Part shown: positions 1 to 64,000 of the stretch, in pieces
How the letters are laid out: every line of letters begins with the position of its first letter
Position numbering within the stretch: the first letter of the stretch is position 1
Assembly (NCBI GenBank): GCA_040217195.1
Contig: JAVJNR010000006.1
Span: 160,001 to 224,000, forward strand
Origin: Leptospiraceae bacterium
GTDB lineage: Bacteria; Spirochaetota; Leptospiria; Leptospirales; Leptonemataceae
Direction of reading: 5' to 3'
DNA length: 64,000 nucleotides
Position numbers and translations under genes: made by a program
Notes under the pieces: model-generated
What the model saw: only the letters and a program-made list of their open reading frames with translations
What the model was told of the DNA's origin: nothing
Databases searched by the model: none

Positions 1-1037
1 GAAGTTGTACGCTGCTCTCTTCGGCCGAGGTATATAGCCCGCCCAGCAATGATCAGCGTTGCCAGCAGGAACAGATGATTCGTAGGAGTGATGTGCGAAA
101 AGGAAGCAGGGGGTAAAAACAGAACTGCAGTAGCGAAGATAAGAAAAATGCCCGTAAGAATGCGCAGTAATATGGTATTGATTTTTCCGGGAAATAAATG
201 ATCGAGCGAATGCAGGAAGGCTGCAGGTGACAGAAGCACGCCCAGATACTCGAAGCGATAGTAAACTTCAAATGGTAGATTCGGAAATATCAGTAGTACC
301 GGATGCGAATTGGCGCTTATTTGCCGTAACATTGCGAAAAGCGCAAAGATTCCGAAGTAGAGAGAGGCCCGGTCTTCTCGATTCAAAGCAAACAATACAA
401 AGGAAAAGCTGGTTGCCAGAAGTAGCATACCTGCCATAAGGCTGTCGATCAGTAGGCCGCGATGAAGGTAATCTTCTGTGCTTTCAATTCTTCCTATTCT
501 CGGGGCGTTCCACATTCCCCCTGACTTGTCATGGCTATTGGAGATTCGTACAAGCAGATGGACTTCTGAGGATTCAGGAAGGGGTACTACCACCGGCTCC
601 ATGGCTGCCTTCCTTTTTCCAGGATCCCTGGAAACGGTGCCATTGGAAGCAATGTATTTTCCGTTAATCCAGAGATCGAAGGCAGTCCCCTGGTAGGGCA
701 TGTACAGCCCGGCCTCCCGGACATCCGCCGGCATCAAAATCTTAAGTCTGTAAGTGGCGATTCCATCCCCACTCAATCGGGAGCCGGGTAATTTGTATGA
801 GGTCCAGGATGCGGGGATTTCCTGGATGGAGCAATTCAGTTCGCCAGGAGTCTGAAAGTCCGACTCCTGAAGCAACTCTCCGGGACAAAAGGTCCAGCCT
901 CCGGCCAGGGGAATCGTGGTATTTGATTTAAAGGATAAAGCTCTAAGATCTGCCCGGCCATTTTCGATGCGAGGCGATTCAAAGGTGCCAACGCATGATA
1001 GTGTGAGCACGAAAAGAGTGATTGCAAATCTGTGCAT
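1..1037 (-). CDS. 7TM-DISM membrane sensor protein, N-terminal part (runs off the window; output domain not visible)
   Basis: Not in the ORF track. Manual translation from ATG 1037: MHRFAITLFVLTLSC...LAGGWTF...GIATYRLKI...LWING...SNG...VRISNSHDKSGGMWNAPRIG, then hydrophobic helices; no stop seen in the stretches translated. Confidence 0.85.
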   Translation of the reverse strand, partial: MHRFAITLFVLTLSCVGTFESPRIENGRADLRALSFKSNTTIPLAGGWTFCPGELLQESDFQTPGELNCSIQEIPASWTSYKLPGSRLSGDGIATYRLKILMPADVREAGLYMPYQGTAFDLWINGKYIASNGTVSRDPGKRKAAMEPVVVPLPESSEVHLLVRISNSHDKSGGMWNAPRIGRIESTEDYLHRGLLIDSLMAGMLLLATSFSFVLFALNREDRASLYFGIFALFAMLRQISANSHPVLLIFPNLPFEVYYRFEYLGVLLSPAAFLHSLDHLFPGKINTILLRILTGIFLIFATAVLFLPPASFSHITPTNHLFLLATLIIAGRAIYLGRREQRTT

Positions 1038-1360
1038 GACCGGATGGCCCCATTTTCATAGTCTGGAAAAGAAAAAGTCAATGAATTGTATGAATCCCGA
1101 ATAGGCCGCCCAATCAGGACAATGGCATTCTTCCGTCTCTTTTTGCTATTTTTTATGTTTTTTGTCTTCTGGACGTTCCCTTCAAGTGTGACCGTTTCCT
1201 CCTCTCAGAAGCCATCTCCACCAGGGGTCTGCCAGAAAAATCTCTACTTCTCAAGTTTTAAGGCCAGACGATAAAAACCTGAGTTCCCGGTGCCCGCAAA
1301 CCGCAGCCAAAACGGCCAATATACTGTCAATATTTGCCTCTTAATTAATTGCTCAGCCAT

Positions 1361-1387
1361 TAAGTAGGGGTTACCAATTGCCGAATG
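1361..1387 (+). promoter_or_regulatory. sigma28 (FliA)-type promoter of flaG
   Basis: TAAG-N15-GCCGAATG, 20 nt before the flaG ATG; consensus is TAAA-N15-GCCGATAA. Confidence 0.7.
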
Positions 1388-1407
1388 CTATTAATGAGGT
1401 ATAGGCT

Positions 1408-1773
1408 ATGGACACCATACAGGTAAATGGCATTAACCAGGCAAATGGATCGGGCAAACAGCAGGCTTTTCAAGTCTCTCGTACCGAATTGGCCAGGAAA
1501 TTGCAGGCAGGAAATCATCAGGATGTTGCTGATACTCCCGAGAATCGGCAAAATGTACAGAAGGCAATTGATGCGTTAGATATGTTTTCTAACGATAAAA
1601 ACACCAATACACGCTTTCAATATGCAGTTCACGATGAAACCGGAACGATTCAGGTAAAACTGTACAACTATCTCACCGGGGAAGTTGTTCAGGAGATTCC
1701 ATCTTCCAAACTTCTGGAATTTGCTTCTCATATGCAAGAAATCTCCGGATTGTTGCTGAACGAGCAGGCCTGA
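1408..1773 (+). CDS. flaG: flagellar protein FlaG
   Basis: C-terminal FQYAVHDETGTIQVKL...TGEVVQEIPSSKLLEF...GLLLNEQA pattern; sigma28 promoter upstream. Confidence 0.85.
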   Translation: MDTIQVNGINQANGSGKQQAFQVSRTELARKLQAGNHQDVADTPENRQNVQKAIDALDMFSNDKNTNTRFQYAVHDETGTIQVKLYNYLTGEVVQEIPSSKLLEFASHMQEISGLLLNEQA

Positions 1774-1846
1774 TACCCCTCCCTCCCGGGGGGAGGGGCC
1801 AGGATTTTTGTTTGCCAGGTATTGATGGTACTGCCATCCTCTCTGG

Positions 1847-2803
1847 ATGCGCATAAGTGTAATTATTCCTACGTTAAATGAGCAGGAGGATCTCCCGATC
1901 CTTCTGGATTCTCTTTCTAAACAAACACTTCAAGACTTTGAAGTCATTGTGGCCGATGCAGGCTCCACCGATGATACGGTAAAGATCGCAAAAAAGAATA
2001 AAGCGAAAGTGGTGCCGGGGGGGATGCCTGGTGTAGGCAGAAATCGCGGTGCTGAAGTAGCCTCGGGAGATTTTCTGTTTTTCTTTGATGCAGATGTTTC
2101 CTTGCCTCCAGATTTTCTGGATAAAGCAATTAAGGAGATGCAGGATCGGTTTCTAGATCTGGCTACCTGCGAGTTTCGTCCGGATTCAGAGCTTAAACTG
2201 GATGAAATCATGTTTCGCTTTGCCAATCTTTCCGTGAAACTGAATCAGGATATGAATCCCAGGGCCGCCGGATTTTGCATTTTTATAGCGCGAAGATTGT
2301 TTGAAAGAGTCGGCGGATTCGACGAAAGCTTGAAGCTTGCGGAGGACCATGATCTGGTGCAGCGGGCCTCCAGGTATCGTCCATTGAGAGTACTGGAAAG
2401 CACTCATTTGAATGTTAGCGTTCGACGGCTCGAGAAAGAAGGCCGGTTTTCTTTAATCCAGAAATATTTCAAAGTGGAAATGCATCTTTTATTTAAAGGT
2501 AACGTTAAAGATGACATTGTAGACTATGAATTTGGAAACTTCGCCAAGAAGTCCGAGAATACTAAATGGCTGGATGATCTGGAAAAGAAGATCATTCAGA
2601 TGGAGAAGGCCTACAGCAAGCTTTCGGGACCCAGGGATCAGCCAGATGCAGACGGTAAGAAACCCAGCAAGGAAAAGAACGATCTGTTTGAAAAAATGAA
2701 GATGGGCCTGGACACTCTGGTAGATGCATTCACAAAGTCGCCGGAAGATAGTCTGGCCTCGGACCAGAAATCAAAGGCAAACTCGGGCAAGGACAAGAAG
2801 TAG
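1847..2803 (+). CDS. glycosyltransferase family 2
   Basis: ISVIIPTLNE, DAGSTD, RNRGA, FFDAD, GGFDE, EDHDL motifs. Confidence 0.9.
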   Translation: MRISVIIPTLNEQEDLPILLDSLSKQTLQDFEVIVADAGSTDDTVKIAKKNKAKVVPGGMPGVGRNRGAEVASGDFLFFFDADVSLPPDFLDKAIKEMQDRFLDLATCEFRPDSELKLDEIMFRFANLSVKLNQDMNPRAAGFCIFIARRLFERVGGFDESLKLAEDHDLVQRASRYRPLRVLESTHLNVSVRRLEKEGRFSLIQKYFKVEMHLLFKGNVKDDIVDYEFGNFAKKSENTKWLDDLEKKIIQMEKAYSKLSGPRDQPDADGKKPSKEKNDLFEKMKMGLDTLVDAFTKSPEDSLASDQKSKANSGKDKK

Positions 2804-2917
2804 CCCTGGTGGCCCCTGATTTTCCTCGAAGTCCGCCATTGATTTTAGCGGGCACTGGTAAAGGAAAGGCGGCCCAAAAAGACTTTTCTGTATCGTTTTC
2901 GCACAGTGTTAGACCGG

Positions 2918-4027
2918 TTATTTGCGCAGTAGAAAGGCCCTCAAAGCTTGCACCATTTGAGTGCGGCCGGGCTCTTCATAGGGTAGATGACCGGCTCCTT
3001 CCAATACGACCAGAGATTTTCTGCCGGGTATTCGATCGTAGAAATTCTGGCTAAGCTCCCGAGGAGTCCAGGGATCCAGGCCAGGATGGACCATCAGTAC
3101 CGGGCAGATATCAAACTCTTCGGGTTCAAGGTTCGGTTCATAATCCATAAACGTTCTTAGGAATCGTAAAGAAACGTAGGTCCCCCCCGCATGTGGATCA
3201 GCAGCAAAGATTCCCGAGAAGGCCGGATCGTTTGTGATTAGTTCCATCTTGCTCAGGGAGGCTATGGGTAGATAGATGCCATCAGTGAACCATCGAAAAA
3301 ATGAGCCCAGAGGAATACCTACACGACTTAGAAACAGATTCGCAGACACTGCGTCTCTAACGTCCTGTTTTCGGACATCGGCAAAGGTAGTTACAATCAA
3401 TCCATCTGCATTGCCATTCCGGGCTACGGCCTGGTAAGCAAGCATCCCACCTATACTTAAGCCAAAAACGAACAGTTTTTGACCTGGCTTTCGCTCTCGG
3501 TCCATCAAGGTGCTGGCTAATTCAACCCATACATCATAGTGCAGATCCTTAACAGGATCGGGCACGGTTAATCCATAGCCAGGCATATCTGGTGCAACCA
3601 CAGTGCAACCCAGGTCTAGCAATAGAACAGCAATGGGACCCAGTACCCGCCCATTACCTCCGCCTCCATGGAGCAAGATCACTTTGCACTCTTCATTTCC
3701 TGTTCCGTACCGGTCCAGGTGCACTCTATGATTCTTGAAGTTCCAGTACTCCTCCCGGGGCAGAGTTTCTGCCGTGAATCGCATGCTCTGTGGTAAGAAT
3801 CTTTGATATGAGTGCCAGTGAGTGGTCTTTAGATACGATTCGCCTCTGTGATCCGGATTAGAATAGCAAACCGATATCAGAAAAACAGAAATTGCAAAGA
3901 CCAGGAAATTTTCCAGCTTCAGCCAATGCCGTCTCGGGGCTTTAATAGAGGCAGTGAGCGCTGAGGCGGAGTCTTTCGGTAGGAAAAAGTTTGATGCGTA
4001 GGCATTGCTGGATCTAACGTGGTTCAT
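2918..4027 (-). CDS. alpha/beta hydrolase (start uncertain)
   Basis: LHGGGG, PDMPGYG, GLSIG nucleophile elbow, DPWTP, GAGH; N-terminal hydrophobic segment. Confidence 0.85.
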   Translation of the reverse strand: MNHVRSSNAYASNFFLPKDSASALTASIKAPRRHWLKLENFLVFAISVFLISVCYSNPDHRGESYLKTTHWHSYQRFLPQSMRFTAETLPREEYWNFKNHRVHLDRYGTGNEECKVILLHGGGGNGRVLGPIAVLLLDLGCTVVAPDMPGYGLTVPDPVKDLHYDVWVELASTLMDRERKPGQKLFVFGLSIGGMLAYQAVARNGNADGLIVTTFADVRKQDVRDAVSANLFLSRVGIPLGSFFRWFTDGIYLPIASLSKMELITNDPAFSGIFAADPHAGGTYVSLRFLRTFMDYEPNLEPEEFDICPVLMVHPGLDPWTPRELSQNFYDRIPGRKSLVVLEGAGHLPYEEPGRTQMVQALRAFLLRK

Positions 4028-4125
4028 GGTTCTAGCGAAAGCATTGAACCGTGAAGGGCAACAGAAATGATGTGCGAAGCACCGGATCCGGGTTAACAGG
4101 TGTAAATCATCAGAGGAGATTGGTA

Positions 4126-4707
4126 TTGAACCGCATCGAAGCAACCTACAATAAGACTATTTCTGCATTACTGGAGCTTATGGAGGAGAAGCCTTTTGTT
4201 GATATATCGGTGGAAGCAATTGCACGGGTATCTGGTATTTCCAGGGTTACCTTCTACAAATATTTCGTAGATAAGGAAGATCTGCTCTGGAAGTCCTTCC
4301 AGAAGGTTTATCTAGAAGTTACAGAACAGGTGCAGCGAGTGGATCCTGTTACCCTGCTATCGGATGGTCGGCCATTGACCTACTATGTATTCGAAAATGC
4401 CAGAGTGCACAGGTCTTTCTACAGAAATCTATTCGTATATGGAATGCCCTATGAATTTCAATGCAGATTCCTGAATCACATAGTGGGCGAATCTTTCCGA
4501 ACTCATGCCAGGTTGCGCGAATCTTACTCTGGCACGGTTCCCTATATTCGCATTAATCAGTATCTTACGGGCGCTTTATTCAACCTACTGCGATCCCTGA
4601 TGGAAGATGATGAAGACTGGGATTCCATGGAAATGGCCCAATTTTTCACTAAATTGGCAGCCCCGGGTATTCTACAAATGTGCAATTCAATGGACCAGTC
4701 TGGATAG
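4126..4707 (+). CDS. TetR/AcrR family regulator
   Basis: ISVEAIARVSGISRVTFYKYFVDKEDL helix-turn-helix; TTG start chosen after AGGAG SD at 4114-4118. Confidence 0.88.
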   Translation: MNRIEATYNKTISALLELMEEKPFVDISVEAIARVSGISRVTFYKYFVDKEDLLWKSFQKVYLEVTEQVQRVDPVTLLSDGRPLTYYVFENARVHRSFYRNLFVYGMPYEFQCRFLNHIVGESFRTHARLRESYSGTVPYIRINQYLTGALFNLLRSLMEDDEDWDSMEMAQFFTKLAAPGILQMCNSMDQSG

Positions 4708-4840
4708 TTTCCGGTGCAATAACACCTTCGGATTTAGTTCCGGAAAAGGGCCTTGTATTGCAGATGCCTGCTGGCGGCCCGGCTGTATATGTATAGATTA
4801 ATGGAACGAATTTGAATCCTGGTGGTCCAGTTTTCGAATA

Positions 4841-6193
4841 TTAACTCTGCAGAAAATTGCGATACCAGAGCCCCGAGTCCTTGATGGTCCTTTTCTGAGT
4901 TTTAAAATCCACATGTACAATTCCAAAGGTCTTATCGTAGCCTTCTTTCCATTCAAGGTTGTCCAACAAGCTCCAAACAAAGTACCCTTTCAGATTGATT
5001 CCTTCTTTTACAGCCCTCAAGCATTGTTCCAGGTATTCATTTATGTATTTCCTGCGTCTTTCATCATGGATTCGTCCGCCCTCCAGTTTATCATTATAGG
5101 CAGCGCCGTTTTCTGTAATATATAATGAAGGTATCTCCGGGTATTCGCCAAATTTCTTGAGTATTTGATAGATCCCGGCCGGATGCACTTCCCAGCCCAT
5201 ACTTGTGATTTCTACATCCTTGAGGGGTTTATGTTCCCAGAATTTTAGATAGGGCATCCACCAGGCAGATCGAACGGTCTTTCTGGAGTAGTGGTTGATT
5301 CCCAGAAAATCGAATGGGTATTGAACCAGGTCCATGTCATCAGGATGCATGATGGGCTCCATCTTACGGAGAAAGGGTAATTCCCGGAATGGATAGCCCC
5401 GGCCAACGATTGGATCCACATACAATCGGTTAAAAAATGCATCATGTCGCTCCAGAGCTGCCAGATGTCGCGGTGCGTTGGAAGCAGCCTCACCGGCCAA
5501 CGTGGACACGGTTGTGCCAATTTGAATATCCGATCTTGCAGCAGCCATGGCCCGGGCTGCTTTACCCTGAGCTACCATTGTAAGATGGGAGGCTCTGGCA
5601 AATCTGGTGGCTCCGCGCTTCTGGGGCGGAAAATAACCGACTCCATATCCCAGTAATAGAAATACAAAGGGTTCATTCAGGATAATCCATTTCTTTACCC
5701 GATCGCCCAGGGAGTCCACCATGAGTCTGGCGTAACCGGAGAAATGATCGACTATATCGCGGCTGAGCCATCCGCCCTGATATTCGAGAGCCAGAGGCAG
5801 GTCCCAGTGGAATAGAGTTACATATGGCTCAATATCGTTTGCCAGAAGTTCATCCACCAGCCTGTTGTAGAAATCCATGCCTGACTGATTCACTCCACCG
5901 GCTAGAGTTCCGTCCGGCAATACCCGGGGCCAACTCACAGAGAAGCGATAAGCCTTCAGGCCCATGTACTTCATCAGCGCCACATCTTCTTTCATTCTAT
6001 GATAATGATCACAGGCAACGTTACCGGTTTCTTTTCTTTTGATCTTCCCTCGGGCCGCGAAGTCATCCCAGATCGAAGGTCCCTTACCATCGGCATCATG
6101 GCCTCCCTCGATCTGGTAGGCCGCGGTGGCTGCACCCCATACAAAATCTCCAAAATCGGATGCTCTAAGTATTTGCGCACTGGAATCCTGCAT
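4841..6193 (-). CDS. beta-glucosidase, glycoside hydrolase family 1
   Basis: WGAATAAYQIEG, YRFSVSWPR, LNEP and ITENG catalytic motifs, WSLLDNLEW. Confidence 0.95.
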   Translation of the reverse strand: MQDSSAQILRASDFGDFVWGAATAAYQIEGGHDADGKGPSIWDDFAARGKIKRKETGNVACDHYHRMKEDVALMKYMGLKAYRFSVSWPRVLPDGTLAGGVNQSGMDFYNRLVDELLANDIEPYVTLFHWDLPLALEYQGGWLSRDIVDHFSGYARLMVDSLGDRVKKWIILNEPFVFLLLGYGVGYFPPQKRGATRFARASHLTMVAQGKAARAMAAARSDIQIGTTVSTLAGEAASNAPRHLAALERHDAFFNRLYVDPIVGRGYPFRELPFLRKMEPIMHPDDMDLVQYPFDFLGINHYSRKTVRSAWWMPYLKFWEHKPLKDVEITSMGWEVHPAGIYQILKKFGEYPEIPSLYITENGAAYNDKLEGGRIHDERRRKYINEYLEQCLRAVKEGINLKGYFVWSLLDNLEWKEGYDKTFGIVHVDFKTQKRTIKDSGLWYRNFLQS

Positions 6194-6337
6194 GGGGACA
6201 TTTAGAACTCTCCTGCCTGGCTGGCAATCTGTTCGGCAGGCGAAGGATCAAACCTGATATGCTTCTCGGACCTCTGAATGGTGATAATAGTCCGAAAATT
6301 GCATTGTCTTTTGCTGCGCAGCAAACCATTCATTGCT

Positions 6338-6667
6338 ATGAGTAAAAACGGTAGATTGTGGTTACGCAGCTGGTTCTGGCGATTGATTCTTGCTGCTGTA
6401 ATTCTAATTGTGCCGCCATTTCTAATAAGTGGTACTCTTGTGGCCCTGGTTGTGCTATCCGATTACAACGGTATCTGTCCGGGGATCATGGATATTCCCG
6501 CTTACGAATGCAGCGTCTGGGAATTTGCAGCGAGAAATAGTATCAGCCCTTTTGCTTTACCATTGCACATCTTGATTTTCATGGCATACTGGGCCATATC
6601 TATTCCTGGAGTCGTCGCTGTTCTGGTGTGGAAATGGTTCAGTGAGTCCAGAGGCATGGCACCGTAA
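6338..6667 (+). CDS. small two-TM membrane protein, unknown function
   Basis: Two hydrophobic segments flanking a loop with two Cys. Confidence 0.6.
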   Translation: MSKNGRLWLRSWFWRLILAAVILIVPPFLISGTLVALVVLSDYNGICPGIMDIPAYECSVWEFAARNSISPFALPLHILIFMAYWAISIPGVVAVLVWKWFSESRGMAP

Positions 6668-6698
6668 CCTGCGCAGCAATTCGATACCCATTGATAAT

Positions 6699-6727
6699 AA
6701 AAAAGGCGACCCGAGGGCCGCCCTTTG
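6699..6727 (-). terminator. intrinsic terminator after rpsD
   Basis: On the minus strand, GGCGGCCC/GGGTCGCC hairpin followed by a T-tract. Confidence 0.75.
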
Positions 6728-6758
6728 ACCAGCAGATGCTGGATTGAGTTTCGATTCC

Positions 6759-7376
6759 TTACTTGGAGTAGAATTCGATGATTTTCTGAATGTTAATTCT
6801 GGTAACTGGAACATCGTCAGGGTTTGTAATTCCCATGAATTTTCCCGAGATACCGTCTTCCTGCAACTCCAGATACTGAGTGGGATTGTTTCCAGCAGGT
6901 CTGGCTTCCAGAGCGAATTTCACTCGATCCAGTTCCCTGGAAGCAGGGTGCACTCCGACCACATCGCCCACCTTTACCTGAAAGCTGGGGATATCAACAC
7001 TCTGATCGTTCACAGTTACATGACCGTGGTTAATGAGCTGTCGAGCATCAAAGATGCTACGAGCCAGTCCAAGACGGTAAACCAGAGTCATCAGTCGGGA
7101 CTCCAGCATGAACAGGAAGTTATCCGCTTTGTTACCCTGAAGCTTGGATGAACGCTCAAAGGTTTTGAAGAATTGCTTTTCCATCATACCGTAGGTTAAG
7201 CGAAGCTTCTGCTTTTCCAGGAGCTGCTCACCGTAAGGTGATCTTTTTCTTCTTCGTGAACCGGGTCGGTGTCCGGGAGCGTAAGGTCGCTTGATAGAAG
7301 GACACTTTGGATGATTGTAAAGGCAATAACCTACCGTGCGGCAGATCTTATGCTTTGGTTTTCTAATTGTAGCCAT
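6759..7376 (-). CDS. rpsD: 30S ribosomal protein S4
   Basis: YGEQLLEKQKLR, LESRL, ARQLINHGHVTVN, VDIPSFQV, IIEFYSK. Confidence 0.96.
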   Translation of the reverse strand: MATIRKPKHKICRTVGYCLYNHPKCPSIKRPYAPGHRPGSRRRKRSPYGEQLLEKQKLRLTYGMMEKQFFKTFERSSKLQGNKADNFLFMLESRLMTLVYRLGLARSIFDARQLINHGHVTVNDQSVDIPSFQVKVGDVVGVHPASRELDRVKFALEARPAGNNPTQYLELQEDGISGKFMGITNPDDVPVTRINIQKIIEFYSK

Positions 7377-7623
7377 TTTCCTCTAAACCCAAATACCATA
7401 ATACCGGAATGGATAACCGATGCTTGCTTTGGGGGCAGCCGCTAATTTTGTCAGATGACGCGGTATTTCAGCTCAAATAAATTGAGCCTGCCAGAGGTCA
7501 GAGCGCCAGAGAAGCCCCATGTGTAAACTGAAAAAGACTACCGGAGTCCGTTAATGGGCCGCATTGGCAGACTGGGCCTGCCGTAGGTTCTAACTTCAGA
7601 TGATCCGAAGCAGATCTTGTGTA

Positions 7624-7749
7624 GCAATGTGACATAATCCGGGCCCTTAATCCGGCCGCGCAATGTGACATAATCCCGCTCCTTAACTCAGCCAGGCAAT
7701 GCGACATAATCCCGCTCCTTAACTCAGCCGGGCAATGTGACATAATCCC
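7624..7749. repeat. 36-bp tandem repeat (VNTR), about 3.5 copies
   Basis: Units start at 7624, 7660, 7696 and 7732; consensus GCAATGTGACATAATCCCGCTCCTTAACTCAGCCRG. Confidence 0.95.
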
Positions 7750-7946
7750 AAAGACCCTCGGCATTACGCAGTTAGAATTGATCTGGCACTGAGTGGTATA
7801 AAGCCTGGTGCAGAGCGCGAATTCCCGCCTCAGGTAATTCTATTTATGATAAGAAATCGAATCTGGCCGGAAGATCAGCAATAGGATCCCCAGTACGATT
7901 TGCAATCCTGCTTGCCCGTGCTGGCCGAACTGCGGACCTGTTCGGG

Positions 7947-9287
7947 ATGTCTTCTACTTCTTCCAATGATCCGCTACCTGGGGTTGAGCCGCTGCAGCCA
8001 AGTTTACAGGAGGCCACTCGGTCCGGCCTTCTTCTGATCAATATTTCCGGATTGGATCGTCCGGGCATTACTAGAGCTATTACGGAGATTCTGGCTCATT
8101 ATAACGTTCAAATCCTGGACATGGGGCAGTCGGTAATTCATGAAACCCTATCTCTTGGTATTCTAATCCGCATTCCTCCTGAGCAGCAGGGAGCACCGGT
8201 GCTCAAGGATTTGCTCTTTAGAGCCCATGACTTTGGCATACCAATAAATTTTACTCCGGTGGATCAGCAGTCCTATGATCGATGGGTAGGTCATGGAGGT
8301 TTGCCCAGATACATTGTGACATTGCTTGGTCGAGATCTGCGTGCCAGCCATGTACATCAAGTAACTCGAATCATTGCCGAGCAAGGATTGAACATAAACT
8401 CTATCCGCCGTCTATCCAGACGAATACCCGGACCTGAACTGGCAGACCTGGATCGCTCCCTGGAGCCGGAAAAGCCGGTGGAGGGAAGCAAGAGACGACC
8501 TCCAGTATGTCTGGAGTTTCAGGTAAGTGGAAACGATGTAAACTTTGGCCGACTCAAAGAGACTCTGCTTATGGCTACTTCGGATCTGGGAGTGGACATT
8601 GCATTCCAGAAGGATGATCTATACCGACGAAATCGCCGTTTGATTGCATTCGATATGGACTCCACACTAATTCAGGCAGAGGTCATCGATGAGCTGGCAA
8701 AGGAAGCCGGTGTCGGTGAAGAGGTGGCCCGGATTACGGAAAGCGCCATGCGAGGCGAAATCGATTTCAACGAAAGCTTCAAGCGAAGGGTAGGACTTCT
8801 TAAAGGAATGTCCACCGAGTTTCTTGAGGGCATTTATGAAAGACTTCCGGTCACAGAGGGCGCTCCTCATTTGATCAAAGTACTAAAATCTATGGGATAT
8901 ACTACAGTGATTCTGTCTGGAGGATTTACTTTCTTCGCAGAGCGATTGCGTCAAAAACTTGGAATGGATTATATCTTTGCCAATGAGCTGGTAATCAAGG
9001 ATGGTATTGTTACAGGAGAGGTTCAGGAGCCCATCGTCAATGGGGCACGAAAAGCTGAACTACTGGCCGGAATTGCTGAAAAGAAGGGAGTGCGAAAGGA
9101 GCAGGTAATCGCAGTTGGCGATGGAGCCAACGATCTACCCATGCTGGGAATGGCCGGCCTTGGAATCGCCTTTCGTGCAAAGCCCGTAGTGCGCAAAGAG
9201 GCAGATCAATCTATCAGTAATCTGGGACTGGATGCCATCCTGTACTTACTTGGTTACAGACATGAAGATTTCCCCAATGAACTTTAG
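7947..9287 (+). CDS. serB: phosphoserine phosphatase with two ACT domains
   Basis: GLDRPGIT ACT domain, FDMDST, SGGF, GDGANDLPM HAD motifs. Confidence 0.95.
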   Translation: MSSTSSNDPLPGVEPLQPSLQEATRSGLLLINISGLDRPGITRAITEILAHYNVQILDMGQSVIHETLSLGILIRIPPEQQGAPVLKDLLFRAHDFGIPINFTPVDQQSYDRWVGHGGLPRYIVTLLGRDLRASHVHQVTRIIAEQGLNINSIRRLSRRIPGPELADLDRSLEPEKPVEGSKRRPPVCLEFQVSGNDVNFGRLKETLLMATSDLGVDIAFQKDDLYRRNRRLIAFDMDSTLIQAEVIDELAKEAGVGEEVARITESAMRGEIDFNESFKRRVGLLKGMSTEFLEGIYERLPVTEGAPHLIKVLKSMGYTTVILSGGFTFFAERLRQKLGMDYIFANELVIKDGIVTGEVQEPIVNGARKAELLAGIAEKKGVRKEQVIAVGDGANDLPMLGMAGLGIAFRAKPVVRKEADQSISNLGLDAILYLLGYRHEDFPNEL

Positions 9288-9380
9288 CCTGGATGGATCC
9301 TCGGTATTCGGGTCCAGGAGTCCCACTGGAAAATGTCAGGAAATGAATAAGGCCGGCATATTAAGATTTTCTCCAATCAT

Positions 9381-9776
9381 CTAGCTTCTCTCGTTTAAGA
9401 GTTCCAGAATTATGGAGCGAATCTTTTGCAATCGAACCTGGCCTTCCAGAGTATCATAGAAATCCGTGGAAGCACGGGCCAGGGCTTTGAGCAGTGGTTC
9501 AATTTGACTTTCATCATCTCCGCCCCATCTGTTACGGATGAGCAGGCCCGCCATATCTCCTTCTACCAGAAGAATTAGATCATCCAGGGTATGACTCTCC
9601 GGCGGAAAGTTCGTAGGCTGGGCCCTCCCTAGATTCACAAGGAATTGTGCTATACGCCCGGGTGGAATGTCTCGGATCAGATTTCTAACTATTTTTTGGA
9701 TGTCCAGTTGGACGATCCGGATAGAGACAGCTGTTTCATCCGCAGCAGGTTGTAATTTATATCTCTCCTTTCTCAT
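9381..9776 (-). CDS. hypothetical protein
   Basis: 131-aa ORF filling the gap between genes; no motif recognised. Confidence 0.6.
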   Translation of the reverse strand: MRKERYKLQPAADETAVSIRIVQLDIQKIVRNLIRDIPPGRIAQFLVNLGRAQPTNFPPESHTLDDLILLVEGDMAGLLIRNRWGGDDESQIEPLLKALARASTDFYDTLEGQVRLQKIRSIILELLNERS

Positions 9777-9860
9777 CTTGCGATTTTAGACGGTAGCTGT
9801 GACAGAAAAGTTTTAGCATCATCATTCGGGCCTGGATTTGCCCGGTGGGACCTGATACCG

Positions 9861-11387
9861 GTGGGATCTGAAAATAGTAAGAAGGATTTGATTTCACCCA
9901 ATGATGGAAAAATGGCCGATCGGAGGGGCTATCCTTGCTTAATTGTCCCTGTGAGCGAGAAACCCTACCCGGATTCCGAATCTGAACCGGAAAAAGCCGG
10001 AGTCGAATCTAAACCGAAAACAGAATCATTGAACAAGAAATCTACTGAAGGACCCAGATCAGGAATGGCCAGAAGTAGCTCTCTGGGAAGCCTGGTGGGT
10101 GGCCTGGGAGCTTCCCTGGTGGGAGCGTTCTTACGAAAACCCTTTCAGAATGAACAGAAGCGAGCTGGCTTTCTCGAGGAAATGTGGCTCAAGGAAGCCC
10201 GGCGGATGGTGGGAAAGCTTGGAGAATTGAAAGGGGCTGCGATGAAGCTGGGGCAGATGCTCAGTCTGCATGAGCATATTCTGCCACCGGAAGCTGCCCG
10301 AATTCTGAGTCAGCTACAGAAGGCCGCGCCACCCATAGGATTTGATACTATTAATCAGGTCTTAGAAGATGAATTGGGCGAAAACCTGGCTCTTGTTGAA
10401 TTCATTGACCCGGAGCCTTTCGCATCCGCCAGCATAGGTCAGGTGCACCGAGGAAAACTAAGAGATGGAAGCGAGGTAGTATTCAAGGTTCAGTATCCGG
10501 GTGTGGATCGTGCAGTCCGGCAGGACATTAAGCAGCTTCGCTGGATGGCCGGTCCTATGGTGAACTTCATGACCGGTGGATCTGCCGGCCCGATTTTCGA
10601 TGAACTGGAAGAAGTAATGCTCCAGGAGCTGGACTATATTCAGGAGTTACAGAATCTCGAAGAAATGCAGGATCTACTGACCAATGATCCGCATAGAATC
10701 GTTCCCCGTGGTTTTTCTGAATTGAGCTCCCGCAGAGTGCTGACCATGGAATTGGCTGATGGTATGAGTTTTGATCAAGTGCTGCAATCCGATGTAGATC
10801 AAAGTCTGCGAGATCAGTGGGCCCAGGCTTTTGCACGAACATTCGCGCAAGGTGTCTTTTCTCACAGATTCCTGCATGCAGATCCGAACGCCGGGAATTT
10901 CGCATTTCGCAGGGATGGAAGCCTGGTACTGTTCGATTTTGGCTGTATGAAGCGAGTACCGTTTCGTATCTCTCGTGGATATGGCGATCTACTAAGGGCT
11001 GTCTTTTCCGAGGAAGATGAACAGATTCCTGAGATTCTACAAAGGGTAGGTATTCATCGTGCGGATGGAAGGCCTCTGGAGGTATCCCTTTTAAAACCCC
11101 ATGCAGATATCATTCGTCAGGTGTTTGGCCAGGATGGATACACATTCGGCGAGGATCGGGTTCTGTACGACAGGATTCTTGATCTGAGCAGGCAGCAATG
11201 GTTCGATTCTCTGGGCATTAAATTTCCAAGGGAAATTCTATTTATTCATCGCACACTTGTGGGCTATTTTGGCAACTTCAGCCGATTAAAAGCCACCGGG
11301 CCCTGGCGAACGATTCTATTGGAAGCCCTGGAGGATGCTGACCTGGCCGATGGGATTGAAAGGGAGTCTGTCACTGCCTTGAAATAA
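9861..11387 (+). CDS. AarF/ABC1/UbiB family kinase (start uncertain)
   Basis: KGAAMKLGQ, ASASIGQVH, KVQYPG, ELDY, HADPNAGNF, DFG. Confidence 0.92.
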   Translation: MGSENSKKDLISPNDGKMADRRGYPCLIVPVSEKPYPDSESEPEKAGVESKPKTESLNKKSTEGPRSGMARSSSLGSLVGGLGASLVGAFLRKPFQNEQKRAGFLEEMWLKEARRMVGKLGELKGAAMKLGQMLSLHEHILPPEAARILSQLQKAAPPIGFDTINQVLEDELGENLALVEFIDPEPFASASIGQVHRGKLRDGSEVVFKVQYPGVDRAVRQDIKQLRWMAGPMVNFMTGGSAGPIFDELEEVMLQELDYIQELQNLEEMQDLLTNDPHRIVPRGFSELSSRRVLTMELADGMSFDQVLQSDVDQSLRDQWAQAFARTFAQGVFSHRFLHADPNAGNFAFRRDGSLVLFDFGCMKRVPFRISRGYGDLLRAVFSEEDEQIPEILQRVGIHRADGRPLEVSLLKPHADIIRQVFGQDGYTFGEDRVLYDRILDLSRQQWFDSLGIKFPREILFIHRTLVGYFGNFSRLKATGPWRTILLEALEDADLADGIERESVTALK

Positions 11388-11410
11388 AAGAAAAGGGGCC
11401 TTTCGGCCCC
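11386..11410 (-). terminator. intrinsic terminator after dps (between convergent genes)
   Basis: GGGGCC-TTTC-GGCCCC hairpin preceded by an A-tract on the plus strand. Confidence 0.7.
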
Positions 11411-11478
11411 AGCACCCTTTCAGATCTCTCGCCCTGTTTTTCTTTTTTCAGGCAATTTCAATTATTTGTTATTGTTTA

Positions 11479-11955
11479 TCAGGCCAGTAAGCTGCGCAAC
11501 ATCCAGGCAGTCTTTTCATGTATATGAAGACGCTGGGTCAGTAAATCCACAGTGGCCTCGTCGTTTCCATTTTCCGCTGCAGGGAAGGCCTCACGCAATG
11601 TCCGAATCGTGCTTTCCTGTGCTTCCACCAGGTTGGCCAGCATATCTTTTGCCGGTGGAACTTCGCTGTCTTCTTTTATGCTGGTCAGCGCTGCAAAGTC
11701 CTTGTAGCTTCCTGGTGCGTAATGGCCCAGAGCTCGAATTCGTTCCGCGATTTCGTCTACCGAGGTCCAGAGTTCATTGTACTGATCCATGAACATGCGA
11801 TGCAGAGTATCGAACATTGGCCCGGTTACATTCCAGTGATAATTATGAGTCTTTAGATAGAGTGTATAGGTGTCTGCCAGAACCTTCTTCAGTCCCTCCA
11901 CAATCCGGGCTCGATCGGCTTCCGGTATGCCAGTATTCATTGCAGTTACATTCAT
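11479..11955 (-). CDS. dps: Dps DNA protection/ferritin-like protein
   Basis: [46 protein letters not shown] before ATG 11955. Confidence 0.95.
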
Positions 11956-12006
11956 CGAAGTTCTCCTTTGCCGCAAAGCGTCTTAATGGGTTTTAGTAAT
12001 TCTAGA

Positions 12007-12023
12007 TTTAGAATAATTCTAAA
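12007..12023. promoter_or_regulatory. PerR/Fur-like operator upstream of dps
   Basis: Perfect 8-1-8 inverted repeat TTTAGAAT-A-ATTCTAAA. Confidence 0.65.
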
Positions 12024-12131
12024 CACCTCTGCCGACAACCATTTTTTGTCCTGGCTTGCCCATAGGACGACACTTTTCTCTGGTTCATTTCAGTGACGGA
12101 AAAACCCTAAAACTCTCTGGATCGTTAAGAG

Positions 12132-15101
12132 GTGCAGTGCTGGTCTGCTACCATGCTGGCTTACGGAGAGCAGGAAAGTCTGCCTGTGGAAATTTTGAGG
12201 GATGAAACTACAGGATTTCCCCTGCTGTCTGAGGCGGATGGTATACTTCAGCTAATTCTGGCCTATCTTGAATTACCCTATTCCGTAACCGAACATGGAT
12301 GCGGTAAGAAGGCCAGTTTGATTATTGATTATCTTCTGAAGTTGGGAATTCCGGCCCATGGTCTGGCCCGCGGTATGATCCTGGAAGCGGACATGTCGCC
12401 GGAAGCGATGGTGGAGACTGACTTTCGCAAGCGTCCTCATGCTCTCGTGGCCTCCAATCCGCTCAATTCTCTTTGTGACCTGGATGATCAACGCCTGGTC
12501 TCGCTGCTTATGGAGACTTGCCGTAGAGTGGATGCCGCAGAGGGAATCATTCAAACCGGTCCTTACATTTTACGCCATGATTCGGAAGTTCAGTTTGTGC
12601 AGGCAAGAAGCCACATTTATCCAATTCTATGGTTCTGGGATCCGGATTCCCGGAAAGCCCGGCGGCTGGTGATCGATCCCAGTCTGGACCGAAGTCAATT
12701 GCTACATCCCGGACGGATGCGTGAATTGCTAAATGCCCGCGAGGCTTTGATGTTTCAGGCCCCTCTGCTTGGCTATTTCCGGCTTGAGACTTTTGCACTT
12801 ACAGAAAAGCAGCAATCCTTCCTGAATTCCCGGTTCAGTCAAGGAGCCACCGATCTAAGCGAATCAGAAGTCCACCAGATTGTTGAGAGCCTTTCGCAGG
12901 ATGAGCATGCAAGTCTCATTCGGGAGATGACCGGAGCACAGGAGAGTTCCCTGGGAGATCCGGCTACCTAGACCTATGCGAATAACCTTCAGGGCTGGGA
13001 TCGCTCCCGGGATAGTGAGCAGGACCGAAACACTGGACGTGCCGATGCTATACGAAACCTGCGAAGAAAACTAATTAAATCAAGAGAGGAGCGTCAGGGG
13101 GATGCCCCCGATTTACGAGCCCAGATTCGTGAGACGGTGGACCATGCTGAAGTCCATAGAGTCTGTGCCGAAGATGCTGCCTGGTCGGCCAGGGCCCTGG
13201 CTCCGCTGGCTGATGTGACAATGACGGCTGTTTACTTCAGTTCCCTGCTGAAACTCGATGCTGCTCTGGAGCGACAGTCAAATCTTCCCGAATACATAAT
13301 CGACCCACAGCATTTGCATCAGATGCGTGGTCTGGGTGTGCGACTGAGGCGAAGAGTGGACTGGCTGGCAGACGCCTCAATGAATTCCGACGGGGAGATC
13401 GATGCCCGCGCATTAAGCGAGCCCTATTTTGACGCTGCCTTTGAGACTATTCGTCAGATGAACTCAGCCGGCCTTTTTGTGGCCATCGATTCAGCGGGCA
13501 ACATCCATGGACTGTACTTGCTCGATGAGGAAGCCTATCGGATTCGCAAATCCGGTGAACTGGGAGACCTGCTACGGGAATCCATCCACCATATTTCGCA
13601 CATTGATTCCGTTAAGAATGCTGGACGATTTGATGGTAGGCTTGGTGTTACAGGAGGTATCGAGGTAGCACATATACTCAGGGATCTGGAGAAATTCTGT
13701 CAGCGTAAAGTTCTAGCCCCGGACAGTGAATCTTCTGTTCGAACTCATGTAAGCGCCCTTCTGGGAGAAGAGATGACATTTACAGGCGAAGGAGTGTCTA
13801 TGCCCGGAAGCTCGGCGCTGACCGGCCAGGCTTCTGTAGAATCGATCTATAAGATGAAAAACCATGAGGGTCAGCTCTTTAAGGATCGTTTTCTGGTGTT
13901 CCTTCGATGGCTGGCAGCCAGACAGGAATCCGGTCAGGTTGTGCTTCTGAACCAATTTTCTGTGGGCGGAAGCGATGAGGAGTTATTAGAATCCTGCTTT
14001 AAGCCCGGAGGGTTTTTCACCAGGCATACTTTCGAGCGTCACATCGAACAGGGCCCTATACTGGACAGGCATTCCGTGCCTATGACTCTAGTTTCCGGGA
14101 TCATGGGGATTCATCAGGAGGATTTTCATTTCCGGGGAGAGAATGCTGAGGCCGCCGCTCTGGACTTTAATAGAAGGTTACGGGAACTGAATCTCCAGAG
14201 TGAATTTACGGAAGCGCGTATTACCGTAGGAATTACCAGAGGAGAGTCGGACTATATATGTCATGAAGATACCCTGGCCATGCGATGGACTCTGGACGGG
14301 GAGCTCAATCATGCCGGTGCCACCGATGTTTATGACAGGAAGGATCCGGGGGTCGCATTAGCCAGATTGGCTCAGGAATTCTACCGACTTGTAGATCGGA
14401 GAAAAGCGAAACAGGATTCCTTGAAACCCCTGGCAGGTAATGTTCGTTTCAATCCAGGAATTAATCGAAATGTTATTCCCGGTTCCGCAAGCATAACTCT
14501 AGCCGTGCGGGGAAGTCTTTCTCGGGATGATGCAGATAGCCTGGCGCAGGAGCTTCAGGGTTTTACAATAGGAACACTGGCCAAGCGAGTCTCTGCTGGA
14601 GGGGAAGGTATAAGGCTTTCGCGTATGGAATCCATGAGTTATATCAATGTGCACGATGGGGCCATGGTCTCGATTGATCTACGAACTGCCACGGAAGAAC
14701 TGACCAACCGAATTCGCAAAGAAATCGACTCCCTGATTTCTAAGCTTCAGAAGGAATTTTCTGTCCGGGCGCAATCGTTGGTCCAGCAGCAGGTTAAGCC
14801 TTTTCGCCTAAAAAAATCGGGACAGGTATTGCTTATGGAAAGAAGTTATGGAGGCAGCCATAATCCTAACGAAGCCGAATTGCAAACAGATCTTACAAGG
14901 GGCACAATTCTTCAATTTCAGGTGGTCTACGAATTACTTCAGAAAAAGAATCTTCCCTCTGGCTTCAATCTTTATAGTTTCACAGAGGAACGGATTCCAG
15001 AAGTATACAGGAAGAATCTCTCGGAGTTCATTTCCGGGGCATTGCACGATACATGTAACATTGCCGCATCTGCAGCGGAGCCCACCCGAACCGGGAATTA
15101 A
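12132..15101 (+). pseudogene. protein-glutaminase-like domain fused to M20 amidohydrolase, interrupted by one in-frame TAG at 12969-12971 (nonsense allele or read-through)
   Basis: ORFs 12132-12971 and 13137-15101 share a frame and 12972-13136 has no stop. N-part: EHGC, SHIYP, VIDPSL. C-part: SHIDSV, GRFDG, GEE, HIEQGP, NHAG, SHNPNE, SGALHD. Confidence 0.75.
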
Positions 15102-15622
15102 TCCGGGCTGCTGGTTTTTAGTAAATACTCCATGATGTCCCTTAGATGCAGGGAACCGGCCAGCGTACCATCGGGATTCATTACAGGCAGAATCTTAATT
15201 ATTTCTCCATCCATCATCTGATGAATGGCATGCGAAAGCGCATCATCGGGCTGACAGAATCGAATGTGCTTTTTCATGATTTCTCCTGCGGTGTCTGCGG
15301 TAACATGATGCAATATTTCTCTGCCCGAATATCGAGCTAACTCACCACGGTATGGGGCACGCTTCATCGGCGGCTGGCTATGGAGATAAAAATCAGAACG
15401 TCTTGTATGCTTCAAATGTCTGGCCAGGTCTCCCAGACTGATCAGCCCTTGGATGCGATGATCGATATCCTCCACGAGTATGATACGATCTTCAGAGAGG
15501 TTGGTCATCTGTTCCACCAGAGACGGTATTGGCAGGTCCTCAGGAACTACAAGCAGCGGCTCCTGCGATCTCCCGGGACCCAGGAGAAAATCTCTGACAG
15601 TTGGTTTTCCATCAATTGTCAT
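15098..15622 (-). CDS. CBS domain protein
   Basis: GLISLGDL, AGEIM, LPVMN...GSLHLRDI; overlaps the antiporter stop. Confidence 0.85.
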   Translation of the reverse strand: MTIDGKPTVRDFLLGPGRSQEPLLVVPEDLPIPSLVEQMTNLSEDRIILVEDIDHRIQGLISLGDLARHLKHTRRSDFYLHSQPPMKRAPYRGELARYSGREILHHVTADTAGEIMKKHIRFCQPDDALSHAIHQMMDGEIIKILPVMNPDGTLAGSLHLRDIMEYLLKTSSPD

Positions 15623-16856
15623 TTTCCGTAACCTTTGCTGTATTGGATAGATCCGCTCGCACCGAATGGGCTTCCCCGGAAAGAATCAATGCTTTGCGAG
15701 TGAAGATCGGACCTACAAGCTCATTTACTGTAGTAGTAGCAATAACTACGCTCAAGAGAATTTCGCTAATGGACTCTGGAAAATCTGCGCGAGCATGGGC
15801 CTGAAGAGCCAGGCCTAGCGCCACACCGGCCTGGGGCATAAGAGCCATGCCTGTGTATTTTCGAATTGCCGGAGAGGCGTTGGAAATTCGACCAGCTAAA
15901 TAAGTCCCGGAAATCTTTCCTGAAATTCGTGCCACAAAGTATACCGCCGCAAGTACCCATGCTGTACCAAGGATGTCCCACTTTATATGAATACCAGATA
16001 GGATAAAAAAGAGGGTAAAGATGATGCTTTCAAAGGAGTCCGATAGGATTGAATACAGCGAATCAAAATGTTTGTAGGTATTAACCAGCATCATACCGAG
16101 CACCATGCAGGCCAGCAGTCCTCCCGACTCCATATAGGTGGCCGCGCCGGAACAAATTAAGATCATGGTAAAGGCAGGAAGTAACATGCTTTTTCGATTC
16201 TGGATTCGCTTGAGTATCAACTGAAGTAGTAGAGCACAACCCACGCCGATCAATACAGAGAGGCCTACTTCACGGAAAGCAGCCCAGACAGATGTAGCCA
16301 GGGAAGATTCATTTCCAAGAAGCATTCCGGCACCCGCTGTTGCTACTGCAAATGTAATGAGTGCAAGACCGTCATCGGCTGCGACGACGGACAGAATAAC
16401 TGTTGTAAGAGGGCCGCGGGCACGTTGCTCATGTACTACAGATAGCGTGGCGGCCGGGGCTGTTGCGCCTGCAATGGTTCCAAGCACCAACCCCAGGGCC
16501 AGAGAAATCTCTAATCCGAGACCCATTTGCCAGGCCACCAGGAAGCTTGCAAGGGACACCAGGAGGACAGCACTGTAGAATTCCCAGAACAGAACTGTTA
16601 TTACCAGTTTACCAAGCTTTCGCAGCCTGCTCCATTGAAGGCTCCCTCCAATTAGAAATCCAATAATGGCCAGCGCTAGATCTACAACTACGGCACTTTG
16701 CTCCAGGAATCCATCCGGTAGTATTCCCAGAGCACCAATGAGAGCGCCGGTTAGAATAAACAGACTTACCCCTGGCAGGCCCAGGCGTTCGGCCAGAAAT
16801 TCGCTTCCAAATCCGGCCAGAAGCAGGATTCCTACCCACAATAGCGGAGTTTCCAT
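15612..16856 (-). CDS. cation:proton antiporter (CPA family)
   Basis: Multi-TM; ATAPAAT, AADD, PQAGVALG, NELVGP. Confidence 0.9.
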   Translation of the reverse strand: METPLLWVGILLLAGFGSEFLAERLGLPGVSLFILTGALIGALGILPDGFLEQSAVVVDLALAIIGFLIGGSLQWSRLRKLGKLVITVLFWEFYSAVLLVSLASFLVAWQMGLGLEISLALGLVLGTIAGATAPAATLSVVHEQRARGPLTTVILSVVAADDGLALITFAVATAGAGMLLGNESSLATSVWAAFREVGLSVLIGVGCALLLQLILKRIQNRKSMLLPAFTMILICSGAATYMESGGLLACMVLGMMLVNTYKHFDSLYSILSDSFESIIFTLFFILSGIHIKWDILGTAWVLAAVYFVARISGKISGTYLAGRISNASPAIRKYTGMALMPQAGVALGLALQAHARADFPESISEILLSVVIATTTVNELVGPIFTRKALILSGEAHSVRADLSNTAKVTENDN

Positions 16857-16919
16857 CAGTTGTACAGCTGCTCCCGCCTTACGGTAGATTCGATAAATTC
16901 ATAATACGAGCTCAAATTC

Positions 16920-18335
16920 ATGTCCGACCTAAAATATACACGCATTATCGCAACCCTTGGACCTGCCAGTCAAGAAGAGCAGCAAATTAGAGATTTGATA
17001 CGCGCTGGAGCCGATTGCTTTCGATTGAACTTTTCCCATGGGGACGGTCCATCCATGGAGCCCTATCTGCAAAAGATACGCAAAGTGAGTAAAGAGGAGG
17101 GAAAACATATTCCGGTTCTCGCAGATATTCAGGGCCCCAAGTTAAGAGTGGGTCAGATGGCTGAAGGAGTGGAACTAAGGGATGGGTCAATGTTTACGAT
17201 TACGAATCGAAATGTTGAAGGAAGCGAAAAGGAAGTGCATTCGCCATACGATAAACTTTCGCAGGATTTGAAACCAGGACATAGAGTACTTCTGGCAGAT
17301 GGAAGCATAGAGCTCACCGTTGAAGCCATCGAAAAACAGGATGTGCTCTGTCGTGTAGTGCACGGTGGCGCGTTGTCTTCAAATAAAGGAATGAATTTGC
17401 CGGATACGGAAGTCAGCGCCAGCACACTTACAGATAAAGATCGCACCGATCTAAATTTTGTTGGCAAATCTGATATTGATCTGGTGGCCATTTCTTTTGT
17501 TCGTCGTCCTGAAGATATCCAGGATGCCCGAAAAGCTCTTGGCGGATCCAGGATACCTGTGCTTGCAAAACTGGAGCGTCCAGAAGCACTAAATCAACTT
17601 AACGAAATCCTGGAAGAAGCGGATGGAGTCATGGTGGCACGGGGCGACCTGGGCGTTGAAATTGAATTCGAAAGAGTTCCTTTTGTGCAAAAACAGATCC
17701 TTCAAAGAGCTTCGGTTCGGGGAAAGTGGGCCATAGTGGCTACCGAAATGCTGCGAAGCATGGTTGATCATAGCAGACCAACAAGAGCCGAAGTGACTGA
17801 CGTGGCCAACGCAGTTCTGGATGGCGCCGACTGCGTTATGCTATCCGAAGAAACTGCCATGGGAAAGCATCCATCCATAGCCATTCAGGCGATGATGCGA
17901 ATCTTAAAGGCCGCTGACTCAGCGGATGCAGTTGATCGAGAAAGATTTGAAGCAGACATTATAAGTTTTGCTGCAGGAGCCGCGGGCGCCGCCGTCAGTG
18001 CGGCTGAAAGACTGGGTGCTCGAGCCATTGTAGTTCTGGCCGGATCTAACGTTACCGCACTGCTTCTTTCCAAGTGGAGGTCCAGAGTGCCCATCCTGGC
18101 ACTATCTGGCGGCGAAAGTACGTTGCGAAGGCTCAATGTACTTCGAGGGGTTATTCCCGTAAAAATTGAAAATCATGCCGGCATGGAAGAGCAAATTCGA
18201 CATGCAGATGCGCGATTGATTGAGGAAAAATGGGCCAGCCCCGGCGATACTATCGTAATAGCAGGAGCTATTCCTCTGGGAGAAGGTAAGGAAACGAATT
18301 CCATACGATTTCACAGGGTTCGTTCTGTTACTTGA
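16920..18335 (+). CDS. pyk: pyruvate kinase
   Basis: TRIIATLGPAS, RLNFSHG, DIQGPK, MVARGDLG, PTRAEVTDVANAVLDGAD. Confidence 0.97.
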   Translation: MSDLKYTRIIATLGPASQEEQQIRDLIRAGADCFRLNFSHGDGPSMEPYLQKIRKVSKEEGKHIPVLADIQGPKLRVGQMAEGVELRDGSMFTITNRNVEGSEKEVHSPYDKLSQDLKPGHRVLLADGSIELTVEAIEKQDVLCRVVHGGALSSNKGMNLPDTEVSASTLTDKDRTDLNFVGKSDIDLVAISFVRRPEDIQDARKALGGSRIPVLAKLERPEALNQLNEILEEADGVMVARGDLGVEIEFERVPFVQKQILQRASVRGKWAIVATEMLRSMVDHSRPTRAEVTDVANAVLDGADCVMLSEETAMGKHPSIAIQAMMRILKAADSADAVDRERFEADIISFAAGAAGAAVSAAERLGARAIVVLAGSNVTALLLSKWRSRVPILALSGGESTLRRLNVLRGVIPVKIENHAGMEEQIRHADARLIEEKWASPGDTIVIAGAIPLGEGKETNSIRFHRVRSVT

Positions 18336-18502
18336 GCTGAACTTGAGTCAGCCGACAGCAAAGCGCTGCTTTCAATAGGCTTCATAGTTGCCCGATGATT
18401 GCATCCTGAATCGGGTTAACCAGGATCTCGTACGGCGGTATTCCAGAGTTTTCAGGGCCGACTCAAAGCGCCGACCCATAACCCTGGCATCCGAGGCCGG
18501 AA

Positions 18503-18712
18503 TCAGTTATTGCTTGCTCGGCCCATGATCATTCCAATGCCACCAACAATAAGTCCACCTACTAGAATCAAAGCAGCGATCCAGGGATTGTCAGTAAGGT
18601 CCATATTTCTATACTGAAGATGAAGATCCCAGATGGAATTGGCCATACTGGCGCCGCCCAGAAAAATACCTACTCCGCCCAGACCGCGGACGATTGATGT
18701 GATGAAGTTCAT
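18503..18712 (-). CDS. small two-TM membrane protein
   Basis: 69 aa with two Gly-rich hydrophobic helices; purine-rich SD-like sequence upstream. Confidence 0.6.
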   Translation of the reverse strand: MNFITSIVRGLGGVGIFLGGASMANSIWDLHLQYRNMDLTDNPWIAALILVGGLIVGGIGMIMGRASNN

Positions 18713-19078
18713 TGAATTACCCCTTGAAGATTATCGAAGTCCAGAGGTTGATATTACTAAACTAATGGGAAAGCGTTTTTTGATTTGAATTAGTGAAAAT
18801 TGTGCGGTCATAGCAAAAAGATCAATTTGCGCAGGGGACTGGGTATGCGATGGTTTGCACCAGAGCCTGGGCTTCTGCGATGGTATCGCTCCTGGACCCG
18901 GCACCTTCGGCAAATCGCATGAGGCAGACCGAAGAGGGGCCATAGCCTGGAAGGAAGATACACTCCCTGGCAAGGCACGATGTGGCAGTAGTTTTTCTAA
19001 ATGGCCTCCTGGCCTGAGAGAACAAAAGGGCCGAAGTTTACAGAATTGGGGGGTCTTGCGCTCAATGGAGTATCCAAT

Positions 19079-19405
19079 TTATTGATTGTCCATTCTTGGG
19101 AACTTTCCATGAAAATCATCAGCCGCGAATTGTTCAAAGTTTACCAGAAGGTTTCTGATACTCGGCTCAGGAGTTTCGGACGATGACTTGTAGCTTTTTA
19201 ATGACCGCAAAGCCAGGGCCCGGGCTCCGTTCATGTTCTTTCTCTTCACGTGCTCCAGAGAGGCGGCCAACTGAATCAATGCCAGATGAAGCGAAGGCCG
19301 GGGCCTACCATGCTCAATCCAGATTTCTTCCATCAGTTCATGGGCATCATAGAATTCTTGCGAATTGATCAATTCCTGAAAACCAATGAATTGTTCCGAT
19401 AGCAT
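19079..19405 (-). CDS. DUF309 family protein
   Basis: FYDAHELMEEIW, LIQLAA, GA motifs. Confidence 0.85.
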   Translation of the reverse strand: MLSEQFIGFQELINSQEFYDAHELMEEIWIEHGRPRPSLHLALIQLAASLEHVKRKNMNGARALALRSLKSYKSSSETPEPSIRNLLVNFEQFAADDFHGKFPRMDNQ

Positions 19406-19490
19406 ATAGGTCTATGACATCGAGGATAGCAGCATTTAGCAAAGAATTTTCTTTTGCGAACCAGGATGAAATGGAGTCGCTTACGGCTTT

Positions 19491-21047
19491 CTAGAACCAG
19501 CTACTCTTCCTTCGCCGACTTTTTTTAAGCCCTATGGCACCCATGAGCCCCCGGGTAATCTCTCGAGCAACCGTTCGACCTACATCCCGGACAATCTTAC
19601 TATCGAACACTTTTTCCATCAAGGACTCTTCCTCTTCGGTTTTTCTTTGCGATTTCCGTGTGCTCCCTTTTTTATCGTCGTTCGAATCTTCCAGGCGTTT
19701 CTCTGCCTTTTCGTTCAGGATTTCATAGGCGCTTTTGCGATCCACGGATTCATTGTATTTCTGTGCAAATTCAGAGGCCTTTACCAGATCATTTACTTCT
19801 GCAGTGCTCAGCACATCCATTCTGGAGCAAGGGGCGCACATAAGACTGTGCACAAGGGGGGTAGGCTTTCCTTTCTCTGTCAGGCCGGTAATCATGGCTT
19901 CGCCGATTCCCAGTTCAGTGAGAAGACGGTCAGTCTTATAATCATCGCTCAAAGGGAAGTTTTCTGCAGCGGTCTTGATGGCCTTTCTATCTTTGGCGGT
20001 AACCGCTCGTAGTGCATGCTGCACTCTGGTTCCAAGTTGCGAAAGCACGGCAGCCGGAACATCCTGTGGATTCTGAGTTACGAAAAAAAGACCCACTCCC
20101 TTGGAACGAATTAGCTTGGTCATGGTTTCTATTTGTTCCAGAAGAGTTTTGCTTGCACGATCGAATATTAGGTGGGCTTCGTCTAGAAAGATTACAAGCT
20201 CAGGTTTATCCGGATCGCCCAGTTCTGGCATCTCTTGATAGATTTCGGCCAATAGCTGCAGCATAAACGTAGAAAACAGAGCAGGCTTGCTTTGCATGTC
20301 CATGAGTCGGACTATGGAAATGACTCCCTGTCCGTTTCTCTTTTGAAGTAGGTCCTTAACTTCAAAGGAACGTTCGCCAAAAAATTCATCCGCCCCTTGC
20401 TGTTCCAGGGCTACTATTTTGCGAAGAATAGTGCCGGTGGATGCGCCGGAAACCTTTCCGTAGTCTTCCTCGAAGGATTCTTTACCGTCCTCCATTACGA
20501 AGGTTAGGGCCTTCTTTAGGTCTTTAAGGTCCAGAAGTAGCAGTCCTTTATCGTCGCAGAACTGCATAATAACGGTGAGTACGGAAGACTGGGTATCATT
20601 CAGATCAAGTATTCTAGACAGAAGAAGAGGACCAAACTCAGTAACCGTGGCTCTTAGAGTTCCGCCTTTTGATTTCTTGCTCAGACTGTAGAGCTCGCAG
20701 GGCAGGGCCATGGGCTTGTAATCTGCTCCGATGGTTTTCATCCTCTTTAGGATGCCATCGCTTTTTTCTCCCGGAGCGGCCAGTCCTGAAAGGTCACCCT
20801 TAATATCCATGACCAGGCAGGGCACGCCCTGCAGGGATAGTTCGCCTGCCATATGTTGCAGAGATTTCGTTTTTCCTGTACCGGTTGCCCCTGCGATAAG
20901 ACCATGCCTGTTTAAAGTCTTAAGGGGGAGTCGAATTTGACAGCCTTTCTGCGGCTCCCCATCCTTCATGGCCAGTCCAAGAAGGATGCTTTTGTCCGGG
21001 TCCAGTTCGTATGCTTTGTTGATTCTAGATGCGAAATCAGTGGCCAT
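19491..21047 (-). CDS. DUF853/YjgR HerA-like P-loop ATPase
   Basis: NRHGLIAGATGTGKT, DIKGDLSG, FLDEAH, LIRSKGVG, QHALRA. Confidence 0.92.
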   Translation of the reverse strand: MATDFASRINKAYELDPDKSILLGLAMKDGEPQKGCQIRLPLKTLNRHGLIAGATGTGKTKSLQHMAGELSLQGVPCLVMDIKGDLSGLAAPGEKSDGILKRMKTIGADYKPMALPCELYSLSKKSKGGTLRATVTEFGPLLLSRILDLNDTQSSVLTVIMQFCDDKGLLLLDLKDLKKALTFVMEDGKESFEEDYGKVSGASTGTILRKIVALEQQGADEFFGERSFEVKDLLQKRNGQGVISIVRLMDMQSKPALFSTFMLQLLAEIYQEMPELGDPDKPELVIFLDEAHLIFDRASKTLLEQIETMTKLIRSKGVGLFFVTQNPQDVPAAVLSQLGTRVQHALRAVTAKDRKAIKTAAENFPLSDDYKTDRLLTELGIGEAMITGLTEKGKPTPLVHSLMCAPCSRMDVLSTAEVNDLVKASEFAQKYNESVDRKSAYEILNEKAEKRLEDSNDDKKGSTRKSQRKTEEEESLMEKVFDSKIVRDVGRTVAREITRGLMGAIGLKKSRRRKSSWF

Positions 21048-21120
21048 GGACCAATATGAAAAAATTGGAAGGCCAGGTCAATCCAAACGCCGGCCCCAGG
21101 CGTTGAGCCTTAATCGCGTA

Positions 21121-21843
21121 TTAGTGAGACTCTTTCCAGTAATCTTTCAGAAATCCATCTCGGCCGGAACCGACTCGATAGCGGTTGTAATGTACCGGGT
21201 TCTTCTTGTAGTAATCTTGATGGTAATCCTCTGCAAGCCAGAACTTGCCGGAGAATGGCAGAATTCTAGTGACGATGGGCTTTTCGAATCGCCCGGACTG
21301 TGCGAGTTCCTGTTTACTTGATTCTGCCAGGCTTTTCTCCTCTGGCGTCTGGTAAAAGATGACTGTGCGATATTGCTCGCCTATGTCATAGAATTGACCA
21401 TTGTCCTGCATCGGATTAATATTTCTCCAAAAGATTTTTAAGAGTTCTGAGTAGGTAATCTCCTCTGGATCGTACAGAACGATAACAGACTCAATGTGCT
21501 TTGTGGAACCGGAGGCAACTTCTTTGTAGGAAGGGCCCTGCTTCTCTCCGCCGGTATATCCGGAATACACTTCTTTGACTCCGGGTACCTTTTCGAATGG
21601 ACCTTCCATGCACCAGAAACAACCGCCGGCAAAGATGGCTACGGAATACTCGGTGTTTTCCAGGTCGAAGGCCTTTGTAGAACCTGACTCTGCTCTTGCT
21701 TGATTTGCATCGCCGCAGGAGAATAGAAGTGAGGAAACTACCAGCAGGGCTCCCAGGCGACTGGTAGCACGGTTCTTGCGAATCCCATTTCTTGATCTGG
21801 TCGTCGCTTCGAGTGATGTCTTGCTTACTTCGCCTGGTTCCAT
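21121..21843 (-). CDS. msrA: peptide-methionine (S)-S-oxide reductase, probable lipoprotein (start uncertain)
   Basis: GGCFWC, SGYTGG, GQF.D.G.QYR, AEDYHQDYY; lipobox-like LLFSC. Confidence 0.93.
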   Translation of the reverse strand: MEPGEVSKTSLEATTRSRNGIRKNRATSRLGALLVVSSLLFSCGDANQARAESGSTKAFDLENTEYSVAIFAGGCFWCMEGPFEKVPGVKEVYSGYTGGEKQGPSYKEVASGSTKHIESVIVLYDPEEITYSELLKIFWRNINPMQDNGQFYDIGEQYRTVIFYQTPEEKSLAESSKQELAQSGRFEKPIVTRILPFSGKFWLAEDYHQDYYKKNPVHYNRYRVGSGRDGFLKDYWKESH

Positions 21844-21978
21844 TGTATTGCTCCAATTCGGAAAAAGATTCCTTCTGTACAGAGGAAATTTCGCCTGCGG
21901 AGCCCCGCAGGTTACAGCAAAGACTTTACCGGGTATCAAAACGATGTATAGTGGCCGGAAGCGATCCGGGAGACATAA

Positions 21979-24123
21979 ATGCGATTTGGAGAATTCTTGG
22001 TACAACAAGGGGCAATTACAACCTCAGAATTGCTATCTGCATTGGAAACCCAGCGGCAGAGTTCCCGAAATTTGGCCCTTCTGGAGATCACCGGGGACAC
22101 AATTACGGAAGGGGATCTGGTCCGGATCGACAGCCATCAGAAGTATGCAAGAAAAAGCTACGTTCAGTGCCTGCTGGAGCTGCGGATTCTTACAGAAGCT
22201 CAAGTAGATAATTATAAGGAATTAATCAATACTTACAGAATCCCTCTGGGCGAGATACTGCAGCGAATGGAGGTTCTTTCCCGGGGTGAAGTGCGTCACT
22301 GGCATGATCTGTATGAAGTAAGGAAGGAACGTACAGATGGGCTTGTTCGAATACTCTCCGGCGATGATTCATTTGCCCATTTCACTCAGGATGAATTGAT
22401 CACCCTCACTCGTAGCGCACATTTGATGCATGTTCAACCCGGAGAGTTGATTTACGCAGAGGATACTCCTGCTGATGCAGTATATATAATCGAAACAGGA
22501 ATGGTCTTTCTCAGTGCAGGTAGTGGTCAGGAAGCCATGGAGATTGGAGTACTCCAATCCGGCTCTATTTTCGGATTGCATGCGGCTGTCCTGGGAGAGG
22601 ATCGACTGGAGGCTGCTCGGGCAGTATATTCGGGCCACATCTGGAAAGTGGATTACTCTGAGATTCGCATGATTGTTGATAAGGCTCCTGAGCAATCTCT
22701 TGACCTGACAAAGAGCGCTGCCCGCAACATGTCCTACATACTTCGCAGCGTACGGGATCGCAAACGGGCTTTTGAAAGCAATGTGTTCACCATTTTCCAT
22801 GTGCGCTCAGACGCTTCCTCCTCTGTCGATTTTTCCGTTTCCTTATTGGCCGGACTGGAGAATCATATATCAGGAAAAACGCAGGTCATATTCAATCGCA
22901 CTCAAGACGAATTTCCTGAAGGAACTTCAGATTTCTCTTCTGGTTCTCTCAACCTCCTACATTTGCCAGGATTGAACGAATCAAAAGATTACCACCGACT
23001 CCTTGGATGGATTCATGAAGAGGCCAGGCATATAGAAAACCTTATATTTTTTGTTGAAATGGATCCTCACAGGGGAATTTCTCAGGAGTTGATGGGTCTC
23101 TTATCGGAGAGTAGTAGGCAGACCGTTACAGTGTGCGAAGACTCCCGAGTACCTGCGGGTCTGGAGTTCAACCCTCGAAAGGATCGAGTGTACTTGCAGC
23201 GAAGTCATGAACCAGACCAGGGGCATGACTTTGATTTATTGAAACAGAGAGTCGGCAAGGTGCTCGGGCCAGTACTCATTGATCTGTCCGACAAAACATC
23301 CATCGAATTGATCCAGAGACGCTTGTTTCGTAGGGAGGTTGGAGTTGTCTTTGGAGGCGGAGGAGCAAAATGTCCGGCCCACATAGGTGTTATGGCTGTC
23401 CTGGAAGAAGAAGGTATTCCGGTGCATATGGTTGCTGGAAGCAGCAGCGGAGCACTGATTGGTGGACTATGGTGCCATGGTTACGGTGCCACAGAGTTAG
23501 AAAAGATTTATCTGGACTTCTGGCAGTACAAGAAACAAAGATTTCCGGACTGGGTTCTTCCCTTTCGCGGCCATGTTGCTGGTGGAAAACCCGGGAGTCG
23601 ATTCTTGCTGAAGCACATGGGTGATTCGAAGACCTACGATTGTAAGATCCCCTTCTATCCGGTAGCTGTTGATTTTAAACGAGGCAAGGATATACCCCTT
23701 TATGGGATTACAATGGAAAGGGCGATTTTTGGCTGTCAGTCGATTCCTGGTTTTCTGCCTCTGGTGCCCTACGAAGACACTTACCTGGCCGACACAGCAC
23801 TTGCTAACAACGTTCCTTCTTCGGTATTGGCATCCGAAGGAGCCGCTGCCATTATCAGTGTTAATATCAGTCCATCCCCAGAGGGTACCTTTCGGGGACA
23901 TTCATCAGTTCCGGGCAATATATTAAGAAGTTCAGAAGTGATGATGCATCAGACCACGTCCAGACACGTAGAGTTTACCGATATCGAAATCAAACCAGAC
24001 GTAGGGATGTACGGAATGTTTGACTTTGATAAGAGCGATGTTTTTATCAAACTCGGCCGCGAAGCCACGCAAAAAAAGATACCCGAAATTCGCGCTCTGC
24101 TAGAGCAGCGAAACCTACTGTAG
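21979..24123 (+). CDS. MshEN-like + cNMP-binding + patatin-like phospholipase
   Basis: N-terminal RFGEFLVQQGAITTSELLSALETQ; cNMP domain VYIIETG...GSIFG...R; patatin GGGGAK, GSSSG, LADTALANNVP. Confidence 0.85.
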   Translation: MRFGEFLVQQGAITTSELLSALETQRQSSRNLALLEITGDTITEGDLVRIDSHQKYARKSYVQCLLELRILTEAQVDNYKELINTYRIPLGEILQRMEVLSRGEVRHWHDLYEVRKERTDGLVRILSGDDSFAHFTQDELITLTRSAHLMHVQPGELIYAEDTPADAVYIIETGMVFLSAGSGQEAMEIGVLQSGSIFGLHAAVLGEDRLEAARAVYSGHIWKVDYSEIRMIVDKAPEQSLDLTKSAARNMSYILRSVRDRKRAFESNVFTIFHVRSDASSSVDFSVSLLAGLENHISGKTQVIFNRTQDEFPEGTSDFSSGSLNLLHLPGLNESKDYHRLLGWIHEEARHIENLIFFVEMDPHRGISQELMGLLSESSRQTVTVCEDSRVPAGLEFNPRKDRVYLQRSHEPDQGHDFDLLKQRVGKVLGPVLIDLSDKTSIELIQRRLFRREVGVVFGGGGAKCPAHIGVMAVLEEEGIPVHMVAGSSSGALIGGLWCHGYGATELEKIYLDFWQYKKQRFPDWVLPFRGHVAGGKPGSRFLLKHMGDSKTYDCKIPFYPVAVDFKRGKDIPLYGITMERAIFGCQSIPGFLPLVPYEDTYLADTALANNVPSSVLASEGAAAIISVNISPSPEGTFRGHSSVPGNILRSSEVMMHQTTSRHVEFTDIEIKPDVGMYGMFDFDKSDVFIKLGREATQKKIPEIRALLEQRNLL

Positions 24124-24125
24124 CT

Positions 24126-25457
24126 CTAATCAGAATTCGATTTGGTCCGTTTCTCTCGGTAGGCGGTTGCCAGAATCAGGAATGCAAGCAGGCACAGAAA
24201 TGCTCCGAAATAACAGCTTGCTCGAATACCCAGGTCATCGCCGCGATCTTTGCCAAGAATCAAAAAAGATGCAAAGAAAGCCGCTCCGATGGTAAGTCCC
24301 ATCTTAAAACTGAAATTTCTACCAGCCACATAGATTGCCTCGGATACCTGGCCATCCCTTTCTCGGGCTTCTTCTATTAAATCGGTAATGACTGCCATGA
24401 CAAGCACCGTCATAGCTCCCAGGGGAATGCCGCCCAGACCAAATAGAATGATACCCTGAAGCACCGGGCTGAATTCATAGCGCCCCAGGGATCCAGCATA
24501 TAAAAGCAATACAGACAAAAAGCCGATGGTAGCGAGCATTACCGCTTTTTTTCCCCAGATCCGGGCTGCGAAATTTGCCAGGGGCGCTGTCAGAATGGAC
24601 GATGGAACCATGAGCAAAACCAGAAAGGCGTACAGTGATTCTTCTTTCTCGAGTAGCACAGTTACGTAGTAAACACCTCCGTTCTGGATTAGCTCCACGC
24701 ATGCAAAGAAAATTGAATAGGCCGCAATAAAACCCAGAAAGGATCGATCCTTCAAAACCGCGCGAAACGATCCGGAGGCAATGTTTGGCTCTGTGATAGG
24801 GGTATCGGTTCCTCGAAGGGTGATCAATGGCACCAGCATAAACAGTGCGGCGATGAAAGCCAGGATACCGAATGAAATTTGGCGGGCCATAAGGGGAGTC
24901 TCACCCTGGTCCTCTAATAACGACCAGATTAGCGCGGACTGTGCTGCCAGGATAATTCCAGTGGATTCGCCCAGTCCCTGGGCCGTGGCCAGGTTGATTC
25001 GCTCGCTTTCCGTATGAGCAAGTGCGGACATATGAGCCAGGAAAGGAGTTACGTAAGCACTGAGAGCAACGAATACCAGTGTGTGGAAAACAGCAACCCA
25101 TATGATATTTAGAATTCCGGGCCCCGCTTCGGGCGGTAGATAAACCAGGGCTACGGCGATGGCCGCGACCAGGAATGCCTTCTCCATAAAGGGTAATCTT
25201 CGTCCTCGCGGGTTTGTTGACCGATCCGTCAGGTAGGCGATGTAGGGATCTGCAAGCAGGTCCACGATTCGGGCCCCTACTATTATGGCAGTAAGGGTGG
25301 AAAGAAACCCAAAGAATGCATAAGACGATATTAATTGAGGCAGGCCTTCATGCTCGGGCGGTGCATAGAAATTTACCCAGTAAAGAACAATCAAGAACAG
25401 AGGAACTGTATAGCCAGTGGCCCCCAGCCAGTAAGTTAGATAGTGAATTTTCTTCAT
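24126..25457 (-). CDS. MFS transporter, MFS_2/GPH (MelB-like) family
   Basis: About 12 TM; DLLADPYIAYLTDR...GRRLPF, WGKK. Confidence 0.88.
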   Translation of the reverse strand: MKKIHYLTYWLGATGYTVPLFLIVLYWVNFYAPPEHEGLPQLISSYAFFGFLSTLTAIIVGARIVDLLADPYIAYLTDRSTNPRGRRLPFMEKAFLVAAIAVALVYLPPEAGPGILNIIWVAVFHTLVFVALSAYVTPFLAHMSALAHTESERINLATAQGLGESTGIILAAQSALIWSLLEDQGETPLMARQISFGILAFIAALFMLVPLITLRGTDTPITEPNIASGSFRAVLKDRSFLGFIAAYSIFFACVELIQNGGVYYVTVLLEKEESLYAFLVLLMVPSSILTAPLANFAARIWGKKAVMLATIGFLSVLLLYAGSLGRYEFSPVLQGIILFGLGGIPLGAMTVLVMAVITDLIEEARERDGQVSEAIYVAGRNFSFKMGLTIGAAFFASFLILGKDRGDDLGIRASCYFGAFLCLLAFLILATAYREKRTKSNSD

Positions 25458-25570
25458 TATATATTAGTTTTAGTCCCTGAATATCCCATCTGGCATTTTT
25501 AAAGCAGAAGCGTCTGCAAACTTACTCCACCCGAGCGAATGCATTAAATGAACTGAGACTGTCTGCCTCC

Positions 25571-26293
25571 TCAGTTCTTACCACCCGAACTGTCAATCAT
25601 GACTGCCGGGCTGCCCGGTGCCGGGAAACTGTAAGAAAGATTGGATAACCTGGCGATTTCAACCATACAATCATGCAAGAATACTTCCGGCCGATCCTTC
25701 GCAGAGAAGCTTCGCGGCTCACTAAATCGTAGAATGGCTCTACCACGGGGGAATCCCTTCAAATATTCGATGCCTGCGCAGTATACAGTCAGTGGGCTGG
25801 ATTCTGGTGGTTTTCCGGCCAGAAAGCGAAAACCGGCAACCTTGCCTTCGCCCATGTTCTCTGGATATACGGTTTGTTCTGGAAAAAGGACCATCATATT
25901 TCCGGAACCTGGATTTAAGCCGCCCGGATTGCGCTCGAACAGAACCTTCCGTGCGAACTTCAAGTAATTGCGAGATTTTTCCGGCTTGTCCCGGTCCAGG
26001 GGAATACCACCTATTCGATAAAAGAAGCCCAGGTATCGTTTTCGGGCCAGGCTGGCCTTCATGATGCACCATGCATGTCTGCGAAAGGCCTTTAGCATCC
26101 CACGATATCCGAGAAGTATGTCCAGTTCTTGTCTGTGCTTTGCTAGAATCAGCACTGGACCGGTGGTCTGGGCTGAAGCCGGCAGACTATATTCTTGTCT
26201 GAACAGTATTCGCAGCAGGACAGCCCCTGCAAGAGATAACAGGGCCGATGCGATCCGAGTTTTTCCAGGATGCGTGGCGGTGGATGTGCTCAT
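25571..26293 (-). CDS. lysophospholipid acyltransferase (PlsC-like)
   Basis: HRQELD (HxxxxD), GGIPLDR, FPEQT. Confidence 0.85.
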   Translation of the reverse strand: MSTSTATHPGKTRIASALLSLAGAVLLRILFRQEYSLPASAQTTGPVLILAKHRQELDILLGYRGMLKAFRRHAWCIMKASLARKRYLGFFYRIGGIPLDRDKPEKSRNYLKFARKVLFERNPGGLNPGSGNMMVLFPEQTVYPENMGEGKVAGFRFLAGKPPESSPLTVYCAGIEYLKGFPRGRAILRFSEPRSFSAKDRPEVFLHDCMVEIARLSNLSYSFPAPGSPAVMIDSSGGKN

Positions 26294-26456
26294 TAATATT
26301 AGTCCATCTGAAACTTGTATTCAATTCCAGAGTGCGAAGATACTAAATACTGTGCAATCGATGGAAAGAGTTATTACACATCTGAACTGTTGCAGCGAAG
26401 TCAATTCTATTTATCTTCGAAGGGCCCATGGCCCGGCCATTTCTAATGCGTTGGGA

Positions 26457-27350
26457 CTATCGGTGGCCATGGGCGACAACACGATGATAGATCCACTGGA
26501 TAAGGGAGTTCTGTGAGTTGCTAACCTTCATGTTTCCTTCGGTAGAGGAACTTTGTTTGGATTTGCTGCGAAACCCTGTCAGGTGAACGATAAGCAGAAT
26601 CGCTGCAAGTGCCAGGGAGGCGATGGCCAGCCCATCGGCAAGGATGAAGCTATGCCAGTTTGCTGTTCGATATAAGAATGGCGGAGCCGGTAGCACCAGA
26701 ATCATTCCCATGAGTAAAAACAGTGAATAGGTGCGCATCTCTGCGAATAGCCTGCCTCCACTGCCCATGAGAATTGCGGCCACGGAAAGGTGAATCACCG
26801 CGAAGCCCGCATATTCGCCTGTGGGTCGTTCCGGAGGATTGGTGCCCAGAACAAATACAAAATTCCAGAGTATATAAGCGGCAATCCAGATCCTTCCCAG
26901 ATCGTATTCTACCCGACCGGCATTCCGTTGAATGCTCCCGGGACCCGTAAGAGTTAATATTAGTATCACACCTGCAACTGCATTCAAAAGGTTGCCACCC
27001 ATGGATCGTTCAGGACCTCCTGAAACAACATCCAGTATCTCAAAGGCCACAGCTTCCAGAATGTTGACTATGAAAATGATGTACAATGCAATTCGTGGCC
27101 AGTTTGGTTGACTGCCAGCGAATCTGTACCATCCCACGATCAGACAGGCAAGGCCAGTGGACAGAAACTTCAAATATGCGAATGCTCCATCGGTGTGCGA
27201 AAACTGAGACTGGAAAAGCGGAAAAGAAACTCCGCTGATGCAGAGTATAATGGCCAAAAAGAAAACAGATTTTGGCAGCCTGGATAATACAAAGGTCACC
27301 AGGGCAACGGTCAGGATCATTATTGCGATCCAGATTAATATCTCAATCAT
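26457..27350 (-). CDS. multi-TM membrane protein (DUF5692-like)
   Basis: Hydrophobic; FAYLK, NILEAV, NAVAG, WIAAYILWNF. Confidence 0.65.
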   Translation of the reverse strand: MIEILIWIAIMILTVALVTFVLSRLPKSVFFLAIILCISGVSFPLFQSQFSHTDGAFAYLKFLSTGLACLIVGWYRFAGSQPNWPRIALYIIFIVNILEAVAFEILDVVSGGPERSMGGNLLNAVAGVILILTLTGPGSIQRNAGRVEYDLGRIWIAAYILWNFVFVLGTNPPERPTGEYAGFAVIHLSVAAILMGSGGRLFAEMRTYSLFLLMGMILVLPAPPFLYRTANWHSFILADGLAIASLALAAILLIVHLTGFRSKSKQSSSTEGNMKVSNSQNSLIQWIYHRVVAHGHR

Positions 27351-27585
27351 CTGTTTCTCCAGATTGTGCAGAAATCAAAGATACCAATATACGGCAGGCA
27401 TGTTTCGAAGAGCACCGAATAGTTACAACTTTCCTGAAACTCTCTCTGGAACGCTTAAGCGCAAGAAGAATCGGAGAAATTGTTGTTTCGGGCCGGCATT
27501 TCCGGATCTCCGAATCGTTGAAGTCCCGGAGCGGAAGAAAGGAAAACTCATTGACCTGCTGGAAGAAAAAGCTGCATAGAATCCT

Positions 27586-28362
27586 ATGGAAATCGTATTT
27601 ACCTCCGATGCTCTGATTGCTCTTCTTACCCTGACGATACTGGAAATTGTTCTGGGTATAGACAACATTATCTTTATCTCAATCCTGGCCGGTAAACTCC
27701 CTGAGGAACAGCAGGCCAAAGCCAGACAGATTGGTCTTGCCCTGGCCATGATCATGCGAATCTTGCTGCTGCTTTCGCTAAGCTGGATCATGGGTCTTAC
27801 AAAGCCACTTTTTGTAGTAACTGATTTTCTTTCATTCTTGAGTCCTGCAGATTGGGCGGCCATATCCGGCCGGGACCTGATACTTCTGTTTGGTGGATTG
27901 TTCTTACTCGGAAAGGCTACTGTAGAGATTCATGGAAAACTGGAAGGGGATGAGGGGCATGGAGGAGCAAAGGCCCGAGGGAAGCTACTGGCAACTCTGT
28001 TCCAGATCATGCTACTGGACCTGGTATTCTCTCTGGATTCTGTAATAACCGCTGTAGGGATGGCGGACCAGCTCTGGGTGATGATCACAGCGGTTGTAAT
28101 TGCTGTGGGCGTCATGATGATTTCTGCCAGTGCAATCAGCAATTTTGTGAATCAACATCCGACGGTGAAGATTCTGGCTTTGAGTTTTCTACTTCTGATT
28201 GGTTTTTCCCTGGTAATCGAAAGTATGGAGTATCATGTACCAAAAGGTTACATCTACTTTGCCATGGGGTTTTCGGTTTTCGTAGAGCTGCTTAATATGA
28301 AGTTTCGTACCAAGCGAGCGGAACCTGTGCAACTCCATAGCGCTTACAAAGAAGAGAACTAG
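27586..28362 (+). CDS. TerC family membrane protein
   Basis: LEIVLGIDN, DLVFSLDSVITAVG, HPTVKILAL, PKGYIYFAMGFS. Confidence 0.95.
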   Translation: MEIVFTSDALIALLTLTILEIVLGIDNIIFISILAGKLPEEQQAKARQIGLALAMIMRILLLLSLSWIMGLTKPLFVVTDFLSFLSPADWAAISGRDLILLFGGLFLLGKATVEIHGKLEGDEGHGGAKARGKLLATLFQIMLLDLVFSLDSVITAVGMADQLWVMITAVVIAVGVMMISASAISNFVNQHPTVKILALSFLLLIGFSLVIESMEYHVPKGYIYFAMGFSVFVELLNMKFRTKRAEPVQLHSAYKEEN

Positions 28363-28497
28363 AAATACAAACCCGATCCCTAATGGGGTTCTGATTCCCA
28401 ATTATCAGGACCCCATTAGTCCGAACGGCATCTCTTACAGTCCAAGAAAAACAGGAAAAACTAGAGAGGAACGTCTCTGATTGATAGCTTAAGCTGA

Positions 28498-28815
28498 GTT
28501 TTTCGCACAATCGTTGGACTTTCCAAACTCAATGATTATTTCAATAAGTTGAATAAGAACCTGAACCAGGGTGGCTTTCGCTTTAAAGAGCTCCAGAGAG
28601 TAGAGGATGGCAGTTACTTTATGGAATGGGTTTTTGAAGCCCGATTGAAGAGGCCGGCCCGGAGTCTGCAGGCTTGCGGAGTATCCTAGCTCATTCTGGA
28701 CGAGAAGAAAGGCAGAATCCGCAGCCAGAGAGATTATTTTGATCCAGGAGAAATGTTCTACGAGAATGTACCGGTTCTGGGTCGCTTCATTCGGAAGCTA
28801 AAGGGATGGATCTAA
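28498..28815 (+). pseudogene. SnoaL/NTF2-like family remnant (5'-truncated, internal TAG 28687-28689)
   Basis: Translation VFRTIVGLSKLNDYF...FMEWVF...GVS*LILD...RSQRDYFDPGEMFYENVPVLGRFIRKLK; no start codon, stops upstream in frame. Confidence 0.7.
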
Positions 28816-29054
28816 TTAATGGTCCACCGATTGCGCCCATCAGGTCCGACCTGAGGTCGCATCTTCGTGCCGAGGATGCGCTCGCCATCCCATCATATAA
28901 TGCTGGATCAACCATCATCGGTTGATTGGCCCTCATCGCCCTGAATCATTGGGCAACACTGGGGGGCATGTGGATTTTTCGTCGAATACTGTTTTGTCCA
29001 GGCCTGCAGCAATATAACTATTGACCCGGACTCCATGATTTAGGTTCTTTAGGA

Positions 29055-30848
29055 GTGTCTTTCAGCTTAGAGCAATTCAAAGAAAAATTCCCGGTCCCTC
29101 CTGAGTGCTTGAACTCTGGAGAAGCTTTCGAATATTTCTGGACTTATGATTTAACTGTAGAGCCGGAGGACTTCTGGCCCTTCATCGCGGACTCCTCAAG
29201 AATGAATCGGGAGGTGGGTTACGAAGAAGTTCATTATGAAGAAAAAGATGGAGTTCTGCATGGTTGGTCCGGCGAAGGCCGACTCCGGCAAGAATGGATC
29301 GAATATCCGTTCGAATGGAATTATCCGGTATTTATCCGGCGACTTAGGAAGTATTCTGTAGGATTGCCTGATTATAATTTCATTCAGGGATACATTGAGC
29401 CTCTTGAACAAGGGTGTAGAGTCTACATCCACAATGTAGTCTATTCCAATCATCCTCTGGCGCGAAAGTTTCTGCCACGTTACCTGGCGCCCTTCGGCGA
29501 GCGCTACGGTGCCACTTTTGCTAAAGCGGTACAGGCCATAAATAATAACCATAGTCTGGATGTAGTGTATCCCCCGGTGCCTATACAGATCGGCGAAGAT
29601 GCTAAACGGAATCTGGAGGAAAGATTGCTTAAGCTCAGGCAGTCTGGATTCGAAGCAAATGAAGTTTCTGCGATGAAGGAATACATCCTCCGGACCGATT
29701 CCAATGAATTGTTTCGCATTCGTCCTCTGGCATTGAAAGCTCCAGTTACAGATCCGGATCGTCGAATTTCAGCTTTTTTGCATGGAGTGCTCTGTGGTCT
29801 ATTTACTATGAATTATGAGGTTATTTGCCCACATTGTAGGGGAAGTCGTGAAAGCCTTGCCTCCCTGGCACAGGTGCCGGTTCGTTCCGAGTGTCACATT
29901 TGCGAAATTGAATTTAACTCAGGGGGCAAAGAATCCATCGAGATTACTTTCCGGTTGCATCCTGCTATTGCAGAGACCTACCAACAATTCTATTGTGCAG
30001 CGGAGCCTTCGCGCAAGACTCATGTGCGAATTCAAAGAATTCTGGAGCCTGGAGAACAGAGCTTTCCGGTAAACCTTACCGCGGGTCGATATCGATTTCT
30101 ACTTCAAAGACAGCAATTGCCTCTGGCCGCTGACTTCAAGAAAGAGGAAACCGCTATTCCCGGATTGAATGGCAAATGCGAGCTGGAAAATCCATTTAAC
30201 AAGAGATCACTGCTTATGGTCGAAGAGCCCGGAGAATCAGTGGTCGCGCTACGTCCCTCCAGACTTTTCGGAATGCAAGAATTCAGAGATTTATTCACAG
30301 GCGAACAGCTATCTACAGATCTGCAGATAGACCTGGGAACTCAGACCATTACTTTTGTGGATATTGTAGGTTCTACCGGATTCTATGAAGACCAGGGAGA
30401 CGGACCAGCTTTTGAAGCGGTAAAGAAGCATTTTGAATTCTTTTTCGATATTGTCCAGAAGCATAAAGGAGCGGTCATCAAGACCATTGGTGATGGTGCC
30501 ATGTTTTGCTTTCCATCTTCTTCGCAGGCCTTGCGGGCAGGCCTGGAGGCCATGGAGCAGTTACGATCCAGACGCGATGAGCTGGGGTTGAGTTTTAGAT
30601 ATACAATGCATGAAGGTCCCTGTCTGGCCGTTAACTTTAACACCGGCATCGATTATTTCGGGAGCACTGTGAATCTTGCAGCCAAATTGCAGAATGTTAC
30701 CGGGGCCAATGAGATTGGACTGTCCGAGAAGCTGTTTCGCTCCGATGCCATTCAGGGAATTCTCACAGATCGAAAGCCATCTGTTCAGTCCGTGATTCTG
30801 GAATATGACAAAGGGGCCCGACGGCAAAATGCTTATGTGCTTAGCTGA
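29055..30848 (+). CDS. class III adenylate/guanylate cyclase with DUF5939-like Zn-ribbon region
   Basis: CPHC...CHIC; FVDIVGST, KTIGDG, DYFGSTVNLAAKLQ. Confidence 0.88.
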   Translation: MSFSLEQFKEKFPVPPECLNSGEAFEYFWTYDLTVEPEDFWPFIADSSRMNREVGYEEVHYEEKDGVLHGWSGEGRLRQEWIEYPFEWNYPVFIRRLRKYSVGLPDYNFIQGYIEPLEQGCRVYIHNVVYSNHPLARKFLPRYLAPFGERYGATFAKAVQAINNNHSLDVVYPPVPIQIGEDAKRNLEERLLKLRQSGFEANEVSAMKEYILRTDSNELFRIRPLALKAPVTDPDRRISAFLHGVLCGLFTMNYEVICPHCRGSRESLASLAQVPVRSECHICEIEFNSGGKESIEITFRLHPAIAETYQQFYCAAEPSRKTHVRIQRILEPGEQSFPVNLTAGRYRFLLQRQQLPLAADFKKEETAIPGLNGKCELENPFNKRSLLMVEEPGESVVALRPSRLFGMQEFRDLFTGEQLSTDLQIDLGTQTITFVDIVGSTGFYEDQGDGPAFEAVKKHFEFFFDIVQKHKGAVIKTIGDGAMFCFPSSSQALRAGLEAMEQLRSRRDELGLSFRYTMHEGPCLAVNFNTGIDYFGSTVNLAAKLQNVTGANEIGLSEKLFRSDAIQGILTDRKPSVQSVILEYDKGARRQNAYVLS

Positions 30849-31030
30849 TACTCTAAATAAGGAAAGGATCCACTAAAAGGAAGGGATCTACGAAGGCCGG
30901 ACCGTTTCAGTACCCCGATGGCTTGCCAATGAACTCCCGGTAATGTAGATTATTGCAGAATTACTCCTGTTAAAGGTCTTCTTTTTGACTTTCCACTGTG
31001 TGCGCCGCAAAAAAACTGACTCCAACCACA

Positions 31031-32560
31031 ATGGAAACCTCATTTCAATCCCTGGGCGTGGAGCAAGATATTCTTCATGCCCTGGAAACCAAGGGCTATA
31101 CCAGCCCAACCCCAATCCAGGCAGCCGTTATTCCCCAGCTTCTTAAGCCAGGCTCCGATGTAATGGGCCAGGCCCGTACTGGCACCGGAAAAACTGCAGC
31201 CTTTGGCATCCCCCTACTGCAGCGATGCGATCCTTCTATCAATTCTGTTCAGGCACTGGTGCTTGCTCCTACCAGGGAGCTGGCAATGCAGGTTTGCACG
31301 GAAATGCAATCCATGCAGGGGAATAAAAAGCTGAAGCTGGCTCTACTCTACGGCGGTGCCGGAATGACTACGCAGATTCAAGCCCTGCGAAAGGGAGCTC
31401 ACATTGCAGTGGGTACTCCGGGCCGAGTCCTGGATCATGTTCGTTCCGGTCGCTTAAAGCTGGACGATTTGCAGTTTCTGGTACTGGATGAAGCGGATCG
31501 AATGCTGGATATGGGCTTTCAGGATGAACTGGAAGCCATTGTAGAAAGTGCCGGACCGGATCGCCAGACTCTGATGTTTTCGGCTACCTTCACTCCTGAG
31601 ATTCGAAAAGCAGCTTCCACCTATATGAAGAAATTCGAAATGGTGAAGGCTGAAGAAAGCGGTGTGAAGCAGTCCAACACTCGCATGGTTGCCTACGAAG
31701 TGTACGGCCGCGATAAGCGTGAGGCCTTGCGCCGAATACTGCATGCATCAGAAGATTTCTACGGACTAATATTTTGCGCTCGAAAATCCGATGTGGATGA
31801 TCTATCTCAATTCCTGGACAAGAAGGGCTTCGATGCAGAGGGATTGCATGGAGATATGTCCCAGCCTGCTCGGGAAAAGGTCCTGGGCCGACTCAAGAAA
31901 AAGAAGCTTAGCATACTTGTGGCCACCGATGTTGCGGCTCGTGGTATTGATGTAAATGATCTTGGATATGTAGTTAACTACGATATTCCAGACAGTGCCG
32001 ATGCACTGACCCATCGCACCGGTCGAACCGCCAGGGCAGGGCGCACCGGTACTTCCATCTGTCTGATTACTCCTTCGGAAGCGTCTCGTTTCCGAGGTAT
32101 GGAAAAGCGTACAGGGCTCATACATGAGCGATTGCCATTGCCCGACCGGGAAACCGTGAGAGAAGCCCGTCGAGAGGCCGCTCGCGTAGGGGTCGAAAAG
32201 GGCGTGGGAAAAAATCCTACTCCGGAATACGTGGATTTTGCAAAGGATCTGCTGGAAAGTCATTCGCCGGAAGAACTGGTGGCAAGCCTTCTAAGGGATC
32301 GTTTTGGCGATATGCTTCTGGAAAGCTCCATTCCTGACATTGCAACTCCGTCCCCATCCAGCGATAAGCCCGGAAAAGGAAAAGGCCATTCCAGAGGCCC
32401 ATCGGGAAGCTCTTCCAAGAAATCCGGCGGAAAAGGCGGATACCGGGGTGCAAGAAATACAGAAAACCGAAAGAGAAAGTACTCCGGTGCCAAGGATTCC
32501 GAGAACGGAGCCGGCGGCAGGAGAGGCAAGCTCAAGAAGTCCGGGGCTGGTCGGAGATAG
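31031..32560 (+). CDS. DEAD-box RNA helicase
   Basis: PTPIQ, TGTGKT, PTRELA, TPGR, DEAD, SAT, ARGID, HRTGRTAR; basic C-terminal tail. Confidence 0.96.
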   Translation: METSFQSLGVEQDILHALETKGYTSPTPIQAAVIPQLLKPGSDVMGQARTGTGKTAAFGIPLLQRCDPSINSVQALVLAPTRELAMQVCTEMQSMQGNKKLKLALLYGGAGMTTQIQALRKGAHIAVGTPGRVLDHVRSGRLKLDDLQFLVLDEADRMLDMGFQDELEAIVESAGPDRQTLMFSATFTPEIRKAASTYMKKFEMVKAEESGVKQSNTRMVAYEVYGRDKREALRRILHASEDFYGLIFCARKSDVDDLSQFLDKKGFDAEGLHGDMSQPAREKVLGRLKKKKLSILVATDVAARGIDVNDLGYVVNYDIPDSADALTHRTGRTARAGRTGTSICLITPSEASRFRGMEKRTGLIHERLPLPDRETVREARREAARVGVEKGVGKNPTPEYVDFAKDLLESHSPEELVASLLRDRFGDMLLESSIPDIATPSPSSDKPGKGKGHSRGPSGSSSKKSGGKGGYRGARNTENRKRKYSGAKDSENGAGGRRGKLKKSGAGRR

Positions 32561-33560
32561 AAATTCCCGCGGATAGCCCATGGCTTTTCTTGAATTGCAT
32601 GGGCGCCACTCCGAAGTTTCGTTTGAAACTTCGGGAGAATGCGAAGGCAGAATCATAACCCACCCTGCGAGCCACTTGTTCGATAGTTCCGTTTTCCTCC
32701 CTGAATAAACTGGCAGCTCTTTGCATTCGTATTTGATTCAGATATTCCATGGGTCCCATTTCAGTGACCTCCTTGAATCTTCGAGCCAGAGTTGCCCTGG
32801 AAAGCCCCTGAGCCCTGGCCAGACTTTCTACAGTCCAGTTCCGATCCAGTCCATCCTCCATGGATTCAATGGCTCGAAGCACAGCTTCATCTGAGTAGAG
32901 AGAGGCCCAGTGAGTTCTGGAATCATGGTCCAGTAGCCAGTGACGCAAGATGTAATGAAACAGTGTATCGGTTAGCTTGCTCAAAATGACTTCCGATGCA
33001 TCCGGTCTACTGAACTCAGCAGAAACAAGTTCTACAAGATGCTTGATTGGATGATGCAAGGGCAAACTGGATCCCGGAATATGAAAGTAGTCAGGTAGAG
33101 CTCTAAATAAAGGATGCACTGGACCTGCTGGAAATAGATATCTTCCACTCAAGAAACTGGTCATGTCCTCACTGGCTTTCTGGTCCGAAAGGCTGATCGC
33201 TGCGCTTACCTTTTTGGAATTCACCGTCAGGTTAGTCTCATTTTGCTCCTGCCAGGCCAGTTTTGAATAGGAAGAAGTATTGGACTGGCGGGCCCGAAAA
33301 TCATCCACATCGATGCAGTTAGCGTCTGCATGGGACTTAAGTTCGTGGTAATAGCCCCTGGAAAAAAATACCAGATCGCCGGGGCCAAGATCCAGGATCT
33401 GTCCTGTTGTCTTACATTCCACTTTGCATTGCCCGGCCAGAATCACATGGAATCCGGCTGTGAAGTCACAGGCGAATCGAATGCCCCATTGGCCCTGGAT
33501 ACTGGCCCGGGCGGCCACCGATCCTTGAATGGACCTGGAAATGCGACTGAGTAAGTCCAT
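32532..33560 (-). CDS. AraC family regulator with cupin N-terminal domain
   Basis: WTVESLA...SRATLARRF, VGYDSAFAFSRSFKR. Confidence 0.93.
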   Translation of the reverse strand: MDLLSRISRSIQGSVAARASIQGQWGIRFACDFTAGFHVILAGQCKVECKTTGQILDLGPGDLVFFSRGYYHELKSHADANCIDVDDFRARQSNTSSYSKLAWQEQNETNLTVNSKKVSAAISLSDQKASEDMTSFLSGRYLFPAGPVHPLFRALPDYFHIPGSSLPLHHPIKHLVELVSAEFSRPDASEVILSKLTDTLFHYILRHWLLDHDSRTHWASLYSDEAVLRAIESMEDGLDRNWTVESLARAQGLSRATLARRFKEVTEMGPMEYLNQIRMQRAASLFREENGTIEQVARRVGYDSAFAFSRSFKRNFGVAPMQFKKSHGLSAGISISDQPRTS

Positions 33561-33773
33561 AATTCAATCTATGCTAATACTACCAGTAAGGCCTCTATTT
33601 ATGCCCGGAGCTCTCGAAAAAAGAACTAAATTGAGACGATAGGATAGTTAATTTAGACTTTCAGTCATTCCCGTCTTACACCCAGTTCCTATACTGGACA
33701 TGCAAAGCGCCGGGTTTGGAAGTCCCGGGCGCGGATCTAAACGAATGAAAGTACAATTTAAAAGGAGTCTTAA

Positions 33774-34598
33774 ATGAAAGTATATGTATTTGGTGCCACA
33801 GGTACCGTAGGAAATCCGCTTGTGGAGGATCTGTTAGAGTCCGGTCATGAGGTTCTGGCAGTTAGTCGTAAATCCGGCTCTGAAAAGAAAGGCCTCACCT
33901 ATGTTGGTACCGACCCTTCCGAAATGAAAGGGGCCGATGCAGTCTTCCTCTTAAGTCCAGGCGGATTGGCCGATCAGCATTCCGTGCTCAAACCCTATCT
34001 GGAGCAAGCGAAGCAAATCAAGCCGGCCCGTACGGTCCTGATGACCGCTTTTGGTGTGGAATATGCACCTGCAGAGGTTCCTCTTCGAAAAATAGAACTG
34101 GAGGTTCTGGATAGTGGATTGGATGCCACCGTGCTACGGCCCAACTGGTTCATGCAGAACTTCAATAGCTACTGGATTCAGGGAATACTGAGCGATTCCA
34201 GGATCTACTTTCCTGGTGGCGATGCGAAGGCTGGATTCATTGATGCTCGGGACATTGCTGCCTGTGCAGCCCGACTCCTTACCGGAGCTGGTCATTCCGG
34301 CGAAGGAATCGGAATAACCGGCCCGGAGGCTCTGGATCACAAGGAAGTTGCTCAAAAGCTTTCTGCTGCCACCGGCAAGAAGATTGAATATGTAAATGTG
34401 GATCCCGAAGATTTTAAGGTTTCTCTTAAAGAGGCGGGCCTTCCGGCGGACTACATTGAAGTTCTCTCAGCCATCGCTGCCGGCCTTAGAGAAGGGCAGG
34501 CGGCCACGGTTACCGATTCAGTGGAGGCTTTGCTGGGACGTAAGGCTATTTCATTTGATCAGTACGCAAAGGATTACGCATCGGCCTTTCAGGGCTAA
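33774..34598 (+). CDS. NmrA-like NAD(P)-binding oxidoreductase
   Basis: VFGATGTVG, LRPNWFMQN, IDARDIA; AAGGAG SD; divergent from AraC. Confidence 0.9.
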   Translation: MKVYVFGATGTVGNPLVEDLLESGHEVLAVSRKSGSEKKGLTYVGTDPSEMKGADAVFLLSPGGLADQHSVLKPYLEQAKQIKPARTVLMTAFGVEYAPAEVPLRKIELEVLDSGLDATVLRPNWFMQNFNSYWIQGILSDSRIYFPGGDAKAGFIDARDIAACAARLLTGAGHSGEGIGITGPEALDHKEVAQKLSAATGKKIEYVNVDPEDFKVSLKEAGLPADYIEVLSAIAAGLREGQAATVTDSVEALLGRKAISFDQYAKDYASAFQG

Positions 34599-34741
34599 AG
34601 TATCATGATTCTGGCCCGGGCCACGGTTTACAACCGGTCGGGCCAGAGCATTCATCCAACCGGGCACATTTTTGATTGGCAGAGCTATACCTTTGGAAAT
34701 AATCTGAAAGAAATAGGCCGGTGTCTTGTTGGGTAGGTAGA

Positions 34742-36337
34742 ATGCTTTTATTTCGAAGATCGATCTTTATAATTATATTCCTTTCTATTTCTGGGCTATA
34801 TACTAACTGCCGGCTGGCAGGTTCCCATCAGCAGGGACCGAAAATCACAGCACAGCAATCCCAGGACTGTAAAGCTCAATGTCTGTCCGGTAAATGTAAC
34901 AATGGAACCGGAAAATATGAATTCCCCGACTGCAGTATTTACGAAGGGGAATTTCAGAACGGTCTTCGAAATGGAAAAGGTGAGTACCGGTTTCCTTCAG
35001 GCACCAAATTGCTGGGTCACTTCGACGAAGGAAGGCCTATTGGCGCTTTCGAATATCATTTTCCAGAAGGAGCAGTATTTCGCGGTCGTATTCACAATGA
35101 GAATAGCGATGGCGACGTAGGACTGAGTATCAATGGCGCCACCGGCTTTCTGGAACTCAACGGGCAACGAAGATCCTGTCAGATTCTGGATTTTCGACTG
35201 CACTGTGGTGATCCAATAAAAGCTAGAGTCAGTGAAGAGCAGGCTGCAAGAGCCGATGTTCCGGTGGGCTTGAAGGCCAACGAAATTAAATTCTTACTCC
35301 TGTATGCACCGCAAAGTGCCCGACTGCTGCGCAATAATCAGGAATACTCTGTGGACTCCGGCTATCCACTGGCGCCTGGAGATACAATCATCACTACCCA
35401 GCATGCAGCTGACATCCAGGGAGAAGGTGGATTCGCAATACGATTGAAGCCTTTTAGCGAGCTCTACATCCCATTGGATGCAAGAGATGAACGAGTGCTT
35501 CAACTGAATCGCGGTTCATTAATTGTCGATTACGACGGTAAAGGTCCTCTTCCATTTCGCGTGCGGTCTGGAGGATTAAACGTAGATGTAAAAGGAACTA
35601 CCTTTGTCGTAGAGGCCGGTGATGATAAAAATCGAGTGAAGGTTCGGGTTCTGGAAGGGGAAGTGAAGCTCAGCCGGGATTCGGCTGTACTGGATAAGGT
35701 TCGCAAAGGAGACTTGAAAAAGTATCCCAATCTGGAGGATGCAATCCAGGGAATGGAGGGAACCGTTTCTCTTACGGCCGGGGATGAAGCCACGGCTATT
35801 GTGATGGATCCGGGGAGTAATCCAGATGATCTGGCCAGTTCTGCTTCCAGGGATTCCGGCCCGAAGGTTTCTGAAGCGAGTGAAGAGGATTTGCGAAAGG
35901 ATGAGCAGGAAGCCGCTCTCATGCCGGTGCTTCCCGAAGAAGATTTCGCCGAGGCCAGAGAAGACGGACTGAGCGGCGATCCTGAAGATAGGCAGGAGGC
36001 CGCAGCCACAATAGAAAAGCGCTATCGAAAGGAAGTGGAATCCAGAGGGGATGACCTGGAGCAGCAACTTCAAATCAGCACAGACATTAAAACACCGGAA
36101 GATTTCAAAAAGGCCTATCCAGTTCTGGAAGTGGTGCATATGATTCAGGGCACCCGACGGGCTGGTTCGATCATCGCTCAGGCCGGTGGATTACTATTTC
36201 TTTATGCTCCGGATGGATTGTATCGCGTGCCTATTGAGGATGTGGACTACGTAGATTACTATAATCAGGATGAGATGGATATGGACATACTGACCAATCC
36301 CGACCCGGATAAAAAGAGCCAGAAAAGCGAAGAATAA
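34742..36337 (+). CDS. lipoprotein with MORN repeats and FecR-like domain
   Basis: Lipobox LYTNC; YEGEFQNGLRNGKG MORN repeats; VKGTTF...VRVLEGEV FecR motif. Confidence 0.8.
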   Translation: MLLFRRSIFIIIFLSISGLYTNCRLAGSHQQGPKITAQQSQDCKAQCLSGKCNNGTGKYEFPDCSIYEGEFQNGLRNGKGEYRFPSGTKLLGHFDEGRPIGAFEYHFPEGAVFRGRIHNENSDGDVGLSINGATGFLELNGQRRSCQILDFRLHCGDPIKARVSEEQAARADVPVGLKANEIKFLLLYAPQSARLLRNNQEYSVDSGYPLAPGDTIITTQHAADIQGEGGFAIRLKPFSELYIPLDARDERVLQLNRGSLIVDYDGKGPLPFRVRSGGLNVDVKGTTFVVEAGDDKNRVKVRVLEGEVKLSRDSAVLDKVRKGDLKKYPNLEDAIQGMEGTVSLTAGDEATAIVMDPGSNPDDLASSASRDSGPKVSEASEEDLRKDEQEAALMPVLPEEDFAEAREDGLSGDPEDRQEAAATIEKRYRKEVESRGDDLEQQLQISTDIKTPEDFKKAYPVLEVVHMIQGTRRAGSIIAQAGGLLFLYAPDGLYRVPIEDVDYVDYYNQDEMDMDILTNPDPDKKSQKSEE

Positions 36338-36515
36338 ACCAGACTGATATTGGTTCCGGTGACTTTTGATAAATGCCTCAGGTTTTTCAGGTTGGATCAG
36401 TTTCCATAACTCAATTGCGTCTCATAGTCGTCTCCCGGCTTTCTGTGATTTACTTGACCCGCTGACCGATTATTCCTTGAATAGGAAGAGCAGATTATTG
36501 CTGCCAGGAGAACCC

Positions 36516-37049
36516 ATGAGCGAGAAACCATTTCTGACTGATGTTAAAACACTGCGCGAACGCGCGCGAAAGGAAATTGAAAAGGGTGCTGTGACTGCAG
36601 GATATCAGGCAGATGTGGAGCAGGTAGTGGAGCTACTAAATACAGCTCTGGCTACAGAAATTGTATGCGTTTTACGGTATAAGAGGCACTTTTATATGGC
36701 CGATGGACTGAATTCTGAGGCCGCGGCTCAGGAATTCCTTCAGCATGCGAACGAAGAGCAGCAACATGCTGATCAGCTGGCTCAAAGAATCGTTCAGCTG
36801 GGGGGAGAGCCAAACTTCAATCCTGAAGGACTGGCCAGTCGAAGTCATGCGGAATACGTAGAAGGCGAAAACCTCATTGAAATGATTAAAGAGGATCTGG
36901 TGGCCGAAAGGATTGCCATCGATAGCTATCGTGAAATGATCGATTATATTGGGCCCAGGGATTCTACCACCAGGAGAATGCTGGAGGATATCCTGGCCAT
37001 GGAAGAAGAGCATGCGGACGATCTGGTAGGCATGCTGGAGAAACTCTAG
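36516..37049 (+). CDS. bacterioferritin-like / ferritin-like protein
   Basis: LATEIVCVLRY, EEQQHAD, DLVAERIAIDSY, EEEHADD; AGGAG SD before ATG 36516. Confidence 0.9.
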   Translation: MSEKPFLTDVKTLRERARKEIEKGAVTAGYQADVEQVVELLNTALATEIVCVLRYKRHFYMADGLNSEAAAQEFLQHANEEQQHADQLAQRIVQLGGEPNFNPEGLASRSHAEYVEGENLIEMIKEDLVAERIAIDSYREMIDYIGPRDSTTRRMLEDILAMEEEHADDLVGMLEKL

Positions 37050-37156
37050 AATAGCCTGGCTTTATCCTGGCTTTGTTACGCCCGAATTCAGGCGCGAAAT
37101 CGCTGCCTCTGTGTCCGTAGACCCGGGGGCGCAAGCATGAGCCATCCCGACTTGAT

Positions 37157-38095
37157 TTATCCATGTCCGCCTGAAACGGTGGATTTTAGTGCAGCCGCTT
37201 CCTCGAAAACATCGGCGTGGCACGCTACCGAGGCCTGAATGGGATCGGCGTAGCCTCCGCCCATAAACACCACTACCGGGCAATTCCAGTAAGCCACGTG
37301 CTGAAAAACCAATTGATTTCGTCGATCCAGGCCCTGGCGAGTTAGAGATAACTTTCCCAGGGTATCTTCTTCCAGAGGATCGCATCCCGCCTGGAAGAGG
37401 ATTAGTTCAGGCTCAAACGGATAGAGAGCATGGGGCAATGCCTGTTTGAGAGCGGCAATATAGGTATCATCGTCTGCATTGTTTGGTAGTTCAATGTCTA
37501 CATCGCTTCTCTCTTTTCGAAAGGGATAATTCTTTGCACCATGGATGGAAAAAGTTAGCACGCTGTCATCGTCGGCGAAAATGGAAGCCGTTCCATTTCC
37601 CTGGTGAACGTCGCAATCAATGATTGCAATTCTTTTGATTCCGTATTCCCTCTGTGCGATTCGCACGCAAATAGCAATATCATTAAAAACACAAAATCCT
37701 TCTCCATGATCTGCGAATGCATGGTGGGTCCCTCCAGCCAGGTTCCCCGAAACACGGCTTTCATTTATGGCCGAATGCAAAGCTTCAATGCTGCCTCCTG
37801 TGATGGTTAAAGTTCGCTCTACGAATTCCGGTGTCCAGGGACGAAACCCTATTCGCCGGATTTCCGCATCTGTCATCTTTCCGTTCAGAAATGTGTCTAC
37901 GTAGGCCGAATCATGGATTAGTTTCAATTCCTCGATGGTGGCAGTTCTGGAGTTCTTAAAGTCCAATCGCAGATCTACATCTTCTTGCTTTCTGTTCTGG
38001 AGCTCCTCGAATACCAGCCTGTATCTATCCCGGGGGAATCGGGCATGGGGTGATATGGCCGATGTATAGATTTCATGATAATATAGCGGAAGCAT
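37157..38095 (-). CDS. histone deacetylase family protein
   Basis: GGTHHA, GFC, DCDVHQGNG, GCD, GGGY. Confidence 0.93.
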   Translation of the reverse strand: MLPLYYHEIYTSAISPHARFPRDRYRLVFEELQNRKQEDVDLRLDFKNSRTATIEELKLIHDSAYVDTFLNGKMTDAEIRRIGFRPWTPEFVERTLTITGGSIEALHSAINESRVSGNLAGGTHHAFADHGEGFCVFNDIAICVRIAQREYGIKRIAIIDCDVHQGNGTASIFADDDSVLTFSIHGAKNYPFRKERSDVDIELPNNADDDTYIAALKQALPHALYPFEPELILFQAGCDPLEEDTLGKLSLTRQGLDRRNQLVFQHVAYWNCPVVVFMGGGYADPIQASVACHADVFEEAAALKSTVSGGHG

Positions 38096-38348
38096 CTCTG
38101 TGGCACGCCGGGGGGCTGCCCCCGATCATGCAAGGAAAGTAAATCCACGTTTTCTGTCTCTAAAATCCCGGGCCAACCGCCGGTAGGGCCTCACAGACTT
38201 GCCTCCAAGCTCTTGTAGCAGATGGATCGCACATTCTTAAGCCCTGAGATGGCTTCCGTAGTTTGCACATAGGGAATTCCTGCTCCAGGAGGCCTACTCT
38301 CGAATCTTTCCTCTATTTGATTTTTCGGAGCTTAGTGGGAAATTGAGA

Positions 38349-38376
38349 TTTACAAACCGACCCCGGTCGGTATAGT
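38349..38376 (+). promoter_or_regulatory. sigma70-like promoter with embedded TetR operator
   Basis: TTTACA-N16-TATAGT with perfect inverted repeat ACCGACC-CC-GGTCGGT (38356-38371). Confidence 0.65.
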
Positions 38377-38384
38377 TGCTTGCA

Positions 38385-39011
38385 ATGCCCAGAGAACGAA
38401 TGGATCCGCAAAAGCGAAGGGGGCAAATCCTGGGAGCGGCCCGGAGTCTAATCTTCAGCTCAACTGCGGAAGGAGTAAGGGTAGAGGACATATTGCAGGA
38501 GCTTTCCCTCTCTAAAGGGGGCTTTTACCATCACTTTGCCTCAATGGAGGATGTGTTGGCCACGCTGGTGACTGAAGATCTGGCTGGATTGCTGGACACT
38601 TTGACGCGAAAGGCTCGGGAATCCCGATCCGCTGTGGAGGCTCTGCTCTGCCTATTTGATTTCGGTTCCGATGAGAAAGAGGGAGAGTCCGGAATCCTTC
38701 AGGCCATAGAATCCAGGCCATTGAAGCTAAGGTATCTGGAAATTCTCGAGCTGGTTCTTTATGATCCTCTGGATGAGTTGCTTCACAGTGTTCTGATCCG
38801 GGGTATGGACTCAGGTGATTTTGCACTTGTACCGGTTCAGGGCCTAGCTTCCATCTTTCGCGCGGTGAATCGACAACTGAACCGTCAGGCGATCCTTCAG
38901 GAGGAGGTGGGAGAGATACCCATGGTCAGGCAAATGGCGCTCCGGATGCTTTTTCGGGAGTTGCAGATCATCCACCAGCCAGAGGTAGAAGAGTTTCTGG
39001 CTTCTTGGTAA
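38385..39011 (+). CDS. TetR/AcrR family regulator
   Basis: VEDILQELSLSKGGFYHHF helix-turn-helix. Confidence 0.88.
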   Translation: MPRERMDPQKRRGQILGAARSLIFSSTAEGVRVEDILQELSLSKGGFYHHFASMEDVLATLVTEDLAGLLDTLTRKARESRSAVEALLCLFDFGSDEKEGESGILQAIESRPLKLRYLEILELVLYDPLDELLHSVLIRGMDSGDFALVPVQGLASIFRAVNRQLNRQAILQEEVGEIPMVRQMALRMLFRELQIIHQPEVEEFLASW

Positions 39012-39028
39012 CGAAGCAGGAGAGCGAT

Positions 39029-39850
39029 ATGAAAACAGCTAAGGACATATTTAGAGAAGATAAGAATTCGGTAAACAAAGGGAGCATCTTCCGCTTTCTA
39101 CTTTTAACGATGGGGATAGCGAGTATTGCCTTTTTATTGATGCTGGATGAGCCGGCCTACCATTCTCCTGAGGGTTTTCCGGCCATTCTGATATGGCTAC
39201 TGGCTATCTGGAGTCCCACCATCGCAGCCATAGTAGTGGCCATGCGAAGAGGGAACCTGACGCAATTGCTTTCGCAGAGTTTTTGTATCCCACGTAATCC
39301 AATAATGTTGAGTCTCGTTTTACTTCCGTTAATCTGTTTGATTTCATTAGTATCGTTTCTGTCTTTTAGCTGGCCCGAATTCCTCGGGTTTCCCCAGATT
39401 CTGCTTCTGGTGGGGATCAATCTTCTAATGGGCCCACTGGGCGAAGAGCTGGGATGGCGAGGCTTCCTGTATCCGGCTCTCCGGAATCGCCTGGGTTGGT
39501 TGGGTGCGGCGGTGGTGGTTGGCCTGATCTGGGGATTCTGGCATGGGCCCCTCTGGTTTATTGCATCTCCTCAATCGGAAATCCCTTTCGAGATTTTTCT
39601 GGGAAACGTGATGGTGTTTAGCATCCTAATGGCCATTCTTCGAGATACCACAGGCCCCTCTCTGCTAGGCCCTGTATCACTTCATCTGACTATCAACGTT
39701 GCAGCAGGATTGTTTGCACTTATGGAAATGGGGACACAGGCAGATTACTGGAGTTTCTCTCTGGTATTTCTGGGAGCCGTTGCCATGATCAGCGTCATAG
39801 TATATCAGTTCACTGAACGTCCACATTGTGGCGTGCCTGTTTCTAAATAA
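39029..39850 (+). CDS. CPBP family intramembrane glutamic protease (CAAX type II)
   Basis: EELGWRG, WGFWH, H..IN motifs; multi-TM. Confidence 0.9.
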   Translation: MKTAKDIFREDKNSVNKGSIFRFLLLTMGIASIAFLLMLDEPAYHSPEGFPAILIWLLAIWSPTIAAIVVAMRRGNLTQLLSQSFCIPRNPIMLSLVLLPLICLISLVSFLSFSWPEFLGFPQILLLVGINLLMGPLGEELGWRGFLYPALRNRLGWLGAAVVVGLIWGFWHGPLWFIASPQSEIPFEIFLGNVMVFSILMAILRDTTGPSLLGPVSLHLTINVAAGLFALMEMGTQADYWSFSLVFLGAVAMISVIVYQFTERPHCGVPVSK

Positions 39851-39958
39851 ACCGGTAGAAGTGGTGCCTAAAGAGGGGAATGCCTGGTATTTAGACCAGG
39901 CCTCCCGGGGTGGCCGAACCGATAAACTCTGGTGCATTTCTCCGCCCGGGAAGAGGCC

Positions 39959-40000
39959 CACTCTACATTTTTTTCTAAAGCTATTTCGTTCCGGGCCGAT
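39959..40000 (+). repeat. 42-bp direct repeat, copy 1 (contains sigma28 promoter)
   Basis: CACTCTACATTTTTTTCTAAAGCTATTTCGTTCCGGGCCGAT, identical to 42971-43012. Confidence 0.95.
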
Positions 40001-40019
40001 GGATTGGCGCAGGTCCAGA

Positions 40020-41141
40020 CTATCTACCACTGAGTTTTTTTTGAAGCAATGGAGTTAATCGCTCCGTAAACTCCCGGGCTCCTTCAGCAGAAAGATGGGA
40101 ACCTTCCGGGCAATCGAATCCTTGTAACTGTGCATAGTCCTCGAAATGGATTCCAGGGGCGCCGGAGATCTGGATCATAGGATCCCAGAAGAACGGTCTT
40201 GGAGTAAACTTGCTCTCTAGCTCTCTCAGCGGGCCGGTGGAAGGAAATCTAACGAAGATCACCTTGCCGCCCCGGTCCTGGATCTTACCTACCAGCGCCG
40301 CCGTTCGATTCACATGTGCCTGCACATGCTTTATGAATTGCTGCCTGGCCTGGTCCGGCGTAACACCCGGCGGCGGAGGCGGCGGTGTAAATAGAGCCAT
40401 CCATCCACTGGAGATCCTTGCGCGAAGGGTTTCATCCTCCTCTACCCGGGGCCATAGTCTGCCCTGCCGATCCGCATCCACTGTATGCATATACGGCGGT
40501 AGAGGAGGCCCGATGGCCGCATTCTGCCGATTTTCTATGGGAAGTCGCTCCAGCATTTTCTTTAGAGTAAGGTCATCTTCATTGAGAAATGCGACAAAGC
40601 TCTGCAATAGTCTATCCAGTCTATGGCCGATTCTTTCGGAAGGAGCCCAGCTTCTATAATGGTCCAGAGATTTCCTGGCATTCGCCACCGGCGGGCTTCC
40701 AGGAGGGGCAAACCACAGCGAAGGTGTTATTCCAATAATCACCGTGCCTTTCCAGCTTTCTTCATTAGCAAGATCCTCCAGATAGTCCGTGGCATTGGTG
40801 CCCACGGTGGCCAGCTGAATTGGGCGAGTCCCGGTAAGCTTTTCGTATGCATCCAAATTAAAGTCGAAAAGCATCCTGGAGCCACCGATTAGTACGGTGC
40901 TTTCCGGATTCTTACTCACCTCGCTTCGCACGGAGGCCCACAGATCATGTCCATCCTGCAGGGAAGCTTCGTAGCCTTGCAGGCGAACGAATATCTCCCA
41001 TCCGGCCAGGATTGTGAGGGACAGGCCCAGGGTAATCAGTGCGATTCGACCCAGGGAACGTCGGGCCGGAACCACAAGTGTATAGTCATTTTCTGAAACC
41101 GAATTTGATACCGAATTAGAAACGGAAGTAGATGAATGCAT
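40020..41141 (-). CDS. membrane-anchored SGNH/DltD-like partner of MBOAT
   Basis: N-terminal TM, IGGSR motif, C-terminal DCPEGSHL; start overlaps the MBOAT stop. Confidence 0.7.
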   Translation of the reverse strand: MHSSTSVSNSVSNSVSENDYTLVVPARRSLGRIALITLGLSLTILAGWEIFVRLQGYEASLQDGHDLWASVRSEVSKNPESTVLIGGSRMLFDFNLDAYEKLTGTRPIQLATVGTNATDYLEDLANEESWKGTVIIGITPSLWFAPPGSPPVANARKSLDHYRSWAPSERIGHRLDRLLQSFVAFLNEDDLTLKKMLERLPIENRQNAAIGPPLPPYMHTVDADRQGRLWPRVEEDETLRARISSGWMALFTPPPPPPGVTPDQARQQFIKHVQAHVNRTAALVGKIQDRGGKVIFVRFPSTGPLRELESKFTPRPFFWDPMIQISGAPGIHFEDYAQLQGFDCPEGSHLSAEGAREFTERLTPLLQKKLSGR

Positions 41142-42537
41142 CGCCTGCTCCTTGAGATAGAATGATAGTTATCAACATGAAGGTCCAGATGGCCACGAAT
41201 ACTGGCAAAGGCCAGGATTGCACCACTTCGCCCAGGGTTTTATCTCTAAGCCAGATATGGCCGACCACCAGCGGAATAATGACCAGGGCCACTTTCAGAA
41301 TCTCCACCGTAGGTAGAAAAGCCGGGCCATCGGAAATAATCGAAAAGAGTGAAAGAAAAATCAGAATGGCTTTTTCGAAGTCCGGGGATCGAAAGAATAC
41401 CCAGGTAAGGCTGACCAGAACAAATGTTAGTAGCATCAATCCGATCCGCACAGGCGATTTCTGCCACACCGCCAAGCTTCCCAGACCGCGAACCAGTAAC
41501 CTTTCGATTACCAGGAATAATCCGTGCACCAGCCCCCAGGCAACAAAAGTCCAGGCCGCGCCATGCCACAGTCCTCCCAGAAACATGGTAATAAGTAGAT
41601 TGGGAAGGGTGCGAAGCACACCTTTGCGATTGCCTCCCAGAGGGATATAGAGGTAATCCCGCAACCAGGTGGAAAGTGTAATGTGCCATCTGCGCCAGAA
41701 ATCCGAAAAGCCCAGAGCTCCGTAAGGACTGCGAAAGTTATCTGGCAATTGAAATCCAAGGCACAGGGCCGTTCCTATAGCTACCACCGAGTATCCGGCG
41801 AAATCCGCAAATATTTGCCCTCCAAAGGCCAGAACACCTACCCAGGCATCCATTACGGCCACCGGGCCAGGTCTGCCAAAGACGGTGTCTGCAGCCGGGG
41901 CCAGCATGGTATCTGCCATCACCATTTTCTGGAAAAGTCCCAGGGTTATCAGATAAAGTCCCCAGAGTAATTGAGTAGAGGTGGCTCTTTTTTCTTCCCG
42001 GGCCTGGGGCAAAAACTGTCCGGCTCGGACGATGGGTCCGGCCACCAGCTGTGGAAAGAAGGTTACATACAAGGCGAAGTTCAGCCAGGACGAGGAAGGC
42101 TGGATTTTTCCGCGGTATACATCCAATGTATAGGAAAGGGTTTGGAAGGTATAAAAAGAAATACCTACAGGCAGAATGATGCTGGGGGCCGCCGCTTCAT
42201 ATTCAATGCCGGCAGTGCCCAGAAGGGCGGTCATGTTGCTCAAAAGGAAACCGCCGTATTTGAAGAAAGCCAGCAAACCCAGATTCGTGATCAGGCTAAT
42301 AACAACAAGAACTCGCTTTTTGCTCTGGTTTCTGGTTGCAGCAATGCCTTTAGCGACATACCAGTCCACCAGCGTGGAGCCCCATAGAAGTAGCACAAAT
42401 GGAGGATTCCATGCGGCGTAGAACGCATAACTGGCAACTAGCAGGATTCCCTTGCGCATAGGCCAGGGGCGCACCATATAATAAAGCCCGATTACGATAG
42501 CCAGAAAGACAACAAACGTTAGCGAATTAAAAAGCAC
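41116..42537 (-). CDS. MBOAT family O-acyltransferase (AlgI/PatA/DltB-like)
   Basis: LFNS, LPVGISFYTFQ, FFPQLVAGPI, DFAGYS, FWRRWHITLSTWLRDYLYIPLGG, GLWHGA, FIYFRF; GTG start 42537. Confidence 0.95.
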   Translation of the reverse strand: MLFNSLTFVVFLAIVIGLYYMVRPWPMRKGILLVASYAFYAAWNPPFVLLLWGSTLVDWYVAKGIAATRNQSKKRVLVVISLITNLGLLAFFKYGGFLLSNMTALLGTAGIEYEAAAPSIILPVGISFYTFQTLSYTLDVYRGKIQPSSSWLNFALYVTFFPQLVAGPIVRAGQFLPQAREEKRATSTQLLWGLYLITLGLFQKMVMADTMLAPAADTVFGRPGPVAVMDAWVGVLAFGGQIFADFAGYSVVAIGTALCLGFQLPDNFRSPYGALGFSDFWRRWHITLSTWLRDYLYIPLGGNRKGVLRTLPNLLITMFLGGLWHGAAWTFVAWGLVHGLFLVIERLLVRGLGSLAVWQKSPVRIGLMLLTFVLVSLTWVFFRSPDFEKAILIFLSLFSIISDGPAFLPTVEILKVALVIIPLVVGHIWLRDKTLGEVVQSWPLPVFVAIWTFMLITIILSQGAGDAFIYFRF

Positions 42538-42836
42538 ACACTGCTCCGGGACCCTCTTGGTTTCTCTGCCCGGCGGATGGTTCCGCAAATTGGCATAGTG
42601 AAGTCTATGGATTCAGATCCAGGATCCCGGGCTGTCAATGTAATTCATTCAGGAATGGATCAATCCCCCCTGAACAGGGGAGTCTTTGAGCCGTTCGCGG
42701 CTCTGTGCAGCGGGTCCTTTCTTTCTGAGGATTCATTCTTCGGTCTCCCAGCTTATGCTTTCGCCTTTCTTTCCACTCTCGAAGTTGTATCGTTCGATCG
42801 GTTTTGCGTCGATTCACCGGATTGTAAGGGGATTCT

Positions 42837-42932
42837 TTAAATGGACTCCGTTTGGATTCGAACGCAGATTTCAAGGGTGCGATGTACCGGACACTTATTT
42901 GCGATCTCGATTAGCTTCTCCTGTTGCTCGGC
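42837..42932 (-). pseudogene. 3' remnant of an OsmC-family gene
   Basis: Translation AEQQEKLIEIANKCPVHRTLEICVRIQTESI*; matches the OsmC-like C-terminal motif L.EIANKCPVHRTL; no start codon. Confidence 0.75.
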
Positions 42933-42970
42933 CTTGCACGGTATCCGATGGCCGCCCTGAATTCCCGGCG

Positions 42971-43012
42971 CACTCTACATTTTTTTCTAAAGCTATTTCG
43001 TTCCGGGCCGAT
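42971..43012 (+). repeat. 42-bp direct repeat, copy 2
   Basis: Identical to 39959-40000. Confidence 0.95.
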
Positions 43013-43014
43013 CA
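42988..43014 (+). promoter_or_regulatory. sigma28 promoter upstream of flaB
   Basis: TAAA-N15-GCCGATCA. Confidence 0.8.
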
Positions 43015-43188
43015 TCTTTCTGTGAGGCACTGACACAAAAAGCCCTCCAGAGCCTGAATGAGTCCCCTGTGGGCAGTTCCAGGCTCCAAAAAGAAATGCA
43101 AATTTTTTTGCAGCCTGAGTCGTTTTTTTACGGTTCGGGCTAAAGGTCGTTCCTTCCTCCATCGAAAGTAGATACAGACAAAGATAGA

Positions 43189-43236
43189 ACTCTGCATGCA
43201 CAGACGGGCGCAAGGATGGCCCTGAAAAAGCAGAGT
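43189..43236 (+). promoter_or_regulatory. CsrA-binding hairpin in the flaB leader
   Basis: ACTCTGC/GCAGAGT and GGGC/GCCC stems presenting CAAGGATG. Confidence 0.6.
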
Positions 43237-43282
43237 GTACATGAATGCCGGGTGACGCCGGCGCGTTTCAAGGAGGAAACGA

Positions 43283-44128
43283 ATGATAATCAACCATAAC
43301 CTTTCAGCGATTAATTCCCATCGCACGCTGAAATTTCAGCACTGGGATGTTGACAAGAACATGGAAAAACTGTCCTCCGGGATGCGAATCAATCGCGCCG
43401 GAGACGATGCATCCGGTCTGGCTGTATCTGAAAAGATGAGAGCTCAGATCAGTGGATTGAGACAGGCAGAGAGAAATGCCGAAGACGGAATGAGCATGAT
43501 TCAGACCGCCGAAGGATATCTGGCCGAAGTGGCCGATGTTCTGCAGCGAATCCGGGTACTTGCAATTCAGTCTTCCAACGGTATTTACACCGCCCAGGAT
43601 CGACAGATGATCCAGGTGGAAGTCTCCGCCCTGGTGGATGAAGTGGATCGAATCGCTTCTCAGGCACAGTTCAATACAATGAATCTGTTTCTGGGGGAAT
43701 TCGCACGAAATTCCAGACAGTCTTCCATGTGGTTTCACATCGGACCAAATCAGCACCACAGAGAACGAGTGTATATTCAGACAATGACTGCCAATGCACT
43801 CAATCTCAAGCAATTGGATGGAAACATCATGACGATTTCTACTGCAGAATTCGCCAATGAGGCTATCGGTACTCTTGACTCCGCGCTTGACAGAATCAAC
43901 AAGCAGCGCGCCGACATGGGTGCCTATTACAACCGTCTGGAGCATGCTGCAAAAGGTCTGATGGTGGCTTATGAAAACACCCAGGCATCTGAAAGCCGTA
44001 TTCGCGACGTGGATATGGCCGAAGAGGCAACTGCTTTTACCAAGAACCAGATTCTGGTTCAAACAGGAACGGCAATGCTTTCGCAGGCGAATATTCGCCC
44101 GCAATCAGTATTGCAATTACTGAGGTAA
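43283..44128 (+). CDS. flaB: flagellar filament core protein FlaB
   Basis: [46 protein letters not shown]. Confidence 0.97.
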
Positions 44129-44389
44129 GCGTTTTCAGCGCGAGGAGGAATAGTTAAACAAGCATTCGTGTTTCTCCAGTAGGCGTCTGCCGCTGGCCCG
44201 GGGATTCTGGGCCCAGTCAGGCTCAGCATTGTCTGAGGCCAGTACAGACATCCAGGAGAATTGGATTGATACCTGACCCTGTGTACACTGCAGCCGGCCG
44301 GTTTGCCGGTGCCATTCGGACGGAGTGTGCATGTGCATTCTCCCACCTGCTTCCTCAGAAATAGGTGAATAGAGGCAAAGGAGTGCAGG

Positions 44390-45235
44390 ATGATTATCAA
44401 TCACAACATGAGTGCTATCAACGCTCACAAGGCGTTGAAGTTTAACGTTTGGGAAACGGATAAGTCTATGGAGAAGTTAAGCTCCGGCATGCGTATTAAC
44501 ACAGCCGGTGATGACCCATCCGGACTTGCTGTTTCTGAAAAGATGCGGACACAGATCCAGGGCCTTCGCCAGGCGGAACGTAATACCGAAGACGGTATGA
44601 GTTTCATACAGACCACGGAGGGGTATCTGGCTCAGACCTCGGATATTATCCAGCGGATTCGCGTTCTTGCTGTTCAATCAGCGAACGGAATCTATTCAGC
44701 TCAAGATAGAGAGCTGATTCAGGTGGAGATATCCCAGCTAGTCGACGAGGTGGATCGGATCGCATCTCAGGCCGAGTTTAATAGGTTCGACCTGCTTCTG
44801 GGGCGCTTTGCGCCGGGCTCCGTTCGCGGATCCATGTGGTTCCAGATGGGACCCAACCAGGGACAGAGAGAACAGGCTTTCATCAGAACGATGACGGCTC
44901 AAGCGCTTGGACTGAGAGAAGCGGACAACCAGATCGTCACGGTTTCGACGCCGGGAGGCGCCAATGAAACCATTGGTCGGGCAGATGCTGCGCTTGAGGT
45001 GCTGATGAAACAGAGAGCCGATCTCGGTGCTTATTACAACCGACTGGAGCACACGGCCAAGGGGCTGATGAACGCATACGAGAATGTGCAGGCTTCGGAA
45101 AGCCGTATCCGTGATGTGGATATGGCGGAGGAGATGGTGAGTTTGACCACGAATCAGATTCTCACTCAATCCTCCATTGCGATGCTTTCGCATGCTGGTG
45201 TAAGACCAGAAGGGATCTTGAATTTGCTGCGTTAG
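44390..45235 (+). CDS. flaB: flagellar filament core protein FlaB (second paralogue)
   Basis: Same flagellin N- and C-terminal motifs; 281 aa. Confidence 0.97.
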
Positions 45236-45368
45236 ACGCGGTTGGGAATCCCATCTCCGGATTTCAGGTAAAGAATTCGGAGCCAGAAACAGCCGGAGAA
45301 TTCCGGGGTTTCAAAAGCGTCAAAGGAGCAATTCCACCGGCGCATACACAAACTCAAATGTTCCCATC

Positions 45369-45396
45369 GGCCCGGGCTTTGCCCGGGTCTTTTTTT
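45369..45396 (+). terminator. intrinsic terminator after the flaB pair
   Basis: GGCCCGGGC-TTT-GCCCGGGTC followed by T7. Confidence 0.85.
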
Positions 45397-45608
45397 CGCC
45401 GATGGAATTGCTCTCTAACTGATCGGTGATTTTACTCGATTACGTTAGTGAAATGGGAGTTGAAGAGGGAAAAAGATCGAGTGTCATCGGCTCATGAGGA
45501 CGAAGGTCTCCGGGGGCAGGGTAAGCATCTGGAAAGAAAATCAAGAGCCTTCAAATATGTCAAATGTCCAGGAAGCTATAGGAGGCACTCGAGTCATGTT
45601 CCCGCGTG

Positions 45609-46280
45609 TCAGAAGGTTTTCTCAATCCATTTCCTGATAGCAAAGGCACCGGGTAGTAACAAAATATAGGACAGGGGCGTAATCACCAGAATCATGAAAT
45701 TCTCTGCCATGATTGTATCCGGATTGGCCTTTCCCTTCTTAATAGCCGAAATGAAGCCAATCTTCTGCCATGTGGACATGGCCAGTGCAATTCCCAGGTA
45801 AAGCAAAGTATCCCATCGTTCCTCTGGCTGGTTCTCCCAGCTGGCCATGAAAAATCCTCCAGCAGAACCCAGAAATAAGCCTACAAATACCAGGACTCCG
45901 AGCAAGCCCATGTCCTTCCAGGCGGAGTTTCCGCCAATGCCCGTTCCGAATAAGAAATATAGAGCGAACCCAATCATCAGGCTCCCGGTTTCTATTAGCG
46001 CTTCATCCAGAAAAAAGGCCCACAGGGAGCCGTCGCTCATTCCCTGCTTGAATACCAGAATTCCAATGCGAAACAAAGGCAGTAGCATCAGCACCCAGTT
46101 GCGACCAAATCCAGAAAGCACCAGAGGAACGTAGATGTAGACGTTCATGGTAGCCAGAAGCCAGCCTCCGAATATGATCCAGCCTATGTATTTTGAATCC
46201 AGCTCCATGGCAGCCCAGGCCCCCAGAAAAGGCAGTATGCCAACGTAGATGGCCTCTATCCATTGAATGGTGCGGGTCAT
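45609..46280 (-). CDS. hypothetical multi-TM membrane protein
   Basis: About seven hydrophobic segments; start chosen at ATG 46280. Confidence 0.7.
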   Translation of the reverse strand: MTRTIQWIEAIYVGILPFLGAWAAMELDSKYIGWIIFGGWLLATMNVYIYVPLVLSGFGRNWVLMLLPLFRIGILVFKQGMSDGSLWAFFLDEALIETGSLMIGFALYFLFGTGIGGNSAWKDMGLLGVLVFVGLFLGSAGGFFMASWENQPEERWDTLLYLGIALAMSTWQKIGFISAIKKGKANPDTIMAENFMILVITPLSYILLLPGAFAIRKWIEKTF

Positions 46281-46376
46281 GGTCACTAAGTCTGGAATAT
46301 CAGGGTTAGACGGGCAAACGAAAAATCTGAACGTTAAAGAGTTGCTGATTTGAATCAATCATCGAAATCTTAAAAC

Positions 46377-47042
46377 ATGGTAATGAAATCCGGCGATGAC
46401 TATAGACGGACCAACCAGACCCCGGCAGATGCTCCTGATTCCGCTACCCGGGCTAGAATGAAAGGTTTCGCTCAGAATTTTCTTGAGGAATTTTCTGAAG
46501 CCGAAACTGAGGCGGCCCTGGAATCATTTCTGGACCTATTTCATCCGCAGTTCCTGGAGAAGAATAGTCACTTTGTTCTATCTGGCGATGTTTGTACTAA
46601 ACTCGGTTTTATAGAAAAAGGGGTAATTCGTGCATACCATGCGACGGAAGACGGAGGGGAATACACCAAAACCATTTTTCAGGAGGATCACTTTGTGGCT
46701 CCTCTGGCTTCCCTGACCACGGGCGAACCGAGCCCGGTAGGTTTACAGGCATTGACTGACGTGCGTATCGCGGTTGCCCGGTACTCCGATCTGGAAAGGC
46801 AAAATCGCCGATTCCATGCACTTGAACACTTTACTCGAATGGTCATCCAGTGGGAGTGGGTTCGAAAAGAGATCCGAGAAATTCGCTTGGTGACGCTTAG
46901 CGCGGAAGAACGCTACGACCTCTTTCTTGAGGAGTTTCAGGGGTTGGAGCATCGTATTCCCTGGTATTATATAGCATCCTTTCTGGGTATCACCCCGGTA
47001 GCTCTGAGTCGCATCCGTGGGCGAAAACGAAAAACTAATTAA
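46377..47042 (+). CDS. Crp/Fnr family regulator (start may be 46458)
   Basis: LGFIEKGVIRAY, SAEERY, IASFLGITPVALSRIR. Confidence 0.9.
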   Translation: MVMKSGDDYRRTNQTPADAPDSATRARMKGFAQNFLEEFSEAETEAALESFLDLFHPQFLEKNSHFVLSGDVCTKLGFIEKGVIRAYHATEDGGEYTKTIFQEDHFVAPLASLTTGEPSPVGLQALTDVRIAVARYSDLERQNRRFHALEHFTRMVIQWEWVRKEIREIRLVTLSAEERYDLFLEEFQGLEHRIPWYYIASFLGITPVALSRIRGRKRKTN

Positions 47043-47054
47043 TTTTTGCAGATA

Positions 47055-47068
47055 TTAACCCGGGTTAA
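47055..47068. promoter_or_regulatory. palindromic operator upstream of the SDR operon
   Basis: Perfect 14-bp palindrome TTAACCCGGGTTAA directly after the Crp/Fnr gene. Confidence 0.55.
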
Positions 47069-47143
47069 GGAAATCCCATCTGCAATGTGCCATTCTCTTT
47101 GTTGAGAGGAGCAAGCAAATGCTCTTCTCACAAGGAGGACAAT

Positions 47144-47878
47144 ATGAAAATTAGCGGTAATACCGTCTTAATTACCGGCGGTACCTCGGGTATTGGATTG
47201 GCCCTGGCAAATGCATTTCATTCAGCCGGAAACCAAATAATTATTACTGGTCGGGATAAAAAAAAGCTCAGGAAGGTTTTGAACAATGAGCCCCACTGGA
47301 TGGGTTTTGCAGCCGATCTTTCCACAGCAGATCAAACCTCCGGACTGGTCGGGGGTGTAAAGAAAGCGGGAGAGCCGAACATTCTGGTGAATAATGCAGG
47401 CATCCAGTGTGACATCGGATTCCTTAGAGATCCGATTGATCCTGCCCATCTGTTCGAAGAATTCAGAGTGAACCTGGAAGCGCCTTTGCGACTGATCCAG
47501 GAGTTTCTTCCGTCGCTGCTTGCCCGACAGGAGGCCGCGATAATCAACGTCACTTCTGCTCTCGGCGAGGTGCCAAAGTCTATCTTTCCCGTATATTCCG
47601 CATCAAAGGCTGCTCTGTCTGCATATACATGCGCGCTCAGAGTTCAGCTAAAGGACACAGCAGTTCAGGTAATGGAGCTGGTTCCTCCGCTCACGGCCAC
47701 GCCGATGAGCGCTAAGCGCAATGGAGCCAAGATGATGCCGGAAGACCTTGCGAAAGCTGCGCTGGAAGGATTGGCCGATGGTTCAGCGGTAGTTCGACCG
47801 GGAAGAGCTGGGCTACTTCATCAATTACACAGGTTTGCTCCTGGGATCGCAAGTAAGATCGTGGAGGCAGGAGCATGA
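47144..47878 (+). CDS. short-chain dehydrogenase (DltE-like SDR)
   Basis: ITGGTSGIG, NNAG, YSASK, ELVPP; AAGGAGG SD. Confidence 0.93.
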   Translation: MKISGNTVLITGGTSGIGLALANAFHSAGNQIIITGRDKKKLRKVLNNEPHWMGFAADLSTADQTSGLVGGVKKAGEPNILVNNAGIQCDIGFLRDPIDPAHLFEEFRVNLEAPLRLIQEFLPSLLARQEAAIINVTSALGEVPKSIFPVYSASKAALSAYTCALRVQLKDTAVQVMELVPPLTATPMSAKRNGAKMMPEDLAKAALEGLADGSAVVRPGRAGLLHQLHRFAPGIASKIVEAGA

Positions 47879-48663
47879 ATACAAGTAGCAAAAACGATTT
47901 TATGATGGCCGATGCTCGCGAGGCCCGAACCGGATTTCTGATTGTGGTTATTGTGCATCTAATGCTAATGCACATAGCATATTTCATTCTGACGGAGACA
48001 TTTCAATTTCCGGAGATTCTACGCAAGCCTCCGAATGAAATGCTGAACAAATTTGCAGCCACGGGTGAGTTGAATCGATTTGCCTACTACCTCTTCACTT
48101 TAAGCGGACTGACCTTTGCTCTGGCGTACCTGTTCATGGGACAGAGTCTCTATCGCAAAGGATATCTGGCCACCACCGGGGCATTCTTTGCTGTGCTTGC
48201 TGGTCTTATGCAAGCTCTGGGCTTTGGGCGGTGGGTCTTTCTTGTTCCCTGGATTGCGGACTTGCCAGTGGAAAAGCAACAGGAGGCTTTGCTTATTTTG
48301 GAGGCTTTTCACAGATATGCTGGCTTGTTGGTAGGAGAGAACCTGGCTTTTCTCGCACATGGAATTGGTGGCGCATTTATGTCCGTTCAGATTCTGAAAA
48401 ATAAGTCCATACCGCAGTTCTTCGGATGGGTCGGATTGCCCATTCATACGCTGATCGGTATCTACTCCCTGGAGCAATTTGGTGGCGTATTCTCCGGTCT
48501 GGGGCCATTTAACATAATGATCCAGATTCTCTGGCTTTCATGGTTATTGTTTAGCGCGATCTACATGTTTCGCGGGAGGAACAAAGTTATCACGCTGCAA
48601 CGGAGAGACTTCGGAGCAATGGCACTGGTAACACTCATTCTAATGGTATCGGCCCTTGGTTGA
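47875..48663 (+). CDS. DUF4386-like membrane protein
   Basis: FQFPEILR, QALGFGRW, GLLVGE; ATGA overlap with the SDR gene. Confidence 0.7.
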   Translation: MNTSSKNDFMMADAREARTGFLIVVIVHLMLMHIAYFILTETFQFPEILRKPPNEMLNKFAATGELNRFAYYLFTLSGLTFALAYLFMGQSLYRKGYLATTGAFFAVLAGLMQALGFGRWVFLVPWIADLPVEKQQEALLILEAFHRYAGLLVGENLAFLAHGIGGAFMSVQILKNKSIPQFFGWVGLPIHTLIGIYSLEQFGGVFSGLGPFNIMIQILWLSWLLFSAIYMFRGRNKVITLQRRDFGAMALVTLILMVSALG

Positions 48664-48703
48664 TCCTGCCACGGAGTGACGTTAGTGAAGCGAGAATACT
48701 ATA

Positions 48704-49270
48704 ATGAGAAATCTGGAGAAAGATATGAAACGAAACAGTGAAAACACTATTGCGAAAAAAACGATCAGGTTCCGTGGAATTAGAAAGGTAGATCGGTGGC
48801 TGCGCGGTGTCCTAACTATACTGCTCACCGGGGCTTTCCTGGGTTCAGGATGCAAATCTATCCATACCGAACTGGAGATGCAGGCCACTCCGGAGGCGAT
48901 CTGGGCTGTACTGCTGCAAAACGATAAATACGGAGAGTGGAATCCTTACCATGTTAGAGTTGACGGCGCATTACAGACCGGAAATACGATTGAGGTCGAG
49001 ATTCACAAGCCCAATGGCAATCAGATAACTCTACAACCAGAGGTGATTCGCATGATCAAGAATCGGGAATTGACCTGGGGTGGAGGTATACCGGGACTCT
49101 TTACAGGTGAGCATGTGTTTGAAATCGTTCCCACTGAGTCTGGGGTTTTATTTGTTCACAGGGAGGAGTTTCGAGGTTTTTTCGTTCTCTTCGCCGAGCT
49201 GGATACAATAGAGGAGGGGTATAAACAGATGAATCAGGCACTGAAGAAACGAGTGGAGGAGGCCCGTTAA
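48704..49270 (+). CDS. SRPBCC/polyketide cyclase-like lipoprotein (start uncertain)
   Basis: LGSGC lipobox-like; IWAVL...YGEWNP, ELTWGG, GEHVF, MNQALK. Confidence 0.85.
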   Translation: MRNLEKDMKRNSENTIAKKTIRFRGIRKVDRWLRGVLTILLTGAFLGSGCKSIHTELEMQATPEAIWAVLLQNDKYGEWNPYHVRVDGALQTGNTIEVEIHKPNGNQITLQPEVIRMIKNRELTWGGGIPGLFTGEHVFEIVPTESGVLFVHREEFRGFFVLFAELDTIEEGYKQMNQALKKRVEEAR

Positions 49271-49286
49271 GCCCACCAACTATCAT

Positions 49287-50705
49287 TTATTCTTCTATCA
49301 AGAGCGCAGATTCATCGGAGACGTAAAAGAAGTAAGGCCGTGAATACAGGTTCCATTCTCGGTACTGAATGAAGTTTCCATCAGAGGTATGATTCAAAAT
49401 CGTACCGTTCTGGATCTGATGAGAACGTTTATTCATTGTAGCGATTGCTTCTTTCACCGATCGCCTGTATACATCTGCCTTTTGATGGGCGAGCCGGCTC
49501 AATCGAGCCGGTTCTTTTTCGGCCGAGTCATCCTGTAATAATTCAGGATTGGCTTCCAGGGCTTTTAATTTTGAAAGGGCTTCTTCGTAGTCCTTTCGGG
49601 CATCACGATAAAGCGGATCTTCCAGGCATTCCTTACATAGAGGAGCCACATAAGGATCGATCAGAGTCATGCGAACCTGCAGGGTAACCGGGAACTCGGA
49701 GTCCGGTCTTCGATCCAGCTCAATGGATTGCGGGATGGCATCCCGGTCTGTGTAGTTGCGAATATGGGCTACGATTCTGGTCTTTGGTTCCGAATCTCCT
49801 TCCTCTTCCACGGTTACGGATGTGGCATTGGGAAGTATTAAGAATCGTCGAGCTTTTCGCTGTTCCGTTATTTTTTCGAATCGAAAGCTGCTAAAATTTA
49901 AGGGCGCTCGTCCCAGGATCTCTCCTTTATGATCGCGAATGAGCACTTCATGCTCCAGGATGCGGCCTTCTCTGATAGCCTGGGGAACGTTTAGACCAGC
50001 GCGGGAATAGTCAACTTCGACCAGAGCCACCGGCTTTCCCTGATCATCCGTATGGATTCTTAATCGTCCCTGATTATCCGGATCCACCGGACCGACAATG
50101 ACTCGATTCAAATCTATTATGGAAGCCTGCGGACGATCACGAAGAATAAGCTCTTCACTGGATTCTCCTTCGCCGTAGCGAAGCGAATGAGCTCGAGAAA
50201 GGTCTCTTTCTTTCACTCCGCGGGGCAACGGATCCAGATTGGCGATAAAAGGGGCAGAAAGAGGATCGGCCAGCGGACTGCTCACCGGCCTTCGGACGTT
50301 TTCCGGTTCCTTCGCCTCTGGTTCCAGATTTTCCGGTTCTGGCTGAGTTTCGGGCTCCAATTCCTGCTCGGTGAAATCCTTTTCTTTGCGAATTACTATG
50401 GGATCTTTTTTCTCCGGTCTGATGCGCTCTTTGACCGGCTTTTCATCCGGGCGTCGAGGATCTGGCTTCAATTCTTCCACCGGTCTATCACCATAAATAA
50501 CCCGGATTACCTGACTTTTGCTTATTCGAACCGCAGGGCCTTTCTCTTTCTGGACGCGAAGCATATACGGATTTTGATCGTATACCACTCCTTCAATGAT
50601 GACACCGTTTTTCAGGATTACAGTGTCTGCCAGAATGGAAGGACCGAGCAGTAGAATTGTGGCGGCCAGAAGGAGCCGCCAATGTTTGAATTTCGCAATG
50701 TTCAT
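49287..50705 (-). CDS. exported hypothetical protein, paralogue of the neighbouring gene
   Basis: Signal peptide, ADTVILKNG...G N-terminal motif, Pro/Glu linker, shared C-terminal domain. Confidence 0.8.
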   Translation of the reverse strand: MNIAKFKHWRLLLAATILLLGPSILADTVILKNGVIIEGVVYDQNPYMLRVQKEKGPAVRISKSQVIRVIYGDRPVEELKPDPRRPDEKPVKERIRPEKKDPIVIRKEKDFTEQELEPETQPEPENLEPEAKEPENVRRPVSSPLADPLSAPFIANLDPLPRGVKERDLSRAHSLRYGEGESSEELILRDRPQASIIDLNRVIVGPVDPDNQGRLRIHTDDQGKPVALVEVDYSRAGLNVPQAIREGRILEHEVLIRDHKGEILGRAPLNFSSFRFEKITEQRKARRFLILPNATSVTVEEEGDSEPKTRIVAHIRNYTDRDAIPQSIELDRRPDSEFPVTLQVRMTLIDPYVAPLCKECLEDPLYRDARKDYEEALSKLKALEANPELLQDDSAEKEPARLSRLAHQKADVYRRSVKEAIATMNKRSHQIQNGTILNHTSDGNFIQYREWNLYSRPYFFYVSDESALLIEE

Positions 50706-50717
50706 GCGTAACGAGAA

Positions 50718-51833
50718 TTAATTGGACAGTGTATTTTCAGAATCGTTGCCATCCGCTGATTCCATAGACTCTTCACCATCGTTGGTGGCCGAATCAATAT
50801 AGTTATCATTCTTACCCTGAGTGGAGGGCATTGGACGGGAAGTTTCATTTTTGATCTGGAAATACCTGGGCACAGTTAGTAGTTTCCATTCGCGGTAATG
50901 CAGATAATCTCCGCTTCTGGCGGTATGATTTACGTAAGGATCATTGTCCTGGTTTGTTGTAGGCCTTTTGTTTAGCTTCTTTATCTCTCTTTTGATTCCT
51001 TCTTTGTAGTCTTCAACAGGCTTTTTCAGGCGAAAGACCAGAGCATCGGATTCCAGGGCCACGACCTCGGCTTCGTTTCCTTCGCCGCTTCGTTGCAGGC
51101 TCTTGTTTACCCGTTCCTCGATTTCGGACATGGTCTCCTCATTGTCCTTTTTCACTGCCTTGAAAGCCACACGCTCAACGGAAGGACAGTCGTTCTGGCC
51201 GGACTGGCATAACTCGGAGTAAAAAGGCTGAATATACACAAGTTCAAGGTAAATAGAAACAGTGGTCCCACTTTCGGGGCTGCGGCTAAGTTCAACGTAC
51301 TGCGGTACACGGGCTCCGTCTTCGTAGACTTTCAGCCGAGCTCTTCGCTCCAGTGGCTGCGGCTCAGGTCGATCTGACTTATCGTATTCCACTTCAGAAC
51401 CTGAATCGGTAAAAAGCAGTTTCTGGGACTGAACGGATGAAGTAATCTCCTCTACTTCGAAAGCGATGAAGTTGATGGGAGCCCGGCCGATTTCCCGTCC
51501 CTGAGAGTCCATGATTACAATGTTGTGTTCCAGGATCTTGCCATTCTTGATCTCCTGGATTACGTTCAGGCCGGAGTTTTTGTAGTCCAGTTCCAGAAGT
51601 GCCACCGGGTTTCCTTCGCTATTCTTACGAATTTCGATGATCTGGCTGTTTTTGCTGGCTGCGCCCAGAGGTTGCATACCAATATTGTTTAAATTGATTT
51701 CGGAACTGTAGTCCGGGTAGTCTTTGATTACCTCTGGACCTTTGGTTTGGCAGTTCAGGAGGGGAGTTCCTGCTGCAATAAGCACGAATAGTGCGAAAAA
51801 CTGAGTATTTCTCATGGGGGTACCTGCTTTCAC
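50718..51833 (-). CDS. hypothetical lipoprotein, paralogue of the neighbouring gene
   Basis: Lipobox LLNC; domain shared with 49287-50705. Confidence 0.8.
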   Translation of the reverse strand: MKAGTPMRNTQFFALFVLIAAGTPLLNCQTKGPEVIKDYPDYSSEINLNNIGMQPLGAASKNSQIIEIRKNSEGNPVALLELDYKNSGLNVIQEIKNGKILEHNIVIMDSQGREIGRAPINFIAFEVEEITSSVQSQKLLFTDSGSEVEYDKSDRPEPQPLERRARLKVYEDGARVPQYVELSRSPESGTTVSIYLELVYIQPFYSELCQSGQNDCPSVERVAFKAVKKDNEETMSEIEERVNKSLQRSGEGNEAEVVALESDALVFRLKKPVEDYKEGIKREIKKLNKRPTTNQDNDPYVNHTARSGDYLHYREWKLLTVPRYFQIKNETSRPMPSTQGKNDNYIDSATNDGEESMESADGNDSENTLSN

Positions 51834-52020
51834 TCGAACGGCGAGATGGGATTAAGACGAGAGGAATGGCCCTTCCCTCTGGGGGTCAAGGAAAATCGCA
51901 TGGATTTTTACGGCGATTCGCCTTCCCGGAACGATTTCGCAATCATTTAGAATGCTACCGATGGATGAAATGTTTCGAGCTTTTTCCAGATTCTGTATTT
52001 GCGGAATCTGATCGTGGAAT

Positions 52021-52917
52021 TCAATTCGCTCGAAAGAATTCAATCAAATGTTTGGCCAGAATTTCTCCCTGGTCTTCCTGCAAGAAATGACCTGCATTTT
52101 CGATAGTGACGTGCTTCTGGCCTTTGCATCCTGGAATCTTTCTGCGAAAAATGGCATCTGCACCTTTCGTAATTGGATCTGAATCGCTGAATGTGCACAG
52201 GAATGGCTTTTTCCATTTCTGAAGCACCTCCCATGCCTTCCGATTCGCCGGCACTGCCGGATCTTCCGGGTCCACCGGTACCAGAGCTGGAAAGATTCTG
52301 GCTCCTGCCTTGTAGGTCTCATCGGGATAGGGGGCTTCGTAACCTTTTAGGATTTCTGATTCCGGTTTAGTGTAGCATCCATTGCCAATGATTCGTCCCA
52401 CCGGTAGTTTCTTCACCTTTTGCGAAAAATCTCTCCATTGAAAGAAGGCTTCTCCAGGTTTATGCTCACCGGTGGGCAGGAAGGTATTTCCAGCGGCGAT
52501 TCGTGAAAACCGTTCCTCCAGTTCTGCGGCCATGCGAAGCCCTAAAAGCCCGCCCCAGTCCTGGCAAAACAAATTGATTTCCTTGAGTTCCAATCCCTGG
52601 ACTAGTGTCTTCAACCAGTCCATGTGATTCTGATACGAATAATCAGACTGTTCTACCGGCTTATCCGATTTCCCGAAACCGATGAGGTCCGGCGCCACAA
52701 CCCGAAATCCTGCATCAATTAGGGGAGGTATCATTTTTCGATATAGATAGGACCAGCTTGGCTCCCCATGTAGCAGAAGTACCACCGCACCATCCGCCGG
52801 GCCTTCATCAACGTAATGCATACGCATTCCTGAAGAATCCACTTCGTAATAATTGGCCTTAAACGGATAGCCCACAAGTTCTTCAAAGCATTCATCGGGT
52901 GTGCGCAGGTATTCCAT
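52021..52917 (-). CDS. haloalkane dehalogenase
   Basis: LRTPDECF, LHGEPSWSYLY, PDLIGFGKSDKP, QDWGG, GHFLQED. Confidence 0.92.
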   Translation of the reverse strand: MEYLRTPDECFEELVGYPFKANYYEVDSSGMRMHYVDEGPADGAVVLLLHGEPSWSYLYRKMIPPLIDAGFRVVAPDLIGFGKSDKPVEQSDYSYQNHMDWLKTLVQGLELKEINLFCQDWGGLLGLRMAAELEERFSRIAAGNTFLPTGEHKPGEAFFQWRDFSQKVKKLPVGRIIGNGCYTKPESEILKGYEAPYPDETYKAGARIFPALVPVDPEDPAVPANRKAWEVLQKWKKPFLCTFSDSDPITKGADAIFRRKIPGCKGQKHVTIENAGHFLQEDQGEILAKHLIEFFRAN

Positions 52918-53058
52918 ACCCGATAGTGGTCGCAAATCGTTGGATGGCAAGAAAAAGATGCCAGGTTATTTGAAAGGACGTAGATTTCGTTCAATCCCTG
53001 GTGCAATTGAAATCTTCATACGCATTGACAGTGAGGTGCCCTGCCATGGCCTGAGCTG

Positions 53059-54888
53059 ATGAACATCCTTTCGGCACAGAATCTGGCCAAAACCCATGGG
53101 GACCAATTGCTTTTTGAGCAGCTTACCCTGGGGCTAAATGCCGGCGAAAAGCTGGGTGTAATTGGCCGAAACGGTCAGGGAAAATCCACAATGGTTCGAA
53201 TCCTTGCTGGCCTGGATGAGCCGGATAAGGGTGAAGTTGTCCATAAGCGAGGACTGCGAATCGCCTATATGGAGCAGAATCCGGCTGCTCTGGATATCAG
53301 TATAGCCGATTACATCCGTCCAGACGGCCAGAGTATGCCTGTAGGTCGAGTGCGAGAGGTTCTTTCGCTGGTAGGTATTGAGTCGGAGGATAAGCTTCTA
53401 TCTCAACTTTCCGGGGGTGGATTGCGAAGGGCTTCATTGGCCCGAGCCTTGTTAAGCGAAGCAGATCTTTTAATCCTGGATGAACCTACCAATCACCTGG
53501 ACCTGGATGCCATACTATCACTGGAAGAACGTCTCATTCGATTTTCCGGGGCCCTGCTATTAATTACCCATGATCGCTATTTTCTGGATCGTATTGTCAG
53601 CTCCATACTGGAAGTGGACGAAGGTCGGGTTCACAGGTTCGAGGGCGGCTACTCCTCATACCTTGAAAAGAAAGCAGCCATGGAAGAACAGGCTCGCATC
53701 GCGGAGCACAAGGCTCGCAGGTTTCTTTCTACAGAGATAGAATGGCTTCGCCGTCAACCCAAGGCCAGGGGTACCAAGCAGCAGGCACGCATTGACCGGA
53801 TTCAAGGTGTTCAGCAAAGGGATAAGTATCGGGAAAAGAAGGATTTGAAGCTCGTTGGTAAGAGTTCGCGGCTGGGTAACAAGATTCTGGAAATACATGA
53901 TCTATCTGCTCGAATTGAAGACCGGACTCTGTTCTCTGATTTTTCTTATCGCTTTCAGGATGGTGACCGGGTGGGAATCCTGGGGCCCAACGGATGCGGA
54001 AAATCCACATTTCTGGATATTGTGGCTAATCGACGAAGCCCGGATCAGGGCAAAGTAGTGTATGGAGAAACACTTCGTATAGGCTACTTCGATCAGATGG
54101 CCCGGGACATGCCCAGAGAAATGAGAGTTGAGGAATTCTTTAAGCGAGAAGTGGGTCATCATGCCATTGGTAGTGGATTATCGCCCAAGGAATTGCTCGA
54201 AGCCTTCCTGTTTCATTCATCGGTACTTTATAGACCTCTGGGTAAGCTTTCTGGCGGCGAGAAGAGACGAGTATTGCTGGTGTCTATTTTGTTAAACTCA
54301 CCCAATTTTCTAATTCTGGATGAGCCCACCAATGACTTTGATATTCCCACCTTAACCGCTCTGGAAAGTTATCTGGATAGCTTTCCAGGGCCTGTGGTTA
54401 CAGTATCGCATGACAGATGGTTCCTGGATAGAGTAGCCGATCATCTTTTTCTGTTTCGTCCGGATGCATTGATTCAGAACTATGTTGGAAGTGCATCAGA
54501 TTTTCTGGTGGATAGAGATGATCCGGAATGGTTGGAGGAGAATGAATGGTCTGATTCGACGCAGGCCGCTGTAAGGTCTGCTGGTACTCATGCGAAAGTC
54601 AAAGAAACGGTAGAATCAAAAGCAGGTGTGGAATCGTCCAGTCCAGGTTCAAAGCCAGGCAGGAAGATGGGTAACAAGGAGCGAAAGGAGCTGGCTGAAA
54701 TGCCTGCTCGAATTGAGTCTCTGGAAAAGGAGGTTGCTGAGTTGGAAAATAAGCTATCTTCGGGAAAAGGGGATGGGGAGTTAACTGCTGAGTGGGGCGC
54801 ACGGCATGTGCAGGCCAATAAGGAGCTGGAAGCTTGTATGGAGCGATGGGTGGAATTGGAAGAACTACAGCGAAGTCATAAAGGGTAA
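53059..54888 (+). CDS. ABC-F family ATPase, Uup-like
   Basis: Two ABC domains (GRNGQGKS, LSGG, DEPTN, HDR), PKARGTK linker, C-terminal coiled coil. Confidence 0.93.
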   Translation: MNILSAQNLAKTHGDQLLFEQLTLGLNAGEKLGVIGRNGQGKSTMVRILAGLDEPDKGEVVHKRGLRIAYMEQNPAALDISIADYIRPDGQSMPVGRVREVLSLVGIESEDKLLSQLSGGGLRRASLARALLSEADLLILDEPTNHLDLDAILSLEERLIRFSGALLLITHDRYFLDRIVSSILEVDEGRVHRFEGGYSSYLEKKAAMEEQARIAEHKARRFLSTEIEWLRRQPKARGTKQQARIDRIQGVQQRDKYREKKDLKLVGKSSRLGNKILEIHDLSARIEDRTLFSDFSYRFQDGDRVGILGPNGCGKSTFLDIVANRRSPDQGKVVYGETLRIGYFDQMARDMPREMRVEEFFKREVGHHAIGSGLSPKELLEAFLFHSSVLYRPLGKLSGGEKRRVLLVSILLNSPNFLILDEPTNDFDIPTLTALESYLDSFPGPVVTVSHDRWFLDRVADHLFLFRPDALIQNYVGSASDFLVDRDDPEWLEENEWSDSTQAAVRSAGTHAKVKETVESKAGVESSSPGSKPGRKMGNKERKELAEMPARIESLEKEVAELENKLSSGKGDGELTAEWGARHVQANKELEACMERWVELEELQRSHKG

Positions 54889-54931
54889 GGCAGGTTAATT
54901 AACCATTCGCAATCGACGAAGGATGACCGGT

Positions 54932-57196
54932 CTAACGAAGGTAATTGTCTAACTTTGAATGCAATTCGTCCAGGTTCAGCGGTTTTGTTAGATAATCGTC
55001 AAATCCTGCCTCGATGGCATCAGATACCTCGGACTCCATGGCATTTGCCGAAATACAGATTGCAGGTTTATCCCTGTATTCAGGCCAGGTTCTCAGCTCT
55101 CTAATTACATCGAATCCATGCCCATCTGGAAGTCTCTGATCGATTAGTAGCAGATCGATTTGTTCCTTTTTGGCTTTCTCCAATCCCTGTTCTACCGTCG
55201 TGGCCTTATGTAAGACAATGCCCGGAAGATCCAGAAGCACATGTTCCATAAGCCGCATGTTCAAGGGATTATCTTCAATGTAGAGCAGGCTACCGTGAAC
55301 CGCATCCTTTCGCGAATTCTTAAACACGTCCCTGCCAATGGGAGTCTGGGGTAAAGCGGCAGCTGAGTTTGCCACCGGAAACTCCAGGTAGAATGTGCTT
55401 CCTTCACCTGGTACAGAATTGAAATACAGATCACCGCCCATCAATCGCAATAGATTTCTGGTTAATACCAGTCCAATACCCGTTCCTTCTATCTCGGTTG
55501 CTTCCATCCCAAGCCTTTCGAATGGGCGAAACAGTTGCGATTGTTTCTCTCTGGGGATTCCGAAACCTGTATCCGTTACAGCAATTCGGACCCGGTCAGA
55601 AACTTCCTGTACTGCAACAATAACTTTGCCCTGGTCCCGATTATACTTGATGGAATTGCTCAGAACATTTAGCAGGGATTGCTGACTTCGCAATGGATCT
55701 GCCTTGAGGAGGATCGTATGGTCTGGCATTTGAAATTTCAATGTTACGGATTTAGGGTTTTCCAGGGATCCAGACAACTGAATGCATTTCTGAATCAAAT
55801 CCGTTGCGGAGACATGACCTATACTAACTTCCAGATCCCTGGATTCCACCCGGGACAGATCCAGCACATCCTCCAGCAAACCCCGCATGTAATCACCTGC
55901 TTTCAGAATCTCATCTAGCTCCACTCCTCGCCGGGGATCGGGGAGCTTCTTTTTTAGTAATTGGGCGAAGCCAAGAATGGCATTCATGGGTGTTCGCAGT
56001 TCATGACTTAGATTTGAAATGAATTCGGATTTCGCTTTGTTCCGGTCCAGGGCCTGCCGGTGCTCCTCTTCCTGCTTCCGTTCAATCTCTTTTCGAGCGG
56101 TAATGTCCTGGAACGTACCAAATACGCGCAAGCATCGATTGTCCGCCCACTCCGCTTCACCCCTGGATTCCACCCAGATGAATCGGCCGGTCCAGGTTCT
56201 GAGGGGCAGCTCCATTCGAAAACTTTCCTTCGCTTCCATTGCTCGGTACAGAGCGTTCTCAACCTGCTTTCGTCCCTCTCTAGTTGCATAGAATGAAATT
56301 CCATCCTTTACGTTAGGTATGTAGTTTTCCGGTACTTCATGTATTTGTTTAGTGACCTCGGACCAGAAAAGCTCCCCGGTATCCATGTTGATTTCCCATC
56401 CACCAACTCCGGCTACCTCGCTAGTTCTTTGTAGAAAGGTCTCCATCTTCAGAAGCTGTAATTCATTTAGTTTCTGTTTCGTAATATCCTGTACAATGCC
56501 TGTGGATCTGTAAGGTTTTCCGTATTCATCAAAAAATGTACGGCATTTCTCCTTTACCCATTTGATTCTTCCGTCAGGGAAAAGTAATCGATGCTCAATT
56601 TCGTAAGGCTTCTTTGTGCGAAGAGAATCCCGGTATGCATGGTCCACCCGATCTCGATCCTCTGGATGGATCGTATCCAGAAATGCTTCATAGGATGCAT
56701 CGAAGCGATCCGGATCAACTTCGAACATCTCAAAAATCCCGGATGACCAGTGTAGGTCATTGGCCAGCAAATCTAATTCCCATCGTCCAATTAACGCTAT
56801 ACTTTGTGCTTCTGCCAGCTCCTGGTTTTCTCGCATGGTTTTTCGAAGCTGGGTTTCTCGAAGGGTAATATCCTGGATGCTTCCCTGCAATGTACCGTCG
56901 TAGAGGGAGCCTATTTGCTGCACAATCCTCTGGGAACCATTCGGACCAGGTATGCGATAGTGAACATCTTGAGCAGATGTCTTCTGAACCTGAGTTAATG
57001 AGGTCGTGAATCGGGGACGGTCCTCTGGATGAATAAAGTCTAGAAAATCCGTAACGCTGAGTTCGCGAAGGTCGGGCTGACCAAGTATCTTTGCAGCCCC
57101 TGCATTTATTCGAAACTTATTCTCATCGATTGTCAGAGTCCAGTAACCAACTGGTTCGCCTGAACTAATGTACAATGGAGAATTCATAGCCGTCAC
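54932..57196 (-). CDS. multi-PAS hybrid histidine kinase with receiver domain
   Basis: IHPED PAS repeats, SHELRTPMN, NSIKYN, DTGFG, GTGIGL, receiver ending in KP. Confidence 0.95.
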   Translation of the reverse strand: MTAMNSPLYISSGEPVGYWTLTIDENKFRINAGAAKILGQPDLRELSVTDFLDFIHPEDRPRFTTSLTQVQKTSAQDVHYRIPGPNGSQRIVQQIGSLYDGTLQGSIQDITLRETQLRKTMRENQELAEAQSIALIGRWELDLLANDLHWSSGIFEMFEVDPDRFDASYEAFLDTIHPEDRDRVDHAYRDSLRTKKPYEIEHRLLFPDGRIKWVKEKCRTFFDEYGKPYRSTGIVQDITKQKLNELQLLKMETFLQRTSEVAGVGGWEINMDTGELFWSEVTKQIHEVPENYIPNVKDGISFYATREGRKQVENALYRAMEAKESFRMELPLRTWTGRFIWVESRGEAEWADNRCLRVFGTFQDITARKEIERKQEEEHRQALDRNKAKSEFISNLSHELRTPMNAILGFAQLLKKKLPDPRRGVELDEILKAGDYMRGLLEDVLDLSRVESRDLEVSIGHVSATDLIQKCIQLSGSLENPKSVTLKFQMPDHTILLKADPLRSQQSLLNVLSNSIKYNRDQGKVIVAVQEVSDRVRIAVTDTGFGIPREKQSQLFRPFERLGMEATEIEGTGIGLVLTRNLLRLMGGDLYFNSVPGEGSTFYLEFPVANSAAALPQTPIGRDVFKNSRKDAVHGSLLYIEDNPLNMRLMEHVLLDLPGIVLHKATTVEQGLEKAKKEQIDLLLIDQRLPDGHGFDVIRELRTWPEYRDKPAICISANAMESEVSDAIEAGFDDYLTKPLNLDELHSKLDNYLR

Positions 57197-57398
57197 TCAA
57201 TATGACGTTGGTAATGTGAGATCTGTCAGCAACAATATGATGACCGGTACCGAAATACAGTGCATTTTTTGCCTGATTGTCACCGGATTCGGGCAATCTG
57301 CAAACTGGAGTTAGGCGCTAATCCGAGAACGTAAACAGAGCCTAACTTTCGCTATTATGGATCCTTGTCCATGGGCTCTGAAAGTTAGTACTGTGAGG

Positions 57399-57791
57399 CT
57401 ATCGTTGGCTTTCCAGGATCTTTCTGGCTTCTTTGAGCAATTCGGTGGCCACTGGAACTCGAATCATCCCATCTTTGTCTGGAGTCATGGATTCCGGAGC
57501 GTAAACTTCCTCCAGCGAATCGTCCTTCAGTTTATCGGGTCCAATCCATTGAGCGAAAGCACCCACCATCCGTCTGTGAAGATCATCGATCTTAATATGC
57601 GCTCCGGCCTTCTTGTAATAGCCGTAGGCCATTAAGGGGAGCCTCTTTTCATACATATAGAAATCGCCAATTCGAATCAGGCCCTCCTTGTGGTCTGCTT
57701 TGGTGTAGAATTCCCGGGCCCTGTGAAAGTCTTCCTCTTCAAAGGCAGCATCCCCACGGCGGATGAGTTCTTCTCTGATCCTGGCGTCCAT
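57399..57791 (-). CDS. hypothetical helical (TPR-like) protein
   Basis: 130-aa ORF, LIRRGDAAF...AYGYYKKAG. Confidence 0.7.
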   Translation of the reverse strand: MDARIREELIRRGDAAFEEEDFHRAREFYTKADHKEGLIRIGDFYMYEKRLPLMAYGYYKKAGAHIKIDDLHRRMVGAFAQWIGPDKLKDDSLEEVYAPESMTPDKDGMIRVPVATELLKEARKILESQR

Positions 57792-57953
57792 TATTACTTA
57801 TTACGGCAGTTTCTAGAAGAAGGGCAAGAGGAAAATGGGCCGAATAACCCGGACTTTGCGCGCCGGTTGGACCGGATTCTGCCCGATCATGGGCTTTCAT
57901 TGCAGGCCAGGATTGAGTGGGCTGCCCCTGGAAGATCGGCCGAATTGAAAATT

Positions 57954-58463
57954 CTATTCTGAATCAAAGAGATGCCAGTGTTCCAGATAGATTCTCGCTG
58001 CAAAATCTTCATCGGTCATTCCGGTAGCATCATGGGCCAGAAAGCTTACAAACCGGGCACATGCAGAAAGCTGCTGCGGATTAAACAGGGCGAACAGTTC
58101 TTCCTTGTGTTTTTTCATCGCCTGATCATCAATATAAGGATCCAGGGCATACAGGGTATTGTCAAGCTTCACCTTGTTCGGATCCTGGTAGTTCTTCAGA
58201 TACCAGACCATAAAAGCCGGTAGATAGAATCGAAACCCTACCGGGTCGAGATAGCTCAGGGCGTATTGGCAATTCTCTAAATGTTGCTCGGGCACTTCCT
58301 GCCATGGACCTCTAAAATCTTTCTTTCGGTGCAGTTCAGCGCCAGCAAAATCATAGTTATCCTGGGCTTCTGCTACATGGAGGGTGATTTCATCTGGTTG
58401 CGGTACGCCGGCAAAAGCATTGCTGATCGTTTCAATGACAGATTGCGCATTGGATGTATTCAT
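57954..58463 (-). CDS. DUF6714-like hypothetical protein
   Basis: AF.GVP, WQEVP, LSYLDPVGFRFYLPAFM. Confidence 0.7.
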   Translation of the reverse strand: MNTSNAQSVIETISNAFAGVPQPDEITLHVAEAQDNYDFAGAELHRKKDFRGPWQEVPEQHLENCQYALSYLDPVGFRFYLPAFMVWYLKNYQDPNKVKLDNTLYALDPYIDDQAMKKHKEELFALFNPQQLSACARFVSFLAHDATGMTDEDFAARIYLEHWHLFDSE

Positions 58464-58564
58464 TGTTATTCGAATCTGATTTGCACAGAACAGTAAGACT
58501 ATTCAATATTGGCCCCCAGACGCTGGAGCCGGTGCAATAATCTTCTAGCAATGCGAATTCCGGA

Positions 58565-58915
58565 CTAAGCTGTAGCCGGAGTATTGATGGTGCAGCGACC
58601 CTGAAACACAGTGCCGTCTTCTACAATAAGACTGGGAGTTACTATATCTCCAAAGAGACGACCTGTGGAAAGTAAGACGACTCTGGTTTTGGCCTGAATG
58701 GAGCCTCGAATCTCTCCGCCCACTACAACAATGCCTGCGCGAATATCCGTGTCCACAAGACCACTCTGGCCTACCAGAACCTTACCATCCGTAACAATTA
58801 ATCCCTTAAAATAACCGTCAATTCGGATGAGGTCTTTGACTTTGAATTCTCCTCGGAACTCGGAGCCTTCGCCAATCAGGGAGTTAACGATTAACGATTC
58901 GTTGGATTCAGCCAT
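58565..58915 (-). CDS. bactofilin (polymer-forming cytoskeletal protein)
   Basis: SLIGEG, IRIDG, GDIVTPSLIVEDGTVFQG. Confidence 0.93.
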   Translation of the reverse strand: MAESNESLIVNSLIGEGSEFRGEFKVKDLIRIDGYFKGLIVTDGKVLVGQSGLVDTDIRAGIVVVGGEIRGSIQAKTRVVLLSTGRLFGDIVTPSLIVEDGTVFQGRCTINTPATA

Positions 58916-60051
58916 TGTTCCTGCAGGTGGTTCATAAATGCGTGTGGATTGTAGGCCACCGTTCCGATGTGAAGCTCGTAGTAAAGCATGTTCGTAGGTG
59001 CCTGTCCTGTATGACCGGATACGCCAATGGGCTGACCTTTGTCCACCTGATCGCCCACTCCCACATCTACTCTATCCAGGTGTGCATAAAAGGTTTTCAT
59101 TCCAAACCGATGTTCCACCCAGATATGAAGTCCAAAAATGTCATCGTAATCGATGCTAATAACTTCGCCCGGAGCCGTGCTTACAACTTCCGTTCCTGGA
59201 ACTGTGCCTATTTCAATGCCCTGGCGAAACACTTCTTTTCCGCGCAGAGTATCTGTTTGCCAGCCATAAGGACTGAGGATATAGCCCTGGGCTGGCCAGA
59301 TACTGGGTGTATTGGTAAGCAGGTTCTGCATTTCCCGAGACTTTAGCTCGGTCAGAATTCGATCGGAAAGCTCCACCGCTCGTTTCAGATTTTCATTATC
59401 CTGACGTGAGAGGAATAGGACCTTTTGCAATAACTCTTCTGTGCGAGATTGATCGCAATCGGAGCCAAGAGCTTTACATTCTTCAACTGCTGTGCGAAGT
59501 TTGGTTAGCTCTTCTTCCATTATCGCCTGGCCGGCTCCGCCCTGGGCATAGGGTTCGGTTCTTTTCCCGCCAAGTTTTAGATATAGTTCTGCGATGGTAT
59601 TTGAGTAGCGAGTAATGGTTCCATGCAATGGCAGAATTTCTTCAGCCATGCGAACGCTTTGAAGGTTAAACTGAGAGTTGGACAGGCCCATATCATAGAA
59701 CTGGATGTCCTCTCCGGATTTTCCAACCAGGCTGAATACTGAAATGGTCATTACCACAAGCAAAGTGATAAGCCCTGCACTCAAAGAATACAACGTAATA
59801 TGTGCATTGAAGATCTTCCGCTCATTGTGCGGAATAACCATGATGGTTAGTTTCTCTCTACCCTTTAGATGAACCCATTCCAGGAACTCTCGGGCATCGT
59901 GCTTCCACTTATCCCAGCGGGTAGGCGGTTTGGGGGATTGACCGGGATCACGGAGATAATCCTGCAACTGGGAATAGGACATTGGATCGGAGTTCTTCTT
60001 CCGGCCTTTTCCTGTGGCTTTTCGCTGTTTATTTGTCTTTTTTTCAGCCAT
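58891..60051 (-). CDS. M23/LytM-domain membrane protein, probably catalytically degenerate
   Basis: LTIMVIPH, TM, coiled coil, TPSIWP, YAHL; Zn ligands replaced. Confidence 0.88.
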   Translation of the reverse strand: MAEKKTNKQRKATGKGRKKNSDPMSYSQLQDYLRDPGQSPKPPTRWDKWKHDAREFLEWVHLKGREKLTIMVIPHNERKIFNAHITLYSLSAGLITLLVVMTISVFSLVGKSGEDIQFYDMGLSNSQFNLQSVRMAEEILPLHGTITRYSNTIAELYLKLGGKRTEPYAQGGAGQAIMEEELTKLRTAVEECKALGSDCDQSRTEELLQKVLFLSRQDNENLKRAVELSDRILTELKSREMQNLLTNTPSIWPAQGYILSPYGWQTDTLRGKEVFRQGIEIGTVPGTEVVSTAPGEVISIDYDDIFGLHIWVEHRFGMKTFYAHLDRVDVGVGDQVDKGQPIGVSGHTGQAPTNMLYYELHIGTVAYNPHAFMNHLQEQWLNPTNR

Positions 60052-60443
60052 GGCTCGTTTGCCTCCGCAGGAAGCTCTCCCAGGCTTTGCCGAACCCTCA
60101 ATCGATGGTTCAGACTAGCAATGCCTGCACTTTCTGGAAGGTACCCTTTCCTGTCATTTTCATTTTCGGCCCATCATAATCCGCAATCCATTGTATCGTT
60201 GGCCCCTTTTTTGCCCTGCTCCGGGAATCGGGACCGGCCCTGAGAGCCCCGGGTAATCCAATAATCTCAACCGGTTCCGTACCCTAGTACTGGATCTGGC
60301 TGGCCAGGAATCCAGCTTTTTTTGAGCGCAATTTTCTTGATTTTACACTCTGGAACTTTGAGCCCGCACAGGCAATGCGCCCAGAATCAGGAGTGTAAAA
60401 AAGGTTTGCCTGTATGCACAATAGAATGGAGAATCCGTGACCT

Positions 60444-62504
60444 ATGGCAGAAAAAGATAGCAACATGAGTCATGATGCGGAAGGCGGCGGACATACCCAT
60501 GCTCCGTGGCAGCGCGAATTCTTCAAGAACATCGAAGGTTTTATCAAGTACGGAGTGCCGGAGGAGCGAGCCAAAGAAATCTTAACTAAATTCCTGCAGC
60601 TTTCTGTAAGCACTCCTTTGCCGGATGTGACCAAGACTTTTCAGAATCCGGAGTTGCTGGATGAGGTTGGTGTTCATACCCGACAGGATCCAGACCTGAG
60701 GGATTTCATGGTGGAATTTCTTACTCCGCTGATGCGCAATTTCTCCTTTGAGGGTCGAGAAAATGTGCAGTACATCATGCCCCTTCTAGGCAAATTTCCA
60801 GTGACATTGATTTCGAATCATATGAGTCACCTGGATGCACCTGCCATCTACAATATGCTTTATAATGAAGGTGGCGATGCCAGAAAGATTGCCGATAAGC
60901 TGGTCTTTATTGCCGGCCGCCTGGCCTTTGAACCGGACTTCGCCCGGCTGGCATTATACATGTTTGATACGCTTCTGGTTTGCTCCAAGCTGGATATGTC
61001 TGACAATCCGGGCCTGGCAGATCTGATGACTCGCATCAATATGCGAGCCTTTCGACAATCTCAGCAGCTCCAAAAAGATGGACGTATCATGTCTATCTTT
61101 CCTGAGGGAACTCGTAGCCGTACCGGTCGGCTGATTTCCTTCGTGGACACTGTGTATCACTATGTTGCAAATAAGATCATAATTCCGGTCACTCTTGACG
61201 GCACCGATAACATTCTTCCCACATCCTCCTTTCTGTTTAATGCGGCCAAAGGTAAGATGGTGCTTGGCAGACCAATACTTGTGGGTAAACTCCCGGCAAA
61301 ACAAATGGCCGAACTTCCGGACTTTGTGGACCGACTGGATGTTCCGGATACGGCAGATAAGAAACAATACATCATTGATAACCTGGCTACCATTGTAGGG
61401 CAGAATCTGCACAAGCACAGGCATGGAACCTATAGAAATCTGTATCTGGCCGATGATCCTAGAAACAATGAGAATCGTCTGATTTCAAAGCCTGCGAAGC
61501 CTTCGGAAAAGGTTGTAGTTATTGGTCACTCTCCCTATGGAACGGCCATCGCTTCCGTGCTTGCAAACAAAAACACGGACATCCTGGTGTATACCGATAA
61601 CGCAGAAAAAGCGGAAGAGTACAATGCGCGAAGAGTGGATGGAGGATATTTTCCTTTGTTCAAGCTTCCTCCTAATATCAGTTTTACTTCCAATCCAGTG
61701 GACGTGGAGCAGGGAACACTGTACGTTCAAGCGGCCCGCCCCTGGGAACTGGAAAAGTACTATAGCAGGTTAAAGCTATATCTTACGAAAGGGGATTCTC
61801 CGGTAGTAAGTGTAGTCAAGGGGTTCACTGGTTCCGAGAAGGGACTGATCCTGGATGACCTCTCCAATGAATACGATATCAATCCAGATCGTCATGTTGT
61901 TATGGCCGGGGCTAACTATCCAGAGCAGATTATGGAGCGCAAGATCTCCGGCTATGAAATGGCGGCCAATCGACCGGAGCTCGTAAACGATCTGGTTCAG
62001 CTATTCAGTAGTGCCTATGTATTTGTTCGGCCTGCAGTTAATCCGTCCGATGTTCGCGGTGTTCAACTTGGTGGTGCATTGAAGAATATCTATGCCCTGG
62101 CCACCGGTTTGCTGGATGGATATTACGAAAGTAGCCTGGGAGGAAACTGTGATAATTCGTTGTTCCACGTTTCCAATCGGTTCTTTCGAGAAATGACTGC
62201 CCTGGGAACAGCCATGGGCGGTCAGGCTGAGACCTTTGGCGGGCTGTCCGGCCTTACGGACCTGATGCTTGCCTGCTTTGGCGCCGATGCCCGGGACCGT
62301 CAGTATGCACATGATTTTGTAAACGGACAGGCGGATCCGAATCATAAATCTAACGGTGTCTTCGGGGTTCGATCGTTACCCAATTTGATTAACCTGAATC
62401 CGGATGATTACCCTGTAGCATTTGCCGTACATGCCGTAATGGTCAAAGGGATGGAAGGGGAAAAGGTGCTGGAAAGTATCATGTACAGCTTGCGAAAATT
62501 CTAA
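60444..62504 (+). CDS. acyltransferase (PlsC-like) fused to glycerol-3-phosphate dehydrogenase-like domain
   Basis: NHMSHLD, FPEGTRS; C-half KG, GGALKN, GLSGLTDL. Confidence 0.88.
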   Translation: MAEKDSNMSHDAEGGGHTHAPWQREFFKNIEGFIKYGVPEERAKEILTKFLQLSVSTPLPDVTKTFQNPELLDEVGVHTRQDPDLRDFMVEFLTPLMRNFSFEGRENVQYIMPLLGKFPVTLISNHMSHLDAPAIYNMLYNEGGDARKIADKLVFIAGRLAFEPDFARLALYMFDTLLVCSKLDMSDNPGLADLMTRINMRAFRQSQQLQKDGRIMSIFPEGTRSRTGRLISFVDTVYHYVANKIIIPVTLDGTDNILPTSSFLFNAAKGKMVLGRPILVGKLPAKQMAELPDFVDRLDVPDTADKKQYIIDNLATIVGQNLHKHRHGTYRNLYLADDPRNNENRLISKPAKPSEKVVVIGHSPYGTAIASVLANKNTDILVYTDNAEKAEEYNARRVDGGYFPLFKLPPNISFTSNPVDVEQGTLYVQAARPWELEKYYSRLKLYLTKGDSPVVSVVKGFTGSEKGLILDDLSNEYDINPDRHVVMAGANYPEQIMERKISGYEMAANRPELVNDLVQLFSSAYVFVRPAVNPSDVRGVQLGGALKNIYALATGLLDGYYESSLGGNCDNSLFHVSNRFFREMTALGTAMGGQAETFGGLSGLTDLMLACFGADARDRQYAHDFVNGQADPNHKSNGVFGVRSLPNLINLNPDDYPVAFAVHAVMVKGMEGEKVLESIMYSLRKF

Positions 62505-62681
62505 ATTACAGGTGTCGAGCCCAGGGCTGCGCAGTATCCCCTTTCTTGTGGTCCTGTTTTTGAATCTATCTGGGGTTACCGGGTTGCGGAATGGTCTGCG
62601 GTAACGCTGGGCGCCATTTGCGGGCTTTCCTGAGATTCTGATTGCACAGGGTGACAGCGAAGATCCGGGCCGTTACAGAAA

Positions 62682-64000
62682 ATGAGCAGCCAATTCTCCA
62701 TATTAGACGATCTGAGTACAGGCGTTCAGATTATAGATCCTGAAATGCGTTACGTTTTTCTCAATCAAGAATTGCTTTCGCAGGTCAAGATGTCTGCTGA
62801 ACAGATGGTTTCTCTGAGAATGGAAGAGGTTTATCCTGGCATTCAGGATAGCGAAATCTACCGGGTTATTCAATCCGTCATTGAATCAGGCGAAGCTAGA
62901 TCTCTAATTAATGAATTTGTCTTTCCGGATGGTCGAATGAACTATTACCGGCTGGAAGTACAGAAGATACCACAGGGCGCCATCGTTTTTTCCTGGGATG
63001 TAACAAGCGAAAAGGAAACGGAGGCGTTGCTAGGGAATGCAGCTTTGCGCTGGAAAGAGGAAGCGTCGAAGCATCAGGAAACCTTACGGAAAATCCTGGA
63101 CGCCTCGCTCGATGGAGTACAGTATTTTCGCTCAATTAGAGATGATTCCGGAAAGATCGTCGATTTCGAATATGTAATTTCAAATCGAGTCGCCTGTGAA
63201 ATTATCGGCAGGGCAGAAAGTGAAGTGCTCGGTAAGCGACTTCTAGAATTGATTCCTGGTCACCTGGATATTGTCAAAGAGTATGGACGATCCTTATTTG
63301 ATTTATACTGCGAAGTGGTGGAGACAGGCGAAAACAAGTCTCTTTTGTTTCATTTTGAAGCGAATGGAATCGATGGATGGTTCTCCAATAAATCGGTTAA
63401 GCTGGGCGATGGATTCGTAGTTAATTTTTCGGTAGTAACCGAACTTGTTAATAAGACCACTGAGCTGGAAAGGCTGAACAACTCGTTGCAGGAGGAAGTC
63501 CGAAAAGAGATTGAAAAGAATCGAAGGAAAGATGAAACTTTGATTCGGCAATCCAAGCTTGCAGCTATGGGAGATATGCTCTCCGCCATAGCTCATCAAT
63601 GGAGACAGCCTCTGCATGCAGTACTACTGGGCATAGAGCTTTCGCGGGAGATTGTAGAGAAAAGCTGGCAGTCAATTCCGGACGGGGATAAGTCTGAGCT
63701 TGAGGAAATCTATGCTATTATCGAAGATCGTATAAAGTATTTATCCGATACGATAGAGGATTTCAGAGATTTCTATGGTCCATCCCAGAAGGTAGAGGAT
63801 TTCTCTCTGGAGGAGGCCCTGGAGGCCTCATTAAGGTTCTTCGAAGGACAGCTCAGAAGCCGTGGCATCATTTGCACTTTGGACGGAGACCTGGAAGGCT
63901 GTACACTGCATGGAAATGCAAATCAATTTCGTCAGGTCTTGCTGAGCCTAATAGGCAATTCAATAGATGCGTTCAGCAAAAAGATAATAACCGATCAGTG
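62682..64000 (+). CDS. PAS-domain sensor histidine kinase (runs off the window)
   Basis: Not in the ORF track. ATG 62682 MSSQFSILDDLSTGVQIID...; in-frame QSKLAAMGDMLSAIAHQWRQPL H-box and NQFRQVLLSLIGNSIDA N-box. Confidence 0.9.
   Translation, partial: MSSQFSILDDLSTGVQIIDPEMRYVFLNQELLSQVKMSAEQMVSLRMEEVYPGIQDSEIYRVIQSVIESGEARSLINEFVFPDGRMNYYRLEVQKIPQGAIVFSWDVTSEKETEALLGNAALRWKEEASKHQETLRKILDASLDGVQYFRSIRDDSGKIVDFEYVISNRVACEIIGRAESEVLGKRLLELIPGHLDIVKEYGRSLFDLYCEVVETGENKSLLFHFEANGIDGWFSNKSVKLGDGFVVNFSVVTELVNKTTELERLNNSLQEEVRKEIEKNRRKDETLIRQSKLAAMGDMLSAIAHQWRQPLHAVLLGIELSREIVEKSWQSIPDGDKSELEEIYAIIEDRIKYLSDTIEDFRDFYGPSQKVEDFSLEEALEASLRFFEGQLRSRGIICTLDGDLEGCTLHGNANQFRQVLLSLIGNSIDAFSKKIITDQ

What the first reader, a model, noticed from the sequence alone, without database searches (positions are those of the whole stretch)
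12132..15101. Protein-glutaminase-like Cys-His-Asp domain fused to an M20 amidohydrolase
Seen: the N-part reads LPYSVTEHGCGKKASLIIDYLLKLG...SHIYPILW...RRLVIDPSL. From memory this parallels Chryseobacterium protein-glutaminase (YPVDGCYARAH...YHVAILV...RIIDPSL), with Cys, His and Asp all kept. The same frame continues into an allantoate/N-carbamoyl-amino-acid amidohydrolase (M20) domain. Inference: a two-step deamidase/amidohydrolase of about 990 aa. I do not know this architecture from characterised enzymes, and it is my best candidate for an undescribed system here.
Basis: partly seen in the sequence, partly recalled or inferred. Interest (0 to 1): 0.75.

Follow-up and report, generated by a model that had tools for sequence, protein, structure and literature searches.

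The report
Candidate two-step osmolyte-recycling fusion enzyme
This gene belongs to a rare family of marine bacterial proteins that join a protein-glutaminase-like domain to an N-carbamoylase; the family almost always occurs with an operon thought to make a salt-protection compound, so it probably breaks that compound down, although this particular copy is cut by a premature stop.

Summary
The fusion is real. Of 53 non-self homologues, 50 are single 958-1033 aa chains, and carriers span five phyla. The N-domain models confidently (pLDDT 90). Its best PDB match is protein-glutaminase (Z 11.0, rmsd 2.8 Å), and Cys/His/Asp are nearly invariant. The C-part is a hydantoinase/carbamoylase-type M20 enzyme with all metal ligands, two lid domains in one chain and a relocated SGALHD motif. 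This copy carries a TAG at invariant Trp280, whereas conspecific sequences read TGG, so it is probably a broken allele. Of 30 fusion-bearing genomes, 29 hold a 'pseudo-ATCase' gene, against 0.7-7% in two background samples. That gene sits in a symporter/amidotransferase operon whose usual catabolic pair is an M20 plus an isochorismatase-type amidase. The fusion occupies or flanks that operon in five Bacteroidota, and 12 of 28 carriers lack the pair. Best reading (about 0.55): a cytoplasmic amidase-then-carbamoylase that recycles N-carbamoyl-glutamine-1-amide, an osmolyte for which my searches found no assigned genes. No activity was measured, and which amide is cut remains open.

The parts
12153..15101 (+). 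Whole fusion reading frame, from the conserved ATG (MLAYG) to TAA; interrupted by one TAG
   Evidence: homologue N-termini; intact 989-aa conspecific protein P0294
12153..13031 (+). Protein-glutaminase-fold (papain/transglutaminase-like) domain, about residues 8-300, with an insertion between Cys and His
   Evidence: AlphaFold2 model of the 70%-identical homologue, pLDDT 90.3, pTM 0.87; Foldseek top 6 rows all protein-glutaminase; VIA Z 11.0, rmsd 2.8, 143 aligned to 2zk9
12300..12302 (+). Cys57, putative nucleophile, at the start of a helix
   Evidence: Cys in 72 of 74 rows, 2 gaps; helix H48-61 of the model
12612..12614 (+). His161, putative triad His, at the start of a strand
   Evidence: His in 74 of 74 rows; strand E151-161 of the model
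12675..12677 (+). Asp182, putative triad Asp (IDP motif)
   Evidence: Asp in 73 of 74 rows, Asn in 1; His-Asp spacing 21 against 20 in protein-glutaminase His197/Asp217
12969..12971 (+). Premature TAG in place of the invariant Trp280 (GDPxTWTYANN motif); cuts off the end of the N-domain and separates the M20 half
   Evidence: A12970G in contigs of runs X1 and X2; no genuine internal stop in 192 orthologues of the same assembly
13044..13322 (+). Helical linker region, about residues 305-397
   Evidence: helices H298-312, H318-331, H334-373 in the full-length model of P0002, pLDDT 93.2, pTM 0.91; numbering mapped
13137..15101 (+). 654-aa downstream ORF left by the stop (the M20 half)
   Evidence: present in the protein collection as P0055
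13323..14948 (+). M20 hydantoinase/carbamoylase-type amidohydrolase with motif residues His490, Asp501, Glu546/Glu547, His637 (HIEQG), His910
   Evidence: NCBIfam NF006771 E 6e-35, below its cut-off; VIA Z 26.5 to 8c46, whole chain aligned to model 391-930; conservation
14106..14273 (+). Lid A, first half (first insertion relative to ordinary carbamoylases)
   Evidence: 54-residue insertion in hhalign to the operon M20; weak (3%) local match to the lid; strand-helix-strand in the model
14274..14642 (+). Lid B, nested inside lid A; carries His727 (NHAGAT) and Asn780 (NRNVIPG)
   Evidence: PF07687 M20_dimer above cut-off; hhalign probability 98% to the lid
14643..14804 (+). Lid A, second half; carries the carboxylate-binding Arg851 (SIDLR)
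   Evidence: hhalign probability 89% to the second half of the ordinary lid; Arg in 69 of 74 rows, 5 gaps
14949..15101 (+). C-terminal extension carrying SGALHD (15033-15050), the motif that precedes the metal His in ordinary carbamoylases but follows it here
   Evidence: segment alignments (short, E 0.007-0.01); solved carbamoylases align only up to model residue ~930; His972 in 68 of 74 rows

Best explanation
[quoted passage not shown] Shown: fold, conserved catalytic residues, fusion, co-occurrence with the operon. Inferred: (1) the operon's pseudo-ATCase carbamoylates glutamine and its asparagine-synthase-like enzyme amidates the alpha-carboxyl, as AsnO does in NAGGN synthesis; (2) the Cys-His-Asp domain hydrolyses an amide of the solute, more likely the 1-amide, doing the job of the operon's isochorismatase-type amidase; (3) the freed carboxylate is held by Arg851 and the dimetal M20 site removes the carbamoyl group, giving glutamine, CO2 and ammonia; (4) the second lid supplies in cis the His and Asn that ordinary dimeric carbamoylases take from the partner subunit. 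The allele in this window is most likely inactive because of the TAG, with the genome's own M20 + amidase pair still intact. The confidence covers CGA recycling by either amide (about 0.33 for the 1-amide, 0.22 for the side-chain amide).
For: Fold and residues. Co-occurrence: pseudo-ATCase at E<=1e-60 in 26 of 27 fusion-bearing GTDB genomes; the miss is a MAG whose 3-kb fusion contig has the amidotransferase next door. Adding G000, G003 and G480 gives 29 of 30. Backgrounds: 20 of 299 Gammaproteobacteria-class genomes and 2 of 300 in a Bacteroidota family; the only fusion among those 300 lies in one of the 2. Among 61 Leptospirales, 20 have the gene and all 11 fusion carriers are among them. 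Physical linkage: the fusion lies inside or head-to-head with the operon in five Bacteroidota loci and beside the amidotransferase in a sixth, and beside the operon-type amidase in Alteromonas. Replacement: 18 of 19 fusion-less gammaproteobacterial operons carry M20 + amidase, while 11 of 27 fusion carriers plus G480 lack both. Product: the pseudo-ATCase keeps STRTR in 199 of 199 proteins but has N[ST/A]IAW-type residues where ATCase has R-x-Q (also PMC4016543). Three proteins named Ectothiorhodospira mobilis belong to the family, and genome G393, 100% identical to one of them, has the run M20-amidase-pseudo-ATCase-amidotransferase. CGA is the solute of E. marismortui, 'also known as' E. mobilis (PMC1224877).
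Against: No activity or metabolite was measured. In 14 of 27 carriers the fusion coexists with both M20 and amidase, so it is not a simple replacement. The 'pair missing' label falls on one side of a single branch of the fusion tree (support 89), so those genomes are not independent events, and no residue signature separates the groups. Fusion and pseudo-ATCase distances do not correlate between taxonomic groups (rho 0.02). In 21 of 27 carriers, and in this window, the gene is not next to the operon. Most operon carriers, including G393, have no fusion. A sister pseudo-ATCase subgroup is catabolic (ureidoglycine carbamoyltransferase, PMC4016543). PMC7824335 lists E. mobilis and E. marismortui as separate names. 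Triad geometry could not be measured on the model.
Confidence: 0.55

Rival explanations
1. Variant counted within the best explanation's 0.55: the N-domain cuts the side-chain (gamma) amide of CGA, as protein-glutaminase does on blocked glutamine, so the fusion complements the operon's amidase and M20 and lets the cell strip all the nitrogen, ending in glutamate.
For: The closest fold is protein-glutaminase, assayed on Cbz-Gln-Gly, and CGA is a glutamine blocked at both ends. The fusion coexists with the amidase in 14 of 27 genomes and is its direct neighbour in Alteromonas. N-carbamyl-L-glutamate amidohydrolase ErtE is the second or third best NCBIfam model, below cut-off. Related carbamoylases accept beta- and gamma-carboxylates.
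Against: In 12 of 28 carriers no operon-type amidase was found to remove the 1-amide. The fusion's best NCBIfam model is the same as that of the operon M20.
Confidence: 0.22
2. The fusion works in the same operon's pathway, but the metabolite is not CGA: another N-carbamoyl amino-acid amide, or an imported ureide that a catabolic pseudo-ATCase breaks down.
For: The linkage evidence does not identify the compound. The only assayed pseudo-ATCase is a catabolic ureidoglycine carbamoyltransferase. A sodium symporter flanks the pseudo-ATCase in 26 of 26 loci from fusion carriers.
Against: An asparagine-synthase-family (amide-forming) gene is next to the pseudo-ATCase in 18 of 19 fusion-less loci. 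The operon core is present without the symporter in G393. The family is in 49 of 55 genomes of the family sample that includes G393.
Confidence: 0.25
3. The N-domain is a true protein or peptide deamidase, like Chryseobacterium protein-glutaminase or NTAQ1, joined to an amidohydrolase with an unrelated substrate.
For: The best structural matches are protein-glutaminases and NTAQ1.
Against: No signal or pro-peptide in the N-termini inspected, whereas protein-glutaminases have both. No PF18626 hit. Every intact member found is fused to a small-molecule carbamoylase, and carriers depend on one metabolic operon.
Confidence: 0.05
4. The enzyme serves an unrelated ureide pathway, such as ergothioneine, hydantoin or purine breakdown, and the co-occurrence with the operon reflects shared habitat.
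For: Hits to ErtE and allantoate amidohydrolase models. Genes with DinB/FGE-sulfatase and histidine-methyltransferase domains lie downstream in L031.
Against: No such pathway genes recur among the neighbours. Direct insertion in the operon in five Bacteroidota loci. No fusion in 298 operon-negative genomes of that family or in 41 operon-negative Leptospirales.
Confidence: 0.04
5. Separate question about this allele: it is still functional, through read-through of the TAG or as a split gene.
For: A Bacteroidota MAG has a TAA one codon earlier in the same motif. All other catalytic residues are intact here. The truncated 272-aa protein also occurs in a Logan contig, which may come from the source sample.
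Against: Both stops have intact conspecific alleles (P0294, P0297) and each needs only one base change. The stop removes the invariant W-x-Y-x-N-N end of the domain. The other 26 loci show no internal stop in the part held.
Confidence: 0.1

Closest known systems
Protein-glutaminase of Chryseobacterium proteolyticum (PDB 2zk9, 3a54; Pfam PF18626; triad Cys156-His197-Asp217)
   Same: Same fold (Z 11.0, rmsd 2.8, 143 residues, 14% identity); Cys-His-Asp in the same order with similar His-Asp spacing. A remote stand-alone relative (P0088) aligns across the three residues and passes the PF18626 cut-off.
   Different: No signal or pro-peptide; about 60 extra residues between Cys and His; no direct PF18626 hit; fused to an M20 enzyme; tied to a small-molecule operon.
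Hydantoinase/carbamoylase family M20 amidohydrolases (L-N-carbamoylase 3n5f and 8apz, N-carbamoyl-beta-alanine amidohydrolase 8c46, allantoate amidohydrolase, ErtE; TIGR01879)
   Same: Z 22-26 over whole chains; SHID, D, EE, HIEQG, SHxP metal motifs and the DLR Arg are conserved.
   Different: Scores are far below all curated cut-offs; two nested lid domains in one chain; SGAxHD moved behind the last metal His; N-terminal cysteine-hydrolase domain.
Monomeric M20 peptidases PepV / Sapep
   Same: An enlarged lid with an Arg that binds the substrate carboxylate in a monomeric enzyme (PMC2937973 passages). That PepV's lid mimics two dimerisation domains is recalled, not from a call.
   Different: Those are dipeptidases. 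Here sequence and structure group with the carbamoylases, so the double lid probably arose separately (inference).
Marine pseudo-ATCase subgroup (Barba et al. 2013, PMC4016543)
   Same: The partner operon: pseudo-ATCase with STRT/HPTQ/HPLA and AIA/SIA, a Na+ symporter, an 'asparaginase'-annotated gene and usually a carbamoylase.
   Different: The passages read give the marine subgroup no function and mention no fused hydrolase.
NAGGN osmolyte system (asnO-ngg plus a third gene)
   Same: An asparagine-synthase-family enzyme amidates a glutamine carboxyl to finish a neutral osmolyte (PMC8070244 passages).
   Different: It has an acetyl/peptide cap in place of a carbamoyl cap, and the partner amidotransferases score below the NAGGN model cut-off (TIGR03104).

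Membership tests
Protein-glutaminase (PF18626) | Papain-like fold closest to protein-glutaminase | tested here: met
   (model of the 70%-identical homologue)
Protein-glutaminase (PF18626) | Conserved Cys, His, Asp in triad order and matching secondary-structure positions | tested here: met
   72/74, 74/74 and 73/74 rows; helix start, strand start, after strand
Protein-glutaminase (PF18626) | Triad geometry in three dimensions | not testable with these tools
   model coordinates and residue-level superpositions are not returned
Protein-glutaminase (PF18626) | Profile match above the Pfam cut-off | tested here: not met
   no Pfam family at E<=1 for residues 1-279; only the remote relative P0088 passes
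Protein-glutaminase (PF18626) | Secreted pre-pro-enzyme (signal and pro-peptide) | tested here: not met
   by inspection of 13 sampled N-termini and the model, which aligns to the mature enzyme from residue 18; no signal predictor was run
Protein-glutaminase (PF18626) | Deamidation of peptide-bound Gln | not testable with these tools
   needs an assay
Hydantoinase/carbamoylase family M20 amidase (TIGR01879) | Fold | tested here: met
   Foldseek E 8.5e-21 to 3n5f; VIA Z 26.5
Hydantoinase/carbamoylase family M20 amidase (TIGR01879) | Dimetal ligands, catalytic Glu, HIEQG Gln and carboxylate Arg | tested here: met
   each in 69-74 of 74 rows, with the rest mostly gaps or frame-disrupted rows; assigned by motif alignment to 3n5f and the operon M20
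Hydantoinase/carbamoylase family M20 amidase (TIGR01879) | Score above the curated cut-off | tested here: not met
   96.9 and 112.8 bits against 204; the insertions and the motif move lower the score
Hydantoinase/carbamoylase family M20 amidase (TIGR01879) | One dimerisation domain per chain, canonical motif order | tested here: not met
   two nested lids and SGALHD after GGSHNP; the short segment alignments are weak on their own
Pseudo-ATCase operon pathway (candidate CGA system) | Genome carries the pseudo-ATCase, symporter and amidotransferase genes | tested here: met
   own genome C7:112.5-120.7 kb; 29 of 30 carriers have the pseudo-ATCase
Pseudo-ATCase operon pathway (candidate CGA system) | Gene lies in the operon | tested here: inconclusive
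   in or beside it in 6 of 27 loci; not in this window or in the other 21
Pseudo-ATCase operon pathway (candidate CGA system) | Hydrolyses CGA; operon makes CGA | not testable with these tools
   needs metabolite analysis and enzyme assay

The most novel reading that the evidence does not exclude
This family is a dedicated catabolic enzyme for N-carbamoyl-glutamine-1-amide, an osmolyte described in 1991 for which my searches found no assigned genes. It would show a protein-glutaminase fold working in the cytoplasm on a small metabolite, pointing to such blocked-glutamine solutes as a natural substrate of the fold, and it is joined to a single-chain, pseudo-dimeric, motif-permuted N-carbamoylase. 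In marine Nitrosomonas it would turn the stored solute back into ammonia.
Probability: 0.45. Interest if true: 0.8.

Novelty: new variant of a known kind. Interest (0 to 1): 0.66.

Why it matters
It gives a concrete, cultured-strain handle (Flavilitoribacter nigricans, Nitrosomonas marina and N. aestuarii, Bowmanella dokdonensis, Alteromonas sp. H39) on a widespread marine operon that was noted in 2013 without a function, and on an osmolyte whose pathway my searches did not find in print. One purified protein with Cys and Glu mutants can test both. It also extends the protein-glutaminase fold, an industrial food enzyme known as a secreted pre-pro-protein, to an apparently cytoplasmic metabolic role. 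And it offers a natural single-chain N-carbamoylase, a class used in amino-acid manufacture.

Tried and rejected
Sequence-only searches do not see the N-domain: no Pfam or NCBIfam hit, and no meaningful PDB hit by phmmer or profile. ESM Atlas gave only sub-threshold transglutaminase-like leads. The local neighbourhood (Dps-like ferritin gene upstream, CBS and Na+/H+ exchanger genes downstream, both on the opposite strand) is shared only within the genus and was rejected as functional context. A general error load in the assembly was rejected: the 8 of 192 orthologues flagged for stops all had them in the first 50 columns, in upstream extensions of my query ORFs, and there were no frameshifts. 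The 'TGA' reported for G004 is only the terminal stop. No RNA holder was listed. Runs X4 and X5 do not cover the stop codon. Promoter and terminator scans were at chance level. The mirror-tree test gave no between-group signal, and no residue signature separated carriers with and without the M20/amidase pair (the careful tree did not finish, so the quick tree was used). The pseudo-ATCase was not found on plasmids. The metagenome scan added 6 loci with no operon genes in the flanks held. P0085 is a repeat protein and was treated as a false hit. Paper searches that found no description of the fusion or of CGA genes. The library covers only open-licence PMC and bioRxiv, and I saw no supplements, including those of PMC4016543, which may list more gene contexts.
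Full report
Observation. Window 12132-15101 (+) is one frame of 989 codons. Homologues begin at the ATG at 12153. The first 279 residues hit no Pfam or NCBIfam family. The rest hits M20_dimer above its cut-off and hydantoinase/carbamoylase models well below theirs (best NF006771, E 6e-35).

The fusion is real. A search with residues 1-400 among proteins of 543-1731 aa returned 54 hits: the window's own downstream ORF, 50 proteins of 958-1033 aa and 3 shorter ones. A profile search without length limits over 1.84 billion representatives returned only 44 hits. Of these, 25 are 920-1013 aa, and most of the shorter ones checked map onto parts of the fusion. Two are remote stand-alone proteins, one is a degenerate 805-aa form, one continues into unrelated sequence and one is a repeat-protein false hit. 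A pattern scan of 185,579 species genomes gave 27 loci in Spirochaetota, Pseudomonadota, Bacteroidota, Verrucomicrobiota and Planctomycetota. This is a floor, since G003 and G480 were found only by other searches. All 20 runs holding the window stretch or part of it are listed as marine except one coded organism; only four were laid.

The stop is an allele, not a family trait. The codon is Trp in 74 of 74 aligned homologues. Contigs from two studies that cover the site read G at 12970, giving TGG, and an intact 989-aa conspecific protein differs at 10 positions. The assembly shows no genuine internal stop or frameshift in 192 orthologues tested. The truncated 272-aa protein also appears in a Logan contig, which may derive from the source sample. 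A real strain-level nonsense mutation is therefore more likely than an assembly error. One Bacteroidota MAG has a TAA one codon earlier, also with an intact conspecific allele. I cannot explain the closeness of the two stops; chance is not excluded.

N-domain. AlphaFold2 on the 70%-identical homologue gives pLDDT 90.3 and pTM 0.87. Foldseek's top six PDB rows are all protein-glutaminases (E 6e-4 to 6e-3). An exhaustive comparison with 48,161 chains ranks 2zk9 first (Z 11.0, rmsd 2.8 Å, 143 residues), ahead of NTAQ1 at Z 6.2. Cys, His and Asp are kept in 72, 74 and 73 of 74 rows. They sit at a helix start, a strand start and just after the next strand, with His-Asp spacing 21 against 20 for His197/Asp217 of protein-glutaminase (PMC4214742, passages). 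The remote hit P0088 aligns across all three residues (hhalign 95.6%) and passes the PF18626 cut-off. Protein-glutaminases have a signal and a pro-peptide (PMC13465451 and PMC13298967, passages); the N-termini I inspected have neither. I could not measure triad distances.

C-part. The full-length model has pLDDT 93.2 and pTM 0.91. It matches N-carbamoylases (Foldseek E 8.5e-21; Z 26.5 with the whole chain aligned to residues 391-930). His490, Asp501, Glu546, Glu547, His637, His910, the HIEQG Gln and Arg851 are conserved. In a solved relative, Gln, Glu and His orient the carbamoyl group, an Arg binds the carboxylate, and the site uses both monomers (bioRxiv 2023.05.04.538398, abstract and passages). 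Against the ordinary operon M20 (hhalign 100%, E 6e-41) the fusion has two insertions that amount to a second lid. An inner lid carries NHAGAT and NVIPG, and an outer one carries DLR. That His and Asn come from the partner subunit in dimeric carbamoylases, and that PepV uses a doubled lid, is recalled; PMC2937973 (passages) confirms only a monomeric lid with a carboxylate-binding Arg. GGSHNP precedes SGALHD, the reverse of the canonical order. Those segment alignments are short and weak alone, but they agree with the structural alignment ending at residue 930.

Context. Neighbours in the window are shared only within the genus. In five Bacteroidota loci the gene lies inside or head-to-head with a cluster of a small membrane-anchored protein, a sodium:solute symporter, an ATCase-like enzyme and an asparagine-synthase-family enzyme, and a sixth has the last gene next door. 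The window's genome holds the same cluster on contig C7, with a stand-alone M20 and an isochorismatase-type hydrolase between the ATCase-like and amidotransferase genes. The ATCase-like gene (E<=1e-60, 45-100% identity, against about 34% for PyrB) was found in 26 of the 27 fusion genomes, flanked by the symporter in all 26. With G000, G003 and G480 the count is 29 of 30. Controls: 20 of 61 Leptospirales have it, and all 11 fusion carriers are among them (nine of these genomes are also in the set of 27). In a Gammaproteobacteria-class sample 20 of 299 have it and none has the fusion (one genome unscored; the 20 include G383, flagged unpublished). In a Bacteroidota family 2 of 300 have it, and the only fusion lies in one of the two. 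Kin are not independent, so I give no p-value.

Replacement pattern. Of 19 fusion-less gammaproteobacterial operons fetched, 18 contain both the M20 and the amidase; the miss is at a contig end. Of 27 fusion genomes, 11 gave neither orthologue, 14 gave both and 2 gave M20 only. G480 (fusion) gave neither, while G676 (operon, no fusion) has the M20 but no amidase. Several of these are incomplete MAGs. Against simple displacement: coexistence is commoner than replacement, the label maps to one side of one branch, and the two genes' distances do not correlate between groups.

What the operon makes. This ATCase-like group was described as marine 'pseudo-ATCases' beside a Na+ symporter, an 'asparaginase' and a carbamoylase, with no function given in the passages read; a sister subgroup was shown to be a catabolic ureidoglycine carbamoyltransferase (PMC4016543, passages). 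In 199 family proteins STRTR is always kept, and the ATCase R-x-Q is replaced mostly by NSIAW or NAIAW. The family includes three proteins named Ectothiorhodospira mobilis, and others from E. magna, Ectothiorhodosinus mongolicus and Thiorhodospira sibirica. Genome G393, identical to one E. mobilis protein, has M20-amidase-pseudo-ATCase-amidotransferase in a row and no fusion. [quoted passage not shown] PMC7824335 (passages and section 3.1.10) lists the two names separately and names this solute as a candidate for E. mongolicus and T. sibirica, which lack betaine and ectoine synthesis. AsnO amidates the terminal glutamine in NAGGN synthesis (PMC8070244, passages), a direct analogy. I reached the CGA idea; earlier notes of this scan proposed the same for the operon. 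They are unchecked AI notes and add no independent support. None of the look-ups returned this fusion.

Mechanism. Most likely the intact protein takes CGA, removes an amide with the Cys-His-Asp domain, and passes the carbamoyl acid to the dimetal site, releasing glutamine (or glutamate), CO2 and ammonia when the cell no longer needs the solute. I favour the 1-amide (0.33), because the fusion stands in for amidase plus M20 and the M20 Arg needs a carboxylate. The side-chain amide (0.22) fits the homology to protein-glutaminase and the coexistence with the amidase. A different product of the same operon (0.25), protein deamidation (0.05) and an unrelated ureide pathway (0.04) are the other readings. 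In this genome the intact M20 + amidase pair may have made the fusion dispensable, which would fit the stop (inference).

Novelty and verdict. Both domains belong to known folds, but the protein fails membership of PF18626 and TIGR01879 on score and architecture. Six searches of the open-licence library found no paper on the fusion or on CGA genes; subscription journals and supplements were not seen. I rate it a new variant of a known kind, interest 0.66: an undescribed enzyme architecture with a specific, testable link to a long-unassigned osmolyte pathway, but unproven and broken in this copy.

Noticed in passing
own genome G000:C7:112565-120663 (L048:3566-11664): Intact-looking operon: P-II, small membrane-anchored protein, sodium:solute symporter, pseudo-ATCase, M20 carbamoylase, isochorismatase-type hydrolase, asparagine-synthase-family enzyme. 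A P-II gene also heads the operon in L103, suggesting nitrogen control.
   Followed up: yes
L027:7745-7747 and window 12969-12971: Two nonsense codons in unrelated lineages fall on adjacent codons of the same GDPxxW motif, and a 262-aa protein (P0074) also diverges and ends there; both stop alleles have intact conspecific alleles.
   Followed up: partly
P0081 (805 aa): Degenerate family member with the same two-part layout that has Ser at the Cys position and appears to lack the His and the M20 metal motifs; possible pseudo-enzyme.
   Followed up: no
P0088 (370 aa) and P0089 (494 aa): Stand-alone remote relatives of the N-domain with Cys, His and Asp motifs; P0088 bridges to PF18626. Their gene contexts were not seen.
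   Followed up: partly
window 15091 onward and P0294 C-terminus: Contigs of runs X4 and X5 leave the window sequence at 15091 with the same different sequence, and P0294 ends differently, so strains vary right at the gene's 3' end.
   Followed up: no
window 7624-7749: 3.5 copies of a 36-bp unit (87% matches) in the gap between the minus-strand ORF 6759-7376 (looks like ribosomal protein S4, recalled) and the ORF at 7947.
   Followed up: no
L031:8890-11252 and L032:14853-15140: Genes with DinB/FGE-sulfatase and histidine-methyltransferase domains (ergothioneine-synthesis type, recalled) lie downstream of the fusion in L031, and a fragment similar to the methyltransferase lies at the edge of L032.
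   Followed up: no
P0226, P0288, P0230: Thiorhodospira sibirica, Ectothiorhodosinus mongolicus and Ectothiorhodospira magna, which PMC7824335 says lack betaine and ectoine synthesis, all carry the pseudo-ATCase.
   Followed up: partly
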